From NCBI GenBank assembly GCA_037443035.1, contig JBBIPC010000001.1:224001-288000 (forward strand): DNA of 64,000 bases. Direction: 5' to 3'. The notes below the pieces were generated by a model. The model saw only the letters and a program-made list of their open reading frames with translations. It was not told where the DNA came from and did no database searches. This document shows, piece by piece, positions 1 through 64,000 of the stretch (the stretch's first letter is position 1; every line of letters starts with the position of its first letter). The position numbers were made by a program, and so were the translations under genes. The stretch comes from Chthonomonadales bacterium (GTDB lineage: Bacteria > Armatimonadota > Chthonomonadetes > Chthonomonadales > CAJBBX01).

Positions 1-721
1 CTTCTTGGGCTGCGTCGAGGATGTGGACGCCATGCAGCGCATGTGTGAGTCGTCGGGTGCGAGGACCGTCGTATGCGCCGATCCAGTTAGCCTGGCGCTG
101 CTGACTCCACCCGGCAAGTATGGAGTGGACGTCGTGGTGGGTGAGGGACAACCACTCGGATCGCCGCTGAGCTTCGGTGGACCATTGCTAGGGTTCTTCG
201 CGTTCAAGAGCGAGTTCCTGCGGAAGTTCCCAGGCAGGATCGTGGGACGGACCCGCGATACGCAGGGCAGACGCGGTTTCACCATGACCCTGCGGACGCG
301 CGAGCAGGATATCCGTCGCGAGAAAGCCACGTCCAACATCTGTACAAACGAGGCGCTCCTGGCTCTATCGGCAGCCATACATCTGGCCGCACTCGGACCG
401 TCGGGCATGCGATCTGTTGCGGAGTTGTCACTGCAGAAGGCCCACTACGCTGCAAGGCACTTCTCCGAAGTTCCGGGCGTCCGAATGCTCTTCTCCAAGC
501 CGTTCTTCAAGGAGTTCGCCCTGCGGCTCGACACACGCCGGTCGGTGCATGACGTCTGCCGGTATCTGGCAGACCATCACATCCTCGCGGGATATCCACT
601 GGACACTGCGTATCCTGAGTGGCCGAACACGCTGCTCGTCTGCGTGACGGAGAAGCGCAGCAAGGCAGAGATAGATGACTATGCCCACTGCCTGCGAGCC
701 GCGATGGAGGGGACGAAGTGA
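1..721 (+). CDS. gcvPA: Glycine dehydrogenase (aminomethyl-transferring) subunit 1, 5'-truncated by the window edge
   Basis: Motifs GEGQPLG..LSFGGP.LG and TLRTREQDIRREKATSNICTNEAL; overlaps the gcvPB start. Confidence 0.95.
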   Translation, partial: FLGCVEDVDAMQRMCESSGARTVVCADPVSLALLTPPGKYGVDVVVGEGQPLGSPLSFGGPLLGFFAFKSEFLRKFPGRIVGRTRDTQGRRGFTMTLRTREQDIRREKATSNICTNEALLALSAAIHLAALGPSGMRSVAELSLQKAHYAARHFSEVPGVRMLFSKPFFKEFALRLDTRRSVHDVCRYLADHHILAGYPLDTAYPEWPNTLLVCVTEKRSKAEIDDYAHCLRAAMEGTK

Positions 722-2181
722 TGAGCGAGCCCCTTCTGTTCGAAAAGAGCGTGCTGGGACGTACAGCTGTCCACCTACCGGCCTGCGACGTGCCAGAACT
801 ACCCATAGACGAACTCCTTCCAGGCGTATCGCTGCGTCAAGAGCTTCCACTGCCAGAGCTATCGGAGCTCGACATCGTTCGGCACTACACGCGCCTGTCC
901 CATCACAACTACGCCATAGACCTCGGTTTCTACCCGCTCGGCTCCTGCACGATGAAGTACAATCCGAAGCTGCACGAGAGGGCGGCGCGGCTTCCCGGCT
1001 TCGTGAACATACATCCCTTGCAGCCGGTAGAAACCGTCCAGGGAGCACTTGCTCTCATCCACGCCGTGGAAACGGCACTCGCCGAGATCGCAGGCATGGA
1101 CGCGGCGACGATCCAACCTGCAGCAGGCGCCCACGGCGAGCTTCTGAGCCTCATGATGATACGGAAGTATCATCGCAGCCGTGGGAGTTCTGACCGCACA
1201 ACGGTGCTGATTCCCGATTCGGCCCATGGCACCAATCCTGCAAGCGCGGCGCGGTGCGGCTTTCGCGTACGGAGCATCCCGACGGATTCACATGGCCTGA
1301 CGAACATCGGCGCTCTCAGAGATGCACTGGACGAGACCGTCGCCGCCCTCATGCTAACGAACCCCAGCACCCTCGGCCTCTTCGAGACGAACGTTGCCGA
1401 AATATGCGAACTGGTTCACGGCGCAGGCGGTCTGGTCTACTGCGATGGGGCGAATATGAATGCCATCGTCGGGATCGCGCGTCCAGGTGACATGGGTTTC
1501 GACGTGATGCATTTCAATCTCCACAAGACGTTCAGTACGCCCCACGGTGGAGGCGGGCCAGGTTGCGGGGCCATTGCTGTGAAGGAGTGTCTCGAGCCGT
1601 TTCTTCCAGCGCCTCGCGTGTGCAGGATAGCGGAAAGCCGGTTCGAGCTGGACACGGATAGACCAGGCTCAGTCGGCCGGATACATTCGTTCTACGGTGC
1701 CTTCCTGGTCGCGGTACGAGCCTATGCCTACATCCGAACCCTAGGCCCTGAAGGGTTACGCGACGTGGCCGAGCATGCGGTTCTCAACGCGAACTACGTC
1801 CGAGCTAGGCTACAAGCCTATTATGAGGTGCCATACCCCTCACTCTGTATGCACGAAGTCGTGCTCTCAGCATCGCGCCAGAAGCAGCGCTCGGGGGTAC
1901 GAGCGCTGGACATTAGCAAGCGTCTGATGGATTACGGCTTCCACCCGCCGACGAACTACTTCCCGCTCATCGTGCCGGAAGCTTTGATGATCGAACCTAC
2001 GGAGACGGAAAGCAAGGAGACACTGGACGCGTTTTGCGACGCGATGATCGCAATTGCCCACGAAGCCGAGACGGATCCAGATCTCGTCAAGAGCGCTCCT
2101 CATACGACCGTCATTTCGCGGCTGGACGAGACCGCAGCCGTCAAACAGCTCGACGTGCGCTGGGCGGATGCCTCGTCCTGA
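718..2181 (+). CDS. gcvPB: Glycine dehydrogenase subunit 2
   Basis: FYPLGSCTMKYNP, AGAHGE and PLP-lysine motif HFNLHKTFSTPHGGGGPG. Confidence 0.97.
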   Translation: MMSEPLLFEKSVLGRTAVHLPACDVPELPIDELLPGVSLRQELPLPELSELDIVRHYTRLSHHNYAIDLGFYPLGSCTMKYNPKLHERAARLPGFVNIHPLQPVETVQGALALIHAVETALAEIAGMDAATIQPAAGAHGELLSLMMIRKYHRSRGSSDRTTVLIPDSAHGTNPASAARCGFRVRSIPTDSHGLTNIGALRDALDETVAALMLTNPSTLGLFETNVAEICELVHGAGGLVYCDGANMNAIVGIARPGDMGFDVMHFNLHKTFSTPHGGGGPGCGAIAVKECLEPFLPAPRVCRIAESRFELDTDRPGSVGRIHSFYGAFLVAVRAYAYIRTLGPEGLRDVAEHAVLNANYVRARLQAYYEVPYPSLCMHEVVLSASRQKQRSGVRALDISKRLMDYGFHPPTNYFPLIVPEALMIEPTETESKETLDAFCDAMIAIAHEAETDPDLVKSAPHTTVISRLDETAAVKQLDVRWADASS

Positions 2182-2929
2182 ACTGAGACTTCTCTTGGAT
2201 CCGGCAGGGGAGGCGTCGCTCAACATGAGCCGCGACGCCGTGATGCTGGAACGCGCTAGCAGGCCGGCCATTCGCTTCTACGGTTGGTCAGAACCGAGTA
2301 TCTCGCTCGGCAAGCATCAGCAAGTATCCCGCGCGGTACATGCCGCGCGCTGCTGCGAACTCGGTGTGCGCATCGTCCGCCGCCCGACGGGCGGCAAGGC
2401 CGTCCTCCATGGCCATGACCTGACATTCAGTGTCGCACTGCCCCTGTCGCTGCTTCCTCGGGATCGAACCAGTGTTGGGGCGAGCCACTGCCTGATCATG
2501 GGCGCAGTAGCAACTGCTCTGAAACAGCTAGGCGTTACTGTGCGCCACGGTTTCGATGTGCCTTCTGTTCCGTCGCTATCGCCCGCTGATTGCTTTCTGC
2601 ATGTCAGCGAAGCTGACCTTGCGTACGAAGATGGCACGAAAGCAGCGGGTGGTGCCCAGGCGCGCTCGAGATCCGGGTTGCTGCAGCAAGTGTCGATACC
2701 TCTCGGTTCTCCTCGTGTGCCTCCGAACGAGGTCTTCGTCGGCCCAACGGCGCCTATCGGCAACCGGCTATCGGGACTCGACATCGAGGAGCTTCAGAGA
2801 TGCATTGCTGTCCATCTCGCGCGTGCCATCGGTGGTGAGATGGTCGAGGACGCCTGGTCCGACGATGAAGAGGCCGCGGCGCGCGAGCGCGCGGCCATGT
2901 TCGCCGTTGACACAACCGCGGCATTGTGA
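2168..2929 (+). CDS. Lipoate-protein ligase A / LipM-type octanoyltransferase family protein
   Basis: RFYGWSEPSISLG, VRRPTGGKAVLH, KAAGGAQ; follows gcvP. Start taken as ATG 2168, overlapping the gcvPB end. Confidence 0.88.
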   Translation: MPRPELRLLLDPAGEASLNMSRDAVMLERASRPAIRFYGWSEPSISLGKHQQVSRAVHAARCCELGVRIVRRPTGGKAVLHGHDLTFSVALPLSLLPRDRTSVGASHCLIMGAVATALKQLGVTVRHGFDVPSVPSLSPADCFLHVSEADLAYEDGTKAAGGAQARSRSGLLQQVSIPLGSPRVPPNEVFVGPTAPIGNRLSGLDIEELQRCIAVHLARAIGGEMVEDAWSDDEEAAARERAAMFAVDTTAAL

Positions 2930-2935
2930 TATTAT
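2907..2935 (+). promoter_or_regulatory. Sigma70-type promoter for the response regulator gene
   Basis: TTGACA(2907-2912)-N17-TATTAT(2930-2935). Confidence 0.6.
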
Positions 2936-3012
2936 CCTTCTCGATCTCGTGAGAGCTGCCTGTGAAAGGCAGACAAGTGTATGCTCATTCCACGAAAGGG
3001 GTCCACGTCGGC

Positions 3013-3426
3013 ATGGTGAGAAAGAAGAAAATCCTCGCGGTTGACGACGAGAAAGCCATAGTTCGCTTGGTGCAGGTGAATCTCGAGCGAGAGGGCTACG
3101 AGGTCGTCACTGCCTATGATGGACGGGAGGCCCTGGAGAAGGTCGCGAGTGAGCGGCCGGACCTCATCGTTCTCGATGTCATGATGCCGTACATGGACGG
3201 CTTCGAGGTACTTCAACAGCTCAAGAAGGACCCTGAGACCCGCGACATTCCGGTGATCATGCTGACAGCCAAGGCTCAAGACGCCGATGTCTTCCGTGGC
3301 TGGCAGTCCGGCGTGGATTGTTACCTGACGAAGCCCTTCAACCCGATGGAGCTCAAGGCCTTCGTGAAGCGCGTGTTCAAGTCCCTGGAAGACGAGGCCG
3401 AGGGTGAACGGCGTATACAGTTGTAA
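3013..3426 (+). CDS. Stand-alone response regulator (receiver domain only)
   Basis: KKILAVDDE...DLIVLDVMMP.MDG...MLTAK...YLTKPF with no output domain. Confidence 0.93.
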   Translation: MVRKKKILAVDDEKAIVRLVQVNLEREGYEVVTAYDGREALEKVASERPDLIVLDVMMPYMDGFEVLQQLKKDPETRDIPVIMLTAKAQDADVFRGWQSGVDCYLTKPFNPMELKAFVKRVFKSLEDEAEGERRIQL

Positions 3427-3482
3427 GAGCTGGTATCTGAGAGCTGCGGTGAATGAGCCAGCATGTGCACAGGATATGAAGA

Positions 3483-3704
3483 ATGTCTGACGCTGGACGG
3501 AAAACAACCCTGGTCGTGACGCTGATCTCGCTGGCGGCATCTATCGCCGTGGTCTCGAGCCTCTACTGGTGGCGAATGCGGCTGGCACGGCAGGATCGGC
3601 ATGCGCTACGCGGCGTGAGCGAGATCCTCTCGGAGTGCAACGCCCGCATGCGGGACATTCAGGCGCAGCTCCGCTCTGCGCCGGTCGGCGAGGGGCAGAC
3701 ATAA
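3483..3704 (+). CDS. Small hypothetical membrane protein
   Basis: 73 aa with an N-terminal hydrophobic helix; followed by a terminator-like hairpin. Confidence 0.6.
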   Translation: MSDAGRKTTLVVTLISLAASIAVVSSLYWWRMRLARQDRHALRGVSEILSECNARMRDIQAQLRSAPVGEGQT

Positions 3705-3737
3705 CCTCGAGTGCTCGTCCGGGGGGAGTGGTCGGAA

Positions 3738-3762
3738 AGGGCTAGGGGTCGCTCCTAGCCCT
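3738..3762. terminator. Hairpin between convergent genes (probable bidirectional terminator)
   Basis: AGGGCTAGG-GGTCGCT-CCTAGCCCT inverted repeat. Confidence 0.65.
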
Positions 3763-3820
3763 CATTGTTACGACGGCACACAACGTCCGATAATCACTGT
3801 TATGTTACGTGAGAGCGATG

Positions 3821-4324
3821 CTATGAGTCCGTCTGTGGCTCAACGCTACGGAAGACGGACTCCGCGACATAGATCGGCGACTTGGTACGCACGGCGATAG
3901 CGATGGCGTCGGACGGGCGACAATCGATCTCGTACGTCTGGTCGTTCACCGTGAGGCACAGCTTGGCGTAGAACGTGTCCTGCCAGAGGTCATCCACGAT
4001 CACATGGTCCACCGTTGCGCCGATGCGGTCGAAAATGATGCGGATCAGGTCGTGCGTCATCGGCCGGTCCAGCCTCTCATCGTGCAGCGCGGTAGAGATG
4101 GCCAGAGCCTCGTACCGGCCGATCCAAATAGGCACCTTGCGCTCCCGCCGATCCTGAAGCAAGACGAAGGTCTGAGACGGGCCGCCGTGCTCCGTGAGGT
4201 CCCCGTGCTCGAAGACGCCAACGACAGAGACTTCTTTCTCGTCCAGACGCCGCTCCTCCGAGTCTTCTTCTGTGCGCTCTTCGTCGTCCCAGTCGTCGAA
4301 TAGCTCTTTGAAGTCTTCAGACAC
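3821..4324 (-). CDS. Bifunctional nuclease family protein (DUF151)
   Basis: PIWIG..EA.AI, RPMTHDL, TFYA.L, IDCRPSDAIAIA. Confidence 0.92.
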   Translation of the reverse strand: MSEDFKELFDDWDDEERTEEDSEERRLDEKEVSVVGVFEHGDLTEHGGPSQTFVLLQDRRERKVPIWIGRYEALAISTALHDERLDRPMTHDLIRIIFDRIGATVDHVIVDDLWQDTFYAKLCLTVNDQTYEIDCRPSDAIAIAVRTKSPIYVAESVFRSVEPQTDS

Positions 4325-4351
4325 CGTCGTGCTCCAGTTCCAGCTTCCTGC

Positions 4352-5632
4352 TCAGTCCACGTCGGCGCTCTTCATGGAGCGCTCCACCACTTTCAAGAAC
4401 TCGGCGTTGCTTTTCGTATGCTTTAGACGATCGATGAGGAGTTCGGTTGCCTCCATGCCCGGAAGACCAGACAGCAGGCGTCGGAGCTGCGTTATCTTGC
4501 GTAGTGTATCCTCGTCATAGAGCAGTTCGTCATGCCTCGTGCCAGAGCGGAGGATGTCCACTGCCGGAAAGATTCGCCGGTCGGCAAGCCCGCGGTCCAG
4601 ATCCAGCTCCATGTTGCCCGTCCCCTTGAACTCCTCGAAGATGTGGTCGTCCATGCGGCTTCCCGTCTCGATGAGAGCCGTCGCCAGTATCGTAAGGCTG
4701 CCGCCGTTCTCAATGTTTCGGGCGGCACCGAAGAACCGCTTCGGACGGTAGAGCGCAGCGGGATCGAGACCACCGGAAAGCGTCCTTCCGCTGGGGTTGA
4801 CCGTGAGGTTCGATGCCCTTGTATATCGTGTCAGGCTATCCATGAGCACGATGACGTCCTTACCGGACTCGACAAGCCTCTTGGCCTGCTCCAACACGAT
4901 CTCGGCAACGCGCATGTGATTCTCGGGGGTCTCATCGAACGTGGAGCTGATGACTTCGCCTTTCACTGAACGTCGAATGTCGGTCACTTCTTCTGGACGC
5001 TCGTCAATGAGTAGTACCAGGAGCACCATCTCGGGATGATTAGCCGCCACGGCGTTGGCCACGGTCTTGAGCAAGGTCGTTTTCCCCGCCTTCGGCGGCG
5101 CCACGATCATCCCACGCTGTCCCTTGCCGATGGGCGCAATAATGTCGATCAGCCGCCCAGCGATCTCGCCTTGCGTGGTTTCCAGGACGATTCGCTCATT
5201 GGGGTAGATAGGAACCAGGTCGTCGAAGCTCGTTCTCCCGCGGGCGACTTCCGGATCGAGGTCATTGACCTGCTCCACGCGCAGAAGGCCGTAGTACTTC
5301 TCAGAGTCCTTGGGAGGGCGCGCCTGACCCGACACCTGGTCGCCCGTGCGCAGGCCGAATCTCTTGATCTGCGTCTGGGACACATAGATGTCGTCGGCTC
5401 GAGGCGTGAAATCGTTTCTCCTCAAGAAACCCCACCCCTCAGGCAGGATCTCGAGCACACCCTTCACGGACATCGCCTGACTGCGATCGCTCGCGTGGTC
5501 GCCTTGCTGGCGAGCTCCGTCGTCACGGTTCTGGCTTTCCGTTGTTACGGCCAGGTCGTCCACGGCGACAGGATCCGGTTGTGGAGGCACGGGAGCATGG
5601 TCGGCCTCCGGCTTGCGATTGCGAGAAGACAT
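4352..5632 (-). CDS. rho: Transcription termination factor Rho
   Basis: [62 protein letters not shown]. Start set at ATG 5632 because the longer ORF overlaps hpt. Confidence 0.96.
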
Positions 5633-5697
5633 AGATGTGCGTGACCTCTGTGAGGCAGATTTCGATGACTGTCCTGCGCCCTGCGCGCGAATGCGTC

Positions 5698-6240
5698 TCA
5701 CGTGTTCACCACCCCGATGTATGGGAGATTGCGGTACAAGCCGCGATCGTCGAGGCCGTACCCTACTACGAACTGATCTTCCACTACGAACCCGCAATAC
5801 TCGACCGGCACTGCGTACCTCCGTCTGGACGGCTTGGACAGCAGCGCACACGTGGCTACGGTCGCGGCTCCGCGCTGCATCAGCAGAGAGCGGATCTCGC
5901 GCAATGTCAATCCCGTATCCACAATGTCTTCGACGATAAGCACGTGCCTGTCTTTCACGGATCGCTCTATGTCCAGCCGGATCTGGACATCTCCGCTCGA
6001 CGTGCGGCACATGCCGTAGGACTTCACAACCATGACATCCACTTCGACAGGCACGGTGATGTGCCGCACCAGATCGCTCACGAACGGCAAGGCGCCCAGC
6101 AATAGCCCCACAACCACCAGATCGCGCCCAGCGTAGTCTCGTGAGATGGCTTCCCCCAGCTCCCCTACCCTTTTCGAGATCGCCTCCGCCGTGATCAGGA
6201 GATCGGGAGTCTGGTTTCGGCCTGCGGTCAGATCGGTCAT
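5698..6240 (-). CDS. hpt: Hypoxanthine phosphoribosyltransferase
   Basis: [22 protein letters not shown]...[12 protein letters not shown] overlap with the guaA stop. Confidence 0.95.
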
Positions 6241-7778
6241 TCCCATTCGATGGTAGCTGGCGGCTTAGAGCTTATGTCATAGACAACACGGTTGACGCCG
6301 GGCACCTCGTTCGTGATGCGGTTGCTCACTCTCTGCAACAGATCGTATGGCAGCCTGGCCCAGTCCGCTGTCATGGCGTCTTCGCTGGTGACGGCCCGGA
6401 GAATGACCGGATGGGAGTAGGTCCGTGCGTCTCCCATGACCCCCACACTGCGTATGCCTGGCGCCAACGCGGCGAAGGCCTGCCACGTCTGCCGGTAAAG
6501 ACCGGCCAACTTCAGTTCCTCGACGAAGATCGCGTCGGCTCTACGCAGTGTCTCCAGCCGCTGTCGAGTCACTTCTCCCGTGATGCGAATGGCCAACCCC
6601 GGTCCAGGGAACGGATGGCGCCAGACGATATTCTCCGGCAGGCCAAGCTGTTCTGCCACATCGCGTACTTCGTCCTTGAAGAGGTACCTGAGTGGCTCGA
6701 TCACCTCGAGTCCCATCTTCTCCGGCAACCCGCCGACATTATGGTGGGTCTTGATCGTCGCAGCCACTCCACCGCCACTCTCTATAACGTCAGGGTACAA
6801 AGTTCCTTGCGCCAAGAAGGTTACGCCGGGAATGGACTTGGCATGCTCTTCGAACACACGGACGAACTGCTCGCCGATCCTCCTGCGCTTCTCCTCCGGA
6901 TCCACCACGCCCTCCAACTGCTGGAGGAAGCGTTGCGATGCGTCCACGTACACCAAACGTATTCCCAGGGCAGCCGCGAAATCCTGCCTCACTTCCTCAG
7001 CTTCGCCTTGTCGCAGCAGCCCATGGTCCACGAACACACAGGTCAGTCGGTCCCCGATAGCACGATGGACGAGGGCGGCCACGGTGCAGGAATCTACACC
7101 TCCCGATACCCCACATACGACGCCCTTATCGCCCACCGTGTTCCGTATCGCTGCGATAGCCTCGTCAACGAAGGAGGCCGCGGTCCACAGGCCATGGCAG
7201 CCGCACACATCCCGCACGAAGCGGCACAGCACGTCCTTTCCGAAGGGCGTGTGGGCAACCTCCGGATGGAACTGCACCCCGTACAGCTTTCGCTGAACGT
7301 CTGCCATCGCCGCAACAGGGGTCGCATCCGTTCTCGCGGTTACGACGAATCCAGGAGGTGGCGCCACCACGCTGTCTCCGTGACTCATCCAACAGTGCGC
7401 GCCATCCGCTACGCCTTCTAGCAACGGATCCCGATCATGGATCCTCAGCGTCGCCAGTCCATATTCCCGTGAGACGACTTTCTGGACGTCGCCACCGAGT
7501 TGCATGGCCATGAGCTGATGACCGTAGCATATGCCAAGCACGGGCACGCCCAGGGCATACACCCCGGGGTCCACCACCGGCGCTCCTTCTTCGTACACAC
7601 TCGCCGGGCCGCCCGAGAATACGAGCCCCATAGGCCGCCGTCGCGCGATGTCCTCCACGGGTGTATGGAATGGCAGGATCTCGCAGTACACACGGCATTC
7701 GCGAATTCGCCTGGCGATGAGCTGTGTGTACTGAGCGCCGAAGTCGAGAATGATGACGGTTTCGTCGGTCGGATTCAC
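6237..7778 (-). CDS. guaA: GMP synthase (glutamine-hydrolysing)
   Basis: [50 protein letters not shown]. Confidence 0.98.
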
Positions 7779-7866
7779 GCGCGAGGGATCCGAACTGGAA
7801 CGAACAAGCGCATAGGGATGGCCCAGGGTGAGAACGAAGGTGTTCGGTACGGCAACGTACGTCGCT

Positions 7867-7896
7867 AGTATATCGCAACCCCTATGAGACTGTCAA
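7867..7896 (-). promoter_or_regulatory. Sigma70-type promoter of the guaA-hpt-rho operon
   Basis: Minus strand TTGACA(7896-7891)-N18-TATACT(7872-7867). Confidence 0.6.
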
Positions 7897-7925
7897 GCTT
7901 TGGTGGGAGAACGCACGAACAGCGC

Positions 7926-7955
7926 TTGACAAGTATCCGTCGGCCGTTCTAGAAT
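7926..7955 (+). promoter_or_regulatory. Sigma70-type promoter of tRNA-Gly
   Basis: TTGACA-N18-TAGAAT ending 10 nt before the tRNA. Confidence 0.65.
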
Positions 7956-7965
7956 AGGAGTGTCT

Positions 7966-8037
7966 GCGGGAATAGCTCAGTGGTAGAGCATCTGCTTCCC
8001 AAGCAGAGGGTCGCGGGTTCGAGTCCCGTTTCCCGCT
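7966..8037 (+). tRNA. tRNA-Gly(CCC), CCA not encoded
   Basis: Cloverleaf: GCGGGAA/TTCCCGC acceptor stem, TCTGC-TTCCCAA-GCAGA anticodon arm, GGTTCGAGTCC T-loop. Confidence 0.97.
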
Positions 8038-8194
8038 CGCTTCAAGGCAGAGAGGACAGATTCTGAGCGTGTTCTGACCTTCTGGGTGCGCCAAGCGGCC
8101 CGTACCGGCGATCGGCATACAAGTAGGGCATGCGCTGGCCACTTGCCTCGTGCCTCTTGCCTATCCGCAACGCCGCTCTCTACCCTCGCTGCTG

Positions 8195-8340
8195 GCTTGT
8201 CGCCCTGGTCCGCTGCCTCGCGGTACCACTCCACCGCTTTCCTCGCGTCCTTCGCTACGCCGATGCCATGCCAATACCAATAGCCCAGGTTGTACTGCGC
8301 CTCGGCATGTCCCTGCTCGGACGCCTTGCGGTACCAGGTG
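8195..8340 (-). pseudogene. Sel1-like repeat protein fragment
   Basis: WYRKASEQGHAEAQYNLGYWYWHGIGVAKDARKAVEWYREAADQG is about 1.5 Sel1 repeats, with no plausible start or flanking domain. Confidence 0.75.
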
Positions 8341-8625
8341 AAGAATCGCCAGCGCATCCACCAGACCCAGCCCGTACCTAAGTTCGAGCGGACCGATCTC
8401 GTCCACCACCAGCAAGTCGCAAGGCCCGGCATCCCGGAGAACGCGGTTCGCCCAGGCAGCCGTGCCGCAGTCGAACCACCAGCGACCGGAACGACCGACG
8501 GGGCGTCCCACGGGAGGCTCCAGATCCGCCAGTGGCCGTCGTTCAATGGATCGTAGGTCCAAGGCGAGAATCTGACGGCGCTCCCCGACAGCAGGCCATG
8601 CGCCGCGCGCCGAAGTCGGCGACAT
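8340..8625 (-). pseudogene. NTPase (THEP1/DUF2478-like) fragment
   Basis: Walker-B-type CDLLVVDEIGPLEL..G.G but no Walker A; breaks off at the Sel1 fragment. Confidence 0.55.
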
Positions 8626-9004
8626 CCTGAATCGTGGTCCGTCTCAGGAACCCGATGAGTTGGCTCTGGTGAGCCTTCCAGAACTCGTGAGTTGGACATG
8701 CCTGATCATCGGAACACAAGGTTCCGCCGAAAAGACAGAGAGGTTGTACGGCTGGATCGTCGAGCGCAACACACACCTCGTAGAGCGACACGTCCCTTGC
8801 AGGACGACGCAAGCGGCTGCCGCCGTGTCTCCCACGCTAAGCTGCAACGAGTCCGCGACGACCCAACACAGCCATGATCTTGCATAGGAACGGAGATGGC
8901 ACTTCGGCGAGAGCTGCAACCTGTCGTACGGGAAGGCTATGTCCAGGCCCGTTCGCCAGTACTGCCAGGGCACGTATCGCATATGTGGATGTCCGGCATA
9001 ACAC
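8543..9004 (-). pseudogene. Rrf2-family transcriptional regulator interrupted by an in-frame TAG (8837-8839)
   Basis: STYAIRAL...LAEVPSPFLCKIM..L.RRGLVAA*RGRHGGSRLRRPARDVSLYEV...CLFGGTLCSDDQACPTH; both halves share one frame. Confidence 0.85.
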
Positions 9005-9207
9005 TGTACGGTGGACTATTCGCGGATATAAAACTCCAGAATGCATTCTGCCTTTGGATCGCCCTCGTGTCAACTTCAGAGGTGTCAGCGCGAGACCTGT
9101 GACGCGATGTCAGTGGTTCGCGGCCCCTGACAAGCGTGTGTTATACTCGCACCTAGGAGCTGGCTGGCGGAGAGTTGCAGGGTCCCCTACCAGCCGAATG
9201 GAGGAGT

Positions 9208-10473
9208 ATGAGCAACGAACGATTTCGTGACAATGTGAGCATCACCACGCTGGAGAACGGTCTGCGCGTGGTGTCGGAGTACGTTCCGAATGTGCAGACC
9301 GTTGCGCTCGGCATCTACGTTCGCGTTGGAGCACGCTTCGAGCGTGCCGATGAGGCCGGCCTCACGCATTTCGTGGAGCACATGCTCTTCAAAGGTACGG
9401 GTCGCCGATCCGCGCGCGACTTGGTTGCAGCGATAGAGTCGAGAGGGGGCAACATCAACGCCTTCACGGAGAAGGAGTACACATGCTACTACGTGCGGGC
9501 ATTGGCAGAGGACGTGCCGCTCGCAACCGATATCTTGGCTGACATGATCCGCGATCCGCGGCTTGCAGAGGAGGACATCAACCTCGAGAAGCAAGTCGTC
9601 CTCGAGGAGATCCGCCGTTCCAGGGATGATCCTGAGGACGCGGTTCACGAACTCCTGGACCGGACGTTCTGGCGCGGGCATCCCCTCAGCAGTCCGGTGC
9701 TCGGTACCCCGAGGACCATCGAGAGGCTTACCCGTGAGCAAATCCAGCGCTTCTTAGCCACCCACTATGAACCGACCAGCATCGTTCTATCGGCAGCGGG
9801 GCGTGTTCGTCATAGGGAACTCGTGCGCCTGGCGCGTCGTTACTTCGGAGACATGGTCCCCAGTGCTCGACGCGAGCGGCAGCGGTCTCCCAACTATCGT
9901 CGCGCCGTGGTTAAGCGTCACCGATCTTACGAACAGGTCCTCTTCTGCATAGGAATGCCGGCATACGCGTACCATGACGTGCGTAAGTATCCGATGACCA
10001 TTCTCGATATGGTACTGGGCGGCACGATGAGTTCGCGCCTATTCCAGGAGGTTCGTGAGAAGAGGGGGCTCGCCTACGACATCGGAACGCATGTGGACGG
10101 ATACCGGGATGGCGGGTTGTTCTCTATCAGTGGCGGGACAAGCCCGGCCACGTTCGGTGCGGTCGTGGATCTTATCCACGAGGAGATACGCAAGGTCGTG
10201 GTCCATGGCCTTACGCCGGATGAGCTCGAAGCGGCAAAGAGGCGTCTCAGGGGCCTCATCGTCTTCAGCCTCGAGAGCATGGTCCAGCGCATGATGGGCA
10301 TCGGTCGTTCTTTGCTGTTCCTCGATCGTGTCATCCCGTTGGCAGAGATCCTGCAGCGCGTCGAGGCAGTCACGAATGATGACATTGTAGCAGTAGCGTC
10401 CGATCTCTTCCAGGAAGATCACGAGGTCATCGTGGCTCTCGGACCATTCGGGATTAACGGAGGTCAGGCATGA
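9208..10473 (+). CDS. M16 (pitrilysin) family zinc peptidase
   Basis: HFVEHMLFKGT (HxxEH), NAFTEKEYT, LGGTMSSRLFQEVREKRGLAY; GGAGG SD. Confidence 0.95.
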   Translation: MSNERFRDNVSITTLENGLRVVSEYVPNVQTVALGIYVRVGARFERADEAGLTHFVEHMLFKGTGRRSARDLVAAIESRGGNINAFTEKEYTCYYVRALAEDVPLATDILADMIRDPRLAEEDINLEKQVVLEEIRRSRDDPEDAVHELLDRTFWRGHPLSSPVLGTPRTIERLTREQIQRFLATHYEPTSIVLSAAGRVRHRELVRLARRYFGDMVPSARRERQRSPNYRRAVVKRHRSYEQVLFCIGMPAYAYHDVRKYPMTILDMVLGGTMSSRLFQEVREKRGLAYDIGTHVDGYRDGGLFSISGGTSPATFGAVVDLIHEEIRKVVVHGLTPDELEAAKRRLRGLIVFSLESMVQRMMGIGRSLLFLDRVIPLAEILQRVEAVTNDDIVAVASDLFQEDHEVIVALGPFGINGGQA

Positions 10474-11261
10474 TCAGTGTCGCCGTAGCCGGCGCTGCCG
10501 GGCGAATGGGTCGTGAAGTGGTCCGCACCCTCCTTCAGCAGGCGGATATGCGACTTGCCGCCGCGTATGACGTCACGGAGCGAGGCTCCGACGCGGCTGT
10601 CCTGGCAGGTGGGACAGCCTGTGGCGTAACCGTGACCGAGCTGACTGGCGCGACCCTGGCGAGCAGTGGTTCGCAGGTCCTGGTGGACTTCACTACGGCA
10701 GAATCAGCGGCTGCGAATGCCCAGCTTGCCCTGTCCCAGAATGTCTCGCCGGTGATAGGTACGACGGGCATGGGCGAAGCGCAGTTGGACAAGCTTGCAT
10801 CTCTGGCCCGGTCAAAGGGCATCGGAGCCATCTACGCGCCCAATTTCTCGATTGGCGCTGTGCTGATGATGCACTTAGCTAAGGTAGCCGCCCGGTTCCT
10901 GGACCGTGCCGAGATAGTCGAGTTGCATCACGACGCGAAGAAGGACGCACCATCAGGTACGGCCAGGCTCACTGCTCAGCGGATCGCCAGCATCTGGCAG
11001 TCATCAGCATCCTCGGCGTCTGGCCCAAGCACCCCGGCCCGTGGCGAAACGGTCGAGGGCGTCCCCATCCACAGCGTTCGACTCCCGGGTCTGATAGCGC
11101 ACCAAGAGGTCATCTTTGGTGCACAAGGTCAGACGCTGACGATCCGACACGACAGCCTGGACCGTGTATCGTTCATGCCGGGCATATTGTTGGCTATCCG
11201 ACGTGTTCGCGACCTTCCTGGCCTCGTCGTCGGTCTCGATACGCTTCTCGGCCTCGAATAG
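10470..11261 (+). CDS. dapB: 4-hydroxy-tetrahydrodipicolinate reductase
   Basis: GAAGRMG, ELHHDAKKDAPSGTA, IRHDSLDR.SF. Confidence 0.96.
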   Translation: MISVAVAGAAGRMGREVVRTLLQQADMRLAAAYDVTERGSDAAVLAGGTACGVTVTELTGATLASSGSQVLVDFTTAESAAANAQLALSQNVSPVIGTTGMGEAQLDKLASLARSKGIGAIYAPNFSIGAVLMMHLAKVAARFLDRAEIVELHHDAKKDAPSGTARLTAQRIASIWQSSASSASGPSTPARGETVEGVPIHSVRLPGLIAHQEVIFGAQGQTLTIRHDSLDRVSFMPGILLAIRRVRDLPGLVVGLDTLLGLE

Positions 11262-11291
11262 CACGCACGACCAGACTGCGCGAGGGGCGTC

Positions 11292-11840
11292 ATGCCCGCT
11301 GAGAACCCTACCACCGACGGCCTCCTGCCTGACATTCTTGCGCCAGGTCTGGATGTCATCTTCGTCGGCGCCGCGCCGAGCCCGGCCGCAGCCATGGCCG
11401 GTCACTACTATGCCGGTTCCCGCAACCGTTTCTGGGATCTACTCTACCGTGCCGGCTTCACACCAAAGCGTCTCGATGCAGAGCAGGACCATGAGGTGCT
11501 CTATTACGGAATCGGATTGACCGCGGTATATGTGGATCGCATTTCCGTCGCGAACCATCTCCTGCCGCCGCCTGATGAGAGCACGCTGGCGGCCCTCCAT
11601 CGGAAGCTCGAGCGTTTCTCCCCTCGAGTGGTGTGTTACAATGGAAAAGATGTGTGCCGTATGTGTACGGGCGAGGAAAACCCGCCCTGGGGAGAGATGC
11701 CGGAATACCTTGGCCGATCCATCCAGTTCGTCGCCCATAGCAGCAGTGGAAGGGCCGATCGTTGGGGTGTGGAACGGCTGGAACTGTACTGCCAGCTGCG
11801 GCAACTCGTGGAGGATCTGCGAACGGCTTCACGCCCCTAA
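11292..11840 (+). CDS. Mismatch-specific uracil/thymine DNA glycosylase (MUG/TDG family)
   Basis: LPDILAPGLDVIFVG...GHYYAG..NRFW..L..AGFT, GIGLT, SSSG. Confidence 0.85.
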   Translation: MPAENPTTDGLLPDILAPGLDVIFVGAAPSPAAAMAGHYYAGSRNRFWDLLYRAGFTPKRLDAEQDHEVLYYGIGLTAVYVDRISVANHLLPPPDESTLAALHRKLERFSPRVVCYNGKDVCRMCTGEENPPWGEMPEYLGRSIQFVAHSSSGRADRWGVERLELYCQLRQLVEDLRTASRP

Positions 11841-11883
11841 CGGAACACATGGGCCGGTGGTATTCCGTATGATCTATCGTAGC

Positions 11884-12198
11884 ATGGGAGCGAGTCTGAG
11901 GGGACCAGCACGGCTGTCCGTCCTGCTTGCGGCGATCTGTACCTTTCTGATCGCTCTAGCAGGCAGTTTCGGACACACGCACCGTTCGGACGGCGGTGCA
12001 ACCTCGTCCGTACGGGCGGAGGGCCATGGCTGTGTGGCGTGTTCCCTCTTGGGCTTCGAAAGGCCGCCGATCGAAGATCGTCCCTCCTCTCAGGGACCAC
12101 TGATTTGGGCAGCGATAGATAGCCCCCTCCGCACCGACGCACCGACCCTCTCGGTCGCGCACCCTCCAACCCTCCGAGGCCCCCCTACCCTTTCGTAA
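11884..12198 (+). CDS. DUF2946-like secreted leader protein with HTH/HxCxxC ligands and a C-terminal RGPP arrest-type motif
   Basis: Signal/TM segment RLSVLLAAICTFLIALAG, then HTH...HGCVAC, a Pro-rich linker and ...LRGPPTLS*. Alternative start ATG 11869. Confidence 0.8.
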   Translation: MGASLRGPARLSVLLAAICTFLIALAGSFGHTHRSDGGATSSVRAEGHGCVACSLLGFERPPIEDRPSSQGPLIWAAIDSPLRTDAPTLSVAHPPTLRGPPTLS

Positions 12199-12300
12199 TG
12201 CAGTCCACCTGGTAGCCGGTTCACCTGGTTCCGGCCCAGCCTGATGGTGGAGCCACGCTAGCTGCACGCTAAGCACTTCGATCTGCTAAACGAAAGGGTA
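12186..12300 (+). promoter_or_regulatory. SD-sequestering RNA structure (translational attenuator)
   Basis: TACCCTTTCGT (12186-12196) is the exact reverse complement of ACGAAAGGGTA (12290-12300), which contains the SD of ATG 12309; inner helices TGCAG/CTGCA, TCCACC/GGTGGA, GCCGG/CCGGC. Confidence 0.75.
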
Positions 12301-12308
12301 CGAAACAC

Positions 12309-13598
12309 ATGTCTGCTTGTCTCCAGCGCATGGCGACTTGCGCCATGCTCCTGCTTGCGACATTCGTTCCAGTCAGAGCGGATGAAGAACAGGGCCTCGA
12401 GAAGGTGGTGGCCGACCTTCGGAAGGTAGTCGCAGAACAACAGAAACTCATCGCCGAGCTCCAAGACCGGGTTAGGCGCTTGGAGAGCACTAGAAATGGC
12501 GAAACCGAGGAGATCCCGATCCCGCCTGTCGAGATACCGGAGCAGACCCCCGCAACGGTCTCGAGACCAGCTCCCTCCAGCTTCATGCCGGACTTCGCCG
12601 TCATCGGCAACCACCGTGGGACATTCCTTGTCCCGAGGGGATATGACGCACGGAATAGGTTCCAGTTAAGCGAGCTGGAGCTCGCCCTACAGCAACCGAT
12701 CTACACCGGGATGAACTTCTATGCCACGATTGCCGGTGGTGCTGATGCCGGATTCGGTATGGCGGTGGAAGAAGGGTATGTGACGCTGTCACGTCCGTTC
12801 AAGCTGCCCGTGGATGCCGTTGTGGGTAAGCGGCGGATGCAGTTCGGCAAGACGAACCAGCTCCACCCGCACCAATGGCGCTTTGTCGATGCCCCAGCAC
12901 CAATCGCGGCGTTTCTCGGCGAAGAAGGTCTGTTCGGCAACGGCGCATCCGTGAATTACACTCTTCCCAGCCGGAATACGTTCGTGAATCTGGAACTGGG
13001 TCTGTGGGGAGCGTCGAGCGCTCATCCCCACGAACACAGCGACACTGCGGACACCCATGCATACGAGCTTGGCGCGGGATTCGCGGGAGACATGCCCGTG
13101 GGGCGCCTATGGGTGTCACGATCCCTCTCGCCCGCGTCGGAGGTCGAGCTCGGAGCTAGTCACGCCCTAGGCAAGGGTGAAAACGGCGATCCCATTCGCC
13201 TAACAGGGCTGGACCTAACCTATCGAGGATTCCCCGGGACTTTCAGCCGGTATCAAGCACAGGGTGAGATCTTCTGGCACGCCCGAAACGACCGTACCGG
13301 TGGCACGGGTACTCACACTCGGTCTGGCCACTTCGCACTTCTAACTTACTCTCCAAACCAGTACTTCGAATATGGCCTGCGGTACGACAACACCCGGTAC
13401 CCCTGGCCCATCGAGGGAAGGGATCAGAGCCTCTCGCTCATCCTCACCAATCGCTTGAGCGAGGCTACGCTCGTACGGCTCCAGTACAAGTTCGGTGACC
13501 GCACCAGCGACGTTTTCTTGCCGGCAAGACGCGGCTACAGCGAGGTCTTCCTCCAGTTCATCTGGGGAGCCGGCTCCCACACACACCCGCTCCAATGA
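12309..13598 (+). CDS. Putative outer-membrane beta-barrel metal-uptake protein
   Basis: Signal peptide, short coiled coil, alternating beta-strand pattern, His motifs (NQLHPH, HPHEH..H, C-terminal GSHTHP); heads a metal ABC operon. Confidence 0.7.
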   Translation: MSACLQRMATCAMLLLATFVPVRADEEQGLEKVVADLRKVVAEQQKLIAELQDRVRRLESTRNGETEEIPIPPVEIPEQTPATVSRPAPSSFMPDFAVIGNHRGTFLVPRGYDARNRFQLSELELALQQPIYTGMNFYATIAGGADAGFGMAVEEGYVTLSRPFKLPVDAVVGKRRMQFGKTNQLHPHQWRFVDAPAPIAAFLGEEGLFGNGASVNYTLPSRNTFVNLELGLWGASSAHPHEHSDTADTHAYELGAGFAGDMPVGRLWVSRSLSPASEVELGASHALGKGENGDPIRLTGLDLTYRGFPGTFSRYQAQGEIFWHARNDRTGGTGTHTRSGHFALLTYSPNQYFEYGLRYDNTRYPWPIEGRDQSLSLILTNRLSEATLVRLQYKFGDRTSDVFLPARRGYSEVFLQFIWGAGSHTHPLQ

Positions 13599-13614
13599 AA
13601 GGAAGTACGAACGG

Positions 13615-14529
13615 ATGAAACACTTGTATCACATCCTTACCCTCGGTGCACTCGCTGTCTTGGGGGCCGCTGCTGCCGCCGCACCGTTAAAGGTTGTTAC
13701 CACGGACACGAATCTGGCTGATATTGCCTCGAAGGTGGGGGGCGACCGTGTTCGAGTGGAGTCTTTGAGTCGCGGCACGGACGACCCGCATCAGGTCGAA
13801 CCGCGTCCTTCTATGGTTGTGAAGCTCGCGTCCGCGGATGTCTTTGCGCGCATCGGCATGGATCTTGACCTTTGGGCCGATGGCATTCTCGAACGATGCG
13901 GCAACCGAAAAGTGCAGAAGGGCGGCCCCGGATATGCCGACTGTTCAGCGAACATCCGCGTGCTGGAAGTCCCAACCACACGGCTCGACCCATCCATGGG
14001 CGACATTCACGTCTATGGCAATCCTCATTATCTGCTCGACCCCGCCAACGGTATCGTAGCTGCCGGTAACATCGCAGCTGCTCTGATACGCGTGGATCCT
14101 GCCGGACAGGCGTACTACCGCAAGCGGTTCCTGGATTTTGGCGAGGCCATGAAACAGCATCTCGAAAAATGGCAGAAGGCCCTCGCAGGATTGAAGGGCC
14201 AGTCCATTGTCGTCTACCACCGCAATTGGATCTACTTCACCAAGCGCTTCGGTCTTGTGGAGTTTAGCGCTATCGAACCTAAGCCTGGGGTGCCGCCGTC
14301 ACCCGGGTACGTACAGGGCCTGATCCGATTGATGAAGGCGCATACCGTCAGGATCGTCCTTTGCGAGACCTTCCGGAGCCACCAATATCCTGACATGATC
14401 GCCGCCCAGACAGGTGCTCGCGCTGTGTTCGTCCCACTTGCGGTCGGCGGCGAGGCAGCAGCAACGGACTACTTCGCACTGTTCGACGTCATCACGTCGA
14501 GACTCGCATCTGGCGCCAGGCAGCCGTGA
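13615..14529 (+). CDS. Zn/Mn-type metal ABC transporter substrate-binding protein (ZnuA/TroA family)
   Basis: DPHQVEPRPS, DIHVYGNPHYLLDP, YHRNW, EPKPGVPP; signal peptide. Confidence 0.92.
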   Translation: MKHLYHILTLGALAVLGAAAAAAPLKVVTTDTNLADIASKVGGDRVRVESLSRGTDDPHQVEPRPSMVVKLASADVFARIGMDLDLWADGILERCGNRKVQKGGPGYADCSANIRVLEVPTTRLDPSMGDIHVYGNPHYLLDPANGIVAAGNIAAALIRVDPAGQAYYRKRFLDFGEAMKQHLEKWQKALAGLKGQSIVVYHRNWIYFTKRFGLVEFSAIEPKPGVPPSPGYVQGLIRLMKAHTVRIVLCETFRSHQYPDMIAAQTGARAVFVPLAVGGEAAATDYFALFDVITSRLASGARQP

Positions 14530-15290
14530 ACGCACTGATTTCCTTCGAGCACGCTCGTCTTGGATATCGCGAGCCCGTACTGGACGATGTCTGTCTGGAT
14601 GTGTTTCCGGGAGACTACCTCGGCATCGTTGGACCGAACGGCGCTGGCAAGACGACACTCTTGAGAGCCATCCTGGGACTGATCCGGCCACTGGCCGGGT
14701 CAGTCCGAAGCCCGGGTCCGGAACACCGCATTGGTTACGTGCCCCAGCGAGACACGCTCGACTCTCTCTTTCCTCTTAGTGTGCTCGACATTGTGCTCAT
14801 GGGCCTCTATCACACTTTGGGTCCAGTCCGTCGCCCAGGACCCAAGGAGCGCCGTTCAGCCATGGATGTTCTCGAGGATCTCGGTATAGGCGATCTGGCC
14901 AGTCGGAGCTACCGGAGCCTCTCTGGGGGCCAGAAACAGCGATGCATCATTGCCAGAGCGTTGATATCGAAGCCGGAGGTCCTCGTACTCGATGAGCCTA
15001 CGAATGGGATGGACTTGCCGGCCGAGCATGGCATCGTGAGTCTCATAGACCACCTCCACGCAGAGCACTCGCTGACTGTCCTCTTCGTCAGTCACATGCT
15101 GCATGTGGTTCTGAACCACGCCAGTCGCCTGGCCATCGTCGGGGACGGCAGGGTTGTTACGCTGGATGCAAGCACGGATTCGCTAGGGGATCAGTTGGCG
15201 GCCGTCTACGGAATGCCTGTGGACGTGCATGATGTACGGGGCAGCGTCGTCGTGCTGGCTCGGCAACAGCCGGATGGGGGTTCGACATGA
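14526..15290 (+). CDS. Metal ABC transporter ATP-binding protein (ZnuC-like)
   Basis: GPNGAGKTT, IGYVPQR, LSGGQKQR, LDEPT. Confidence 0.93.
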   Translation: MNALISFEHARLGYREPVLDDVCLDVFPGDYLGIVGPNGAGKTTLLRAILGLIRPLAGSVRSPGPEHRIGYVPQRDTLDSLFPLSVLDIVLMGLYHTLGPVRRPGPKERRSAMDVLEDLGIGDLASRSYRSLSGGQKQRCIIARALISKPEVLVLDEPTNGMDLPAEHGIVSLIDHLHAEHSLTVLFVSHMLHVVLNHASRLAIVGDGRVVTLDASTDSLGDQLAAVYGMPVDVHDVRGSVVVLARQQPDGGST

Positions 15291-16186
15291 GTTGGCAGGA
15301 TGTCTGGGCAGGTCTGCATCTGAACTCGACGGGCGTGATGGCCGCGGTGCTAGTGGGGTTGGTGTGCGCGTATCTCGGCGTCTTCGTGGTCCTGAAGCGC
15401 GTTGTGTTCGTCGGTCTGACGCTCGCGCAACTGTCTGGAGCGGGCATCGGGCTTGCCTTTCTGCTCGGGCCTGTTCTGGGAGCCCTTGGTCATCGCTATG
15501 CCCACTCGGTCTGGCCCGTGGGCCAAGTGGGTACTAGCCTCGAGTGGATTGCGGCAAGACCTCTATGCATCTCGCTCGTGGTCACACTGCTGGGGATCTG
15601 GCTTCTTGCCAGGCACTCCTGGTCTCACGTGGTCCCACGCGACAGTATCGTCGGAGCTGCTTACGTGGCGGCGTATGGCATGACCCTGCTGTTCATCCTT
15701 CGTAGCCCCAAAGGCATGGAAGACGTGCGGGAATTGCTCGATGGCAGCGTCATTGCGACGTCTCCGGCAGATCTGATGATGCTAGCCTTGGTCCTCGGCA
15801 CGGTGCTCGTTATTCATGCGTTGTTCTACAAGCAGCATCTGTTTGTCGCCTTCGACCCGGAGGCTGCAGCCGCCCAGTCGTACCATGTCGCGGGATGGGA
15901 AGCCCTGTTCTATGTGACGCTAGGAGTCGCCATAACAGTCGCCATGCGCCAGGCAGGGATCCTGCTCGTATTCGCTTATCTGGTGGTCCCACCCATCGTG
16001 GGACTGGTCGCTGCCAGACGTATGGGCAGTGTGCTCGGCATTGCGCTTCTGAGCGCAGGTCTCTCGGCTATCCTTGGCTTCGTCTTAGCGCTGAAATGGG
16101 ATCTCCCGCTGAGCCCACCGACAATCGGCGTGGGCCTCGGCCTGTTAGCGGTAGCTGCCCTGGCGAGACGTCGCTCGCCTGCGTGA
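15287..16186 (+). CDS. Metal ABC transporter permease (ZnuB/ABC-3 family)
   Basis: GVFVVLKRVVF, FDPEAA, G.LLVFAYLVVP; multiple TM segments. Confidence 0.9.
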   Translation: MSWQDVWAGLHLNSTGVMAAVLVGLVCAYLGVFVVLKRVVFVGLTLAQLSGAGIGLAFLLGPVLGALGHRYAHSVWPVGQVGTSLEWIAARPLCISLVVTLLGIWLLARHSWSHVVPRDSIVGAAYVAAYGMTLLFILRSPKGMEDVRELLDGSVIATSPADLMMLALVLGTVLVIHALFYKQHLFVAFDPEAAAAQSYHVAGWEALFYVTLGVAITVAMRQAGILLVFAYLVVPPIVGLVAARRMGSVLGIALLSAGLSAILGFVLALKWDLPLSPPTIGVGLGLLAVAALARRRSPA

Positions 16187-16216
16187 GAGGGTGACCATGA
16201 CCAGCTTCCGCTCGCC

Positions 16217-16495
16217 TCAGGTGAACAGCGTAGCGATTACGTAGCCGAGGAGGAACAACAGCAGTGGTATGGCAATGGCCGCGAGGATCACCAGACCTCG
16301 CTTGCCCGAGACGTTGAATGGGGCCATCTCACCACAGAAAGGACAGCGTGACCATCGCCGGCCGATCATGCGACCGCACGCGGGGCACGGAGCCATACGA
16401 GAGTGAGAACGATGCCTTCGGCTGTGGCGATGCTTGCGCGCCGTCTCAGGCTGCGCTGACCCGGTTTCCCCGGAGGTTGCCTCGGGCTCTGCCAT
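16217..16495 (-). CDS. Small zinc-ribbon membrane protein
   Basis: CPACG...CPFCG followed by a C-terminal TM helix. Confidence 0.65.
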   Translation of the reverse strand: MAEPEATSGETGSAQPETARKHRHSRRHRSHSRMAPCPACGRMIGRRWSRCPFCGEMAPFNVSGKRGLVILAAIAIPLLLFLLGYVIATLFT

Positions 16496-16589
16496 TCCTC
16501 TTACTACCAACTTCCACTACTCGTCCACGCAACACGACGGCACGCAGCGACGCGTCCTCCCGAGAGCGAAGGTCGTTCCGCGTAGTTGC

Positions 16590-16664
16590 TGGTGGGCGAT
16601 ACAAGATTTGAACTTGTGACCTCCTCGGTGTCAACGAGGCGCTCTCCCCCTGAGCTAACCGCCC
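16590..16664 (-). tRNA. tRNA-Val(GAC), CCA encoded
   Basis: Minus strand GGGCGGTTAGCTCAG...CCTCG-TTGACAC-CGAGG...GTTCAAATC...CGCCCACCA. Confidence 0.96.
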
Positions 16665-16732
16665 ACGAACGAGTACTATATAGCGCATAAGCGCTACCCA
16701 ATGCAAGTGCATGGGACGGCTCTACGGAAAGC

Positions 16733-19201
16733 ATGCGCCACGTGGCACACTTGGATACCACCACATATGTAGCAGACGTTGCAGTCCTGGATGCAGGTTC
16801 CGCGCCTGACCTTCTTACTTATGCTGTGCCTGCCTCGATTGCCGACGACGCCACACCTGGGCTGCCTGTCCAGGTTTCTGTCCGTGGCAGACTGAAGCTT
16901 GGATACATCGTACGTCTGTATCACCTGCCGACCAGCGATCCCTTGTCTTCGAGGGTCATTCCATGTCAGAGCGCTCCACCCGGAGCCGCGCCCCTAAGCG
17001 TAGAGGAACTGTCGCTAGCCGGGTGGCTTGCCGACTACTGCATAACGGGACTCGGCGATGCCATCCGTGCCGTCCGGCCCGCGGCTCTCCAGATCTCCGT
17101 CCGCCGCACCGTTCGGCTCACCACCCTCGGTCTGGCAGCGTTACGGGGCGACGATCCAGGAGTACGCCGCTCGCCAAGCCGACTGCTAGTCATGGAAACA
17201 CTGCGTGCCCGCGGTGGAAGCTGTCCCTACAGCAAGCTCGTCCAGATCGCTGGAAGCGCCGCGGCGGACTCCATCCGACTACTAGCGTCCCAGGGTCTCC
17301 TGGAGGAGGTCGTCGAGACAGTCGCTGCCACTCGCTCTCGCGAGGTTGCCGCCGTCTCCCTTGAAGAGGCGGATGTTGACGCTGCCTCGCTTACTGCTGC
17401 GCAGAAGCGCGTTGTCGAAACGCTGCGGCATGAGGCAGATGCTTGCCCTGTGGCTACCCTCATGAAAGCCGCCGCAGTCACGCGGGGAGTCATAGACGGG
17501 CTGGTGACAAAGGGCGTGCTCATCCGCACCACCGCTCGTGTTCGGCGAGCGCCCTCAGTTACTGCCCAAGCTGGAGTGGCACCCATCGCCCACACCGACG
17601 AGCAGGCTGCGGCGATCAGCGAGATTCTGGCTGACCTCCACCGGCCGCCCGAGTCCAAGCGCCCCATATTGGTGCACGGCGTAACCGCCAGCGGCAAGAC
17701 CGAGGTCTACCTGGAGGCCATTCGTTCAGTCCGTGCCACCGGCCGTGGTGCTATTGTCCTTGTGCCCGAGATCGCTCTGGCATCACAGGTCGTGGATCTC
17801 ATTGCCGCCCGATTTGGAGACGATGTCGCGGTGCTGCACAGCCGGTTGGCCAACGGGGAGAGGTGCGACGAATGGCAACGTGTTGCCGCAGGCGAAGCAG
17901 GTATCGCGGTAGGAGCTAGATCGGCAGTCTTCGCTCCAGTCAAAGACATCGGTCTGATCGTCATAGACGAGGAGCACGAAGCAGCATACAAGCAGGAGTC
18001 CGCACCGCGGTACCACGCCCGGGACGTGGCTTACAAGCGTGCACGCGATTCAGGTGCTACCGTCGTTCTCGGAAGTGCTACTCCCTCTCTCGAAAGCTAC
18101 CACGCTGCCTTGGCAGGGCAATCCACTCTCGTGACACTGGAAAAACGAGCGACCGGTGCCGCGCTTCCACAGGTCGAGATCGTGGACATGCGGCAAGAGT
18201 TCAGGACCGGCGCCGTCATGTTCAGCGCCGTACTGTTGGACGCAATGCGACAGAGGCTCGATCGCGGCGAGCAGATGCTGCTGTTCCTCAATCGGCGCGG
18301 CTACGCGGCTTTCGTTCTGTGCCGGGACTGCGGTTATGTCGCCAAGTGTCCTCAGTGCTCCGTGTCCCTCACCTACCATGCGGCGGCCAACGTGCTCCGG
18401 TGCCACCATTGCGGCCACGCACAGGCCCCTCCATTGACATGCCCGGACTGCGAGGGCGCCCGGCTGCGTGGATTCGGATTGGGCACGGAGCGGATCCAAG
18501 AGGAGCTCGCCCGGCTGCTTCCTGAGGCGCGTGTGATTCGCATGGACCGCGATACCACCGCTCGCAAGGACGCCCATGGCCGTCTGATTCGTGCGTTCCG
18601 TAACGGCGAAGCCGACATCCTTATCGGAACACAGATGGTTGCTAAGGGGCTGGACTTCCCGCGAGTGACGCTCGTAGGCGTCGTGAGTGCGGACGTAGGA
18701 CTTCACATCCCCGACTTTCGTGCTGCCGAAAGGAGCTTTCAGCTCCTGGCCCAGGTGGCAGGACGCGCAGGTCGGGCGGACGTGCCGGGACAGGTGCTCA
18801 TTCAGACCTTCACGCCAGAGCACTACGCAATCCAGTGCGCAGCTCGACAGGACTATCGCGCGTTCTACACCCACGAGATCGCCCAGCGGAGGGAACTCCG
18901 GTATCCACCGTTCGTCCACCTAGCCAACATCGTGGCGGCCGCTCCTAGCCACGAGGCAGCGCGAGACGCCCTAGACGTCGTCAAGGCGGCCATTCGATCC
19001 TGTACCGAACCATCCTGCACGGTGACAGGACCTGCCCCTGCCCCTCTCGAACGATTGAAAGGAGACTTCCGCTGGCATCTCCTACTCCGTTCCGTGCATC
19101 GCCAAGCACTGAACGAGACCATAAGGACAGCGTTGAAGGAAGTTCGCTCGAGCGTTCGCCAGTTACTGACCGTTGACTTGGATCCCATGTCGCTAGCTTG
19201 A
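16733..19201 (+). CDS. priA: Primosomal protein N' (replication restart helicase)
   Basis: HGVTASGKTEVY, LVPEIAL, DEEHE, LNRRGY, four CxxC pairs, GTQMVAKGLDFP, QVAGRAGR. Confidence 0.97.
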   Translation: MRHVAHLDTTTYVADVAVLDAGSAPDLLTYAVPASIADDATPGLPVQVSVRGRLKLGYIVRLYHLPTSDPLSSRVIPCQSAPPGAAPLSVEELSLAGWLADYCITGLGDAIRAVRPAALQISVRRTVRLTTLGLAALRGDDPGVRRSPSRLLVMETLRARGGSCPYSKLVQIAGSAAADSIRLLASQGLLEEVVETVAATRSREVAAVSLEEADVDAASLTAAQKRVVETLRHEADACPVATLMKAAAVTRGVIDGLVTKGVLIRTTARVRRAPSVTAQAGVAPIAHTDEQAAAISEILADLHRPPESKRPILVHGVTASGKTEVYLEAIRSVRATGRGAIVLVPEIALASQVVDLIAARFGDDVAVLHSRLANGERCDEWQRVAAGEAGIAVGARSAVFAPVKDIGLIVIDEEHEAAYKQESAPRYHARDVAYKRARDSGATVVLGSATPSLESYHAALAGQSTLVTLEKRATGAALPQVEIVDMRQEFRTGAVMFSAVLLDAMRQRLDRGEQMLLFLNRRGYAAFVLCRDCGYVAKCPQCSVSLTYHAAANVLRCHHCGHAQAPPLTCPDCEGARLRGFGLGTERIQEELARLLPEARVIRMDRDTTARKDAHGRLIRAFRNGEADILIGTQMVAKGLDFPRVTLVGVVSADVGLHIPDFRAAERSFQLLAQVAGRAGRADVPGQVLIQTFTPEHYAIQCAARQDYRAFYTHEIAQRRELRYPPFVHLANIVAAAPSHEAARDALDVVKAAIRSCTEPSCTVTGPAPAPLERLKGDFRWHLLLRSVHRQALNETIRTALKEVRSSVRQLLTVDLDPMSLA

Positions 19202-19226
19202 TTACGGTACTAGGAAGGACGAGAGG

Positions 19227-20318
19227 ATGACCAGACCGATACTGCAGACCGCTGTGAAACCCGATTGGGAGGCTCTGCTCCGGTGCATCCATCGCGAGGG
19301 AACGCCGTCTCGCGTCCACAACATCGAGCTGTTTCTCGACCCAGAAGTGAATGACGCAGTGGCGGATCGCTTCGACCTGACGTCGAGCCTCGACCGGAAC
19401 GCGGACGACTTCGCTTACCGACGCTATGTGGCGGTGCAAAGGTTCCTCGGGTACGACTACGTTCGTTTCGGTGTCGAGAACATGGACTGGCCCATGCATC
19501 GTGGGATCACCGAAGACACGGCGCCGCTAACCCGTCAGACGGGTCGGAGTTACATTGACGAGCACCGAGGACCCATCACGACCTGGGACGAGTTCGAAGC
19601 TTACCCGTGGCCGGATCCGAGCAAGGCTACGACCCGAGGGCTCGAATGGTGCGAGAAACACCTGCCCGACGACATGTGCGTCATAGCCGGAGGCGGCTTC
19701 GGCCATATCGCTGAGCACCTGATCTGGCTCATGGGCTACGAGACTATCTGCTACGCACTGTACGACAACAGGGATCTTGTGAAGGCCATTAGCGACCGCG
19801 TAACGGAGATCTTCGTCGAAGTCATGCGCATCGTTCTGCAGTTCCCCCGGGTCAAGGCGACATGGGGCAGCGACGACATGGGCCACCGGTCCGGCACCCT
19901 GCTCAGCCCCCGTGACACGCGGGAGTTCATACTGCCGGGCCACAAGAAGCTTGCGCGAATGAGCCATGCCGCTGGCCGACCGTATCTGCTCCATTCCTGT
20001 GGCAACTTGCGCTCGATCATGGATGACCTCATCAGCGACGTACAGATCGACGCAAAGCACTCGTTCGAGGACACGATCGAGACTGTCACAGAGGCGAAGC
20101 GAACATACGGTCAGCGAATCGCCCTGCTCGGTGGCATTGATGTGGATTTCCTCTGTGTGGCCGAAGAGGAGGCGATCCGCGAGCGTGTCCGCGATACGCT
20201 GAGTCAGTGCATGCCAGGCGGTGGCTATTGTCTGGGCACGGGGAACAGCGTGACGAACTACATCCCGTTGGACAACTATCTCGTCATGCTCGACGAGGGG
20301 CGCCGCTGGCAAGGTTGA
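19227..20318 (+). CDS. Uroporphyrinogen decarboxylase (URO-D/CIMS-like) family protein
   Basis: SDDMG...LLSP, LHSCGN, LLGGIDVD, GGGYCLGTGNSV.NYIP. Confidence 0.85.
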   Translation: MTRPILQTAVKPDWEALLRCIHREGTPSRVHNIELFLDPEVNDAVADRFDLTSSLDRNADDFAYRRYVAVQRFLGYDYVRFGVENMDWPMHRGITEDTAPLTRQTGRSYIDEHRGPITTWDEFEAYPWPDPSKATTRGLEWCEKHLPDDMCVIAGGGFGHIAEHLIWLMGYETICYALYDNRDLVKAISDRVTEIFVEVMRIVLQFPRVKATWGSDDMGHRSGTLLSPRDTREFILPGHKKLARMSHAAGRPYLLHSCGNLRSIMDDLISDVQIDAKHSFEDTIETVTEAKRTYGQRIALLGGIDVDFLCVAEEEAIRERVRDTLSQCMPGGGYCLGTGNSVTNYIPLDNYLVMLDEGRRWQG

Positions 20319-20322
20319 CCCC

Positions 20323-20349
20323 AGAGGAGGGGCTGGATGCCTCTCCTCT
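20323..20349. terminator. Terminator-like hairpin between convergent genes
   Basis: AGAGGAGGGGC-TGGAT-GCCTCTCCTCT. Confidence 0.55.
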
Positions 20350-20489
20350 TGTGGCCCACGCTCGCGCACCCGCGCTGTTGTCCTTGAGGCTCGGGGCTGC
20401 GTCTCGATGGATGAGTGCCAACCGCCATGGTGGACGCCAGGTCGTGCGCAGGGAGACCAGGCCGGCCTCCCTGCAAGCGATACCGTCTG

Positions 20490-21197
20490 CTACCGTGCCT
20501 CAGCCTCGATGGCCCGAGGAAACAGCACATTGTTTTCCTTATGGATGTGAATGTGTAGGTCCACTTCCAGCTTGCCCATCTCCTCGAGCATGGCCGCATA
20601 GGTCGGGCAGCCGTCAGGCGGGAGAGTGTAATCGGCAGTGAGCTTCCGCAAAGCGGCCAAGGCGTTGCCCGCGTGCTCATGTTCCATGACCATGACCCGG
20701 ATTGGGTTCGCCACGCTGCCGAAATGTGGGTCCGTAGCGTTCGCCCGCTCGAGGTCCCGGCAAGCCGGAAACAGAATGTTCTCCTCTTTCCACATGTGGG
20801 AGTCCAGCTCAGCTCGCAAGTCGCTGAAGACCCTCTGTACCTCGCCCAACTCAGGATGCCGCTGAACGTGCGCAGCAACCGCCTGCTCGATGAGTTGCGT
20901 GATCCGAGGCAGCACACCGCGAAGATACTGATGATGCGTCTCCTCGATATGGTCGCAGAGCTCGGCGATAGTCATTCTCGCCACATCCACTTCTGAGGAG
21001 TTGTGATCGGTGCTGTCGGACTGCTCGATCCTGGCAAGAACGGATTCGACGTTCAGCCCTCGCTCAGCGCATGCCTGTGTAAGCGTGGACTGACCCCCGC
21101 AGCAGTAATCGAGGCCAAGTTCTTCGAAGATGCGGGCTCGTGTCGGCCTTTCCAGAACGAGCTGGCCAAGTGTCTTGTCCTGTTGTCGATCGGACAT
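20490..21197 (-). CDS. ric: Iron-sulfur cluster repair di-iron protein (RIC/YtfE/ScdA)
   Basis: LDYCCGG, HIEETHHQYL, HMWKEENILFP, EHEHAG, HIHKENNVLFP. Confidence 0.95.
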   Translation of the reverse strand: MSDRQQDKTLGQLVLERPTRARIFEELGLDYCCGGQSTLTQACAERGLNVESVLARIEQSDSTDHNSSEVDVARMTIAELCDHIEETHHQYLRGVLPRITQLIEQAVAAHVQRHPELGEVQRVFSDLRAELDSHMWKEENILFPACRDLERANATDPHFGSVANPIRVMVMEHEHAGNALAALRKLTADYTLPPDGCPTYAAMLEEMGKLEVDLHIHIHKENNVLFPRAIEAEAR

Positions 21198-21237
21198 CGT
21201 TTCCTCCGCGTTGGTATTCGCGCGTGTCTGCCTGACC

Positions 21238-21561
21238 CTACTTGGCGGCCTTGACCATGTAGAGCAGCATAACGGTCCTTGATCGGGCAAGGATCGAGTG
21301 CGGCATGTGCGCAGGCATCAACGCCCAGAAGCCGGCGTGCGCTTCGACCTTCCGATCACCGATGATAACGTCGGAGTCGCCAGCCAAGAGGTGGATCGTC
21401 GCCGGCACGGATGCCGTATGCTCGGACAGCTCCTGCCCAGCGTCGAAACCAAAGAGAACGACCTTCAGGTGCTCGTCGCTGTGGAGGGTCCTACTGATGA
21501 TGCCGTTTTCAGGTACCACGACTTCGCTGCTGAGATCCGCAAGTATTCGACTCTCGCTCAT
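21238..21561 (-). CDS. Cupin domain protein
   Basis: LFGFDAGQELSEHTA, MPAHMPHS; co-oriented upstream of ric. Confidence 0.88.
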   Translation of the reverse strand: MSESRILADLSSEVVVPENGIISRTLHSDEHLKVVLFGFDAGQELSEHTASVPATIHLLAGDSDVIIGDRKVEAHAGFWALMPAHMPHSILARSRTVMLLYMVKAAK

Positions 21562-21656
21562 TTCATACTCCTGAGTTGGTTGCTCGGCTGTACGTGTCTG
21601 CCATGTTATATACGGACGTGCGAGTCCATTTATCACCCACTATCTCCAAACCGAGG

Positions 21657-21686
21657 TTGACACGAAGCAGACCTGTGCCGTATACT
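21657..21686 (+). promoter_or_regulatory. Sigma70-type promoter of the tRNA cluster
   Basis: TTGACA-N18-TATACT. Confidence 0.65.
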
Positions 21687-21719
21687 GCTCCTGTGCGAAC
21701 CGCTATTGTGGCGGTGTAG

Positions 21720-21792
21720 GCGCTCGTAGCTCAGCGGATAGAGCGGCAGGTTGCGGACCTGTAGGTCGGGGGTTCGATTCCCTCCGAGCGCG
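21720..21792 (+). tRNA. tRNA-Arg(GCG), CCA not encoded
   Basis: GCGCTCG/CGAGCGC acceptor stem, D-loop A20, anticodon arm GCAGG-TTGCGGA-CCTGT. Confidence 0.93.
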
Positions 21793-21833
21793 CGGCGTAG
21801 CCCACCGGTCCGACACGATTCGTCGGTCATTGC

Positions 21834-21906
21834 GCCCTCGTAGCTCAGTGGATAGAGCTGGGGCGTCCTAAGCCCTGAGTCGGGGGTTCGATTCCCTCCG
21901 AGGGCG
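21834..21906 (+). tRNA. tRNA-Arg(CCT), CCA not encoded
   Basis: GCCCTCG/CGAGGGC acceptor stem, anticodon arm GGGGC-GTCCTAA-GCCCT. Confidence 0.9.
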
Positions 21907-21921
21907 TTCCTTTCTCCTAGC

Positions 21922-22009
21922 GGAGGGGTCGCATAGTGGACTAGTGCGCCCGCCTCGAAAGCGGGTAGGCCCTCAAGCCTCGCGGGTTCGAATCCCGCCC
22001 CCTCCGCCA
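21922..22009 (+). tRNA. tRNA-Ser(CGA), CCA encoded
   Basis: GGAGGGG/CCCCTCC acceptor stem, CCCGC-CTCGAAA-GCGGG anticodon arm, long variable arm, GCCA end. Confidence 0.95.
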
Positions 22010-22101
22010 GCTCCTCTGCCACACCTCCCCACCACAGGCCAGTTCGCCGAGTCGAGACGTGGACACCTGGAAACCCGCCAGGCACTTCCTACGTATCTAG
22101 A

Positions 22102-22131
22102 CTTGACATCAACGCACTAAAATCGAATAAT
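22102..22131 (+). promoter_or_regulatory. dnaK promoter overlapped by a degenerate HAIR (HspR operator)
   Basis: TTGACA(22103)-N17-AATAAT(22126); CTTGACA-N7-ACTAAAA matches HAIR CTTGAGT-N7-ACTCAAG at 10 of 14 positions. Confidence 0.55.
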
Positions 22132-22183
22132 AGAAACGCGCTAATGAGGGTGCGCATGTTACGCGCCCACATCGTGGAGGTAG

Positions 22184-24010
<1,827 letters not shown>

Positions 24011-24090
24011 CGTCGCGTGGCCGCGCGGGTTCGATTGCTGTCCGCATGAGCAACCCGCCGGCGGCCATGTTGTAGCTGGGGTGAGGCGAA

Positions 24091-25104
24091 GTGGCGACGC
24101 CTGCGTACAAAGACTACTATCAGATACTCGGTGTCAAGCGGGGAGCTGACGAGAAGGAGATCAAGGCGGCCTACCGTCGGCTCGCCCGGAAGTATCACCC
24201 GGATGTGAATCCTAACGATCCTAGCGCCGAGGAACGCTTCAAAGAGATTAGCGAGGCGTATGAGGTTCTCAGCGACCCTCATAAGCGTGCCCAGTACGAT
24301 AGCTTCGGAGATCAGTGGCGACGGGCCAGTCAGGCGGGTGCTCGTCCAGGCGGGAGCCCGTTCGGGACCGGCACACCCGACATCGAGTTCAGCTTCGGCG
24401 GTACGGATCTTCACGACTTCTTCGAGACTATCTTCGGAGGACGGCCGACACGGTCGCGCCGTGCCGCGACTCGCGGCGAGGACGTCGAGTTCGGCATAGA
24501 TGTGAGCCTCGAAGAGGTCATGCAAGGCACCGTCAAGTCTCACACGGTGAACATCGAAGATGTATGCTCGTCGTGCGGGGGTGCCGGAACGCTCGGTCCC
24601 CGGCGGGGCGCCTTCGATCTCAGCGCCTCGCCATGTCCAGACTGCCGCGGCAGAGGGCGTTCGACAAGAAGCCAGCGGATCAAGGTCAAGATACCTCCGG
24701 GGGTCGAGGATGGCAGGCGGTTGTGTCTCCGCGGACAGGGCGCGGCAGGTCCCGACGGAACGAAAGGTGACCTGTATCTTGTCGTGCGCGTTCGAGCGCA
24801 CCCAGACTTTCAGCTACAGGAGCGAGACCTCCATACTGACGTCGAGATACCCTACACAGTCGCTGCTCTTGGAGGCGAGGTCCAAGTGAAAACTCCGCTC
24901 GGTTCCCGCACTCTAACGGTACCACCGGGCGTCCAAAGCGGCCAGCGAATCCGCGTAAGCGGTCAGGGACTGCCCAATCCTGGCGGCAAGGCTGGTGACT
25001 TGTACGCACGCGTGCGCGTCACCGTGCCAAAGGACATCAGCCCGCGGGAGCGTGAGTTGCTCAGCGAGCTCGCCAGACTGCGCGGCGACCGTGTAAGACT
25101 ATGA
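24091..25104 (+). CDS. dnaJ: DnaJ-class co-chaperone with a reduced zinc finger
   Basis: J domain with HPD, G/F region, two CxxCxGxG motifs, DnaJ C-terminal domains. Confidence 0.9.
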
Positions 25105-25445
25105 ACTTTGGGGGCAACGAGCCTATGCCACGCGCCGACCAGGAACCGCTCTACCTGATCAGCGTCGCTGCCCAACTGACTGGTCTGCATCCGCAGACTG
25201 TTCGCCTGTACGAGCGGCTGGGTCTCGTGTCGCCTGTCCGAGTCAGCAACAAGAACCGCTTGTTTTCGGATGCCGACATAGAGCGACTGCGTCAGATCCG
25301 CCGCTTCACGCAGGATATGGGGGTGAACCTCGCGGGTGTCGAGATCATCCTGGATCTGCTTAGGAAAATGGAGGCACTGCAGGCTGAGCTCGACGCCCTG
25401 CGAGAACGTCTCCGCAGCATGGGCGTTTCCGACGCTGACATGTAG
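25101..25445 (+). CDS. hspR: MerR-family heat-shock repressor HspR
   Basis: [28 protein letters not shown]...RLFS..DIERL...GVNLAG; last gene of the dnaK operon. Confidence 0.88.
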
Positions 25446-25454
25446 ATGCGTCTC

Positions 25455-25498
25455 CAGACCCCGCACCTCATCTGCGCGCGCAGGAGGTGCGGGGTCTG
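25455..25498. terminator. Long GC-rich hairpin between convergent hspR and purH
   Basis: Perfect 15-bp arms CAGACCCCGCACCTC / GAGGTGCGGGGTCTG. Confidence 0.75.
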
Positions 25499-25505
25499 TT
25501 GCGCA

Positions 25506-27086
25506 TCAGTGCCGGAAATGACGGACGCCCGTGAAGACCATTGCCACGCCCCGCTCGTTGCATAGGGCTATAGTATCGCTATCGCGCCTAGACCCGCCCG
25601 GCTGGATAATGGCAGTCACGCCAGCATCAGCCGCAACCGTGGGACCGTCGGCAAATGGGAAAAACGCGTCCGATGCAAGGACGCTTCCGGCTGCCTTCTC
25701 CCCAGCCTGTGCCACCGCCAGCCGGACAGATTGGACACGATTCATCTGACCAGCACCGACCCCAACGATTCGGTGTTCCTTCGTCAGCACAATGGCGTTG
25801 GACTTGACATGCTTCACCGCGCGCCACGCAAACAGCAGCTCTTGCAGCTCATCCTCTGTCGGTCGGCGCTCGGTCACAACAGTGATCTCGTCACGGGTGA
25901 GCAACTTCAGGTCCCTATCCTGTACAAGTAGCCCACCGACCAGTTGCTTCACCTGCCAACCCCGCGCACGAGAGCGCCAGCTCTCGAGGGAGCCAACTTC
26001 CAGCAACCGAACGTTTTCGCCCCACTTCCGTCGGCTCTTCAGCAATTCGAGCGCCTCCGCATCGTAGCCTGGTGCTATGATCACCTCGAAGAATGTTCCG
26101 GGCTCGGTCATGGCCCGTGCTGTCTCCCGGTCCACCACCTGGCTCAGTGCAACGATGCCGCCGAAGGCCGACACCGGATCTCCTTCCAGCGCCCCTCGGA
26201 ATGCGGCGTCTAGGGTCGGAGCCTGGGCCAGACCGCACGGGTTCGTATGCTTCACGATGACACATGCCGGAGCTTCGGAGAAGTCCTTGATAGTCTCGAG
26301 CGCCGCATCGGCATCGCAGAGGTTGTTGAACGATAGCGGCTTGCCATGGATCACCTTCGCCAGGCCAATGCACGGTTCCGTGGTGGTGTCCTGGACGTAG
26401 AACGCCGCCTTCTGATGCGGATTCTCCCCGTACCTACAGGGATACGCCAATGTCGCTCCAATCACGAGCGTCTGCGGGTGCTCATCGCCTGGTGCAAGCG
26501 TGGTGCGCATCCACTCCGCAATGCGTGCATCGTAGGCGGCGACGTGCGCGAACGCCTTGGCCGCCAAGCGACGGCGCGTTGCCAGAGGCACGGCGCCCTG
26601 CTGCGTGCGCAACTCCTCCAACACACCTGCGTAGTCAGAAGGGTCCACAAGAACCACCACGTGCTCGTGGTTCTTGGCCGCAGACCGCACCATGGAAGGT
26701 CCGCCGATGTCTATGTTTTCGATACATTCTTGTACAGGCTTTCCTGATCGTACCGTCTCGGCGAAGGGATACAGGTTGACGCAGACAATGTCGATCGGGG
26801 AGATTCCATGTTCCGTGACCGCGCGCTGATGCTCCTCGAGCTCCCTCCGGAACAGGATGCCGCCGTGGACCGCCGGGTGCAACGTCTTGACACGACCGTC
26901 CAGCATTTCCGGGAAGCCAGTCAACTCCTCGATCCCGCGAACGGGGAGGCCAGCCGAGCGAAGCTCGTTAGCTGTCCCCCCGGTGGACACCAGCTCTACC
27001 CCAAGATCTGCAAGGCCTGTTGCGAACTCCAGGATTCCTGACTTGTCGGACACGCTCAACAGGGCGCGCCGGACACGATGAACCAT
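25506..27086 (-). CDS. purH: Bifunctional AICAR transformylase / IMP cyclohydrolase
   Basis: RALLSVSDK, GRVKTLHP, RYGENPHQ, KHTNPCG, ASDAFFPF, RHFRH. Confidence 0.98.
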   Translation of the reverse strand: MVHRVRRALLSVSDKSGILEFATGLADLGVELVSTGGTANELRSAGLPVRGIEELTGFPEMLDGRVKTLHPAVHGGILFRRELEEHQRAVTEHGISPIDIVCVNLYPFAETVRSGKPVQECIENIDIGGPSMVRSAAKNHEHVVVLVDPSDYAGVLEELRTQQGAVPLATRRRLAAKAFAHVAAYDARIAEWMRTTLAPGDEHPQTLVIGATLAYPCRYGENPHQKAAFYVQDTTTEPCIGLAKVIHGKPLSFNNLCDADAALETIKDFSEAPACVIVKHTNPCGLAQAPTLDAAFRGALEGDPVSAFGGIVALSQVVDRETARAMTEPGTFFEVIIAPGYDAEALELLKSRRKWGENVRLLEVGSLESWRSRARGWQVKQLVGGLLVQDRDLKLLTRDEITVVTERRPTEDELQELLFAWRAVKHVKSNAIVLTKEHRIVGVGAGQMNRVQSVRLAVAQAGEKAAGSVLASDAFFPFADGPTVAADAGVTAIIQPGGSRRDSDTIALCNERGVAMVFTGVRHFRH

Positions 27087-27190
27087 GGCAACCTCCACGT
27101 TCTATTTGGCTGGGAGCATGGCCCGATCCGTGTAGTGTGGACCGAGCCTACACCTGAGTGTTGTCGCTGATGCAGGAGACAGTGCTTCCG

Positions 27191-28189
27191 TCACTCTATC
27201 GGTGTCGTCTTCGCGATCAGCGGAGCGAGCGCTGCATCCAACGTCGCTTCAGTGGGACCTGCATCTACGCCCGAGAAGAGAAACCAGCGCTCGACATGCT
27301 CGACCGAGCCACCCGGCTCGAGTTTCGTCAGCGGACCCACCGTCTCCACTTCCATGAACGTACCTTTCGTGAAGGTCTCGCAGTTGCACCCGTCATCGGG
27401 ATAGGTTGCACCCTTGACATAGGCAAATCGCTTGACAAACAAGGTGCCTGCATTCAGGTAAGCCATCCACCCCTGCTTGTTGGCGACACCGACCTTTTGT
27501 GCGAAGTTCAGCGACGCTTCTGTCCGCAACCGCAGGTACTTCTTGCCGATCGTCCAGCGCGGGTCTGTGAGATCCGTGTAATGCCACAGTACCATAGGCC
27601 GTGCTGGAAGCACGTAGTCGTCATGGGAGATGTAGGGTTCCTGAGGAATGATGGTGGTTCCTCCTCCAGCCACGATCGTCAACGCCCACGGGGCCGCCTC
27701 CACGGCCCAGACTCCCCGGTTCGTGAGACGGTGTACAACTTTGACACCAGAACCTTCTACATCTAGCGTGACTGTGATTTCCTTTTGCATGCCAGTGTGT
27801 GGCTCGACCTCCTGCGTAAGCCGTATCGTTCCATCGGCTTCCACCTTCACCGCAACTGGATCATTGTCAGGCGCGTAGCTGCGTGGTTTGACCTCTGGCG
27901 CGTGCCAGAATCGGTGACCGCCGTACGGCTTCCAATCGCCCCATTCCGTCTTGACGACATCGTCGGGCATTTCTGCGAAGACGTTCGACTTTCCGACAAA
28001 GCCGTAACGTATCACTCTAGGACCGATATCCGTCGTGACGATCACTTCCACCGTACCGTTAGTCAGCTTGTAACAGTTTGGCTTGCCGAAGTAGGACAGC
28101 TTCTCCACTTTCACTTCCCCTTTCGCAGGTGCCAAGATCGTCCACCAGAGCATTGAGGCTGCGGCACCTGCCAATAGCGTCTGTCGCAT
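27191..28189 (-). CDS. Secreted galactose-mutarotase-like (DUF4380-like) protein
   Basis: Signal peptide; DIGPRVI, YGGHRFWHAPE, YPDDGCNCE, MEVETVGPL. Confidence 0.65.
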   Translation of the reverse strand: MRQTLLAGAAASMLWWTILAPAKGEVKVEKLSYFGKPNCYKLTNGTVEVIVTTDIGPRVIRYGFVGKSNVFAEMPDDVVKTEWGDWKPYGGHRFWHAPEVKPRSYAPDNDPVAVKVEADGTIRLTQEVEPHTGMQKEITVTLDVEGSGVKVVHRLTNRGVWAVEAAPWALTIVAGGGTTIIPQEPYISHDDYVLPARPMVLWHYTDLTDPRWTIGKKYLRLRTEASLNFAQKVGVANKQGWMAYLNAGTLFVKRFAYVKGATYPDDGCNCETFTKGTFMEVETVGPLTKLEPGGSVEHVERWFLFSGVDAGPTEATLDAALAPLIAKTTPIE

Positions 28190-28202
28190 ATTGTGTACCC
28201 TC

Positions 28203-28859
28203 CTAGTCCCGTATTTCATCCAACACCACTTGTCCATTCTCGACCCGCAGCCGCCCGCTAGCGAAAAGAGCAACCGCTCTGACATAGGTCCGGTGCTCCT
28301 CGGGAAGGATACGTGCCGCGAGCGTCTGTGGGGTATCGCCAGGCATTACTGGCACCCGGGTCTGCAAGATGATCGGCCCATGGTCGTATTGATCATCCAC
28401 GAAGTGCACTGTGCAGCCAGACTCGGTCTCGCCTGCCGCGAGGACCGCCTCATGCACGCGCTCTCCGTACATACCTCGCCCACCGAACTTGGGCAATAGG
28501 GCCGGGTGGATATTCAGGATCCTCCACCGATAAGCCTCTACCACCGGCTTGGGCAGTAGACGCATGTAGCCCGCGAGGCACACCAGGTCCACACGGTATC
28601 GCCTGAGTAGGTCGAGTAGCTTGTACGCATACGATTCGTCGTCGCAGGTTGGCCGTACAACCTGCGTCGGAACGCCAGCATTAGCGGCCCTCTCCAATGC
28701 GGGTGCGCCCGTCCTAGCCCCGATAACGAGCACCACCTGACCCCGGATTCGTCCATCGCGGCAGCCGTCAATAAGCGCCTGCATGTTCGAGCCCCGACCG
28801 TGGCCGCTGACCAATACGGCTATGCGAATACCCGAGCTCGATGCGTCGTTACCTCTCAC
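28203..28859 (-). CDS. purN: Phosphoribosylglycinamide formyltransferase
   Basis: IAVLVSG..GSNMQAL, LAGYM, NIHPALLP, GCTVHFV...D.GPII; GTG start inferred. Confidence 0.95.
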   Translation of the reverse strand: MRGNDASSSGIRIAVLVSGHGRGSNMQALIDGCRDGRIRGQVVLVIGARTGAPALERAANAGVPTQVVRPTCDDESYAYKLLDLLRRYRVDLVCLAGYMRLLPKPVVEAYRWRILNIHPALLPKFGGRGMYGERVHEAVLAAGETESGCTVHFVDDQYDHGPIILQTRVPVMPGDTPQTLAARILPEEHRTYVRAVALFASGRLRVENGQVVLDEIRD

Positions 28860-29042
28860 CTCTCCCAAACCTCCGGCGGTGTTCAACAGCAGCCTCCTGC
28901 GCACGCGATTCGTTATATGCGCGCGGATTCCTGCAACAAACGAGCTTCTGTGGTGTCCCACTGCACAGGAAGCAATCTTACTCCGAGGCTCACAGCCATG
29001 CATTCACAGACAGCCAACAACCAACCAACTCAGGAGGTTACG

Positions 29043-30023
29043 ATGATGCAGTGCGAGAAGGTGTGGGATCTCCTCTCGGTCTATGCCGACGGTGAGGCGA
29101 CCCCCCAGGAAGCGGCAATCGTGGAAACCCACATTGCCACCTGCCAAGACTGTGCCCGCGATCTTGCATTCATGCGCGGCACCCATGATGTCCTCCAGGA
29201 TGTGCCGGAGGTGGAGCCACCTGCGACGCTGCGTTCGGCCATCCTTGCCGCGACTGTCAACCGGCCCAGCCTGCCTCAGCGGCTTGCCCTCGGTGTGCGC
29301 AAGACCCTGGCACCCGCTCCTGTCCGCTATGGTGCTCTGGCGGCCGCCGGCGCCGCGGCAGCTTTGACGGCAGTCATCCTCACAGAGAGCAGTGGTCCGG
29401 TGCTTCAGACGCCGTCCAACCCGCCCATCGTTGCTGCTTCTCCGGTTCAGCCACACACTCAGCCGTCCGTTACGCCAGAGCGGCCAGAGGTCGATCTGCT
29501 CGACGTCTACGAGCCGCCGGCAGCAACAACTCGCGTAGCTGCTAATGTGGAGCGACGTACTTCCCGACGGACGCTGCGCATGGCCCAGCAGCCAGTCCGA
29601 ACGGCGCTTCGCAGCACGTCAAAGCCGTCGTTCGTCCGGGCTGCATCGAAGGGCAATCCAACGGCAGCCACGGCTCCGGAAATTACCGCATCCGACGACT
29701 TGCACCAGCCCGCTGGTGGTGCTGCACTGACCAACGAGACGATCGCATCCGACCCGGAGCCCACCACGCGGATCATCGCTTCTTCGTCAGAGAATCCTTC
29801 CACGCCAGCCTCCTCCGCAAGTGGCGGTGCCGACATGAACCGTTCGGCCAGGATTGTGCTGACGGCGTCAGCTGTAGCGTTGGATCCCCAGCAGGTTGCC
29901 ACATTGGCTGATCTGCGGAGATCGCTGGCGCATGGCTCCAGCGAGGACCGAGTGCACTCAGGTCTGCCAACTCGCCCGCGAGACAAACAGATCCGCGTCG
30001 ACGTGCTCCGCAGCTCCTTCTAG
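29043..30023 (+). CDS. zf-HC2 (ZAS) anti-sigma factor with a TM helix and a long Pro/Ser/Thr-rich extracytoplasmic region
   Basis: C....LLSVYADGE......V..HIATCQDC; TM segment YGALAAAGAAAALTAVIL; AGGAGG SD. Confidence 0.85.
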   Translation: MMQCEKVWDLLSVYADGEATPQEAAIVETHIATCQDCARDLAFMRGTHDVLQDVPEVEPPATLRSAILAATVNRPSLPQRLALGVRKTLAPAPVRYGALAAAGAAAALTAVILTESSGPVLQTPSNPPIVAASPVQPHTQPSVTPERPEVDLLDVYEPPAATTRVAANVERRTSRRTLRMAQQPVRTALRSTSKPSFVRAASKGNPTAATAPEITASDDLHQPAGGAALTNETIASDPEPTTRIIASSSENPSTPASSASGGADMNRSARIVLTASAVALDPQQVATLADLRRSLAHGSSEDRVHSGLPTRPRDKQIRVDVLRSSF

Positions 30024-30082
30024 TAGCGAAGAGGACGTGAACAACACTGCACTTCCATGAACACCCGCATGGAGGAACACAG

Positions 30083-33000
30083 ATGAACCGTACATACAGA
30101 CGAAAACTGCAGGCAGCCATTCTGGCGGCCGCCATCCTCATGGGCGTCCGCTTCGCGGCTTCTGCGCAGCAAGCAGCGCCCATCCCGCTCGACCTCACGG
30201 GAGTCAAGCCCCAGAGCGCTTTCGGCGGCGTGGAACTGCCGTACCTCGACAAGCATGGGTCAGCCACAGCGCCGACCGCTCGCTGCGTCGAGACGCTGCC
30301 TGGCAACGGCACACGGGCGGGCTATATGTTGTCGCACGGCGGCATCGTTCCTTCGTCTGTGCGTGTCTCCGTCGGTGCTCGATCCCTGCGTTCGGGTGTG
30401 GACTACGGGCTCGACTACGCTTCGGGAATGCTTGTGTTCACGGAAGCAGTACGCCGGTTCGAGACAATCACGATCAGCTACGACTATGTGCAACAGGCCG
30501 ATGCGGCGCGGTCCATGGTTCCGACCTCGGGTCTCGCCCTGAACTTTAGGGGCACGAGCTTGAACTTCGGGTATGGCGTCTCCTCGTTCAACGGCCTCGA
30601 CTTCAACAGCTACGGCTTGGCAATGAATAGCAAGCTCGGCAAGAGCGGTACATTGTCAGGTCTGGTCTACTTCAGCACACCATCGGCTAGCAACCTGAAC
30701 GTGGTCGGCAGAACGGACGCGACGCGGGCGTCCGCCGTCAAGCGCGATGCTCGTCAGGCTCGCAGCGACCATCTGGTGACCCAGGAACTCAACGCGAGGC
30801 TCGGTTCCGCAACTGTGCGCGCTAGCTACCAAGATGTGGGTGCCTCATTCGGCGGGTTCCAGGCCATGCGACAGGCCAACGCGAACAACGCCGAACTGAC
30901 CAACCAGATCAATACGCTCGAGAGGGAGCGTGGCATTCGTCGCCTTGGTTTCGGCACCGATCTTGTCGTAGGGAAAGACGGCAAGCTAGGGTTCGACTGG
31001 GGCAGAACATCCGACGGAAAAGGTGACATCTCTCGTCAGAGCCTGTCCCTGAGCACCAAAGCCCTATCCTTCAGCTATAGCGATCTGGACATTGGCCGGA
31101 CATTCGAAGGCTTCAAGCAGCTTCGCGAAGGAGCGGCACCGCAGTGGGCCCGCGAGAGGGGCATGCGCAGAACGGACATGGCACTCTCGCTCACCCCCGG
31201 CAAGGACAGTAAGTTCGACTTCGGTCAGACCTCGCTTCGCGATCCATCGGGCGTGCTCGCACGACAGTCGCTCACGCTCGGCACCAAGACCCTGGGGTTC
31301 ACCTACAGCCGACGCTCTGTAGATGCCACCTTCGGTCGGCTCAATGATCTGTCGGACGCCGAGAAGAACGAGCTGGCCCTGGAGATTCGCCGTCAGTTCA
31401 ATCCGAACGCCACAGCCGGCGAGGTCACTCCTCAGGAGAGACAACAGATCGCTGGAGAAGCGGGTATCGAGCGGGCGCGTCTTGGCTTCACTGCGAATCT
31501 TCGGCAAGCTGGTTCGTTCGCCCTCAATCAGTTCACTGTCAGCGACGGTTCCGGCACCATACGCCGCAACGCCTTGTCCCTCACAGGCCGGGGATACCAG
31601 CTCTCCTATATGGACCAGAGCATTGACAGGGACTTCAGTCGCCTAGGGAGTCTCAACCAGTTCGAACGTGCCCAGTACGGCAACGAACTGGGAGTGCGCC
31701 GGAACGCACTCGACTTCGCCATGGCTCTGAACAAGCACTCTAACCTTGCCTACAGCCAGTCCAGCATTCGGGATGACGCTGGCGGTATGACTCGGCAGAG
31801 CATCGGCTTCGCTGGCAAAGGCGTCAACGCGGTCTTGAACCTCGCCTCGACGGATTCTTCTTTCGCGCGCGCGCGCGACCTGGTCGGTCTCAACGATCAG
31901 CAGAAGGCTGCCATCGAAGCAGAGCGAGGCTTCCGTCGCATGGACTTCGCTGCCAACGTGACAGCGTTCAAGGGCCTGAGCCTGCAGACCTACACGTACA
32001 ATGCCGTGAATGACGAACAGGGCGTCTCGCTCAACCGATTCCGACACTTCGCCGAATGGACACTGGGTCGAGCGAGCCGCGTGACCTACCTAACCGAAGG
32101 ACAGTCCAGTGCTACTGCGGGCTCCGTTACGAACGGCGTGCAGCACTCCCTGCTCACGCTCGACCAGCAGTTCTCCCGCGGCATGAAGCTTAACGCGTTT
32201 GCCGATACCGTTGCCACGACAAACGGCGGCTCTAGCAACACGGTCACAACGCATTTCGTCCACTTCGAGACCGACCGGTCCAAGGCGAACAATCTCATGG
32301 CCGAGACCAAGCGTGTTCGCTCCACCACCGGTTCGTTCGAGAACACGACCCAGCTCGACCTGAACTACCGCGCGTCCCGGAGCATGACGTTCCGGTTGAA
32401 CCACCTGGCCGTTGACCGGGGCTCCGATCCATCTGCAACGACCAACACTCTCACGATGAACTGGCAGGTGCGCAAGAACCTGCAGTTCTCCGGCAGCTAC
32501 GCTTTGACCAACACCAACAACGGTCAGGATGCCGTCGCTAAGTCGTTCTCGCTTGGTGGTGAACTGATCCGGAACTTCAACCTAACGGGTACCTACAGCG
32601 AGGCTGGAGTTGTCGGCAAGCCGCGCAGGGCTGCCTCGGACATCAGCATCAGCAATGCTAAGCCGTTCTCGTTCTTGGGACTGACCAACACAACTCTCGC
32701 CTTCAAGTACACGTCGCTGAATGACCAGGGACGACAGGTTAGCGAAGGCGTCTCGGGTGTGCTGAAGGCCAATCTCGGCAAGAACCTGCTTGCGTTCGAG
32801 TACGGCGGTTCCCTCGATCCCAAGAACAACAGTGCAGTTTCCCGCATGGTTTCGTTCGTGAGCGATCGCAACGAGAAGCTGCCGATCCATTTCGACATCA
32901 CCTACAAAGCGCGCAATATCAACCGCGGTGATGTCCAGCTTATCCGCAACTACAACCTCTCGCTGCGCCTCGACAAGCAAACCGACATTCGGTACTCCTA

Positions 33001-33379
33001 CGTATCGCTGCCCGAAGCCAACGGCCGAATTCAGCCGCTCATGAACTCCACGTTCTCCCTGAAGCGCACGCTGAACAGCGTCTCGAGCTTCGCTCTCGAC
33101 TATTCCACCAACCGCGACTACGCTAAGCGCACACAGGTGCGCAAGCTGGGTGCCCTCTACCAGACCAAAGTCAACAAGCTGGCTGCTGTCCAGGTTGGCT
33201 ACAGCGTGGATATCAGCAACCTCAACGGGCAGAACACCAACGCTCACACTGTTTCGTTGAACTTCGACCGCCGCGTGAGCACCGATAACGTGCTGGCGTT
33301 CGGCGCTGCGTACACGATGAACCAGAACGGCCAGGCCGACGATGTTCGCGGCACGGTCGAATTCCGGACGCGGTTCTAA
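30083..33379 (+). CDS. 1098-aa exported, probably outer-membrane beta-barrel protein with internal repeats
   Basis: Signal peptide, amphipathic beta-strand pattern, C-terminal ...VEFRTRF, GGAGG SD. Confidence 0.75.
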   Translation: MNRTYRRKLQAAILAAAILMGVRFAASAQQAAPIPLDLTGVKPQSAFGGVELPYLDKHGSATAPTARCVETLPGNGTRAGYMLSHGGIVPSSVRVSVGARSLRSGVDYGLDYASGMLVFTEAVRRFETITISYDYVQQADAARSMVPTSGLALNFRGTSLNFGYGVSSFNGLDFNSYGLAMNSKLGKSGTLSGLVYFSTPSASNLNVVGRTDATRASAVKRDARQARSDHLVTQELNARLGSATVRASYQDVGASFGGFQAMRQANANNAELTNQINTLERERGIRRLGFGTDLVVGKDGKLGFDWGRTSDGKGDISRQSLSLSTKALSFSYSDLDIGRTFEGFKQLREGAAPQWARERGMRRTDMALSLTPGKDSKFDFGQTSLRDPSGVLARQSLTLGTKTLGFTYSRRSVDATFGRLNDLSDAEKNELALEIRRQFNPNATAGEVTPQERQQIAGEAGIERARLGFTANLRQAGSFALNQFTVSDGSGTIRRNALSLTGRGYQLSYMDQSIDRDFSRLGSLNQFERAQYGNELGVRRNALDFAMALNKHSNLAYSQSSIRDDAGGMTRQSIGFAGKGVNAVLNLASTDSSFARARDLVGLNDQQKAAIEAERGFRRMDFAANVTAFKGLSLQTYTYNAVNDEQGVSLNRFRHFAEWTLGRASRVTYLTEGQSSATAGSVTNGVQHSLLTLDQQFSRGMKLNAFADTVATTNGGSSNTVTTHFVHFETDRSKANNLMAETKRVRSTTGSFENTTQLDLNYRASRSMTFRLNHLAVDRGSDPSATTNTLTMNWQVRKNLQFSGSYALTNTNNGQDAVAKSFSLGGELIRNFNLTGTYSEAGVVGKPRRAASDISISNAKPFSFLGLTNTTLAFKYTSLNDQGRQVSEGVSGVLKANLGKNLLAFEYGGSLDPKNNSAVSRMVSFVSDRNEKLPIHFDITYKARNINRGDVQLIRNYNLSLRLDKQTDIRYSYVSLPEANGRIQPLMNSTFSLKRTLNSVSSFALDYSTNRDYAKRTQVRKLGALYQTKVNKLAAVQVGYSVDISNLNGQNTNAHTVSLNFDRRVSTDNVLAFGAAYTMNQNGQADDVRGTVEFRTRF

Positions 33380-33613
33380 GTCTGTACCCACCCGCACTGC
33401 AACACATTAGCGTGCACTTCTAGCTTAACCTCCACCTCAGACCTAGCTTTCCATCTCTCCTTCTGACCGTGCCTCTCGCGCCTCGAGCCCGCCTTCCCAT
33501 CTTCTGACGCGGTATACTCCCATCGTTCCTGAGAGAAGACCGATATAGCACTTCGGCACGCCACCCGTGCTGGGTGCATTGCCCCACCGGAGCGTGTAGA
33601 GGAGCGACAGAAG

Positions 33614-34591
33614 ATGGACACAAGTCAGGTACTCCTGCGAGGGAAGCAGGTTCTGCGGGCGGAAGCATCGGCCGTGGAGGACCTGATCGGACGACTCGAT
33701 GACAACTTCGCACTGGCGGCTCAGTACGTCCTCGAATGCAGAGGGCGCGTTGTCACGACGGGTGTGGGCAAAGCAGGGGCCATCGCCCGGAAAGTTGCAG
33801 CGACTCTCTCTTCCACAGGCTCGCCCGCCCTTTTCCTCCATCCCGCCGAGGGCGTCCACGGCGACCTGGGAGCAGTCACCGAAGTGGATGTCGTCCTCGC
33901 CTTCTCGTACAGTGGAGAAAGCGATGAAGTCAGTCGCATTCTCCCGACACTCCGGCGGATCGGGGCAACGCTCATCGCTGTTACAGCGCACAAGAACTCG
34001 ACTCTCGGACGTGCAGCCCAAGTAATACTGGATGTGACCGTGCGGGCCGAAGCATGCCCGCTCGGATTGGCCCCTACCGCGTCCACGACTGCCATGCTTG
34101 CCATCGGCGATGCCCTGGCCATTGCAGTCATGGAAGCGCGCGGTTTCACCCGCGACGACTTCGCAATGTATCACCCGGCAGGGGCCCTCGGACGGCGATT
34201 GACGCTTCGGGTGTCGGATGTCATGCGGACTGGTGCGCAGATGGCGTTGGTAACGGAAGACACCACTCTGCGGGATACTCTCTTCGCCATCACCAAAGCC
34301 GGTGCCGGTGCCGCGTTCATCGTTGACGCTGACGGTCGGCTTGCCGGCATCCTGACGGATGGGGATGTGCGTCGTGCGTTATTGAAGGACCCGAACGCGC
34401 TCGGTCGAGAAGCAGGGCAACTGATGAATCGGCAGCCACTCGTTATTCAGGGCGACCCGCTGGCTGCAGAAGCACTGACGATACTGGAGGAGTCCGAGCG
34501 TCGCCCCGGTGAGGCTCCGGTGCTGGACGCCGATGGTCGGCCAGTGGGTTGTATCATGCTCAAAGACTTGCTCCGCTGCGGGATCGTCTAG
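33614..34591 (+). CDS. kdsD: Arabinose-5-phosphate isomerase (KpsF/GutQ family, SIS+CBS)
   Basis: GVGKAG.IARK.AAT..STG, HPAEGVHGDLG, EACPLGLAPT.ST, HPAGALG. Confidence 0.93.
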   Translation: MDTSQVLLRGKQVLRAEASAVEDLIGRLDDNFALAAQYVLECRGRVVTTGVGKAGAIARKVAATLSSTGSPALFLHPAEGVHGDLGAVTEVDVVLAFSYSGESDEVSRILPTLRRIGATLIAVTAHKNSTLGRAAQVILDVTVRAEACPLGLAPTASTTAMLAIGDALAIAVMEARGFTRDDFAMYHPAGALGRRLTLRVSDVMRTGAQMALVTEDTTLRDTLFAITKAGAGAAFIVDADGRLAGILTDGDVRRALLKDPNALGREAGQLMNRQPLVIQGDPLAAEALTILEESERRPGEAPVLDADGRPVGCIMLKDLLRCGIV

Positions 34592-35154
34592 TGGACAGCC
34601 TGTCGCCACAACTGACTGCACGCTTTGCCGCTGTCCGCCTTTTCGCCATGGATGTGGATGGTGTTCTCACCGATGGAGGGCTGTGGTTCGGTACTTCTGG
34701 CGAATCCAAGCGTTTCGATGTCCGAGATGGTCTAGGTCTGCGACTCCTCCTGCAGGTCGGAATCTCTGTGGCATGGATCACAGCCAGGGCATCCGAAGCG
34801 GTCGCCCGTCGTGCCAGCGAGATCGGTTCCGTCCGTGTGTTGGATGGTGTTAGCGACAAGGCTCTCGCGATACGCGATCTAGCGTCGGGGGAAAGGATCG
34901 AGCTTCGGCAGGTGGCTTACATGGGCGATGACCTGAACGATCTGCCAGCGCTCAGACTTTGCGGCTGCGCGTGTGCACCGGCCGATGCAACCCGGCTTGT
35001 CCGTTCCTCCGCCCATTACGTTTGTAGCGCTCGAGGTGGTCATGGGGCAGTGCGGGAAGTAGCGGAACGGATTCTTGTTGCCTCAGGCAGCTTCGAGGCG
35101 GCTGTCGAGGGATACCTCGCCAACCTCCAGACACCCCGCTCGCTCGACGGTTGA
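34591..35154 (+). CDS. kdsC: Kdo-8-phosphate phosphatase (HAD family)
   Basis: MDVDGVLTDG, FDVRDGLG, YMGDDLND, GGHGAVRE. Confidence 0.92.
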   Translation: MDSLSPQLTARFAAVRLFAMDVDGVLTDGGLWFGTSGESKRFDVRDGLGLRLLLQVGISVAWITARASEAVARRASEIGSVRVLDGVSDKALAIRDLASGERIELRQVAYMGDDLNDLPALRLCGCACAPADATRLVRSSAHYVCSARGGHGAVREVAERILVASGSFEAAVEGYLANLQTPRSLDG

Positions 35155-35173
35155 AACTTGCTGTTGATCACGA

Positions 35174-36130
35174 ATGACTATCGAGAGACCTATGCTCGTC
35201 ATCGTCGGTCCCACCGCAGTGGGCAAGACCCGAGTCGCGCTGGAAGCCGCGCGGGCCCTCGGAGGCGAACTCATCAGCGCGGACTCGATGGCCGTCTACC
35301 GAGGTCTCGATATTGGCACGGCCAAGCCGACGTTAGCAGAACGTGGTGGAGTCCCTTGCCATCTGATTGACGTCGTCGAGCCCACCGAGACCTTCAGTGC
35401 GGCTGCGTTCAGAGATCTGGCGAAGAGCGTCATCGCTGAGTGCCGAAGCAGAAACGCATTGCCGGTCATCGCCGGCGGTACTGGCTTCTATGTTCGAGCA
35501 CTACTGGACGGGCTCGGTTTGGCAGGAGTACCAGCGGATCCTGCCGTACGACACGAACTACGGCTCCAAGCTGAACGCCTCGGTACCAAGCATCTCTACG
35601 AGCGTCTAGTCGTAGTCGATCCTGTCTCCGCTCGGCGCATCCACCCCAACGACGCAGTGCGCATTGTGCGCGCACTGGAAGTCTGGCAGGTCTCTGGCCG
35701 GACGCTGACGCAGATCGCAGAAGAGGAATCCAGGACCCGAAAGCCCTTGCCTGCCGTGCGCATCGGACTGCGGATGGACGTGCGCGTGCTCGACCAGAGG
35801 ATCAACGAGCGGGTGGACGCGATGTTCGGTGCCGGGTTGGTTGACGAGGTCGGGAACGTCCTTGCGCGTGGAGTAGATCCTGATGCCCCGGGTCTGCGCG
35901 GTCTTGGCTACAAGGAAGTCGTCTCCTACTTACGCGGTATGATTACACTTCCGGAATGCGTAGATATGGTGAAGAGAAACACACGACGATACGCGAGACG
36001 CCAGATGACATGGTTTCGAGCAGATCGAGCGATCCAATGGTTCGACGTGACCGAGAGGACGGCGAGCGAGATCGCCAACCAGGTCGTGGCAGTGTATAGC
36101 GATGTGCCCAGGAGGACTCCACGTAGATGA
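35174..36130 (+). CDS. miaA: tRNA dimethylallyltransferase
   Basis: [42 protein letters not shown]. Confidence 0.97.
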
Positions 36131-36462
36131 GCAAGCCTCAGCCCAACATACAGGACCTGTTCCTGAACCAGATACGCAAGGAAAACACGGCCGTAACGAT
36201 CTACTTGACCAATGGTGTGCAGCTCCGTGGTCATATTCGTGGCTTCGATCCGTTCACGGTTCTACTGGAATCACCGGGGCGACCGACGCAGATCGTCTAC
36301 AAGCACGCCATGACCTCGATTGTGCCACTCCGCCCGGTGACCGGCTTTACGGGCGGCACGCCCGCGGAAGCCACGAGGAGGGTTGGAGAGCAGGGATCGG
36401 CGGACGCAGCGCAGGCAGATGCCCCAGGCGACACTGGAGTGGAGAGAGGTGCCGAGACGTGA
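36127..36462 (+). CDS. hfq: RNA chaperone Hfq
   Basis: [36 protein letters not shown]; canonical position after miaA. Confidence 0.95.
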
Positions 36463-37298
36463 AGTTCAGTAAGATGCAAGGGATAGGCAATGATTTCGTG
36501 GTAGTGGACTGTGTTACGCAGTCACACTCAGAAGAAACACTTGCTAGCCTTGCGCAGAAGATCTGTGATCGGCGATTCGGTATTGGCGCCGATGGTCTGA
36601 TACTGGTGCTGCCATCGCGATCCGCAGACTTTCGCATGCGGATGTTCAACCCTGACGGCTCTGAAGCCGAGATGTGCGGCAACGGCACTCGCTGCTTGGC
36701 GCGCTTCGTGTACGACCATGGCTTGACGGACGCCACTTCGATCGCCCTCGAGACACTGGCTGGCATTAGGAACCTCAAACTGCATACCCGCGGTCGCTCT
36801 GTCGAGGCGGTTCGAGTGGACATGGGGCAGCCCATTCTCCGTCGCTCGCTCATCCCCATGCGAGGAACCGACTCACCCGACGTCTTGGATGAGACGATCA
36901 AGGTGAACAACCGAAAAGTGCGCATCACGGCTGTCTCTATGGGCAACCCGCATGCCGTTACCTTCGACCTTGGTACAGAGATGCATACCGTGACGTCCCT
37001 CGGGCCTCTTATCGAGAACCATCGCCTTTTTCCGAGCCGGACGAACGTTCAGTTCGCAGATGTGAAGACCACTACAGAGGTGGTTCTGCGCACCTGGGAA
37101 CGTGGCGCGGGCGTTACGCTCGGATGTGGCACCGGAGCATGTGCGACCGTCGTTGCGGGCGTGCTCACGGGTCGGCTCAATCGGAGAGTGACGGTGCATC
37201 TGCTGGGCGGCGATCTCATCGTCGAGCTGACCGGCGACAACAGGGTTGTCATGACCGGTCCGGCCGAGGAAGTTTTCCAGGGCGAATACCCGCTTTGA
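36459..37298 (+). CDS. dapF: Diaminopimelate epimerase
   Basis: [43 protein letters not shown] start. Confidence 0.96.
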
Positions 37299-37319
37299 GC
37301 AACGACCGGAGCGAACGCC

Positions 37320-38147
37320 ATGCGGTTTTCCATATGCAATGAGACCTTCCAGGGGTGGGACTGGGAGCGAACCTGCAAGTTCGCTGGATCCTTGGGTTAC
37401 GAGGGACTCGAGATCGCGCCGTTCACATTCGCAGAAGACGCCCGGAGTATCGGTGCTGGCGAAAGGGTAGCCATACGGCGTATTGCGGAGCGGCACGGTC
37501 TGCAGATCGTTGGCCTGCACTGGCTCCTCGTCTCACCCAAGGGCCTGTCGGTGACATGTCCTGACGCTTCGGTTCGCAAGGCCACGTCCGACTACTTGGT
37601 CGCCTTGGTTGAGGTCTGCGCCGACCTGGGCGGCGGGATCATGGTCTTGGGCTCCCCGGCGCAACGACGGATCGAAGCTGGTACCACGCGGGATGCAGCC
37701 GTCCGCTACTTCATCGAGTCCCTCAAGCCGGTCTTGGATCGAGCTGCGGCCAGAGGAGTGACTGTCTGTGTGGAGCCTCTGCCGGCACCCGAGGCGAACT
37801 TCATTCAGACACTGGCCGAAGCAGCGGACATAGTCTATTTGTTCCAGCATCCTGCAGCGAAGACTATCTTGGATGTGAAAAGCGCCTCGGCGGAAGGCAA
37901 GCCGCTGTGCGATCTGATACGAAGTTACGCGCCTATCTTGGCTCACGTGCATGCCAACGATGCCAACCGACGCGGTCCCGGCTTCGGAACAACGAACTTC
38001 GTACCCATCTTAGCGACGCTGATGGAAGTCGGCTACTCTGGCTACGTTTCGGTGGAAGTCTTCGATTACTCGCCGGATCCGGAGACCATCGCTCGAGAGA
38101 GCATCCGCTATCTGCGACATTGCGAGAGTGCGAGCAGCAAAGCCTAA
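37320..38147 (+). CDS. Sugar phosphate isomerase/epimerase (xylose-isomerase-like TIM barrel)
   Basis: GLEIAPF, VEPL...E.NF, HVHANDANRRGPG, SVEVFD. Confidence 0.85.
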   Translation: MRFSICNETFQGWDWERTCKFAGSLGYEGLEIAPFTFAEDARSIGAGERVAIRRIAERHGLQIVGLHWLLVSPKGLSVTCPDASVRKATSDYLVALVEVCADLGGGIMVLGSPAQRRIEAGTTRDAAVRYFIESLKPVLDRAAARGVTVCVEPLPAPEANFIQTLAEAADIVYLFQHPAAKTILDVKSASAEGKPLCDLIRSYAPILAHVHANDANRRGPGFGTTNFVPILATLMEVGYSGYVSVEVFDYSPDPETIARESIRYLRHCESASSKA

Positions 38148-38171
38148 CGTTCAGTCGGCCTAGCCTTGCCT

Positions 38172-39926
38172 CTATCCCATGGTGCTTTCCGTGGACACTG
38201 CTTCGAACGTTTCCGCGCAACACTCCGGTGGGAGATGGCGGCCCCCGCGGTACTCCTCGATGACGTATACTTCGTCACTATCGCCCACCGAATCTGAGCT
38301 GCGTACGACCTGCACGGATGCGCCTCCTGCCCGGCGCACGAGGATCGGGATGGCACCTAAGGTGCGCACAGCCTGCCGCGCAGGCCGTCCAGCGCAACTT
38401 CGCAATTCGTCGCTGCTCAGCCGCCTTACTGCCAGGAGCCGGTCACGGTATGCAATGCCCTGGACCACCCCTTCAGCAAGGGCACATGCAACAAACGTGG
38501 CGCCTGCGACAGTAGACGGGTTGAGAGCCACGTCTACTCCAAGGGTCTGGGTTCCGAGCCGCTCGGCCAGTCTGTGGCTGAAGAGCCGCACAACCGTTCG
38601 GATGCGATCGTTCATTGCCCGGGCGTCATGCGCGACCCGGAGATTCACGATGTCGTTGTCCGTCACTGCTACCACGGCTTTGGCGTTATCGACGCCCGCT
38701 TGTCGCAAGATATGGGGATCGCTGCCATCTCCATGGATGACAGGAACCCTTTCCCGCACGACGTGAGGAAACGGAATATCCGTGCTGTTATCTACAGCGA
38801 GCACAGTCTCTCCCATCGTGTGCAGATGCATCGCCACTCTGTAGCCTATGTTGCCAAGACCGACAATGACGATATGGTCACGAAGCGTCGTGCGGTGCTG
38901 TCCCAGCGCCTGCTCCACACGCTGAGTGACAAGGTAGTTCGTGATCACGCCGAGCCCAACCACAAGCAGCAAGACGCCCATGAACATGGTCATGATTCCG
39001 AAGATCTTGACCAGAGGCGGGGCGTGGATCAGCACAATGTCACCGAAGCCAACGGTGGTGACCACAGTCGCCGTGAAATAAACCGCATCCAGCCACGTCA
39101 GGCCAAGAGCGAGTTTGTAGACGGCGACGGCCGCGACGAAGAGCACGGCGAACGTCCCGAGCGTGACCCGAAGGAGCGGTGTCGTTTCCTGCCACAGGGA
39201 CTTGACCATACTCCAAGGCGGCCGCCACCGAAGGCGCTTCTCTTTCGAGCGCCGCTTCGCATCAGGGTCGTGGGCTGGCTTCCGGCCGCAGCGGGCCGAT
39301 GCCACGACTACAACGTCCCCAACCGCCAACGGCGTGCTTGCTCTGGCCTCGGTCGGGTGCTCGTCAGACCTTCGGCGAACGGCCAGCGGCACACCGTTCA
39401 ACTCTTCAGCCACTTCCCCCAGAGAAGCTCCTCGGCTAAGGTGCTCCGCACCGATCTGATGCTCCACGATCTCTATGGCCGCGTTCGGCGCCACCTGCGC
39501 GCTGAGCACATTACCACCTAGGGCGGCTGCCACAAATGCACCCGCTGCCACCGCACCAGCGTTGAGAACGGCACGGACGGGCAAGCTCGAACGCACGCTC
39601 TCGGCAAGCTGTTCATCGTAGATGCGCACGACGACCGGAACATGCGGCGCGAGCCGCATGGCGTCCATGGCTGTCTCGAGATTGGCTAGATCGTCGTCCG
39701 TGGCAATGATGATGGCCCTGGCCGTTGAAAGGCTCGCATCCACCAGCGCGGTCTCGTCCCGCTCATCATCCATGACGACGGCCGACGCCCACCGCTGGAC
39801 GCGGGCACGCCACTCCCTAGGCACATCCCTTGTGATCACAACTACGGGTATTTCCTGCTTCGCCAGGATCTGCAGGACCGAGATAGCAACCTTTCCCAGA
39901 CCGCACAGGACGACGTGGTTGCGCAT
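38172..39926 (-). CDS. Potassium channel family protein with TrkA/RCK domains on both sides of the pore
   Basis: Pore motif TVVTTVGFGD; two GLGxxG/A Rossmann motifs. Confidence 0.88.
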   Translation of the reverse strand: MRNHVVLCGLGKVAISVLQILAKQEIPVVVITRDVPREWRARVQRWASAVVMDDERDETALVDASLSTARAIIIATDDDLANLETAMDAMRLAPHVPVVVRIYDEQLAESVRSSLPVRAVLNAGAVAAGAFVAAALGGNVLSAQVAPNAAIEIVEHQIGAEHLSRGASLGEVAEELNGVPLAVRRRSDEHPTEARASTPLAVGDVVVVASARCGRKPAHDPDAKRRSKEKRLRWRPPWSMVKSLWQETTPLLRVTLGTFAVLFVAAVAVYKLALGLTWLDAVYFTATVVTTVGFGDIVLIHAPPLVKIFGIMTMFMGVLLLVVGLGVITNYLVTQRVEQALGQHRTTLRDHIVIVGLGNIGYRVAMHLHTMGETVLAVDNSTDIPFPHVVRERVPVIHGDGSDPHILRQAGVDNAKAVVAVTDNDIVNLRVAHDARAMNDRIRTVVRLFSHRLAERLGTQTLGVDVALNPSTVAGATFVACALAEGVVQGIAYRDRLLAVRRLSSDELRSCAGRPARQAVRTLGAIPILVRRAGGASVQVVRSSDSVGDSDEVYVIEEYRGGRHLPPECCAETFEAVSTESTMG

Positions 39927-39927
39927 G

Positions 39928-41316
39928 TCAGTCGCTCTCCCCAATCTCTGTCACCCACGTCTTCAGCGCAACGATGGCCCCCTCCCGATCGCCTGGTGCC
40001 AACGTGCCCTCTAGGATGCGACTAACCAGATACTCCTTGGCCCTCCCCACCAGTGGACCTTGCGCTATACCCAGCACCGCCATGATGTCGCGCCCGTCCA
40101 GCGGGCTGCATAGCTCCGCCACGTTCATCTGACGGTTCACCTGCTCGACTCGCTCCCGGACGGCGCGAAGATCCGTGGGGTCGGCCCGGTCGCTCATCGC
40201 CGCCATGTCCGCTTTTGCTAGATCGTACAAGGCATCGAGTCTTGGCGAAGTATCGCGGATGAGGCGTCGGATGGCAGCATCGCTCCAGTCCGGCCTCACC
40301 TGGCCCAGTCGCATGTGCAACGCGACAAGAGCACTCACCTCCGCAATCACGTCAGACGGCAGGCGCAATCTCTGGAGCACTCGTCGGGTCATTTCCGCTC
40401 CGACGGTCTCGTGGCGATAGAAGTGGACACCACGTTCATCCACACTGCGGGTCACCGGCTTTCCGACATCGTGGAATAGCACCGCAAGACGGAGGGACAA
40501 GGGCGCCGAAGCTGGCAAGTGGCACAACGCCTCCATGGTATGATCCCAGACGTCGAACGAATGCCACTCGTTCTGCTCCACACCACGCATGGCTACTAGC
40601 TCCGGCATGATCCGTGCGAGCAAGCCGGATTGCTCCAATAGCTCCAGGCCGAGTCTGGGATTCCTGGAGCTGATAATCTTCACGAACTCGTCACGGATTC
40701 GTTCCGCAGATACCACCCTTGGGTTCGCACCTAGAAGATCCACACGATGGGCTTGCTGCCGCACAGCGTCCCAGGCACGTGCTTCGATAGTGAAACCGAG
40801 TGTTACGGCGAACCGTATTGCACGGAACATGCGAAGGGGATCATCTTGAAACGTGCTACCGGGCTCCATCGGCGTCCGGATGATGCGCGCATCCAGGTCA
40901 GGCAGGGCATTGCCAGTAAGATCGAGGAGCACCGCATCATGAAGCCCTTCCAACAAGGTGTTGACCGTGAAGTCGCGGCGCATCACATCCTCGAGCAACG
41001 AAGCCGGACGCACGAACGGCTTTCGGGATCTCGGTTCGTAGCTTTCAGAGCGGGCTGTCGCCAGCTCGATCCCTACCCCGCGAATCTGGACTCGGGCCGT
41101 GCCAAAACGTGGGTAGACAACCGGACTGTGCTCCGACAGGCCAGCTTGGGCCAAGAAGCGAGCGAGCGCCACTGCGTCGCCCAGCACCACGAGATCCAGG
41201 TCGTTGCCAGGCGGAAGCCCAAGCAGCCGGTCCCGGATGGCACCACCCACCACGTAGACACGCTCATGGAAGGTGCTATTCTCGATCGCGGTTCGCAACT
41301 GGTCCAGGACAGTCAT
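39928..41316 (-). CDS. cca: tRNA nucleotidyltransferase (CCA-adding/poly(A) polymerase family, HD domain)
   Basis: VGGAIRD...DLD, RRDFTVN, DDPLRMFRAIRF, SAERIRDE, FHDVGK. Confidence 0.9.
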   Translation of the reverse strand: MTVLDQLRTAIENSTFHERVYVVGGAIRDRLLGLPPGNDLDLVVLGDAVALARFLAQAGLSEHSPVVYPRFGTARVQIRGVGIELATARSESYEPRSRKPFVRPASLLEDVMRRDFTVNTLLEGLHDAVLLDLTGNALPDLDARIIRTPMEPGSTFQDDPLRMFRAIRFAVTLGFTIEARAWDAVRQQAHRVDLLGANPRVVSAERIRDEFVKIISSRNPRLGLELLEQSGLLARIMPELVAMRGVEQNEWHSFDVWDHTMEALCHLPASAPLSLRLAVLFHDVGKPVTRSVDERGVHFYRHETVGAEMTRRVLQRLRLPSDVIAEVSALVALHMRLGQVRPDWSDAAIRRLIRDTSPRLDALYDLAKADMAAMSDRADPTDLRAVRERVEQVNRQMNVAELCSPLDGRDIMAVLGIAQGPLVGRAKEYLVSRILEGTLAPGDREGAIVALKTWVTEIGESD

Positions 41317-41456
41317 GGAGAGATTATGGCATCTGGCACGGTCAGGAGCCAGAGATGGACAGGGTGCTGCACGGACGGAGTACAATGCAGCATGCATCCA
41401 GGGACGGAGACTCTTCGAGCTGTGGCTAGCGTCGTCAGCGCCGTGGTAATGGCCGC

Positions 41457-42374
41457 GTGATGGTAGTAGCTTCCGCTCACGATCTCACGGTCTGCTACGG
41501 AAAGCGAGTGGCATTGCGGGAGCTGACCGTCGAGATACCCGAGGGCAGCGTAGGACTCCTGGGGCCAAACGGTGCCGGCAAGACCACCCTAATCAAGACA
41601 TGGCTTGGCTTCCTACGACCAGCAGGTGGTGTCGCAACCGTACTCGGTATGGATACCACTCGCGAGAGCCTGGCCATACGCCAGCGCATCGGTCTCATGC
41701 CCGAGCTGGACTGCCATATACCAGGAATGAACGCTGTATCCTACGTTGCGTACGCAGGCGAGCTGTGCGGTATGCCAGCCAGTCAGGCTCTGCGCCGGGC
41801 ACACGAGGTGCTGGAGTACTGCGGTCTAGGGGAGGCACGATACCGGCCGATCGAGACTTACTCCACGGGCATGCGGCAGCGCATCAAGCTCGCACAGGCT
41901 CTTGTCCACGGCCCCAGGCTTCTTCTTCTGGACGAGCCTACCAATGGCCTGGACCCAGAGGGCCGGACGGATATGCTGCATCTCATCCGAGAGATTTCTG
42001 GTTTCAAGGGCGTCAGCGTCGTTGTGTCGTCGCACCTGTTGCCTGACGTGGAGGAAACGTGTGATCATGTCATTGTCATGCAGGATGGCAGGGTCACGAA
42101 GCAAGGATCGGTCGCGTCACTGAGGGAAACCACTGGCCAGCAGGTGGACGTCGAACTGCGTGAGCCGGTGGATGCGTTCTTCGGCCTTCTGGAGTCGCAG
42201 GGCGCACAGGTCATCCAGAGGCTCGGTAGCCGATGCCGAATCCTGCTTCCAGATTCGACTCCTGACCCGGTGAGTGCTGTTCTACGAGCCGCTCTAACCA
42301 CAGGGGCGCAGGTGCGTGGTATTCGACCTGCCACACGATCCCTGGAGGACGTCTTCATGGAGGCGGTCTCATGA
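41457..42374 (+). CDS. ABC-2-type transporter ATP-binding protein
   Basis: GPNGAGKTT, YSTGMRQR, LDEPTNGLD. Confidence 0.93.
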   Translation: MMVVASAHDLTVCYGKRVALRELTVEIPEGSVGLLGPNGAGKTTLIKTWLGFLRPAGGVATVLGMDTTRESLAIRQRIGLMPELDCHIPGMNAVSYVAYAGELCGMPASQALRRAHEVLEYCGLGEARYRPIETYSTGMRQRIKLAQALVHGPRLLLLDEPTNGLDPEGRTDMLHLIREISGFKGVSVVVSSHLLPDVEETCDHVIVMQDGRVTKQGSVASLRETTGQQVDVELREPVDAFFGLLESQGAQVIQRLGSRCRILLPDSTPDPVSAVLRAALTTGAQVRGIRPATRSLEDVFMEAVS

Positions 42375-43369
42375 CAACAGACGCAGGGCAGACGACAGGC
42401 GGGACACCAGGGAGTCCTGCCAGTACCTCCCCCATCGCAGACCTGTCTTACCGGCACTATGAAGGCCCTTGGCGCTCGCACACGGTTCGTTGGTGGATCA
42501 TCGCGCTCTCTGGCATTCGTCCTGCGTTGCGCAAGTGGTGGTTCTGGCTTCTCGTCCTGCTATCTACAGGCCCGTATGTCTTGTGGGGCTTCTTGCTGTT
42601 CCTCGAAAGCCGTTTGGGGTCCGAGTTCCGCAGTGTCGCGTTCCAGACGCCACCCGAACAGCGCTTCGCTACGGTCTTCTTGCGCGCCTATGAGGGCAGC
42701 TTGTTCTGGATCATGATTCTTGCTCTCGTCCTGGGAGCCCCGAGCGTCGCTGCCGACAACCGCACGAATGCCCTCCAGGTGTATCTGTCCAAGCCAGTAA
42801 CGAAGTTGGACTACCTCCTCGGCAAATGGACTTCAGTGTTCGTCGTCGTTGCTCTCGCCATGCTCATCCCCTCAGGATTGCTGTTCGCGTATTGCATGCT
42901 GAGCTACTGGTCGGAAGGTTTCTTCCGCCACGAGCCTTGGCTCCTCCTTAAAGTTCTTTCGGCGGCTGTCGTCACTGCAAGCGCGTTTGCCTCGGTTTTC
43001 GTAGGCATCTCGGCCTGGTGCCGCTCGACCATGATGGCAGCGGCCGTCAGCGCGGGGCTCTACCTTGCCAGTCAGGTAGTAGCCTCGGTGCTATGGGTGG
43101 TGCTGAACTTCCGCGACCTGCAGTTTGGCAACGTCGCCGCGGACAGAACGCTTCAACACTCGTCTATAGGGGGTGTCATCAGCGGCGTTGTCTGGAATAT
43201 CTACGGTGTGGTCGTACGAGTGCCCATGCGCCATCGCGGACCGTTGGACATGGTGGATCTCCACGCTCCTCAGCTCTGGGTCATGCTCAGCGCATACTTG
43301 GTGCTCCTGGTGCTGGGAGTGTTGGCGGCCTTCTGGCGTGTGCGAGCTGTGGAGGTCATCACCTCGTGA
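42371..43369 (+). CDS. ABC-2-type transporter permease
   Basis: DNRTNALQVYLSKPV...YLLGK; multiple TM segments. Confidence 0.85.
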   Translation: MTTDAGQTTGGTPGSPASTSPIADLSYRHYEGPWRSHTVRWWIIALSGIRPALRKWWFWLLVLLSTGPYVLWGFLLFLESRLGSEFRSVAFQTPPEQRFATVFLRAYEGSLFWIMILALVLGAPSVAADNRTNALQVYLSKPVTKLDYLLGKWTSVFVVVALAMLIPSGLLFAYCMLSYWSEGFFRHEPWLLLKVLSAAVVTASAFASVFVGISAWCRSTMMAAAVSAGLYLASQVVASVLWVVLNFRDLQFGNVAADRTLQHSSIGGVISGVVWNIYGVVVRVPMRHRGPLDMVDLHAPQLWVMLSAYLVLLVLGVLAAFWRVRAVEVITS

Positions 43370-44286
43370 TTTCCCTGCGTCACGTGTCACGGTGGTACGG
43401 CCAGGTTCTTGGTGTGAACGATGTTACATGCAACCTCGGACCCGGACTGACGGCTCTGTTGGGCCCTAATGGGGCAGGCAAGTCGACACTCATCAAGCTC
43501 ATCACTGGCCAGCTCCGCCCGACGACCGGCGTAGTTTCCGTATTCGGGGAACGTCCATTCGGCAACACGGGCATCATGCGACGTATTGGCTATTGCCCTG
43601 AGATCGAGACTTGCTACGAGGAGATGACCGGTGGGGACTTCGTCCGCATGCTTGCAGCCATGGCTGGCATATCGAGAACGGAAGTCGAGAGCAAGGTCCG
43701 AGCCGCTCTCGAAGCCGTGCGGATGATGGAGCATGCGAGCCGGAGGATAGGAGCGTACTCCAAGGGCATGCGCCAACGGATCAAGATGGCCCAGGCGATC
43801 GTCCACGATCCCGAACTGTTGGTGCTGGATGAACCCCTCAATGGTCTGGATCCGGTGGGACGCCGTGAGATCACGGATCTCCTTGTCCGGTGGGCCGAGA
43901 TGGGTAGGTGCGTCCTCGTTTCGAGCCACATTCTCCATGAGGTGGAGCAAATGACGCGCAGCATTGTCCTCATGGATCGAGGACGGATCCGCGCAATGGG
44001 TGACATCTACCAGATCCGGGCGCTGATCGACTCTCATCCTCACCGTATCTCCATACGGGCTGAAGATGTACGAGGACTTGCGCGACGCCTGTTGGATATG
44101 CCCTATATCTTCAGCGTCCGTCTCTCCCAGCAGGACCCCAACGCTTTGGAGGTGGAAACGCCGTCGCCAGATCGTTTCTACGATGAGTTCCCGGCCATCG
44201 TCTTGAGGGACGGCTACAGAGTCTCTGCGTTCGAGTCCCCGGACAACAACCTCGAAGCTGTCTTCCAGTACCTGGTGAAGGGCTAG
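43366..44286 (+). CDS. ABC-2-type transporter ATP-binding protein
   Basis: GPNGAGKST, YSKGMRQR, LDEPLNGLD; GTG start overlapping the previous stop. Confidence 0.93.
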   Translation: MISLRHVSRWYGQVLGVNDVTCNLGPGLTALLGPNGAGKSTLIKLITGQLRPTTGVVSVFGERPFGNTGIMRRIGYCPEIETCYEEMTGGDFVRMLAAMAGISRTEVESKVRAALEAVRMMEHASRRIGAYSKGMRQRIKMAQAIVHDPELLVLDEPLNGLDPVGRREITDLLVRWAEMGRCVLVSSHILHEVEQMTRSIVLMDRGRIRAMGDIYQIRALIDSHPHRISIRAEDVRGLARRLLDMPYIFSVRLSQQDPNALEVETPSPDRFYDEFPAIVLRDGYRVSAFESPDNNLEAVFQYLVKG

Positions 44287-44295
44287 CTGGAGGCC

Positions 44296-45444
44296 ATGCT
44301 CGACATCTTTCTGATCCGTACCGCACTCAGGGACCTTCTGAAGGCTCGACGCCTTGCCGTCGCAGTGGTCTTGATCGTCGGTCCAGCGTTGATTGGCCTC
44401 GTGATTCGATTGGCGACGAGAGCACGATTCGATGGCGTCGCCACGTATGGCGCCCTGGCATCCCTGCTTGTCTTCGGTTTCGTTCTGCCCATCCTCGCAG
44501 TCGTGTTCGGCACTGGGGTGATTGCACAGGAGATGGAACAGAAGACGATAGTCTATCTGCTGACGAGACCGGTGCCGCGGTGGCGCATCTTGTTCGCCAA
44601 GTTCGTGGCGGCATGGCTTGTTGCGAGCATCACTGCGATTCTGGCGACCGTGCTTCTGGGCACGGTGACCAACCAGCCCAATGCCCAGACAGGCCGAGCC
44701 CGAATCTATCCGGAAGTGATCCGGGACGCCAAGGGTCTATGCTCTGCCCTCCAGCTCCCTGAGACGCCAGTGGCCGAGTACTTGTCCAGTCAGCTCTCGG
44801 CGCGAAGTCTTCGACTGCTGAATGCGTGGGACCCCGGGACTACGCCTGGCCGTAGGCTGGTTCAGTCCCTTATCAATGATCTAAACAGGATCATCGCCCA
44901 CGACGAGAACCTATACCGTCCGGAACGTTTCTCGGCAATACAGTTGCCGGAGGACGTCCGCCAGCTCGTTGCCGAAAGACCTGAAGGCGAGAACCTGGCC
45001 AGACGCAACCGTCTTCTTCTAGAGGTGGCCTTTCCAGGGGTATTCGCACCCATGCGGACTACCATCTCGCAGCTGCCGAGAGACATGCTCGTGCTTCCGC
45101 TAGGTGCGTTGGCCTACGCAGCCATCTCGCTCTTGCTGGCGACACTGTTCTCGCGAGCCTTGATCGTTGGTCTGTTCCTGGCATTCGGATGGGAATCCTG
45201 GGTGCCCATGCTTCCAGGCAACTTCAAGCTGGTCTCGGCGATGACCTACCTCCGCGCTCTCGCTCCGCACGCGCGGCCCGAAGTTGCCACCCCGGATCTC
45301 ATGAGCTTCTTCAGCGCCATGAATCCCGAGAGTGTTCCCGCAAACGTAGCGTGGATCGTGCTCCTGAGCATCGGCGTCGTAAGCCTCGTGCTGGCCATGT
45401 TCGTGTTCTCGCTGCGTGAGTACGTGCCGAAAGACGACGCGTGA
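44296..45444 (+). CDS. ABC-2-type transporter permease with an inserted soluble domain
   Basis: E.EQKTIVYLLTRPVPRW.IL.AK; about 130-aa hydrophilic insert. Confidence 0.85.
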   Translation: MLDIFLIRTALRDLLKARRLAVAVVLIVGPALIGLVIRLATRARFDGVATYGALASLLVFGFVLPILAVVFGTGVIAQEMEQKTIVYLLTRPVPRWRILFAKFVAAWLVASITAILATVLLGTVTNQPNAQTGRARIYPEVIRDAKGLCSALQLPETPVAEYLSSQLSARSLRLLNAWDPGTTPGRRLVQSLINDLNRIIAHDENLYRPERFSAIQLPEDVRQLVAERPEGENLARRNRLLLEVAFPGVFAPMRTTISQLPRDMLVLPLGALAYAAISLLLATLFSRALIVGLFLAFGWESWVPMLPGNFKLVSAMTYLRALAPHARPEVATPDLMSFFSAMNPESVPANVAWIVLLSIGVVSLVLAMFVFSLREYVPKDDA

Positions 45445-45475
45445 GGTACAAAGCCAGACCCCTCGTAGCTTTCCG

Positions 45476-45505
45476 TTGACACTCGTCGTCTCGCATGGCT
45501 ATACT
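45476..45505 (+). promoter_or_regulatory. Sigma70-type promoter of tyrS
   Basis: TTGACA-N18-TATACT. Confidence 0.6.
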
Positions 45506-45528
45506 GAGCGTACCACCCGACGAACGGC

Positions 45529-46797
45529 ATGGATCGAACCGGTGGTCACTGCCCAGACGTAGCGAGGTACCCCGACTTGGACATACCTGAGCAGGTTGCG
45601 CTGCTCATGCGCGGTACGACCGCCATCATTCCCGAGAACGGCCTCGAGCACAAGCTCCGAGCTGCTGCCGCGGCCCGCCGTCCTCTCATCGTTAAGCTCG
45701 GCCTCGATCCGACGGCGCCCGACATCCATCTCGGTAGCGCTGTCGTGCTACGGAAACTTCGCCAGTTCCAGGATCTCGGCCACCAGGTCGTCATCATCAT
45801 CGGCGACTTCACCGCCATGATTGGTGACCCGACAGGAAAGAGCGAGACACGCAGACAGCTTACGCGAGACGAAGTGACCGCAAACGCGCGAACCTACCAG
45901 GAGCAGTACTGCAGAATCCTGGATCCGGCCAGGACCAGTGTGCGGTTCAACAGCGAGTGGCTAGGCAGTATGGATTTCTATGACGTGATCCGGCTGGCAG
46001 CTCGGATGACGGTGGCCCAAGTCATGGAGCGGGACGACTTCGCCAACCGATGGAAAGAGGGGCGCACCATCAGCCTGCATGAGCTCCTGTATCCCCTCTG
46101 TCAGGCGTACGACTCCGTTGCCTTGCATGCCGACATCGAAATGGGCGGCACGGACCAGATGTTCAATATCCTCGCTGGCAGGGATCTCCAGACGCAGTTC
46201 GGTCAGGAGCCCCAGGTCGCCATGTTCATGCCATTGCTCGTCGGTCTGGACGGTGTGAACAAGATGTCCAAGTCGCTCGGCAACTATGTCGGTATTACAG
46301 AGGCGCCCGACGTCATCTATGGCAAGATCATGTCCATCAGCGACGATCTCATGCCGACGTATTTCGAGCTAGCCACTGAAGTACCAATGGACGAAGTGCG
46401 ATCCTTGATGGCCGACGTCCGGGCAGGTCGGGTCCACCCTAAGGATGCGAAGAAGCGTCTGGCTCGCGAGATCGTGACGATGTACCATAGTGCGGAGGCG
46501 GCGACCGTCGCAGAGGAGGAGTTCGAGAGAGTTCATGCGCATGGAGACGTCCCGACCGACATCCCTGAGTACGACATCCCCGAAAGTGTTTTCCGAGACG
46601 GCCGCGCATGGATCTGCCGTGTGCTCACGTTGGTGGGGTTTGCCAAGGGCACCGGTGAAGCACGACGCCTTGTGGAGCAAGGGGGCGTCTCGATCAACCA
46701 GGCCCGAGTGACATCGCCCGATGCCGAGTTCACCCGCGAGGAGCTCCGTGGGGCCGTGGTTCGAGTCGGTAACCGGCGTTTCGCACGGCTCGTGTAG
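45529..46797 (+). CDS. tyrS: Tyrosine-tRNA ligase
   Basis: KLGLDPTAPDIHLG, GDPTGKS, GGTDQ.FN, KMSKS, C-terminal S4 domain. Confidence 0.98.
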   Translation: MDRTGGHCPDVARYPDLDIPEQVALLMRGTTAIIPENGLEHKLRAAAAARRPLIVKLGLDPTAPDIHLGSAVVLRKLRQFQDLGHQVVIIIGDFTAMIGDPTGKSETRRQLTRDEVTANARTYQEQYCRILDPARTSVRFNSEWLGSMDFYDVIRLAARMTVAQVMERDDFANRWKEGRTISLHELLYPLCQAYDSVALHADIEMGGTDQMFNILAGRDLQTQFGQEPQVAMFMPLLVGLDGVNKMSKSLGNYVGITEAPDVIYGKIMSISDDLMPTYFELATEVPMDEVRSLMADVRAGRVHPKDAKKRLAREIVTMYHSAEAATVAEEEFERVHAHGDVPTDIPEYDIPESVFRDGRAWICRVLTLVGFAKGTGEARRLVEQGGVSINQARVTSPDAEFTREELRGAVVRVGNRRFARLV

Positions 46798-46928
46798 CCG
46801 CGAGTAGCAGTAATGCGGCCGTCGAGTCTTCGCTCCTGGCACACTTCAAAGGTGCGGATGGCACGTAGTCGGACATCCCCAGACCTCTATTCCGTACTCG
46901 TCACCCAGGGGCTTCCAGGCTGACCTCG

Positions 46929-48275
46929 ATGCTGGCGACTGAGCCAACTCCCGCCGGTGGGTGCGTCTCCAGTCCGGGCGCAGGTCCTGCCCTAGAGGTC
47001 GCGGACCTAGGTGGAGGCTACCTCAACCGTCGGGTGATCCAGAACGTTGCGTTTTCCGTCGGGACCGGCGAGCTAGTCGGTCTCATCGGCCCCAACGGCG
47101 CGGGCAAGTCCACGCTTCTGCGGTTGCTATCGGGTGTGCTGGCGCCGTGGACAGGTCGCGTCGTCGTGCTCGGACGAGATCTGGCATCCTATGGAACCCG
47201 TCAGCTCGCTCGGACCATTGCCTATGTGCCCCAATCAGAGCCGGCGCTTTTCGACTTCACCGTCCGCCAAGTAGTCATGATGGGCCGGCATCCCTACGTC
47301 TCCCGGTTCTCCGGCGAACACCCGGAAGACTATCGGATAGTCTCCCGGTCCATGGCGCTCGCCGATATCGTCCATCTTGCAGACAGACCGGTGACGACCC
47401 TTTCTGGAGGCGAGCATCGTCGCGTGCTCATCGCTAGAGCGATCGCCCAGCAGACACCTCTGCTCCTGCTCGACGAGCCTACCGCACATCTGGATCTGGC
47501 CCATCAGAGCGACATACTCGCTCTCATGGCAGACCTCTGCCGCGAGACACGGGCGACGGTCCTAGCAGCGTTGCACGACCTCAACCTCGCGGCGGATCAT
47601 TGCAACCGCCTCCTCCTGCTTGCCCATGGGCGGCTTCTTGCCGATGGATCGCCGGAGTCCGTGTTGCAACCAGATACGCTGGAGGATGTATACGGAGTCC
47701 CCGTAGCGGTGACACGGAACCCGCTGACGGGTCGCCCCCTTGCAAGTCCCCTCCGACGACAGACCCGTGAGAGCGGCCAGGGCGACTACCGTGTCCACGT
47801 GATCTGCGGCGGAGGAACTGGCGTCGAGGTGATGTCGGAACTGGCACGTTTGGGCCACGACGTGTCCGTCGGTGTGCTGAACCGACTCGATTCGGACCAT
47901 GAAGCGGCCGCCGCGCTGCGTATTCCCTGTATCGAGGAAGCACCGTTCTCGCCCATCAGTGACGGAGCGTTGGAGCGCGCCTATCAGACGGCTCGTGGGG
48001 CTCAGGTGGTCGTTGTCACAAGCATGCCGTTGGGCAGGGGTAACGTGCGTAACCTCGAACTCGCACAGCGCCTCGTGCAGGAAGGTCTCGGACTCGTTAT
48101 CCTAGAGGAAACACCGGTTGCCAACCGTGATTTCACTGGCGGGACGGGTGCACGGCTCTGGCATGAGCTCGCGGCAGCGGCTTTCGCTGTTACGGATACC
48201 AGCGACGGCGTAATTCGAGCACTCCGCCGCTTGCGCTCCGGCGGCCAGAGCGAGCGGGCCGCCGCGAGGCACTAA
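46929..48275 (+). CDS. Cobalamin/heme/siderophore-type ABC ATPase with a C-terminal Rossmann-like extension
   Basis: GPNGAGKST, LSGGE.RRV, DEPTAHLD, LHDLNLA; C-terminal VHVICGGGTG...GVLN.LD.D. Confidence 0.88.
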   Translation: MLATEPTPAGGCVSSPGAGPALEVADLGGGYLNRRVIQNVAFSVGTGELVGLIGPNGAGKSTLLRLLSGVLAPWTGRVVVLGRDLASYGTRQLARTIAYVPQSEPALFDFTVRQVVMMGRHPYVSRFSGEHPEDYRIVSRSMALADIVHLADRPVTTLSGGEHRRVLIARAIAQQTPLLLLDEPTAHLDLAHQSDILALMADLCRETRATVLAALHDLNLAADHCNRLLLLAHGRLLADGSPESVLQPDTLEDVYGVPVAVTRNPLTGRPLASPLRRQTRESGQGDYRVHVICGGGTGVEVMSELARLGHDVSVGVLNRLDSDHEAAAALRIPCIEEAPFSPISDGALERAYQTARGAQVVVVTSMPLGRGNVRNLELAQRLVQEGLGLVILEETPVANRDFTGGTGARLWHELAAAAFAVTDTSDGVIRALRRLRSGGQSERAAARH

Positions 48276-49099
48276 CGTCTGTGGCGATCGGCCAGATGCT
48301 TGCGCAGCAAGGCTTCCAGGATATCCGCCACATGCAGTTGTGCGGTAGCCCCGAGCCTCTGGGCGAGGCCCGGCGCAATCTTCGCTTCAAGTCGCAGTGC
48401 GATGTACGCCTGGACGGGAATGGCGAGCGTCCGCCGCCGCTCGACGAAACGCCTGAGTGCGGCGACCTGATGTGAGTCGAGGTCTGGTAGCGGAGGAATT
48501 CGCTCCATCCAAGCGACAACCGCCGGAGAAGCTTCGGTCGCTAACGAAACAGAAGGCAGTGGTCGGCGACGTTCCTTGATGACCACTGTGCCGGCAGCCC
48601 AGTCGCCTAGTCGCTTGTGCTCAGCACTCACGAACATGCTGATGACGCCTGCTCCGTAGATGGGTGGCAGCAGATCCGCCATCCTGACAATATTGCGGAC
48701 GACGGCAGCGAAGAGGTCAACGGGGTATCCGCCGTCCCTCACAACCCGGATTCCCGCGACACGCTTGCCAGGTGTAGCTCCAGCCCACCAGACCTCGAAG
48801 ACGATGAAGTATCCCCAGAAGACGATGAATAGCCACACCGACGAGCCGGCAAGGAACCAGTAAGGCGGTGTTTTCGCGAATACGCTCCCCAATTGGCCCA
48901 GTCCGAAACTCAGCACAGCGATCACGAACACACCGACGAGCATCAGTACTAGTTGGAGCAGGTGGTCTACGGCCACAGCGATGAAACGCGAACCGACGCC
49001 GGCGAGTTCGTAGCCAACCTCGACATTCTCCGGCGTGACAACAATCAGTTGGTGTTTGGGTAGCGCTGTATGATTTGCTGTCATGGGACGCTGTGTCAC
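48272..49099 (-). CDS. RDD family membrane protein
   Basis: TPENV...LAG.GSR..A..VD, G.TPGK...GIRVV, KRLGD.AAGT.V. Confidence 0.9.
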   Translation of the reverse strand: MTQRPMTANHTALPKHQLIVVTPENVEVGYELAGVGSRFIAVAVDHLLQLVLMLVGVFVIAVLSFGLGQLGSVFAKTPPYWFLAGSSVWLFIVFWGYFIVFEVWWAGATPGKRVAGIRVVRDGGYPVDLFAAVVRNIVRMADLLPPIYGAGVISMFVSAEHKRLGDWAAGTVVIKERRRPLPSVSLATEASPAVVAWMERIPPLPDLDSHQVAALRRFVERRRTLAIPVQAYIALRLEAKIAPGLAQRLGATAQLHVADILEALLRKHLADRHRR

Positions 49100-49155
49100 C
49101 TAGGGTAGGTTCGACGGGTATGATGACACACCTTGCCGGGAATAGGTGTCGCCCA

Positions 49156-50169
49156 ATGGATGAGACGGCCTTTCTGGACAACCGTCGAAAGGACTGGGAG
49201 CGGCTCGACAGTATCGTGAGGCGGGCGGTCCAATCGTCTGCCGGCGTGAAGCGCCTGTCGCGGGAAGACGTGCGTGAGTTCGGACCTCTGTACCGGCGAG
49301 TAGCTGCTGACCTGGCCTACAGCCGAACTCAAGGTGCCTCTGAAAACCTCGCAGGGTATCTGAATGACCTGGTAGCCGCGGCCCACGCCCTCCTGTATGC
49401 AACGGATCGGCGGAGTTGGCATGGTCTTGCCACATTCTTCGCTGCAGAGCTTCCACGGACCTTCCGAAGACGCCTGCCTTTCTTCTGGGCGGCGCTAGTT
49501 CTGACGCTGGGGGGCGCCGTGCTGTCCTATGCCATGGTCATGGTTTCGAAAGAGAACGTGGACTTCATCGTGCCACACGATCACATGCTGCGAAGCTCGC
49601 TGGACGCGTGGGTCAGCGGCCAGACGACGAGGAATGCTTCTGACCCTGAGTCAGTGGTCTATGCGACAGGTCTGATGGTCAACAATATCCAAGTTAGCTT
49701 CAATGCGTTCGCATTGGGTGTCCTTGGTGGTTTCCTGACTGCGTACGTTCTGTTCTTCAACGGCATGATACTGGGTGCGTTCGCTGCCATGGTCACGCAT
49801 GCGGGGACTCAGCATGCTTTCTGGTTGGGTGTCTTGCCCCACGGCGTCGTTGAGATCAGCGAGATACTCATTGCCGGGGCGGCGGGGCTGACGCTCGGCT
49901 GGGCCGTCCTGGCGCCAGGCAGAAGCCGTCGTCGAGACGCCTTGGCCGAAGCGGCACGAGATTCGGTGCGGCTGGTCTTAGGGGGTGTGATCCTACTCGT
50001 CTTCGCCGGCCTGACGGAGGGCTTTGTGTCCCACTCTACGCTCCCGGCGCCCGTGAAGCTCGCCATTGCGTTACTGAGTGGCGTCACTCTCTACGTGTAT
50101 CTATTTGGTGCCGGCCGGACCACTTCTACAGAAGCTGACGTCTCTTCAGATCGAGATACCGTTCAATGA
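49156..50169 (+). CDS. Stage II sporulation protein M (SpoIIM/DUF95) family membrane protein
   Basis: LYRRVAADL, NNIQV.F..FALG, NG..LG, LPHG..E, AGL.EGFVS; divergent from RDD. Confidence 0.88.
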   Translation: MDETAFLDNRRKDWERLDSIVRRAVQSSAGVKRLSREDVREFGPLYRRVAADLAYSRTQGASENLAGYLNDLVAAAHALLYATDRRSWHGLATFFAAELPRTFRRRLPFFWAALVLTLGGAVLSYAMVMVSKENVDFIVPHDHMLRSSLDAWVSGQTTRNASDPESVVYATGLMVNNIQVSFNAFALGVLGGFLTAYVLFFNGMILGAFAAMVTHAGTQHAFWLGVLPHGVVEISEILIAGAAGLTLGWAVLAPGRSRRRDALAEAARDSVRLVLGGVILLVFAGLTEGFVSHSTLPAPVKLAIALLSGVTLYVYLFGAGRTTSTEADVSSDRDTVQ

Positions 50170-51436
50170 GATCTGCCGATACTCGGTCTGCGTCGCTGTC
50201 CACCACAGCTATTCCGCGAGCGCTCAGAAGACGCAATGCACGGCTCCGGTCCAGTAGAAGTTGCCTTGCCACGGCCTGTTCGTAAGCATCCCGGACGTTA
50301 CCAACGTCCTGCAGTACGCGCTTGGCTAGATTGGCGTCCTTGAGCGTCACGCAGACAGCAAGGTGCTGCGGCGACAGACGGCAAACTTGCTGCCGCATGA
50401 CCGCGGAAGTATCCGGGTCCCACACATCTGTGAATAGGACAACCAAGGAGCGCGTGCGGCATTGTTCTTTCAGCAGATCAACCGCAAGTTGGTAGTCGGC
50501 TTCGACCCGACGTCCTTCAGCGGCATTCAGAGCTTCTACGACCGCACACAAGTGCGTCCGCCCGCGGTGCGGTCGCAGCCACACTCGGATCCCGTCATCG
50601 AACAACAGGACGCCGATTCTGTCGTCGCAGACCCCGGCGGTCTGTACTAGCGTGAGCGCCGCCCTGATGGCATGTTCGACTTTGGGCACCGCGTCAATGT
50701 CCGCGAGCATCGTCCGGCCCAGGTCGAATCCAAGAATGAGGTTCTGGCTTCGCTCCACCTGGTACTCGCGTGTCGTCAGCTTGCCCCGGCGCGCAGTTGC
50801 CTTCCAGTCGATACGGCGAAAGTCATCGTCTACGAGGTAGTCCCGCAGCGACTCGAACTCCCGCCCCTGGCCGCGCGCAGGCAGAAGGCGTCCGCCATGC
50901 CTAAGCGTGCGACTGCGGAAGAACAAAGCAGAGGAGGTGGATGGCACAGGCAGCACTGTATATACGCGGACATCTGTCAGAGCAGGATATCGGTAGATGC
51001 GCGCAACGCATCCAAGCCATCCGCTGATCCTCAGCCACACATCGCCGAACGAGTACGTGCCTCGCGACGTTGCCCGGATGGTGTATTCCAGGCGATGCAT
51101 CTCACCTGGTCGCAAGAAGAGCTCGCCCTCTTCGGCACTGCTCACGAACGACCCGGGTACCTCATCGCGCACGATGGCGTGCCAAGCCCTCGTGCTGCTG
51201 TTCGACACCAACAGGCCCACAACGTGTGGATCCTTTGTCCGGATACGTGTTGGCACGTCTCGCGTTACGCGGAACGCCTCACCGTCCGGCAGCATGATGA
51301 TATCTGCGACCACGGCTGCACACGACAGGAACGCCATGAGAGCTCCCGCAGTGCCGAAGAGCGAGTGAACAGTCCCGAGCGCCACCAGTACCGCGCTGAC
51401 GACGACGAGAGCGAACCAGCGTGGGAGGAGGATCAT
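50126..51436 (-). CDS. DUF58 domain (vWA-like) protein
   Basis: GREFESLRDY..DD.RRIDWKATAR, D.GRTM, LFTD. Confidence 0.9.
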   Translation of the reverse strand: MILLPRWFALVVVSAVLVALGTVHSLFGTAGALMAFLSCAAVVADIIMLPDGEAFRVTRDVPTRIRTKDPHVVGLLVSNSSTRAWHAIVRDEVPGSFVSSAEEGELFLRPGEMHRLEYTIRATSRGTYSFGDVWLRISGWLGCVARIYRYPALTDVRVYTVLPVPSTSSALFFRSRTLRHGGRLLPARGQGREFESLRDYLVDDDFRRIDWKATARRGKLTTREYQVERSQNLILGFDLGRTMLADIDAVPKVEHAIRAALTLVQTAGVCDDRIGVLLFDDGIRVWLRPHRGRTHLCAVVEALNAAEGRRVEADYQLAVDLLKEQCRTRSLVVLFTDVWDPDTSAVMRQQVCRLSPQHLAVCVTLKDANLAKRVLQDVGNVRDAYEQAVARQLLLDRSRALRLLSARGIAVVDSDADRVSADLIERYLDLKRRQLL

Positions 51437-52605
51437 CGTTTGCTAAGCAGCAGAGTCACGGGCACGTCCGCGGCATCACCACGGATCGTCACAGGTAGCC
51501 AGCGTGCTGTTCGGACGTTCCACACCTGCGAGCCGTCATCGAGACGCTGCAAGGCCGGTTCCGCCACAACGTATCGCTTTCCTCGAGCTTGTACCTCCAC
51601 GCACCATTGCCCAGCCGGTACGTAGATCCATTGCGGCCCGTCTGAGCTTAGACGGTACGACGGCCGAGCTTGTGCGCCAACCCACCGCTCATATGCTGCG
51701 AGAAAGTCCGTGCCCGAAGGCTCCCTCGACGCTCTCGAAGGAAGGTAGACGAGCAATTCCTGAAGCGTAGTCGGTGCATGCACCCTGCACGCGTACAGCA
51801 ACAGGGCAGTGGCCTCATCCATACCGCGCTTGCTGGCAGCCCGAATCAGCTCGCGATTCGGTCCCTTCGAAAGCAGTCTATTGACGAGCGCATCCGGTTG
51901 CTTTGCGCAGTAGTCCTCGATCTCGGACGGTGTTCCGAATGGCAGAGATTCCCGACTAAGCGTTCCAGCGGCGATGTCGTCTCGAAACCAACTCAAGAAC
52001 AGACGCTCCCCCAGGATACCATTGGCCCACGACTCGGGCTCTGTGTAACCCGATGGTCCGGGAAGCACGAAGTGCCCGAGCTCGTGGGCAAGCATGCGTA
52101 TCCACTCGAGACCGCCTCGGTCGGCGGTGGCATCGTAGATGTAAAGGTTCCGTCGGGTCTGTTGTGCCGCACCCCCACCCTGATCGCGGCATAGCCATAC
52201 GTCGAGCGGCGCCATGCGCAGTCGGGCGTTGAGGCTCCCGAGGCGCTGATCGCACATTGCCCACAACATGCCCAGCGCACGCCCAACCCGTCTCGCCAGC
52301 GGTTCCATGTCATCGCCCTGGTAGTGCACCGAAAAGCGGCGGACGTAGCTCTCTCCCTTCTGGGCGAGAACGTCTACGTGGTTGCGGAACGTCCGCCCTT
52401 CCTCTGGGTCGCTAAGAGGGCGATGTTCGACCATCCTGTCCTTCGCGACCAGGATGGCAAGTCCATAGGCTATGCGGTCCAGGACGATGTACTCCTGGCC
52501 AATTGCTGGTTCCTGTACCTGCGCCGGAACCGCCAAACAGAGGCTGAGCGTGGCAGCCACCGTTAGGAAGAGTCCTGGTCGATCTGCTCGGATGCGGTGG
52601 AACAT
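51433..52605 (-). CDS. Hypothetical exported protein with an HExxH motif (possible zinc peptidase)
   Basis: Signal-like N-terminus; LAHELGH followed by E.WANG..GE. Confidence 0.6.
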   Translation of the reverse strand: MFHRIRADRPGLFLTVAATLSLCLAVPAQVQEPAIGQEYIVLDRIAYGLAILVAKDRMVEHRPLSDPEEGRTFRNHVDVLAQKGESYVRRFSVHYQGDDMEPLARRVGRALGMLWAMCDQRLGSLNARLRMAPLDVWLCRDQGGGAAQQTRRNLYIYDATADRGGLEWIRMLAHELGHFVLPGPSGYTEPESWANGILGERLFLSWFRDDIAAGTLSRESLPFGTPSEIEDYCAKQPDALVNRLLSKGPNRELIRAASKRGMDEATALLLYACRVHAPTTLQELLVYLPSRASREPSGTDFLAAYERWVGAQARPSYRLSSDGPQWIYVPAGQWCVEVQARGKRYVVAEPALQRLDDGSQVWNVRTARWLPVTIRGDAADVPVTLLLSKR

Positions 52606-52747
52606 TGCGAGATAATACCTAGGGGCGCCGTATAGGACAAGTGAGACGCCGCAAGGCGCACGCGTTGATGCCGTTGGGACGCGGGTTACGTCTGTATGTA
52701 TGAGGTACCATCGAGTGACGAGCGGCGTAGATCACAGAGCACGGCTA

Positions 52748-53947
52748 ATGAACACACGAGCACAGAGTTCGCGCTGGATTCACGGCATCCTGGCAGCTCT
52801 GGTCGGGTGTTCTCTGCTCTTCGGTGCAGCGGCGGTCCGTGCGGATGGCGAAGCAGAGGATGCTGAGATTCGGCTGGGCAAAGAGAGCGCCGCTGAGCAC
52901 GACAAGCAGGCGAAGTTCGTCACGGACAAGGAGTTGCTGGACCGCGTTACGCGGATCGGTGAAGAGATCGCTGCAGTAGCCAACTCCGAAGCGGTGCCGG
53001 TGTTGTGGGGACGCCCCGGCGTCAAGAAGTTCCCATATACCTTCAAGATTGTGGACGAGAAAGACGTCAACGCCTACTCCATGCCTGGCGGCTTCATCTA
53101 CGTGAATCGTGGCCTTCTGGACTTCGCCAAGTCGGACGACGAGCTGGCTGGTGTACTGGCCCACGAAATCGCTCACGCTGCGCATCACCATATGATGAAG
53201 CTCATTGCCGAACAGGACAAGATCCAGTGGGCTGCTCTGGGACCGGCGCTGATTTCCATCCTGCTCGGAAAGGGTGGCAGCGAGACCACCTCCGACCTGT
53301 TGTTGGCTGGTCAGCTCTACACCATCGCGAAGATGAACACGTACGGTGTGGAAGCCGAGCGTGACGCAGACCAGGCAGCCGTCTACTACCTCCAGAAAAC
53401 GCGATACAATCCTGTTGGACTGCTAACGTTCATCGAACGCCTTGCCAGGCAGGAGCGTCTGCGTCCCGAGGTGGAGCTGGGTATCTACCGTACGCACCCT
53501 CCCACGATTGAACGTGCGCAGGCACTGATTCGTCTGCTCACACAACAAGGCATACCCATCAACAGGCGCGAAGTGGATCCGAGCATTGGCGCGAAGGTCG
53601 AACTGGTCTCCCAAGGCAGCGCAGTCTATGCGGACGTCACCATGAACGGCACCCGCATCGTTCGTCTCGCTGCCGATGGCACCAAGAGTGCGGAGGAACG
53701 TGCACGAGCGGTGGCTAAGTCGGTCAACACCCTCTTTGACAACAATCTCCTTGCCTTCGACTTGACCCTTAGCACCGATAAGACCAGGGTACTCGCGCAG
53801 CGTCGTACGCTCATCACTGTCACCGACGCAGATGCCCACGCCGCCGGCATGTCTGTGCGGGAAACGGCGCAGGGCGCCCTGGACGCCCTGCGCAACCTCC
53901 TATGGCAAGATCAGTTCAACAAGACGCCACTTGCCTCGGCGGGCTGA
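52748..53947 (+). CDS. M48-family metalloprotease (BepA/YfgC-like)
   Basis: VNAYSMPGGFIYV, ELAGVLAHEIAH, E.DAD, THPP..ER; signal peptide. Confidence 0.9.
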   Translation: MNTRAQSSRWIHGILAALVGCSLLFGAAAVRADGEAEDAEIRLGKESAAEHDKQAKFVTDKELLDRVTRIGEEIAAVANSEAVPVLWGRPGVKKFPYTFKIVDEKDVNAYSMPGGFIYVNRGLLDFAKSDDELAGVLAHEIAHAAHHHMMKLIAEQDKIQWAALGPALISILLGKGGSETTSDLLLAGQLYTIAKMNTYGVEAERDADQAAVYYLQKTRYNPVGLLTFIERLARQERLRPEVELGIYRTHPPTIERAQALIRLLTQQGIPINRREVDPSIGAKVELVSQGSAVYADVTMNGTRIVRLAADGTKSAEERARAVAKSVNTLFDNNLLAFDLTLSTDKTRVLAQRRTLITVTDADAHAAGMSVRETAQGALDALRNLLWQDQFNKTPLASAG

Positions 53948-53954
53948 CCCGGGG

Positions 53955-55262
53955 CTAGACGTCCTGGAGCCGGCCTTCCAGATAAGCCTCGTAGCTGGAC
54001 AAGTCCAGCATGCCATGCCCACTCAGACCGACGAGGATGACCCGCTTCTGACCTGCCTCGCGAGCCGCTTTGGCCTCGTCCATGGCAGCTGCCACCGCGT
54101 GCGCCGATTCCGGAGCGGGCAGAATGCCTTCCGCCCGCGCGAACTGGACCGCTGAGGCAAAAACATGAGTCTGCGGTAGGGCGATGGCCTCGATGAGCCC
54201 AAGCCGGTGCGCGTGGCTCACCATGGGTGCCATGCCGTGGTACCGCAATCCCCCGGCGTGTATCGAGGGCGGCATGAAATCGTGCCCCAGCGTCTCCATC
54301 ATGAGGAGCGGCGTCATACCGGCGGTGTCGCCGTGGTCGTATCGGAACTCGCCCCGCGTCATGGACGGACACGCCGTTGGTTCGACCGCGACAATGCGAT
54401 AGTTCGCTCCCTGCTTCAGCTTCCGCTCGATGAAGGGGAACACAAGACCAGCGAAATTGCTGCCGCCACCCACGCATCCGAAAATGACGTCCGGTGCCTC
54501 TCCCGCCAGCTCCATTTGCTTGATGCTCTCCTGCCCAATGACCGTCTGGTGGAGCAGCACATGGTTCAAGACGCTCCCAAGGGAGTACTTCGTTGCCTGG
54601 GATGTGACAGTATCCTCGATGGCTTCACTGATGGCTATGCCCAGACTGCCCGGACAGTCGGGGTCTTGCTCCAGGACTCTCCGGCCATACTGCGTGTGAT
54701 CACTCGGGCTTGCGTAGACAGTCGCACCCCATGTATGCATGAGCATCTTTCGGTACGGCTTCTGGTTGTAACTCACCTTGACCATGTAGACGGTGCATTC
54801 CAGATCGAAGAGGCTGCACGCTAGCGCCAGCGAAGATCCCCATTGACCAGCACCCGTCTCGGTGGCTAGTCGCTTCGTTCCGGCCACCTTGTTGTAGTAA
54901 GCCTGTGCAACGGCAGTGTTCGGCTTGTGACTCCCGGCCGGGCTCACACCTTCGTACTTGTAGTAGATGTGGGCGGGGGTATCGAGTGCACGCTCCAGGC
55001 GAACGGCTCGCAGCAGCGGCGTTGGTCTCCAGAGCGCGTACACGTCACGTACGGGTTCGGGTATCTCCACCCACCGGTCCGGGCATACCTCTTGCATGAC
55101 GAGGTTTTCCGGAAAGATGGCCGTAAGATCGCCGGGACCCACTGGCTGTTTGGTGGCCGGATGCAGCGGCGGGGGGATAGGCTCAGGCAGGTCCGCGTTC
55201 AGGTTGTACCACGCCTTCGGTACGTCGGAACTGCTGAGGAGGAAGGAGGTAGGAGAGGTCAT
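53955..55262 (-). CDS. trpB: TrpB2-type tryptophan synthase beta-like PLP enzyme
   Basis: [44 protein letters not shown]. Confidence 0.93.
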
Positions 55263-55302
55263 CTAACGTCCGTCCTTTTCAGGAGAGATACGATCCAAAT
55301 TC

Positions 55303-55332
55303 ATTATAGCGCCCTGGGCCACTGTCCGTCAA
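55303..55332 (-). promoter_or_regulatory. Sigma70-type promoter of trpB2
   Basis: Minus strand TTGACG-N18-TATAAT. Confidence 0.55.
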
Positions 55333-55467
55333 ATGCTTGGTCGGTGACGGCGGCACTATCGTATGCTTGACTGCGTACGTATAGGAGCGCGTGGCGCCGC
55401 GAAGCTGCTAAGGTACACTTCTTATTCGGTATTCCTCACATCCAGCGATCGCTTACCAGGACATCTC

Positions 55468-57471
55468 GTGGAAGACAACGCTAGCCGAGCTTTGCAGACT
55501 CTGCGCAACCTGCGCCAACAGTACGCCTCTACCCCGTTCTTGGCACTGGGTCAGACGGTCTGGTGGGACGAGCCGATGAAAGCCGTCTTGACGGTGCTGC
55601 TCCGACGCGCGGGTGTAAACGGGGCGTTCGTGCTTGGCGTCCATGACACCGACTACTTCGCGAAGCTGCACACCCGTCTTCCTGGTGAGGCGCGGTTCTC
55701 CCTATTGCCGCACAACGATGGGACGACGAGGGATCTGTGGTCCGCAGCAGGCGAGATCGCGCAGCTTTTCGGCAGCGAGTGCTTTCCTACGCGTCACGAC
55801 CTCACGAGAAGTGGCACCCCACTGAGGGCCCTGGCGGCGCATGCAGGTGTGGATCTGCAGGAGTTCCTCAACCAGCACACGGCTGCATGGGGGTGGCGCG
55901 GTCTTGTCTACACGGGTTCCCGTGACACCGTGGTGTGCGAACTGAAGCTTTCCGATATCCTCCCCGGCATCCGTTCGATGCTCGAGTATGGCTTCAACAA
56001 CACAGTCGCCGCCATCGAGACACGTGACGTGGCACGGCAGGCGCAGCTCTATGCGAACGACCTGATGGAGAGTGCTTGCGAGTGTTGCACGAAGCAGCCT
56101 GAGGCTACGCTAACCACACTCTACCGGCATATGTACCCCCGCATGTTCCGTCTGCTGCTTGGTGATGAGTGTCCGGAGTACCAGGTGACCAGCACTTCTG
56201 AGCTGCTACGCTTCGGACCAGATACTGCTGGCTTGCCGCGTTTTCGCTTGCTGGACGTCTTCCTTCGTCCGGATACGCGCGCCATCGCCGAAGAAGCGTA
56301 CAACGATGCCGTGGCCGGCAGCGAGATGTATGCCCTCCCGAAGTTCGGTCTCGGTGCTCTGCCCTTTGACCTCGTTGTGCCTGGCATCGGACGTGGAACC
56401 CTTCGCGTCACTCTCCGTGCTGTGCACATCGAGATGCCCGAGCCCCGACGCATCCGCACCGTTAGGCCCGTGCAAGATGCCAAGACACTCGCGGCGGTGC
56501 TTCGGGAGCACTTCGGAAGAGATGTAATCCTCGTGGGCAAGGCGGTAACGCTGATTTCCATGCTGGCCTCCGAGTTCATCTTTGTGTTCAACGAGGAAGG
56601 GTCGGCGTATGTGACACGGACGCGTCACATGAACGATTTCCTGCAATCCCACGGGGTTCGCGTAGCGGTCCATCCGGTCCTCCGGCTCCACTATCGAACA
56701 TGGGACTCCGCTGCCGGCGTAGCTACGGAGGTGCGTCTTCCGGAGCCGATGCGTGGTCCCTTTGCAGCGAGCAGCATGAGCATGGACCGCTTCGGCCGCG
56801 TGTGGCGGCAGGTTGTCGAAGATCAGAAGCGTCTGCTAGATTCGCTCGCGGCGGTACGCAGCCCCCGGCGTCTCCTGGAGATATTCTGCGAGCGTTCTCC
56901 GGGGCAATGGCGGTGTCCGGCAAGACGTCATTCGGACCTAACGCAGCGGCTGGTCGCATTGGCGGAGGAATGGGGCAAGCTGCAGGCGGTGGCCAGACGC
57001 CTGTATGCAGAACTCCGTGAGGCGCGGCTGGAGATCGCCCGCATCGAGAAGGAGCGTGGCCAGCACTTCCGGTCGGTCGCCGAATGGACGCCGGAGCACA
57101 TTGCTCGTCGTGAAGCGCTTGGAGCGGAACTCGCTCGGCTGCACGAGCGACGTCGCGTTGTGCAACAGCAGTTGCGCACGAATCAGCTTCAAAGAGTTGC
57201 ATGGGGACGGCAACCTGACATTCAGCAACTGCGGGCGGAACGTCGGAAGATCCAACTAGAGGCCGAACAGGCACGTCTGGAGTTGGTCCGCGACGCACTC
57301 CTTACCGCGCGAGGTCTTCCCCACGCTGATCACCGACCGTCCGCATGGTGGTTACCGTTCGTGGACCCGTCGGGCGGTTGGTTCCGCCGCGTGGTAGATA
57401 CTGCCGAAGTCTACGTCCAGCCCCTCGTCAGCGGTGAGGTCTCAGACGGGTCCCATGTGGAGGCCCCATGA
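55468..57471 (+). CDS. Conserved-looking hypothetical protein with a C-terminal coiled coil (weakly BshC-like)
   Basis: Long ORF with typical codon usage; GTG start inferred (the ORF opens at 55363). Confidence 0.7.
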   Translation: MEDNASRALQTLRNLRQQYASTPFLALGQTVWWDEPMKAVLTVLLRRAGVNGAFVLGVHDTDYFAKLHTRLPGEARFSLLPHNDGTTRDLWSAAGEIAQLFGSECFPTRHDLTRSGTPLRALAAHAGVDLQEFLNQHTAAWGWRGLVYTGSRDTVVCELKLSDILPGIRSMLEYGFNNTVAAIETRDVARQAQLYANDLMESACECCTKQPEATLTTLYRHMYPRMFRLLLGDECPEYQVTSTSELLRFGPDTAGLPRFRLLDVFLRPDTRAIAEEAYNDAVAGSEMYALPKFGLGALPFDLVVPGIGRGTLRVTLRAVHIEMPEPRRIRTVRPVQDAKTLAAVLREHFGRDVILVGKAVTLISMLASEFIFVFNEEGSAYVTRTRHMNDFLQSHGVRVAVHPVLRLHYRTWDSAAGVATEVRLPEPMRGPFAASSMSMDRFGRVWRQVVEDQKRLLDSLAAVRSPRRLLEIFCERSPGQWRCPARRHSDLTQRLVALAEEWGKLQAVARRLYAELREARLEIARIEKERGQHFRSVAEWTPEHIARREALGAELARLHERRRVVQQQLRTNQLQRVAWGRQPDIQQLRAERRKIQLEAEQARLELVRDALLTARGLPHADHRPSAWWLPFVDPSGGWFRRVVDTAEVYVQPLVSGEVSDGSHVEAP

Positions 57472-58404
57472 GCTCGCCAGTTCCTTACCCAGGCTTTCGA
57501 GCTTCGTTCTCTCCTCGGCGCTGAGCGGCTTGAAGGACTTCGCAACCAGCACTGCCTGCCGCACTTGTTCGACCGACGTGAAGCCAATAACTGCAGCCGC
57601 GACACCGGGTACGTCGAGGGCGTAGCGGATTGCGTCGTTGACGAGTTCTTGCGGAGTAATGCACGGTACGGGCTTCCGGTAGTTGAAGCCGGGCACGCCA
57701 CCGAGCACCTTCATGGCGACGATACCAGCTTTCTGCTTGCGCGCCTCGGGCAGTACCTTGGTCTCATAGCCATATGTATGCTGGTCCACGAAATTCATGG
57801 CCGGCATAACGACGTCAATCGCGCCGGTACGCAGGGCTGCTGCCATCTTCTCGACCCGTTGATGGCCGCTTGCACCTATGAAGCGAAGCCACCCTCTCTT
57901 GCGAGCTTCCTCGAGACCGGCGAGAGGACTGTCCTGGTCCTGCAGCCTTTCCACATCGAAATCGCCGATGTTGTGCAGATGGACGAGGTCCACACGATCC
58001 GTTTGTAGCAGCCGAAGGCTCTCTTCGACGGTCTTCAGTACTGCGTTGCGAGACATACCACGTGTCTTCGTGGCGATGAACAGGCGGGAGCGGTTCCGAC
58101 GAACGATCGGCCCCAAGCGCTCCTGCGCGACGTCGTAGATCGTTGCCGTATCGAGATAGTTGATGCCGAGATCGAGCGCCTCGCCGACCACGCGATCGAA
58201 GACTTCCTGCGGCTGGAAGCTATGCCCCAGCGGAGCAGAGCCGAAGCCGATAATCGAGACCCGTTGGCCAGTACGACCAAGTACGCGGCGAGGCATCGCC
58301 TTCGATAGCACACCTTGGACCTCGGTGTCGCCAGCAGCAAGTCCTGCGGCAACGGCAGCGACGGCACCGGTGACGAACTGCCGACGAGTTATCTCTCGAA
58401 CCAT
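57442..58404 (-). CDS. Tat-exported aldo/keto reductase
   Basis: TRRQF twin-arginine signal; RVLGRTG, DTA..Y, ATK, SL..LQTD.VDL..LH. Confidence 0.9.
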   Translation of the reverse strand: MVREITRRQFVTGAVAAVAAGLAAGDTEVQGVLSKAMPRRVLGRTGQRVSIIGFGSAPLGHSFQPQEVFDRVVGEALDLGINYLDTATIYDVAQERLGPIVRRNRSRLFIATKTRGMSRNAVLKTVEESLRLLQTDRVDLVHLHNIGDFDVERLQDQDSPLAGLEEARKRGWLRFIGASGHQRVEKMAAALRTGAIDVVMPAMNFVDQHTYGYETKVLPEARKQKAGIVAMKVLGGVPGFNYRKPVPCITPQELVNDAIRYALDVPGVAAAVIGFTSVEQVRQAVLVAKSFKPLSAEERTKLESLGKELASSWGLHMGPV

Positions 58405-58407
58405 GGT

Positions 58408-59499
58408 TTACCTTCCCGCCCTGCGCCGAATTCGCTCGATCTCGTCTTCTGTAATGGCACGCTCGAAAGACCTGAAACCGGCCAGGGCGAAGCCGTGTTT
58501 GGCGCATATAGAACCGATGTCATCCACCTGTCGAACCGTCACGTCCTTGCCGAGCGTGAACGACTCGAGCCGGCCCTCCAGCGCCAGTCCCATAGTCTCG
58601 GACATGCAAGCATACGCCGTACCTTGCGGAAAGCCGAAGCTGAAAGGTTGGTCGGTTCCGACCTTCACGCATTCCATGGCCCCAGGAACCCGTACGACAC
58701 CGCCCTCGATCACGAGTACATCGTCTCGCTCTCGTGCGACTCTTACGGACACGTCCCGCGGCCGTGCCACGTCACATACTACAGCGCCGCGCTTCAGGTG
58801 ATGCGGCTCGACAATAGCATCGGCGGCACTGCTCACGGCTATCACTACGTCGGCATCTCGCAATCCGTCTCCAACATCAGTATGCGTACTCACCGTCGCG
58901 GTGCCGCATGACAATAACCGTCGCTCTACTGGGACGAGCCGCTCCTCGCTACGACCAACGAGGCACACACGCCGGGCGTGCCTAGCCAGTATCTCAGCGC
59001 ACGTAGCGCCAATGGAACCGCTGGCTCCCACTATCGCGACTGTGGCCGTCTCCATGTCTATCCCCATCAGCGCTGCCGCGCGTTCGGCTCCTTCGATGGC
59101 TGTCGCAACTGTGTACGAATTGCCTGTAGTAACCGCGATATGCAGACGCTGAGCGAGTGTGATGCCACCATCACCCACGACGGATGTGAAGGCACCGAGC
59201 CCGATGATCTTCGCACCAAGGTTCTCGGCGATGTGGCCGCATTGCTCCATACGGCCGTAGACGAACTCCGTCGGCAGCTCGAGAAACTGCCGCGGCGACA
59301 ACGGGCAGCCTATCAGCCAGCCATGCGTCTCGGTGCCAGTCGCGGACCGGATGCCGCGTAACTCGGCGACAGTCTCCGGAGAACGTAGTTTCAGCAACCA
59401 CTCGAGCACACGTTCCGGCAGCAAGCCAAGCATGGGGTACTTGCGCGCTACGTCCCTGCGGACATCGATGGGATGGATGATGAAAGCAAAGGGATTCAT
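58408..59499 (-). CDS. Acyl-ACP-reductase-like NAD(P)-dependent dehydrogenase (often labelled shikimate dehydrogenase)
   Basis: FAFIIHP, GLGAFTS, TTGNSYT, VGASGSIG, DVARPRD, AYACMSETM.LALE. Confidence 0.8.
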   Translation of the reverse strand: MNPFAFIIHPIDVRRDVARKYPMLGLLPERVLEWLLKLRSPETVAELRGIRSATGTETHGWLIGCPLSPRQFLELPTEFVYGRMEQCGHIAENLGAKIIGLGAFTSVVGDGGITLAQRLHIAVTTGNSYTVATAIEGAERAAALMGIDMETATVAIVGASGSIGATCAEILARHARRVCLVGRSEERLVPVERRLLSCGTATVSTHTDVGDGLRDADVVIAVSSAADAIVEPHHLKRGAVVCDVARPRDVSVRVARERDDVLVIEGGVVRVPGAMECVKVGTDQPFSFGFPQGTAYACMSETMGLALEGRLESFTLGKDVTVRQVDDIGSICAKHGFALAGFRSFERAITEDEIERIRRRAGR

Positions 59500-59552
59500 G
59501 GACAATCTTGCTCAGTTCCCTGTAGAGACGCGCGTACCGGTTCTAGCCACGA

Positions 59553-60473
59553 TCACTGCCCGGAAGCACGGTCCGAGAGCACTCGGATGCTTGGTCGCCA
59601 GCCGAGGGACTTGAGTGTACCCAAGTACTGCTCGGGGGTCAATTCCTCAGGCTTTCGACCAAGCAGTACCACGAGTACTGCTTCCATGACGTTTGTGGCA
59701 AATGCCTCGCCGCCAATCTCGGGTGTCGTGGTTACCAGCGTCCTCACCCCGCGCTGGCGGAGCATGTCAGTCTCGGCCTGTCTGCTGGACTGTGTGAGAA
59801 TGATCTTGCCGTCGAGACGCTCTGGCATGTACCGACGGATGATATGCCAGTCACCGGCGATCACATCGGCCCAATCGAAGTACCGGCTGAAGCGTGGAGT
59901 GTTCACTTCCTGGCGGGCCCCAGTGGGATAGATCCACTCGATAGGCATGCGCACGACCAGAGGTAGCGCAAGACTGGCGAGCCTCTGAAGCGTCTTCCAG
60001 TTGCGTATCGGTATGGGTATCCCCAGTCCGTAGAGAAGATCCCCGAACACGACGGACCGCGCCCTGCTTGCCAGGGTTTCGGCCATGCCAAAGCGGTCCA
60101 CGGCCGATACCAGCAGAACGTTGGACCTGGGGAAGTCAACGACACCTTGCTCATCCAGATACAGGACGGTCTCCCGCTCCAGAGTGTTCTTCAGTCCACT
60201 TCCGTCCACCCATGGCGTCCTACGAGCACCTGCCATGAGCCGTAGCGTCTCCCGGAAAGCGTAGCGGCGCGTCCCGGCGTAGAGGTAGGCGTCGGTCCCA
60301 CCCACACCGAAGCAGTCCACCTTTCCGTCCAGCTCTGCTACGAGTCGAGCGAACTTGCGCTTGTCGCCATCGGTACCAATGCGAGCTATCTCGAACTCCA
60401 GACCGCCGATGGTGCTGGTCACTGTCTTGTCACGTCGGGAGGTCCCGAGGCTAACGCTTACCACCCGTTTCAT
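59553..60473 (-). CDS. Conserved protein often labelled quinate 5-dehydrogenase; partner of the AAR-like enzyme
   Basis: MKRVVSVSLG..RD, RIGTDGD, VDGSGLKNTLE, SAVDRFGMA, TNVMEA. Confidence 0.75.
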   Translation of the reverse strand: MKRVVSVSLGTSRRDKTVTSTIGGLEFEIARIGTDGDKRKFARLVAELDGKVDCFGVGGTDAYLYAGTRRYAFRETLRLMAGARRTPWVDGSGLKNTLERETVLYLDEQGVVDFPRSNVLLVSAVDRFGMAETLASRARSVVFGDLLYGLGIPIPIRNWKTLQRLASLALPLVVRMPIEWIYPTGARQEVNTPRFSRYFDWADVIAGDWHIIRRYMPERLDGKIILTQSSRQAETDMLRQRGVRTLVTTTPEIGGEAFATNVMEAVLVVLLGRKPEELTPEQYLGTLKSLGWRPSIRVLSDRASGQ

Positions 60474-62953
60474 ATTTCGAACCCCTGTTGCTTGGCGGCC
60501 GCGGCTGCTGCGGCAAGAGCCGCCAGGAACTCCTCGTCAGTGGGTTTACGCTGCCGTAGGCGCGTCCGAGCTAGAGACATGAGCGAGCACGCCGGTCCAT
60601 CGTGACACGGCACAGCGCGTAGGATGAGGTTCGCGGCTCCCTGAAGATCTCCGTTGGTGAACAAGTGCGACGCACGCCGAATTAGAAGCTCTCGTTTCTT
60701 CGCGGCTAACGTGCCTTCCTTGCGGCGCTTGCGCCCCAAGGTGAGAATGCGCCGGACTACAGCTCCCTCGCGGTCCATGGGATCGGCAGTTAACAAGCGA
60801 TAGGTTTCCTCGTCTCCGAGGAGTGCCGCGATTGCGTTGGCTACCTGGCGCCTTGCCACCGCTGACGGCAATGCGGCCATCTTGTCGTACATAGACGGAA
60901 CAGCTTCGACGTGGCCGCACTGGGCGAGCGCAACGCAGACCCGGGTTACGAGGGCTGGATCGCTCTCTGCGGCCAGCAGACCCTCCAAGGCCTGGCCAGC
61001 CGATGGGTGGCCGATATCACCGAGCGCCTGGATGGCGGCAAGCCGCACGGACCGCTTCGGATCATTCAACGATTCGATCATCTCATGGAGAGCGGCTTCA
61101 CTGCGGCACTGTCCAAGTGCTTGGAGCACTGCCTCCAGCACATCTTCTTGCTCAGCTGCTCGAGCGGCACGGAGCACCTCAAGAAGATACGGCTCCGCTG
61201 CGGGACTCCCGATTCTTCCCAGGGACCGGATAGCAGCAACGCGTTCGGACCTCTCTCCCTCCAGGGCGACGTCGGCTAAATCCTGTATGGCTTCGGCTGC
61301 ACCCAGTCTGCCGAGGGCATCGGCGGCCTCTCGCACTATGCCCGACTCGGGCTGGTGAAGGATGGCCCGTAGCGCCGGCACGGCTGCCGGATCCCCAATC
61401 TCACCGAGAGCAACCGCCGCTGAACGTCGCACCCCCAGCGCTGGATCGGAAAGAGCGAGAACCAGCTCCTGCACTGCCAAGCCAGAACGCGCTTCGCTGA
61501 GCGCTGCAACCGCTTGCTGGCGTACTTCCTCGCTTCCTGCGTGTTGCAGTTGGCGTATCTGACGTAATGTTCTTACCCGAACGGCACCGAGGCGCTCCAG
61601 CACCTCCCGCGGTGTGGCACGAGCCGCCGCTGGTATGGACTGCAGCATAGGCAGCGTCAGCAAGCGGAGAGCTGAGTTGGTCGCGAAGAGAACATGGTAC
61701 GCACCAGCCGATGCCATCGCCCACGGCATGGAAGTAGAGCGCAGCACCTCTACCATCGCGCCACCAACCACCGGCGCAAGGCCGCCGGCGATTCCAGAAG
61801 CTGCTGAGAGAGCACCTACATAGAGACTGCGCCCTTCGGAGGGTGTGGTCTCGATGAGCATGTTGAACTGCAGCAGTCCCACTCCGCCCCACACAACGCC
61901 CCCGAAGAGGTTGTTCGCAATGAGGATGACAAGTGTCGTCGCGCGATGATCCGGGTTGCATGCCAACCAGGGCAAAGGCGTGAGGCTCACACCCACCACG
62001 GCCAGGGTCAGCAGAGGCTTGTTGCCAAACCGATCCGAGAGATAACCCCATAGAGGCATGGACATCAGTGCTGCGAGACTAGCCACGCCCCCCAGGATCT
62101 GCAGCCAGGTGTAGCTAAGGTGCAGGTCTTCCAGAGCGTACACGGTATAGAACGGAGCCGCAAAGAACTGCCCCACAGCGAAGAGACTGCCGAAGGCCAG
62201 GAGCTTGCGGAAGGTCGGATCCTGCAACGGCCGGCGGTAGAGACTCAGCGTCTGCAGCAGGTACTGACGCTGGACCTCCGCGTTGATTGCCATGGGCGGC
62301 TCTGGCTGGCGCAGTAGAAGGCAGAAGCCGACAACACCAAACACGACCGCTACGGCGAAGAGGGCCGCGAATGCCTGCGCCCGACCCACACCCATATCTG
62401 TGATTGCGTGATCGAGTAGCCATGCGGTCGGCAAGGACGCCACAAGGGAGGTCAGCCCGGCCAGCATGTTGCGACGACCAAAGTACCGTCCGCGATGATC
62501 AGCGGGGACGAGATCCGATAGCCAGGAGGTGAAAGCAGGAACCGGAACCTGGATCGCGACCGACGCGAGACCGAAGAGCACCACGAACGCGTACAGCCAG
62601 AGGTTATGCGGCACGACCCACGGAATGAAGAGGATGGGTAGCCAAAGAGAGCGAGAGACAAGCGAGAACCACGCGGTCAGACGCTTGCGCTCACCCGTGC
62701 GCTCGATCCAAAGTGACGAAAAGACCTGCACGAGAGCTGCGAACGTCGGTATGGCTCCGATGACGCCCATCCAGAAACTGCCAGCACCCAGGAACAGGGC
62801 GAATCCTGTCTGGAACGCGCCGCCCGTCAGCGAGGCATGAACAGTAGCAGTGACCGCCTCGATGTTGGAGATCCGTAGCGCACGAATGACCTCCATGCGC
62901 GACAAGGGTCGGCGTTCGTGGCGGGAAGGATGGTTGGCCGGCTGCTCGTCCAC
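60470..62953 (-). CDS. MFS transporter fused to a C-terminal HEAT-repeat domain
   Basis: RGRYFGRR and WGYLSDRFGNK MFS motifs; repeated VRR.AA.ALG.IG HEAT units; GTG start inferred. Confidence 0.88.
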   Translation of the reverse strand: MDEQPANHPSRHERRPLSRMEVIRALRISNIEAVTATVHASLTGGAFQTGFALFLGAGSFWMGVIGAIPTFAALVQVFSSLWIERTGERKRLTAWFSLVSRSLWLPILFIPWVVPHNLWLYAFVVLFGLASVAIQVPVPAFTSWLSDLVPADHRGRYFGRRNMLAGLTSLVASLPTAWLLDHAITDMGVGRAQAFAALFAVAVVFGVVGFCLLLRQPEPPMAINAEVQRQYLLQTLSLYRRPLQDPTFRKLLAFGSLFAVGQFFAAPFYTVYALEDLHLSYTWLQILGGVASLAALMSMPLWGYLSDRFGNKPLLTLAVVGVSLTPLPWLACNPDHRATTLVILIANNLFGGVVWGGVGLLQFNMLIETTPSEGRSLYVGALSAASGIAGGLAPVVGGAMVEVLRSTSMPWAMASAGAYHVLFATNSALRLLTLPMLQSIPAAARATPREVLERLGAVRVRTLRQIRQLQHAGSEEVRQQAVAALSEARSGLAVQELVLALSDPALGVRRSAAVALGEIGDPAAVPALRAILHQPESGIVREAADALGRLGAAEAIQDLADVALEGERSERVAAIRSLGRIGSPAAEPYLLEVLRAARAAEQEDVLEAVLQALGQCRSEAALHEMIESLNDPKRSVRLAAIQALGDIGHPSAGQALEGLLAAESDPALVTRVCVALAQCGHVEAVPSMYDKMAALPSAVARRQVANAIAALLGDEETYRLLTADPMDREGAVVRRILTLGRKRRKEGTLAAKKRELLIRRASHLFTNGDLQGAANLILRAVPCHDGPACSLMSLARTRLRQRKPTDEEFLAALAAAAAAAKQQGFEI

Positions 62954-62960
62954 GCCGGGA

Positions 62961-64000
62961 TCAGAAGACAAGGGGTTCCCTCCGTCCTGAGATCCCGACA
63001 AGAAGCCCGACGGAAGTCATCGAGACGATCATCGAGCTGCCACCATACGACACGAACGGCAGGGGCACGCCGGTGACTGGCAATATGCCCATGGTCATGC
63101 CGAGATTCACGAACGCATGGAAGCCGAGCATGGATAGTACTCCTGCTCCTACGAGCCGGCTCATCATGTCGTCGGTGGATGCAACCACGCACCATCCACG
63201 GAAGAGAAGCAAGGCGTAAATCGCTACGACCGCAACACTGGCGACGAAGCCGCCCTCTTCGGCGACGATCGTGAAGATGAAGTCTGTCTGTCGCTCAGGT
63301 ATGAACCTTCGGTGCGCTTGTGTCCCGCGTCCGAATCCCTTGCCCAGGACCCTCCCTGAGCCGATAGCGATCCTCGCCTGGCGTACTTGATAGCCGCTAC
63401 CTTGCGGGTCAGAGTCAGGGCGTGCGACGGCGACAATGCGCTGGACCTGATAGTCATGGATCAGTCCCAGCCGCCACATCACCCCGAACCACAGCAGCCC
63501 TACAATGGCGAATACCGCGAGATGCTGCCACCGCATGCCAGCTATGAACACCATGCCGAACCATATGGCCACTATGGCGAGACCCGTGCCGAGATCCGGT
63601 TGCCTGAGGATGAGCAGGACGGGAACCGCAATATGCAAGAGGGACTGCAGGAAGACGCGCGGGCTCTGAAGACGGTCCCGTCTAGCGGCCAAGAGCGTGG
63701 CCAGCGTGACAACAGTGAATAGCTTGGCGAACTCCGAGGGTTGGAAGCGCAGTGTCTCCGTACCAAACCAACGCACAGAACCCTTCGTCTCGTGACCGAA
63801 CAGCAAGACTGCGATGAGCAACCCGACGTTGAGTCCATACAGGTACTTGGACAGCCGGCCCACCCGCTCGCAGTCCACCAGCGCTCCGAGCAGGAAACCG
63901 ACCAGACCGATAGCCGACAGCAAGACCTGTCGCTTCAAGAAGCCTGGCATACCGTTGACTGCGATGCTTCCGAGCGCTGTCCATCCTATACCTATGGCGA
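62961..64000 (-). CDS. rodA: Rod shape-determining protein RodA (SEDS family), 5' end beyond the window
   Basis: FQPSEFAK, QPDLGT, AIGSG..GKG...GTQ, PE.QTDFIF, PVTGVPLPFVSYGGSS. Confidence 0.93.
   Translation of the reverse strand, partial: AIGIGWTALGSIAVNGMPGFLKRQVLLSAIGLVGFLLGALVDCERVGRLSKYLYGLNVGLLIAVLLFGHETKGSVRWFGTETLRFQPSEFAKLFTVVTLATLLAARRDRLQSPRVFLQSLLHIAVPVLLILRQPDLGTGLAIVAIWFGMVFIAGMRWQHLAVFAIVGLLWFGVMWRLGLIHDYQVQRIVAVARPDSDPQGSGYQVRQARIAIGSGRVLGKGFGRGTQAHRRFIPERQTDFIFTIVAEEGGFVASVAVVAIYALLLFRGWCVVASTDDMMSRLVGAGVLSMLGFHAFVNLGMTMGILPVTGVPLPFVSYGGSSMIVSMTSVGLLVGISGRREPLVF

Follow-up and report, generated by a model that had tools for sequence, protein, structure and literature searches.

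The last codons of a short leader open reading frame are complementary to the next gene's Shine–Dalgarno (SD) sequence, that gene encoding a predicted porin-like barrel ahead of a metal importer, in the 64,000-nucleotide stretch of DNA analyzed here (the window) from a Chthonomonadales bacterium. The finding is real and, on comparison with other genomes, well supported; the sequences of the two arms differ between genomes yet track the SD of their own locus. The preferred reading, with a probability of about 70%, is a CutF-like anti-SD switch that is run by a CruR/DUF2946-like arrest peptide and is likely ON when metal is scarce. The features of the locus, all on the plus strand, are as follows.

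11884..12198, plus: leader ORF, 104 aa from ATG 11884 (109 aa from ATG 11869; start uncertain)
12031..12042, plus: CxxC motif (CVAC), with the Arg of RGPP 44 residues farther on, from alignments
12115..12195, plus: region rich in C (42) and poor in G (14), a candidate Rho loading site, from base skew
12175..12186, plus: RGPP codons, predicted arrest site with P site at 12181–12183, register from PMC10987492 and PMC10951233
12186..12196, plus: 5′ arm (anti-SD), spanning +6 to +16 relative to the predicted P-site codon
12199..12289, plus: structured spacer joining the arms, from folding; unalignable between genomes, no Rfam family
12290..12300, plus: 3′ arm including the SD GAAAGGG (12292–12298), from complementarity and 16S tail pairing
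12309..13598, plus: predicted outer-membrane beta-barrel, porin-like, 429 aa, no curated family, from predicted structure
13615..14529, plus: ZnuA-family metal-binding protein, His/His/His/Glu at ligand positions, from family match and alignment
14526..15290, plus: ABC ATPase, closest to AztA in NCBIfam (score below cut-off)
15287..16186, plus: ABC-3 metal permease (ZnuB/AztB-like), from family match

Leader Peptide and Its Surroundings

The leader has a hydrophobic, signal-like N-terminus (judged by eye from the hydrophobic stretch), followed by His31, C50-x-x-C53, R98-G-P-P, and Thr-Leu-Ser-stop. The His, both Cys, the Arg, and both Pro residues are invariant in all 26 aligned leaders. The spacing from CxxC to RxPP is 43–45 residues in 17/17 family loci and 41–46 residues in 35 of 36 further clusters, and the CxxC motif is likely a metal or redox sensor. 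In size and shape the leader agrees with the DUF2946/CruR–CutF type: its length is 104–109 aa (the type is shorter than 150), its Pro-Pro pair lies 3 residues from the end (at most 15), and the CxxC/RAPP-like spacing, about 45 residues in the type, is 44 in the window and 45 in CruR. The leader is the apparent first gene of a metal-homeostasis operon, with the porin-like gene, ZnuA, the ATPase, and the ABC-3 permease downstream.

Pfam PF11162 (DUF2946) did not match the leader of the window at E ≤ 0.1 or E ≤ 5, and the leader locus was not returned when this genome was searched with PF11162. Weak matches at E ≤ 5 were obtained for the leaders of 12 of 26 relatives (best, 0.0019), and one Atlas feature match (0.95, rank 18) belongs to a cluster that is 70% DUF2946. 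By its sequence the leader is DUF2946-like and stands outside formal DUF2946 membership. A profile built from the 26 leaders identified no other convincing copy in this genome; the runner-up had an E value of 0.037 and contained stops. The 222-aa ORF from ATG 11530 was rejected because it is the same frame run through the preceding uracil-DNA glycosylase (UDG) gene; relatives back only its last ~100 residues.

The UDG family gene (11292–11840, plus strand) ends 28–43 nt before the leader, and a UDG gene also precedes the leader in several close relatives (L023, L024, L040, and L041). A scan of 11200–12500 returned 0 sigma-70-like promoter sites and one minus-strand terminator-like site, which is at chance level. 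Since no promoter was found between them, the UDG gene and the leader may share a transcript. When the leader starts of 53 loci were examined, a TATAAT-like hexamer was located 5–8 nt before the candidate leader ATG in 11 of the 42 loci with an ATG versus 6/126 at control spacings; the window itself fails this test. Many leaders may be carried on leaderless mRNAs. Farther upstream (7977–8812, minus strand), two fragments, one Sel1-repeat and one Rrf2 C-terminal, lie amid tRNA-like sequence and have the look of broken genes.

Variants of the leader were observed. The leaders of L035–L037 (Scalindua) are longer, with extra Cys and a His-rich insert before the CxxC motif, and have the same operon downstream. 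The leader at L062:196-470 has an intact His/CxxC segment and ends in RSPT-VF instead of RSPP; it is a probable arrest-weak natural variant.

Complementary Arms and Ribosome Binding Site

An earlier note on this DNA had described an exact 11-nt reverse complement that begins in the last Pro codon of the leader, runs into the stop codon, and pairs with a segment holding the SD 8 nt before ATG 12309. Each of these particulars was reproduced. The 5′ arm TACCCTTTCGT (12186–12196) is complementary to the 3′ arm ACGAAAGGGTA (12290–12300) at 11/11 bases, with no Watson–Crick extension at either end. The 5′ arm opens on the last base of the second Pro codon (12184–12186), spans Thr-Leu-Ser, and closes on the T of TAA (12196–12198). 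Eight bases lie between 12300 and ATG 12309. The SD core GAAAGGG (12292–12298) forms 7 bp with the 16S tail of the same genome, for a pairing energy of −8.7 kcal/mol; this tail was read from contig C20, and the mature 16S end was inferred from the DNA. The alternative porin starts ATG 12330 and ATG 12345 were rejected since they have no SD (−0.9 and −3.3 kcal/mol, respectively, against the 16S tail). The ribosome binding site (RBS) of the ZnuA-like gene (13590–13617) resembles that of the porin gene, with GAAAGG...TACGAA...ATG in both.

The rarity of the match was determined across the genome by allowing the complement to lie anywhere 40–300 nt upstream of each SD-bearing long-ORF start. A perfect complement of at least 11 bases to the RBS window is found at 1 of 1,743 such starts, and one of at least 8 bases at 79/1,743. 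The single start with at least 11 bases is probably the present locus, which falls within the inclusion rule. Of the 1,728 synonymous codings of PTLS-stop, 0.35% pair equally well. The complement had been offered as independent support for the leader model. That support is only partly independent because C-rich Pro codons favor pairing with any G-rich SD, which is why swap controls were run.

The window and locus L002 have an identical P-T-L-S-stop peptide tail, and their Leu and Ser wobble bases differ over +11 to +16. The respective partners, ACGAAA and AGGAGA, differ at two positions that match the Leu/Ser wobble changes. We infer that the partner bases of the two loci are homologous, though their distances from the start codon differ.

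Predicted Fold and Modeled Ribosome

The predicted fold keeps the SD paired, as had been proposed. The pair probabilities of the 11-bp stem are 0.86–1.0 in five contexts of 151–561 nt and 0.67–1.0 in a sixth context in which the folded piece ends at the arms. The stability of the region varies with the chosen boundaries, with z = −1.37 for 12170–12320 and z = −3.95 for 12181–12306. The three inner helices suggested in the earlier note (12199–12203/12262–12266, 12204–12209/12246–12251, and 12215–12219/12231–12235) are indeed complementary but are minor in the predicted ensemble, with probabilities of 0.00, 0.14–0.16, and 0.17. The favored inner closure is 12200–12203/12283–12286, with a probability of 0.98–1.0. 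The Rfam scan of 11200–12500 gave 3 matches with E values of 1.1–2.5, all far under the gathering score and none in the stem.

A stalled ribosome covers 11–15 nt downstream, and the 5′ arm, which runs from +6 to +16 relative to the P-site codon 12181–12183, falls inside this cover. When such a ribosome was placed at RGPP in the model, the cost of opening the SD fell from 14.4 to 6.0, 4.8, and 4.2 kcal/mol for assumed downstream reaches of 11, 13, and 15 nt, respectively; the SD would still be partly paired, with an unpaired probability of 0.07–0.42. The cost is still 12.7–14.4 kcal/mol for a ribosome whose P site has advanced no further than Leu 12172. As the modeled footprint slides forward, the cost is 4.2–6.0 kcal/mol at Pro 12181 and remains low through to the stop codon. 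The modeled ribosome would thus begin to free the SD only on reaching RGPP. The earlier proposal that a stall frees the SD is compatible with this modeled geometry and with the homologues described below. Given the low modeled cost up to the stop codon, termination at TAA would likewise be expected to open the stem for a short time, whereas a lasting arrest would hold it open.

The arrest itself is predicted from published peptides. In RAPP-type peptides, the third residue of the motif occupies the P site at the stall (PMC10987492, PMC10951233), and when other peptides were tested, the arrest was most robust with RGPP (PMC12992588).

Pairing in Family Homologues

The porin-like gene was found in 18/61 genomes searched: the present one, 16 of 23 others of the family, and one weak match outside it (L018 in G035), which was left out of the counts. 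Loci L015, L016, L017, and L019 were also left out as second windows on genomes already counted. The leader is located before the porin-like gene in 17/17 family genomes. The closest named relatives are Chthonomonadales. The family intergenic regions are 68–266 nt long, and the alignment made for covariation gave unalignable spacers with 35% column identity. Because these regions cannot be aligned, the pairing was tested by swapping, in which the tail of each leader was matched against its own RBS and those of all other loci, with 100,000 permutations for comparison.

Own pairs in the family gave −14.7 kcal/mol versus −10.5 ± 0.7 kcal/mol for permuted pairs, with 0/100,000 permutations as good, for start codons chosen by eye after the folds had been seen, a test window set with knowledge of the finding, and related loci that are not independent of one another. 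With one locus per genus (n = 12), the values are −15.0 and −10.3 ± 0.8 kcal/mol, again with 0/100,000 permutations. The own-pair advantage is concentrated at three offsets counted from the Arg codon, +6 (−2.6), +12 (−4.3), and +18 (−2.1), and lies between −1.0 and +0.9 at the remaining 17 offsets. These own-versus-swapped tests favor selection on the pairing.

In 15 of the 17 family loci, the predicted arm begins between +2 and +14 relative to the P-site codon. L008 has no stem, L011 has 2 pairs, and in L007, L020, and L022 the arm lies largely or entirely at or past the leader stop codon. A modeled ribosome at RxPP (reach 13) lowers the SD opening cost by at least 2 kcal/mol in 14/17 family loci, and a control ribosome ten codons earlier does so in 0/17. 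Upon synonymous recoding, 6/17 loci are in the best 5% and 14/17 in the best 21%; two are uninformative. The stretch from the stall site to the start codon has z below −2 against shuffles in 15/17 family loci.

Pairing in Further Loci

A second set of 78 loci not already counted was collected from public genomes and metagenomes, and the leader was identified by its pattern in 68 of them. The upstream DNA is too short in five of the 10 loci without a leader by pattern (L038, L042, L085, L091, and L094); of the other five, L046 matches only the C-terminus of the porin and L062 has the leader ending in RSPT. No leader was seen upstream of the porin relatives at L048, L050, and L068, which are natural controls for regulation of the operon without a leader. 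For the pairing tests, 67 loci were reduced to 36 clusters; L047 was left out for its uncertain start, and L023–L034 were left out because they come from the same genomes as family loci. The starts in these clusters were called blind to the pairing, by SD strength and hydrophobicity alone.

Own pairs in the 36 clusters gave −12.5 kcal/mol versus −9.6 ± 0.4 kcal/mol for permuted pairs, a difference to which base composition adds a background advantage. The advantage of −2.9 kcal/mol compares with −0.75 in control windows and is present in 27/36 clusters (Wilcoxon p = 0.001); when two Chthonomonadales-like clusters are removed, it is present in 25/34 (p = 0.003). The modeled stalled ribosome cuts the opening cost by at least 2 kcal/mol in 20/36 clusters versus 4/36 at the control position, and there is no marked gain of accessibility in 16/36. 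In 7 clusters the own SD ranks 23–33 of 36, that is, with no own-pair advantage. The predicted pairing signal is weaker in these more distant clusters and is not universal. RNAalifold gave an invariant 5-bp helix between Pro codon and SD, with no two-sided change, for an alignable subgroup of 9 and no consensus structure for an AT-rich subgroup of 13. Several loci, most of them AT-rich (L054, L055, L057, L073, and L102), have a predicted arm that starts just after the leader stop codon (+16/+17) and has the start codon as its partner instead of the SD; RSPP is used by several of this group.

Downstream Porin-Like Gene and Metal Importer

The porin-like protein is predicted to be a beta-barrel with a mean pLDDT of 66.9, and porins are the structures that it matches best (E 2.6e-10, TM ~0.48). 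The importer genes downstream match PF01297 and PF00950 above cut-off. The ZnuA-family protein has His, His, His, and Glu at what we take to be the ligand positions. The third His aligns with a His of a solved zinc-uptake protein (2ov1) and with a Glu of YfeA. Among 48 loci examined, this site is whole in 32 of the 38 relatives with a match, and the other 6 alignments are shorter but agree. The three-His plus acidic site in a ZnuA-family protein, together with an ATPase and an ABC-3 permease, corresponds to the ZnuABC type. No NCBIfam equivalog reaches cut-off for the importer genes, and the importer substrate therefore remains a prediction.

The ZnuA-like gene follows the porin in 65/90 loci, and most of the misses are short contigs. 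No porin relative was found in a plasmid collection, no zinc-regulon marker was found among 39 neighbor ORFs chosen from 20 loci, and the available part of PMC545781 contains no link between this porin and Zur. At L049, NikR (2763–3218) is encoded before the leader and FeoB (8322–9320) after the ABC genes. Nickel or cobalt are thus also candidate metals, and this locus may hint at different metals in different lineages. This genome has one Fur-family gene and a further ABC operon of the ZnuA family, featuring a His-rich loop (G000:C6:181342-182154, minus strand), at which no CxxC–RxPP leader was found.

Alternative Explanations

It is very improbable that the complement is a functionless by-product of C/U-rich Pro, Ser, and Leu codons facing a G/A-rich SD. 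Swapped pairs still reach about −10 kcal/mol and some further clusters have no own-pair advantage, but such a match at 1/1,743 starts and in 0.35% of synonymous codings, and an own-pair advantage limited to the stall footprint, argue for function. An unlikely reading takes CruR-like, Rho-dependent termination as the main output: the stalled ribosome would shield the C-rich Rho loading site, and the SD stem would be secondary, keeping the downstream RNA untranslated for Rho. The C/G skew of 12115–12195 is matched by 8/92,822 genome windows, C exceeds G at the leader end in 17/17 family loci, and a rho gene (Rho_RNA_bind; 4352–6010, minus strand) is located in the window ~6 kb upstream of the leader. 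The 68–266-nt intergenic regions also resemble that of cruR–bfrG (162 bp), and CruR, the closest importer-linked precedent, works through Rho termination (PMC9426467). The C excess is, however, barely above that imposed by the amino acids of the peptide (p = 0.043), and control by Rho alone would leave unexplained why the arms track their own SD. A Rho layer and the SD stem can coexist, and a second Rho layer is plausible.

Leader ribosomes could also open the stem in response to an input other than metal, namely export force or disulfide status (SecM-like), or through translational coupling with a constitutive pause; we regard this as distinctly unlikely. It would be consistent with the signal-like N-terminus, with the opening of the SD by a modeled ribosome anywhere from Gly/Pro to the stop codon, and with the disulfides proposed for the CutF cysteines (bioRxiv 2025.02.05.636593). 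A ligand sensor accounts better for the invariant His and CxxC, 41–46 residues from RxPP, and for the ZnuA-like gene after the porin in 65/90 loci, and RGPP is strongly avoided in proteomes unless it serves arrest (PMC12992588).

Proposed Mechanism

The anti-SD switch would operate in four steps. In ribosome-free RNA, the 11-bp stem is predicted to close a structured spacer of ~93 nt and hide the SD, a step that is backed by sequence, modeled folding, and homologues. A ribosome would then arrest with Arg-Gly-Pro in the P site, as judged by analogy with published RAPP/RGPP peptides, and would keep +1 to ~+13 single-stranded, so that most of the stem is removed. In computational terms the anti-SD arm lies within reach of the predicted stalled ribosome and pairs with the downstream SD, as in the CutF/SecM type. 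The His/CxxC segment, whose fixed distance would bring it just outside the exit tunnel, would sense the signal and presumably control the arrest. As the genes under control serve metal uptake, the most likely effect of metal binding is to release the arrest, in keeping with CruR; the stem would re-form and uptake would be turned off, which would combine CruR-like sensing with a CutF-like output. In the last and weakest step the metal would be zinc, and Rho may then trim the untranslated message. That the leader–porin–ZnuABC module as a whole is a zinc-sensing nascent-peptide switch, in which zinc on His/CxxC releases the RxPP arrest and the anti-SD stem stops import, is put forward tentatively.

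Relation to Known Systems and Significance

In the CutF–cutO system of Rhodobacter capsulatus, an anti-SD stem-loop shields the SD of cutO, and mutation of the anti-SD raises the output (bioRxiv 10.1101/2022.11.11.516240 = PMC9973294; bioRxiv 10.1101/2025.02.05.636593). CutF (DUF2946) resembles the present leader as a small exported protein with a Cys motif, a C-terminal proline-rich stall motif, and an anti-SD stem-loop over the SD of the next gene, which stalling is proposed to unfold. It differs in its CxxxC and PPP motifs, its EF-P sensitivity, and its stalling with copper to drive a detoxifying oxidase, whereas CxxC and RGPP, an importer target, and a stem closing a long multibranch spacer are found here. 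The polarity is probably reversed relative to CutF because the target here is an importer.

The CruR (Bp2923)–bfrG system of Bordetella pertussis (DUF2946; PMC9426467) has CxxC and RAPP 45 residues apart, compared with 44 here and 41–46 in the relatives, and shares the long intergenic region, the C > G stretch, and an outer-membrane importer downstream. The ligand is proposed to release the arrest of CruR (PMC9426467). The output shown for CruR is Rho-dependent termination, with copper as the ligand and a TonB-dependent transporter as the target (PMC9426467), whereas the target here is a porin-like barrel with a ZnuABC-like importer; the available text of that paper contains no SD-sequestering stem for CruR. 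The RxPP arrest core is shared with SecM, MifM, and the RQH-family arrest peptides, and disruption of an SD-masking stem-loop by a stalled ribosome has been shown for uDF_RQH before secDF2 (PMC10987492, PMC10951233, PMC12992588). Unlike the present leader, those peptides monitor protein export, regulate secA, secDF, or yidC, and have no metal-ligand motifs.

The literature search found no publication describing a leader of this kind ahead of a porin–ZnuABC operon, though the supplements of PMC12992588 and PMC9973294 may list it; the term ZnuA is absent from the main texts of the CutF preprint and PMC12992588. The regulatory principle itself is not new, and the locus would represent a known mechanism that is turned on a probably new target and combines sensing logic and output in a new way. 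The DUF2946-type leaders published so far sense copper and act in two ways: an importer is controlled by Rho termination (CruR) and a detoxifier by SD unmasking (CutF). The module described here appears to join the importer logic with SD unmasking ahead of a zinc-type transporter, and its carriers include Chthonomonadales, Scalindua, and many lineages that are uncultured. How RAPP/RGPP arrest regulates such downstream genes, if it does, is posed as a question in PMC12992588, and since the cis-element is defined to the nucleotide and supported by natural variation, this question can be addressed with a few synonymous mutations. If the zinc-sensing proposal is true, the module would be a post-transcriptional zinc sensor that needs no Zur, and each lineage would re-tune the anti-SD by its use of synonymous codons and of particular tail residues.
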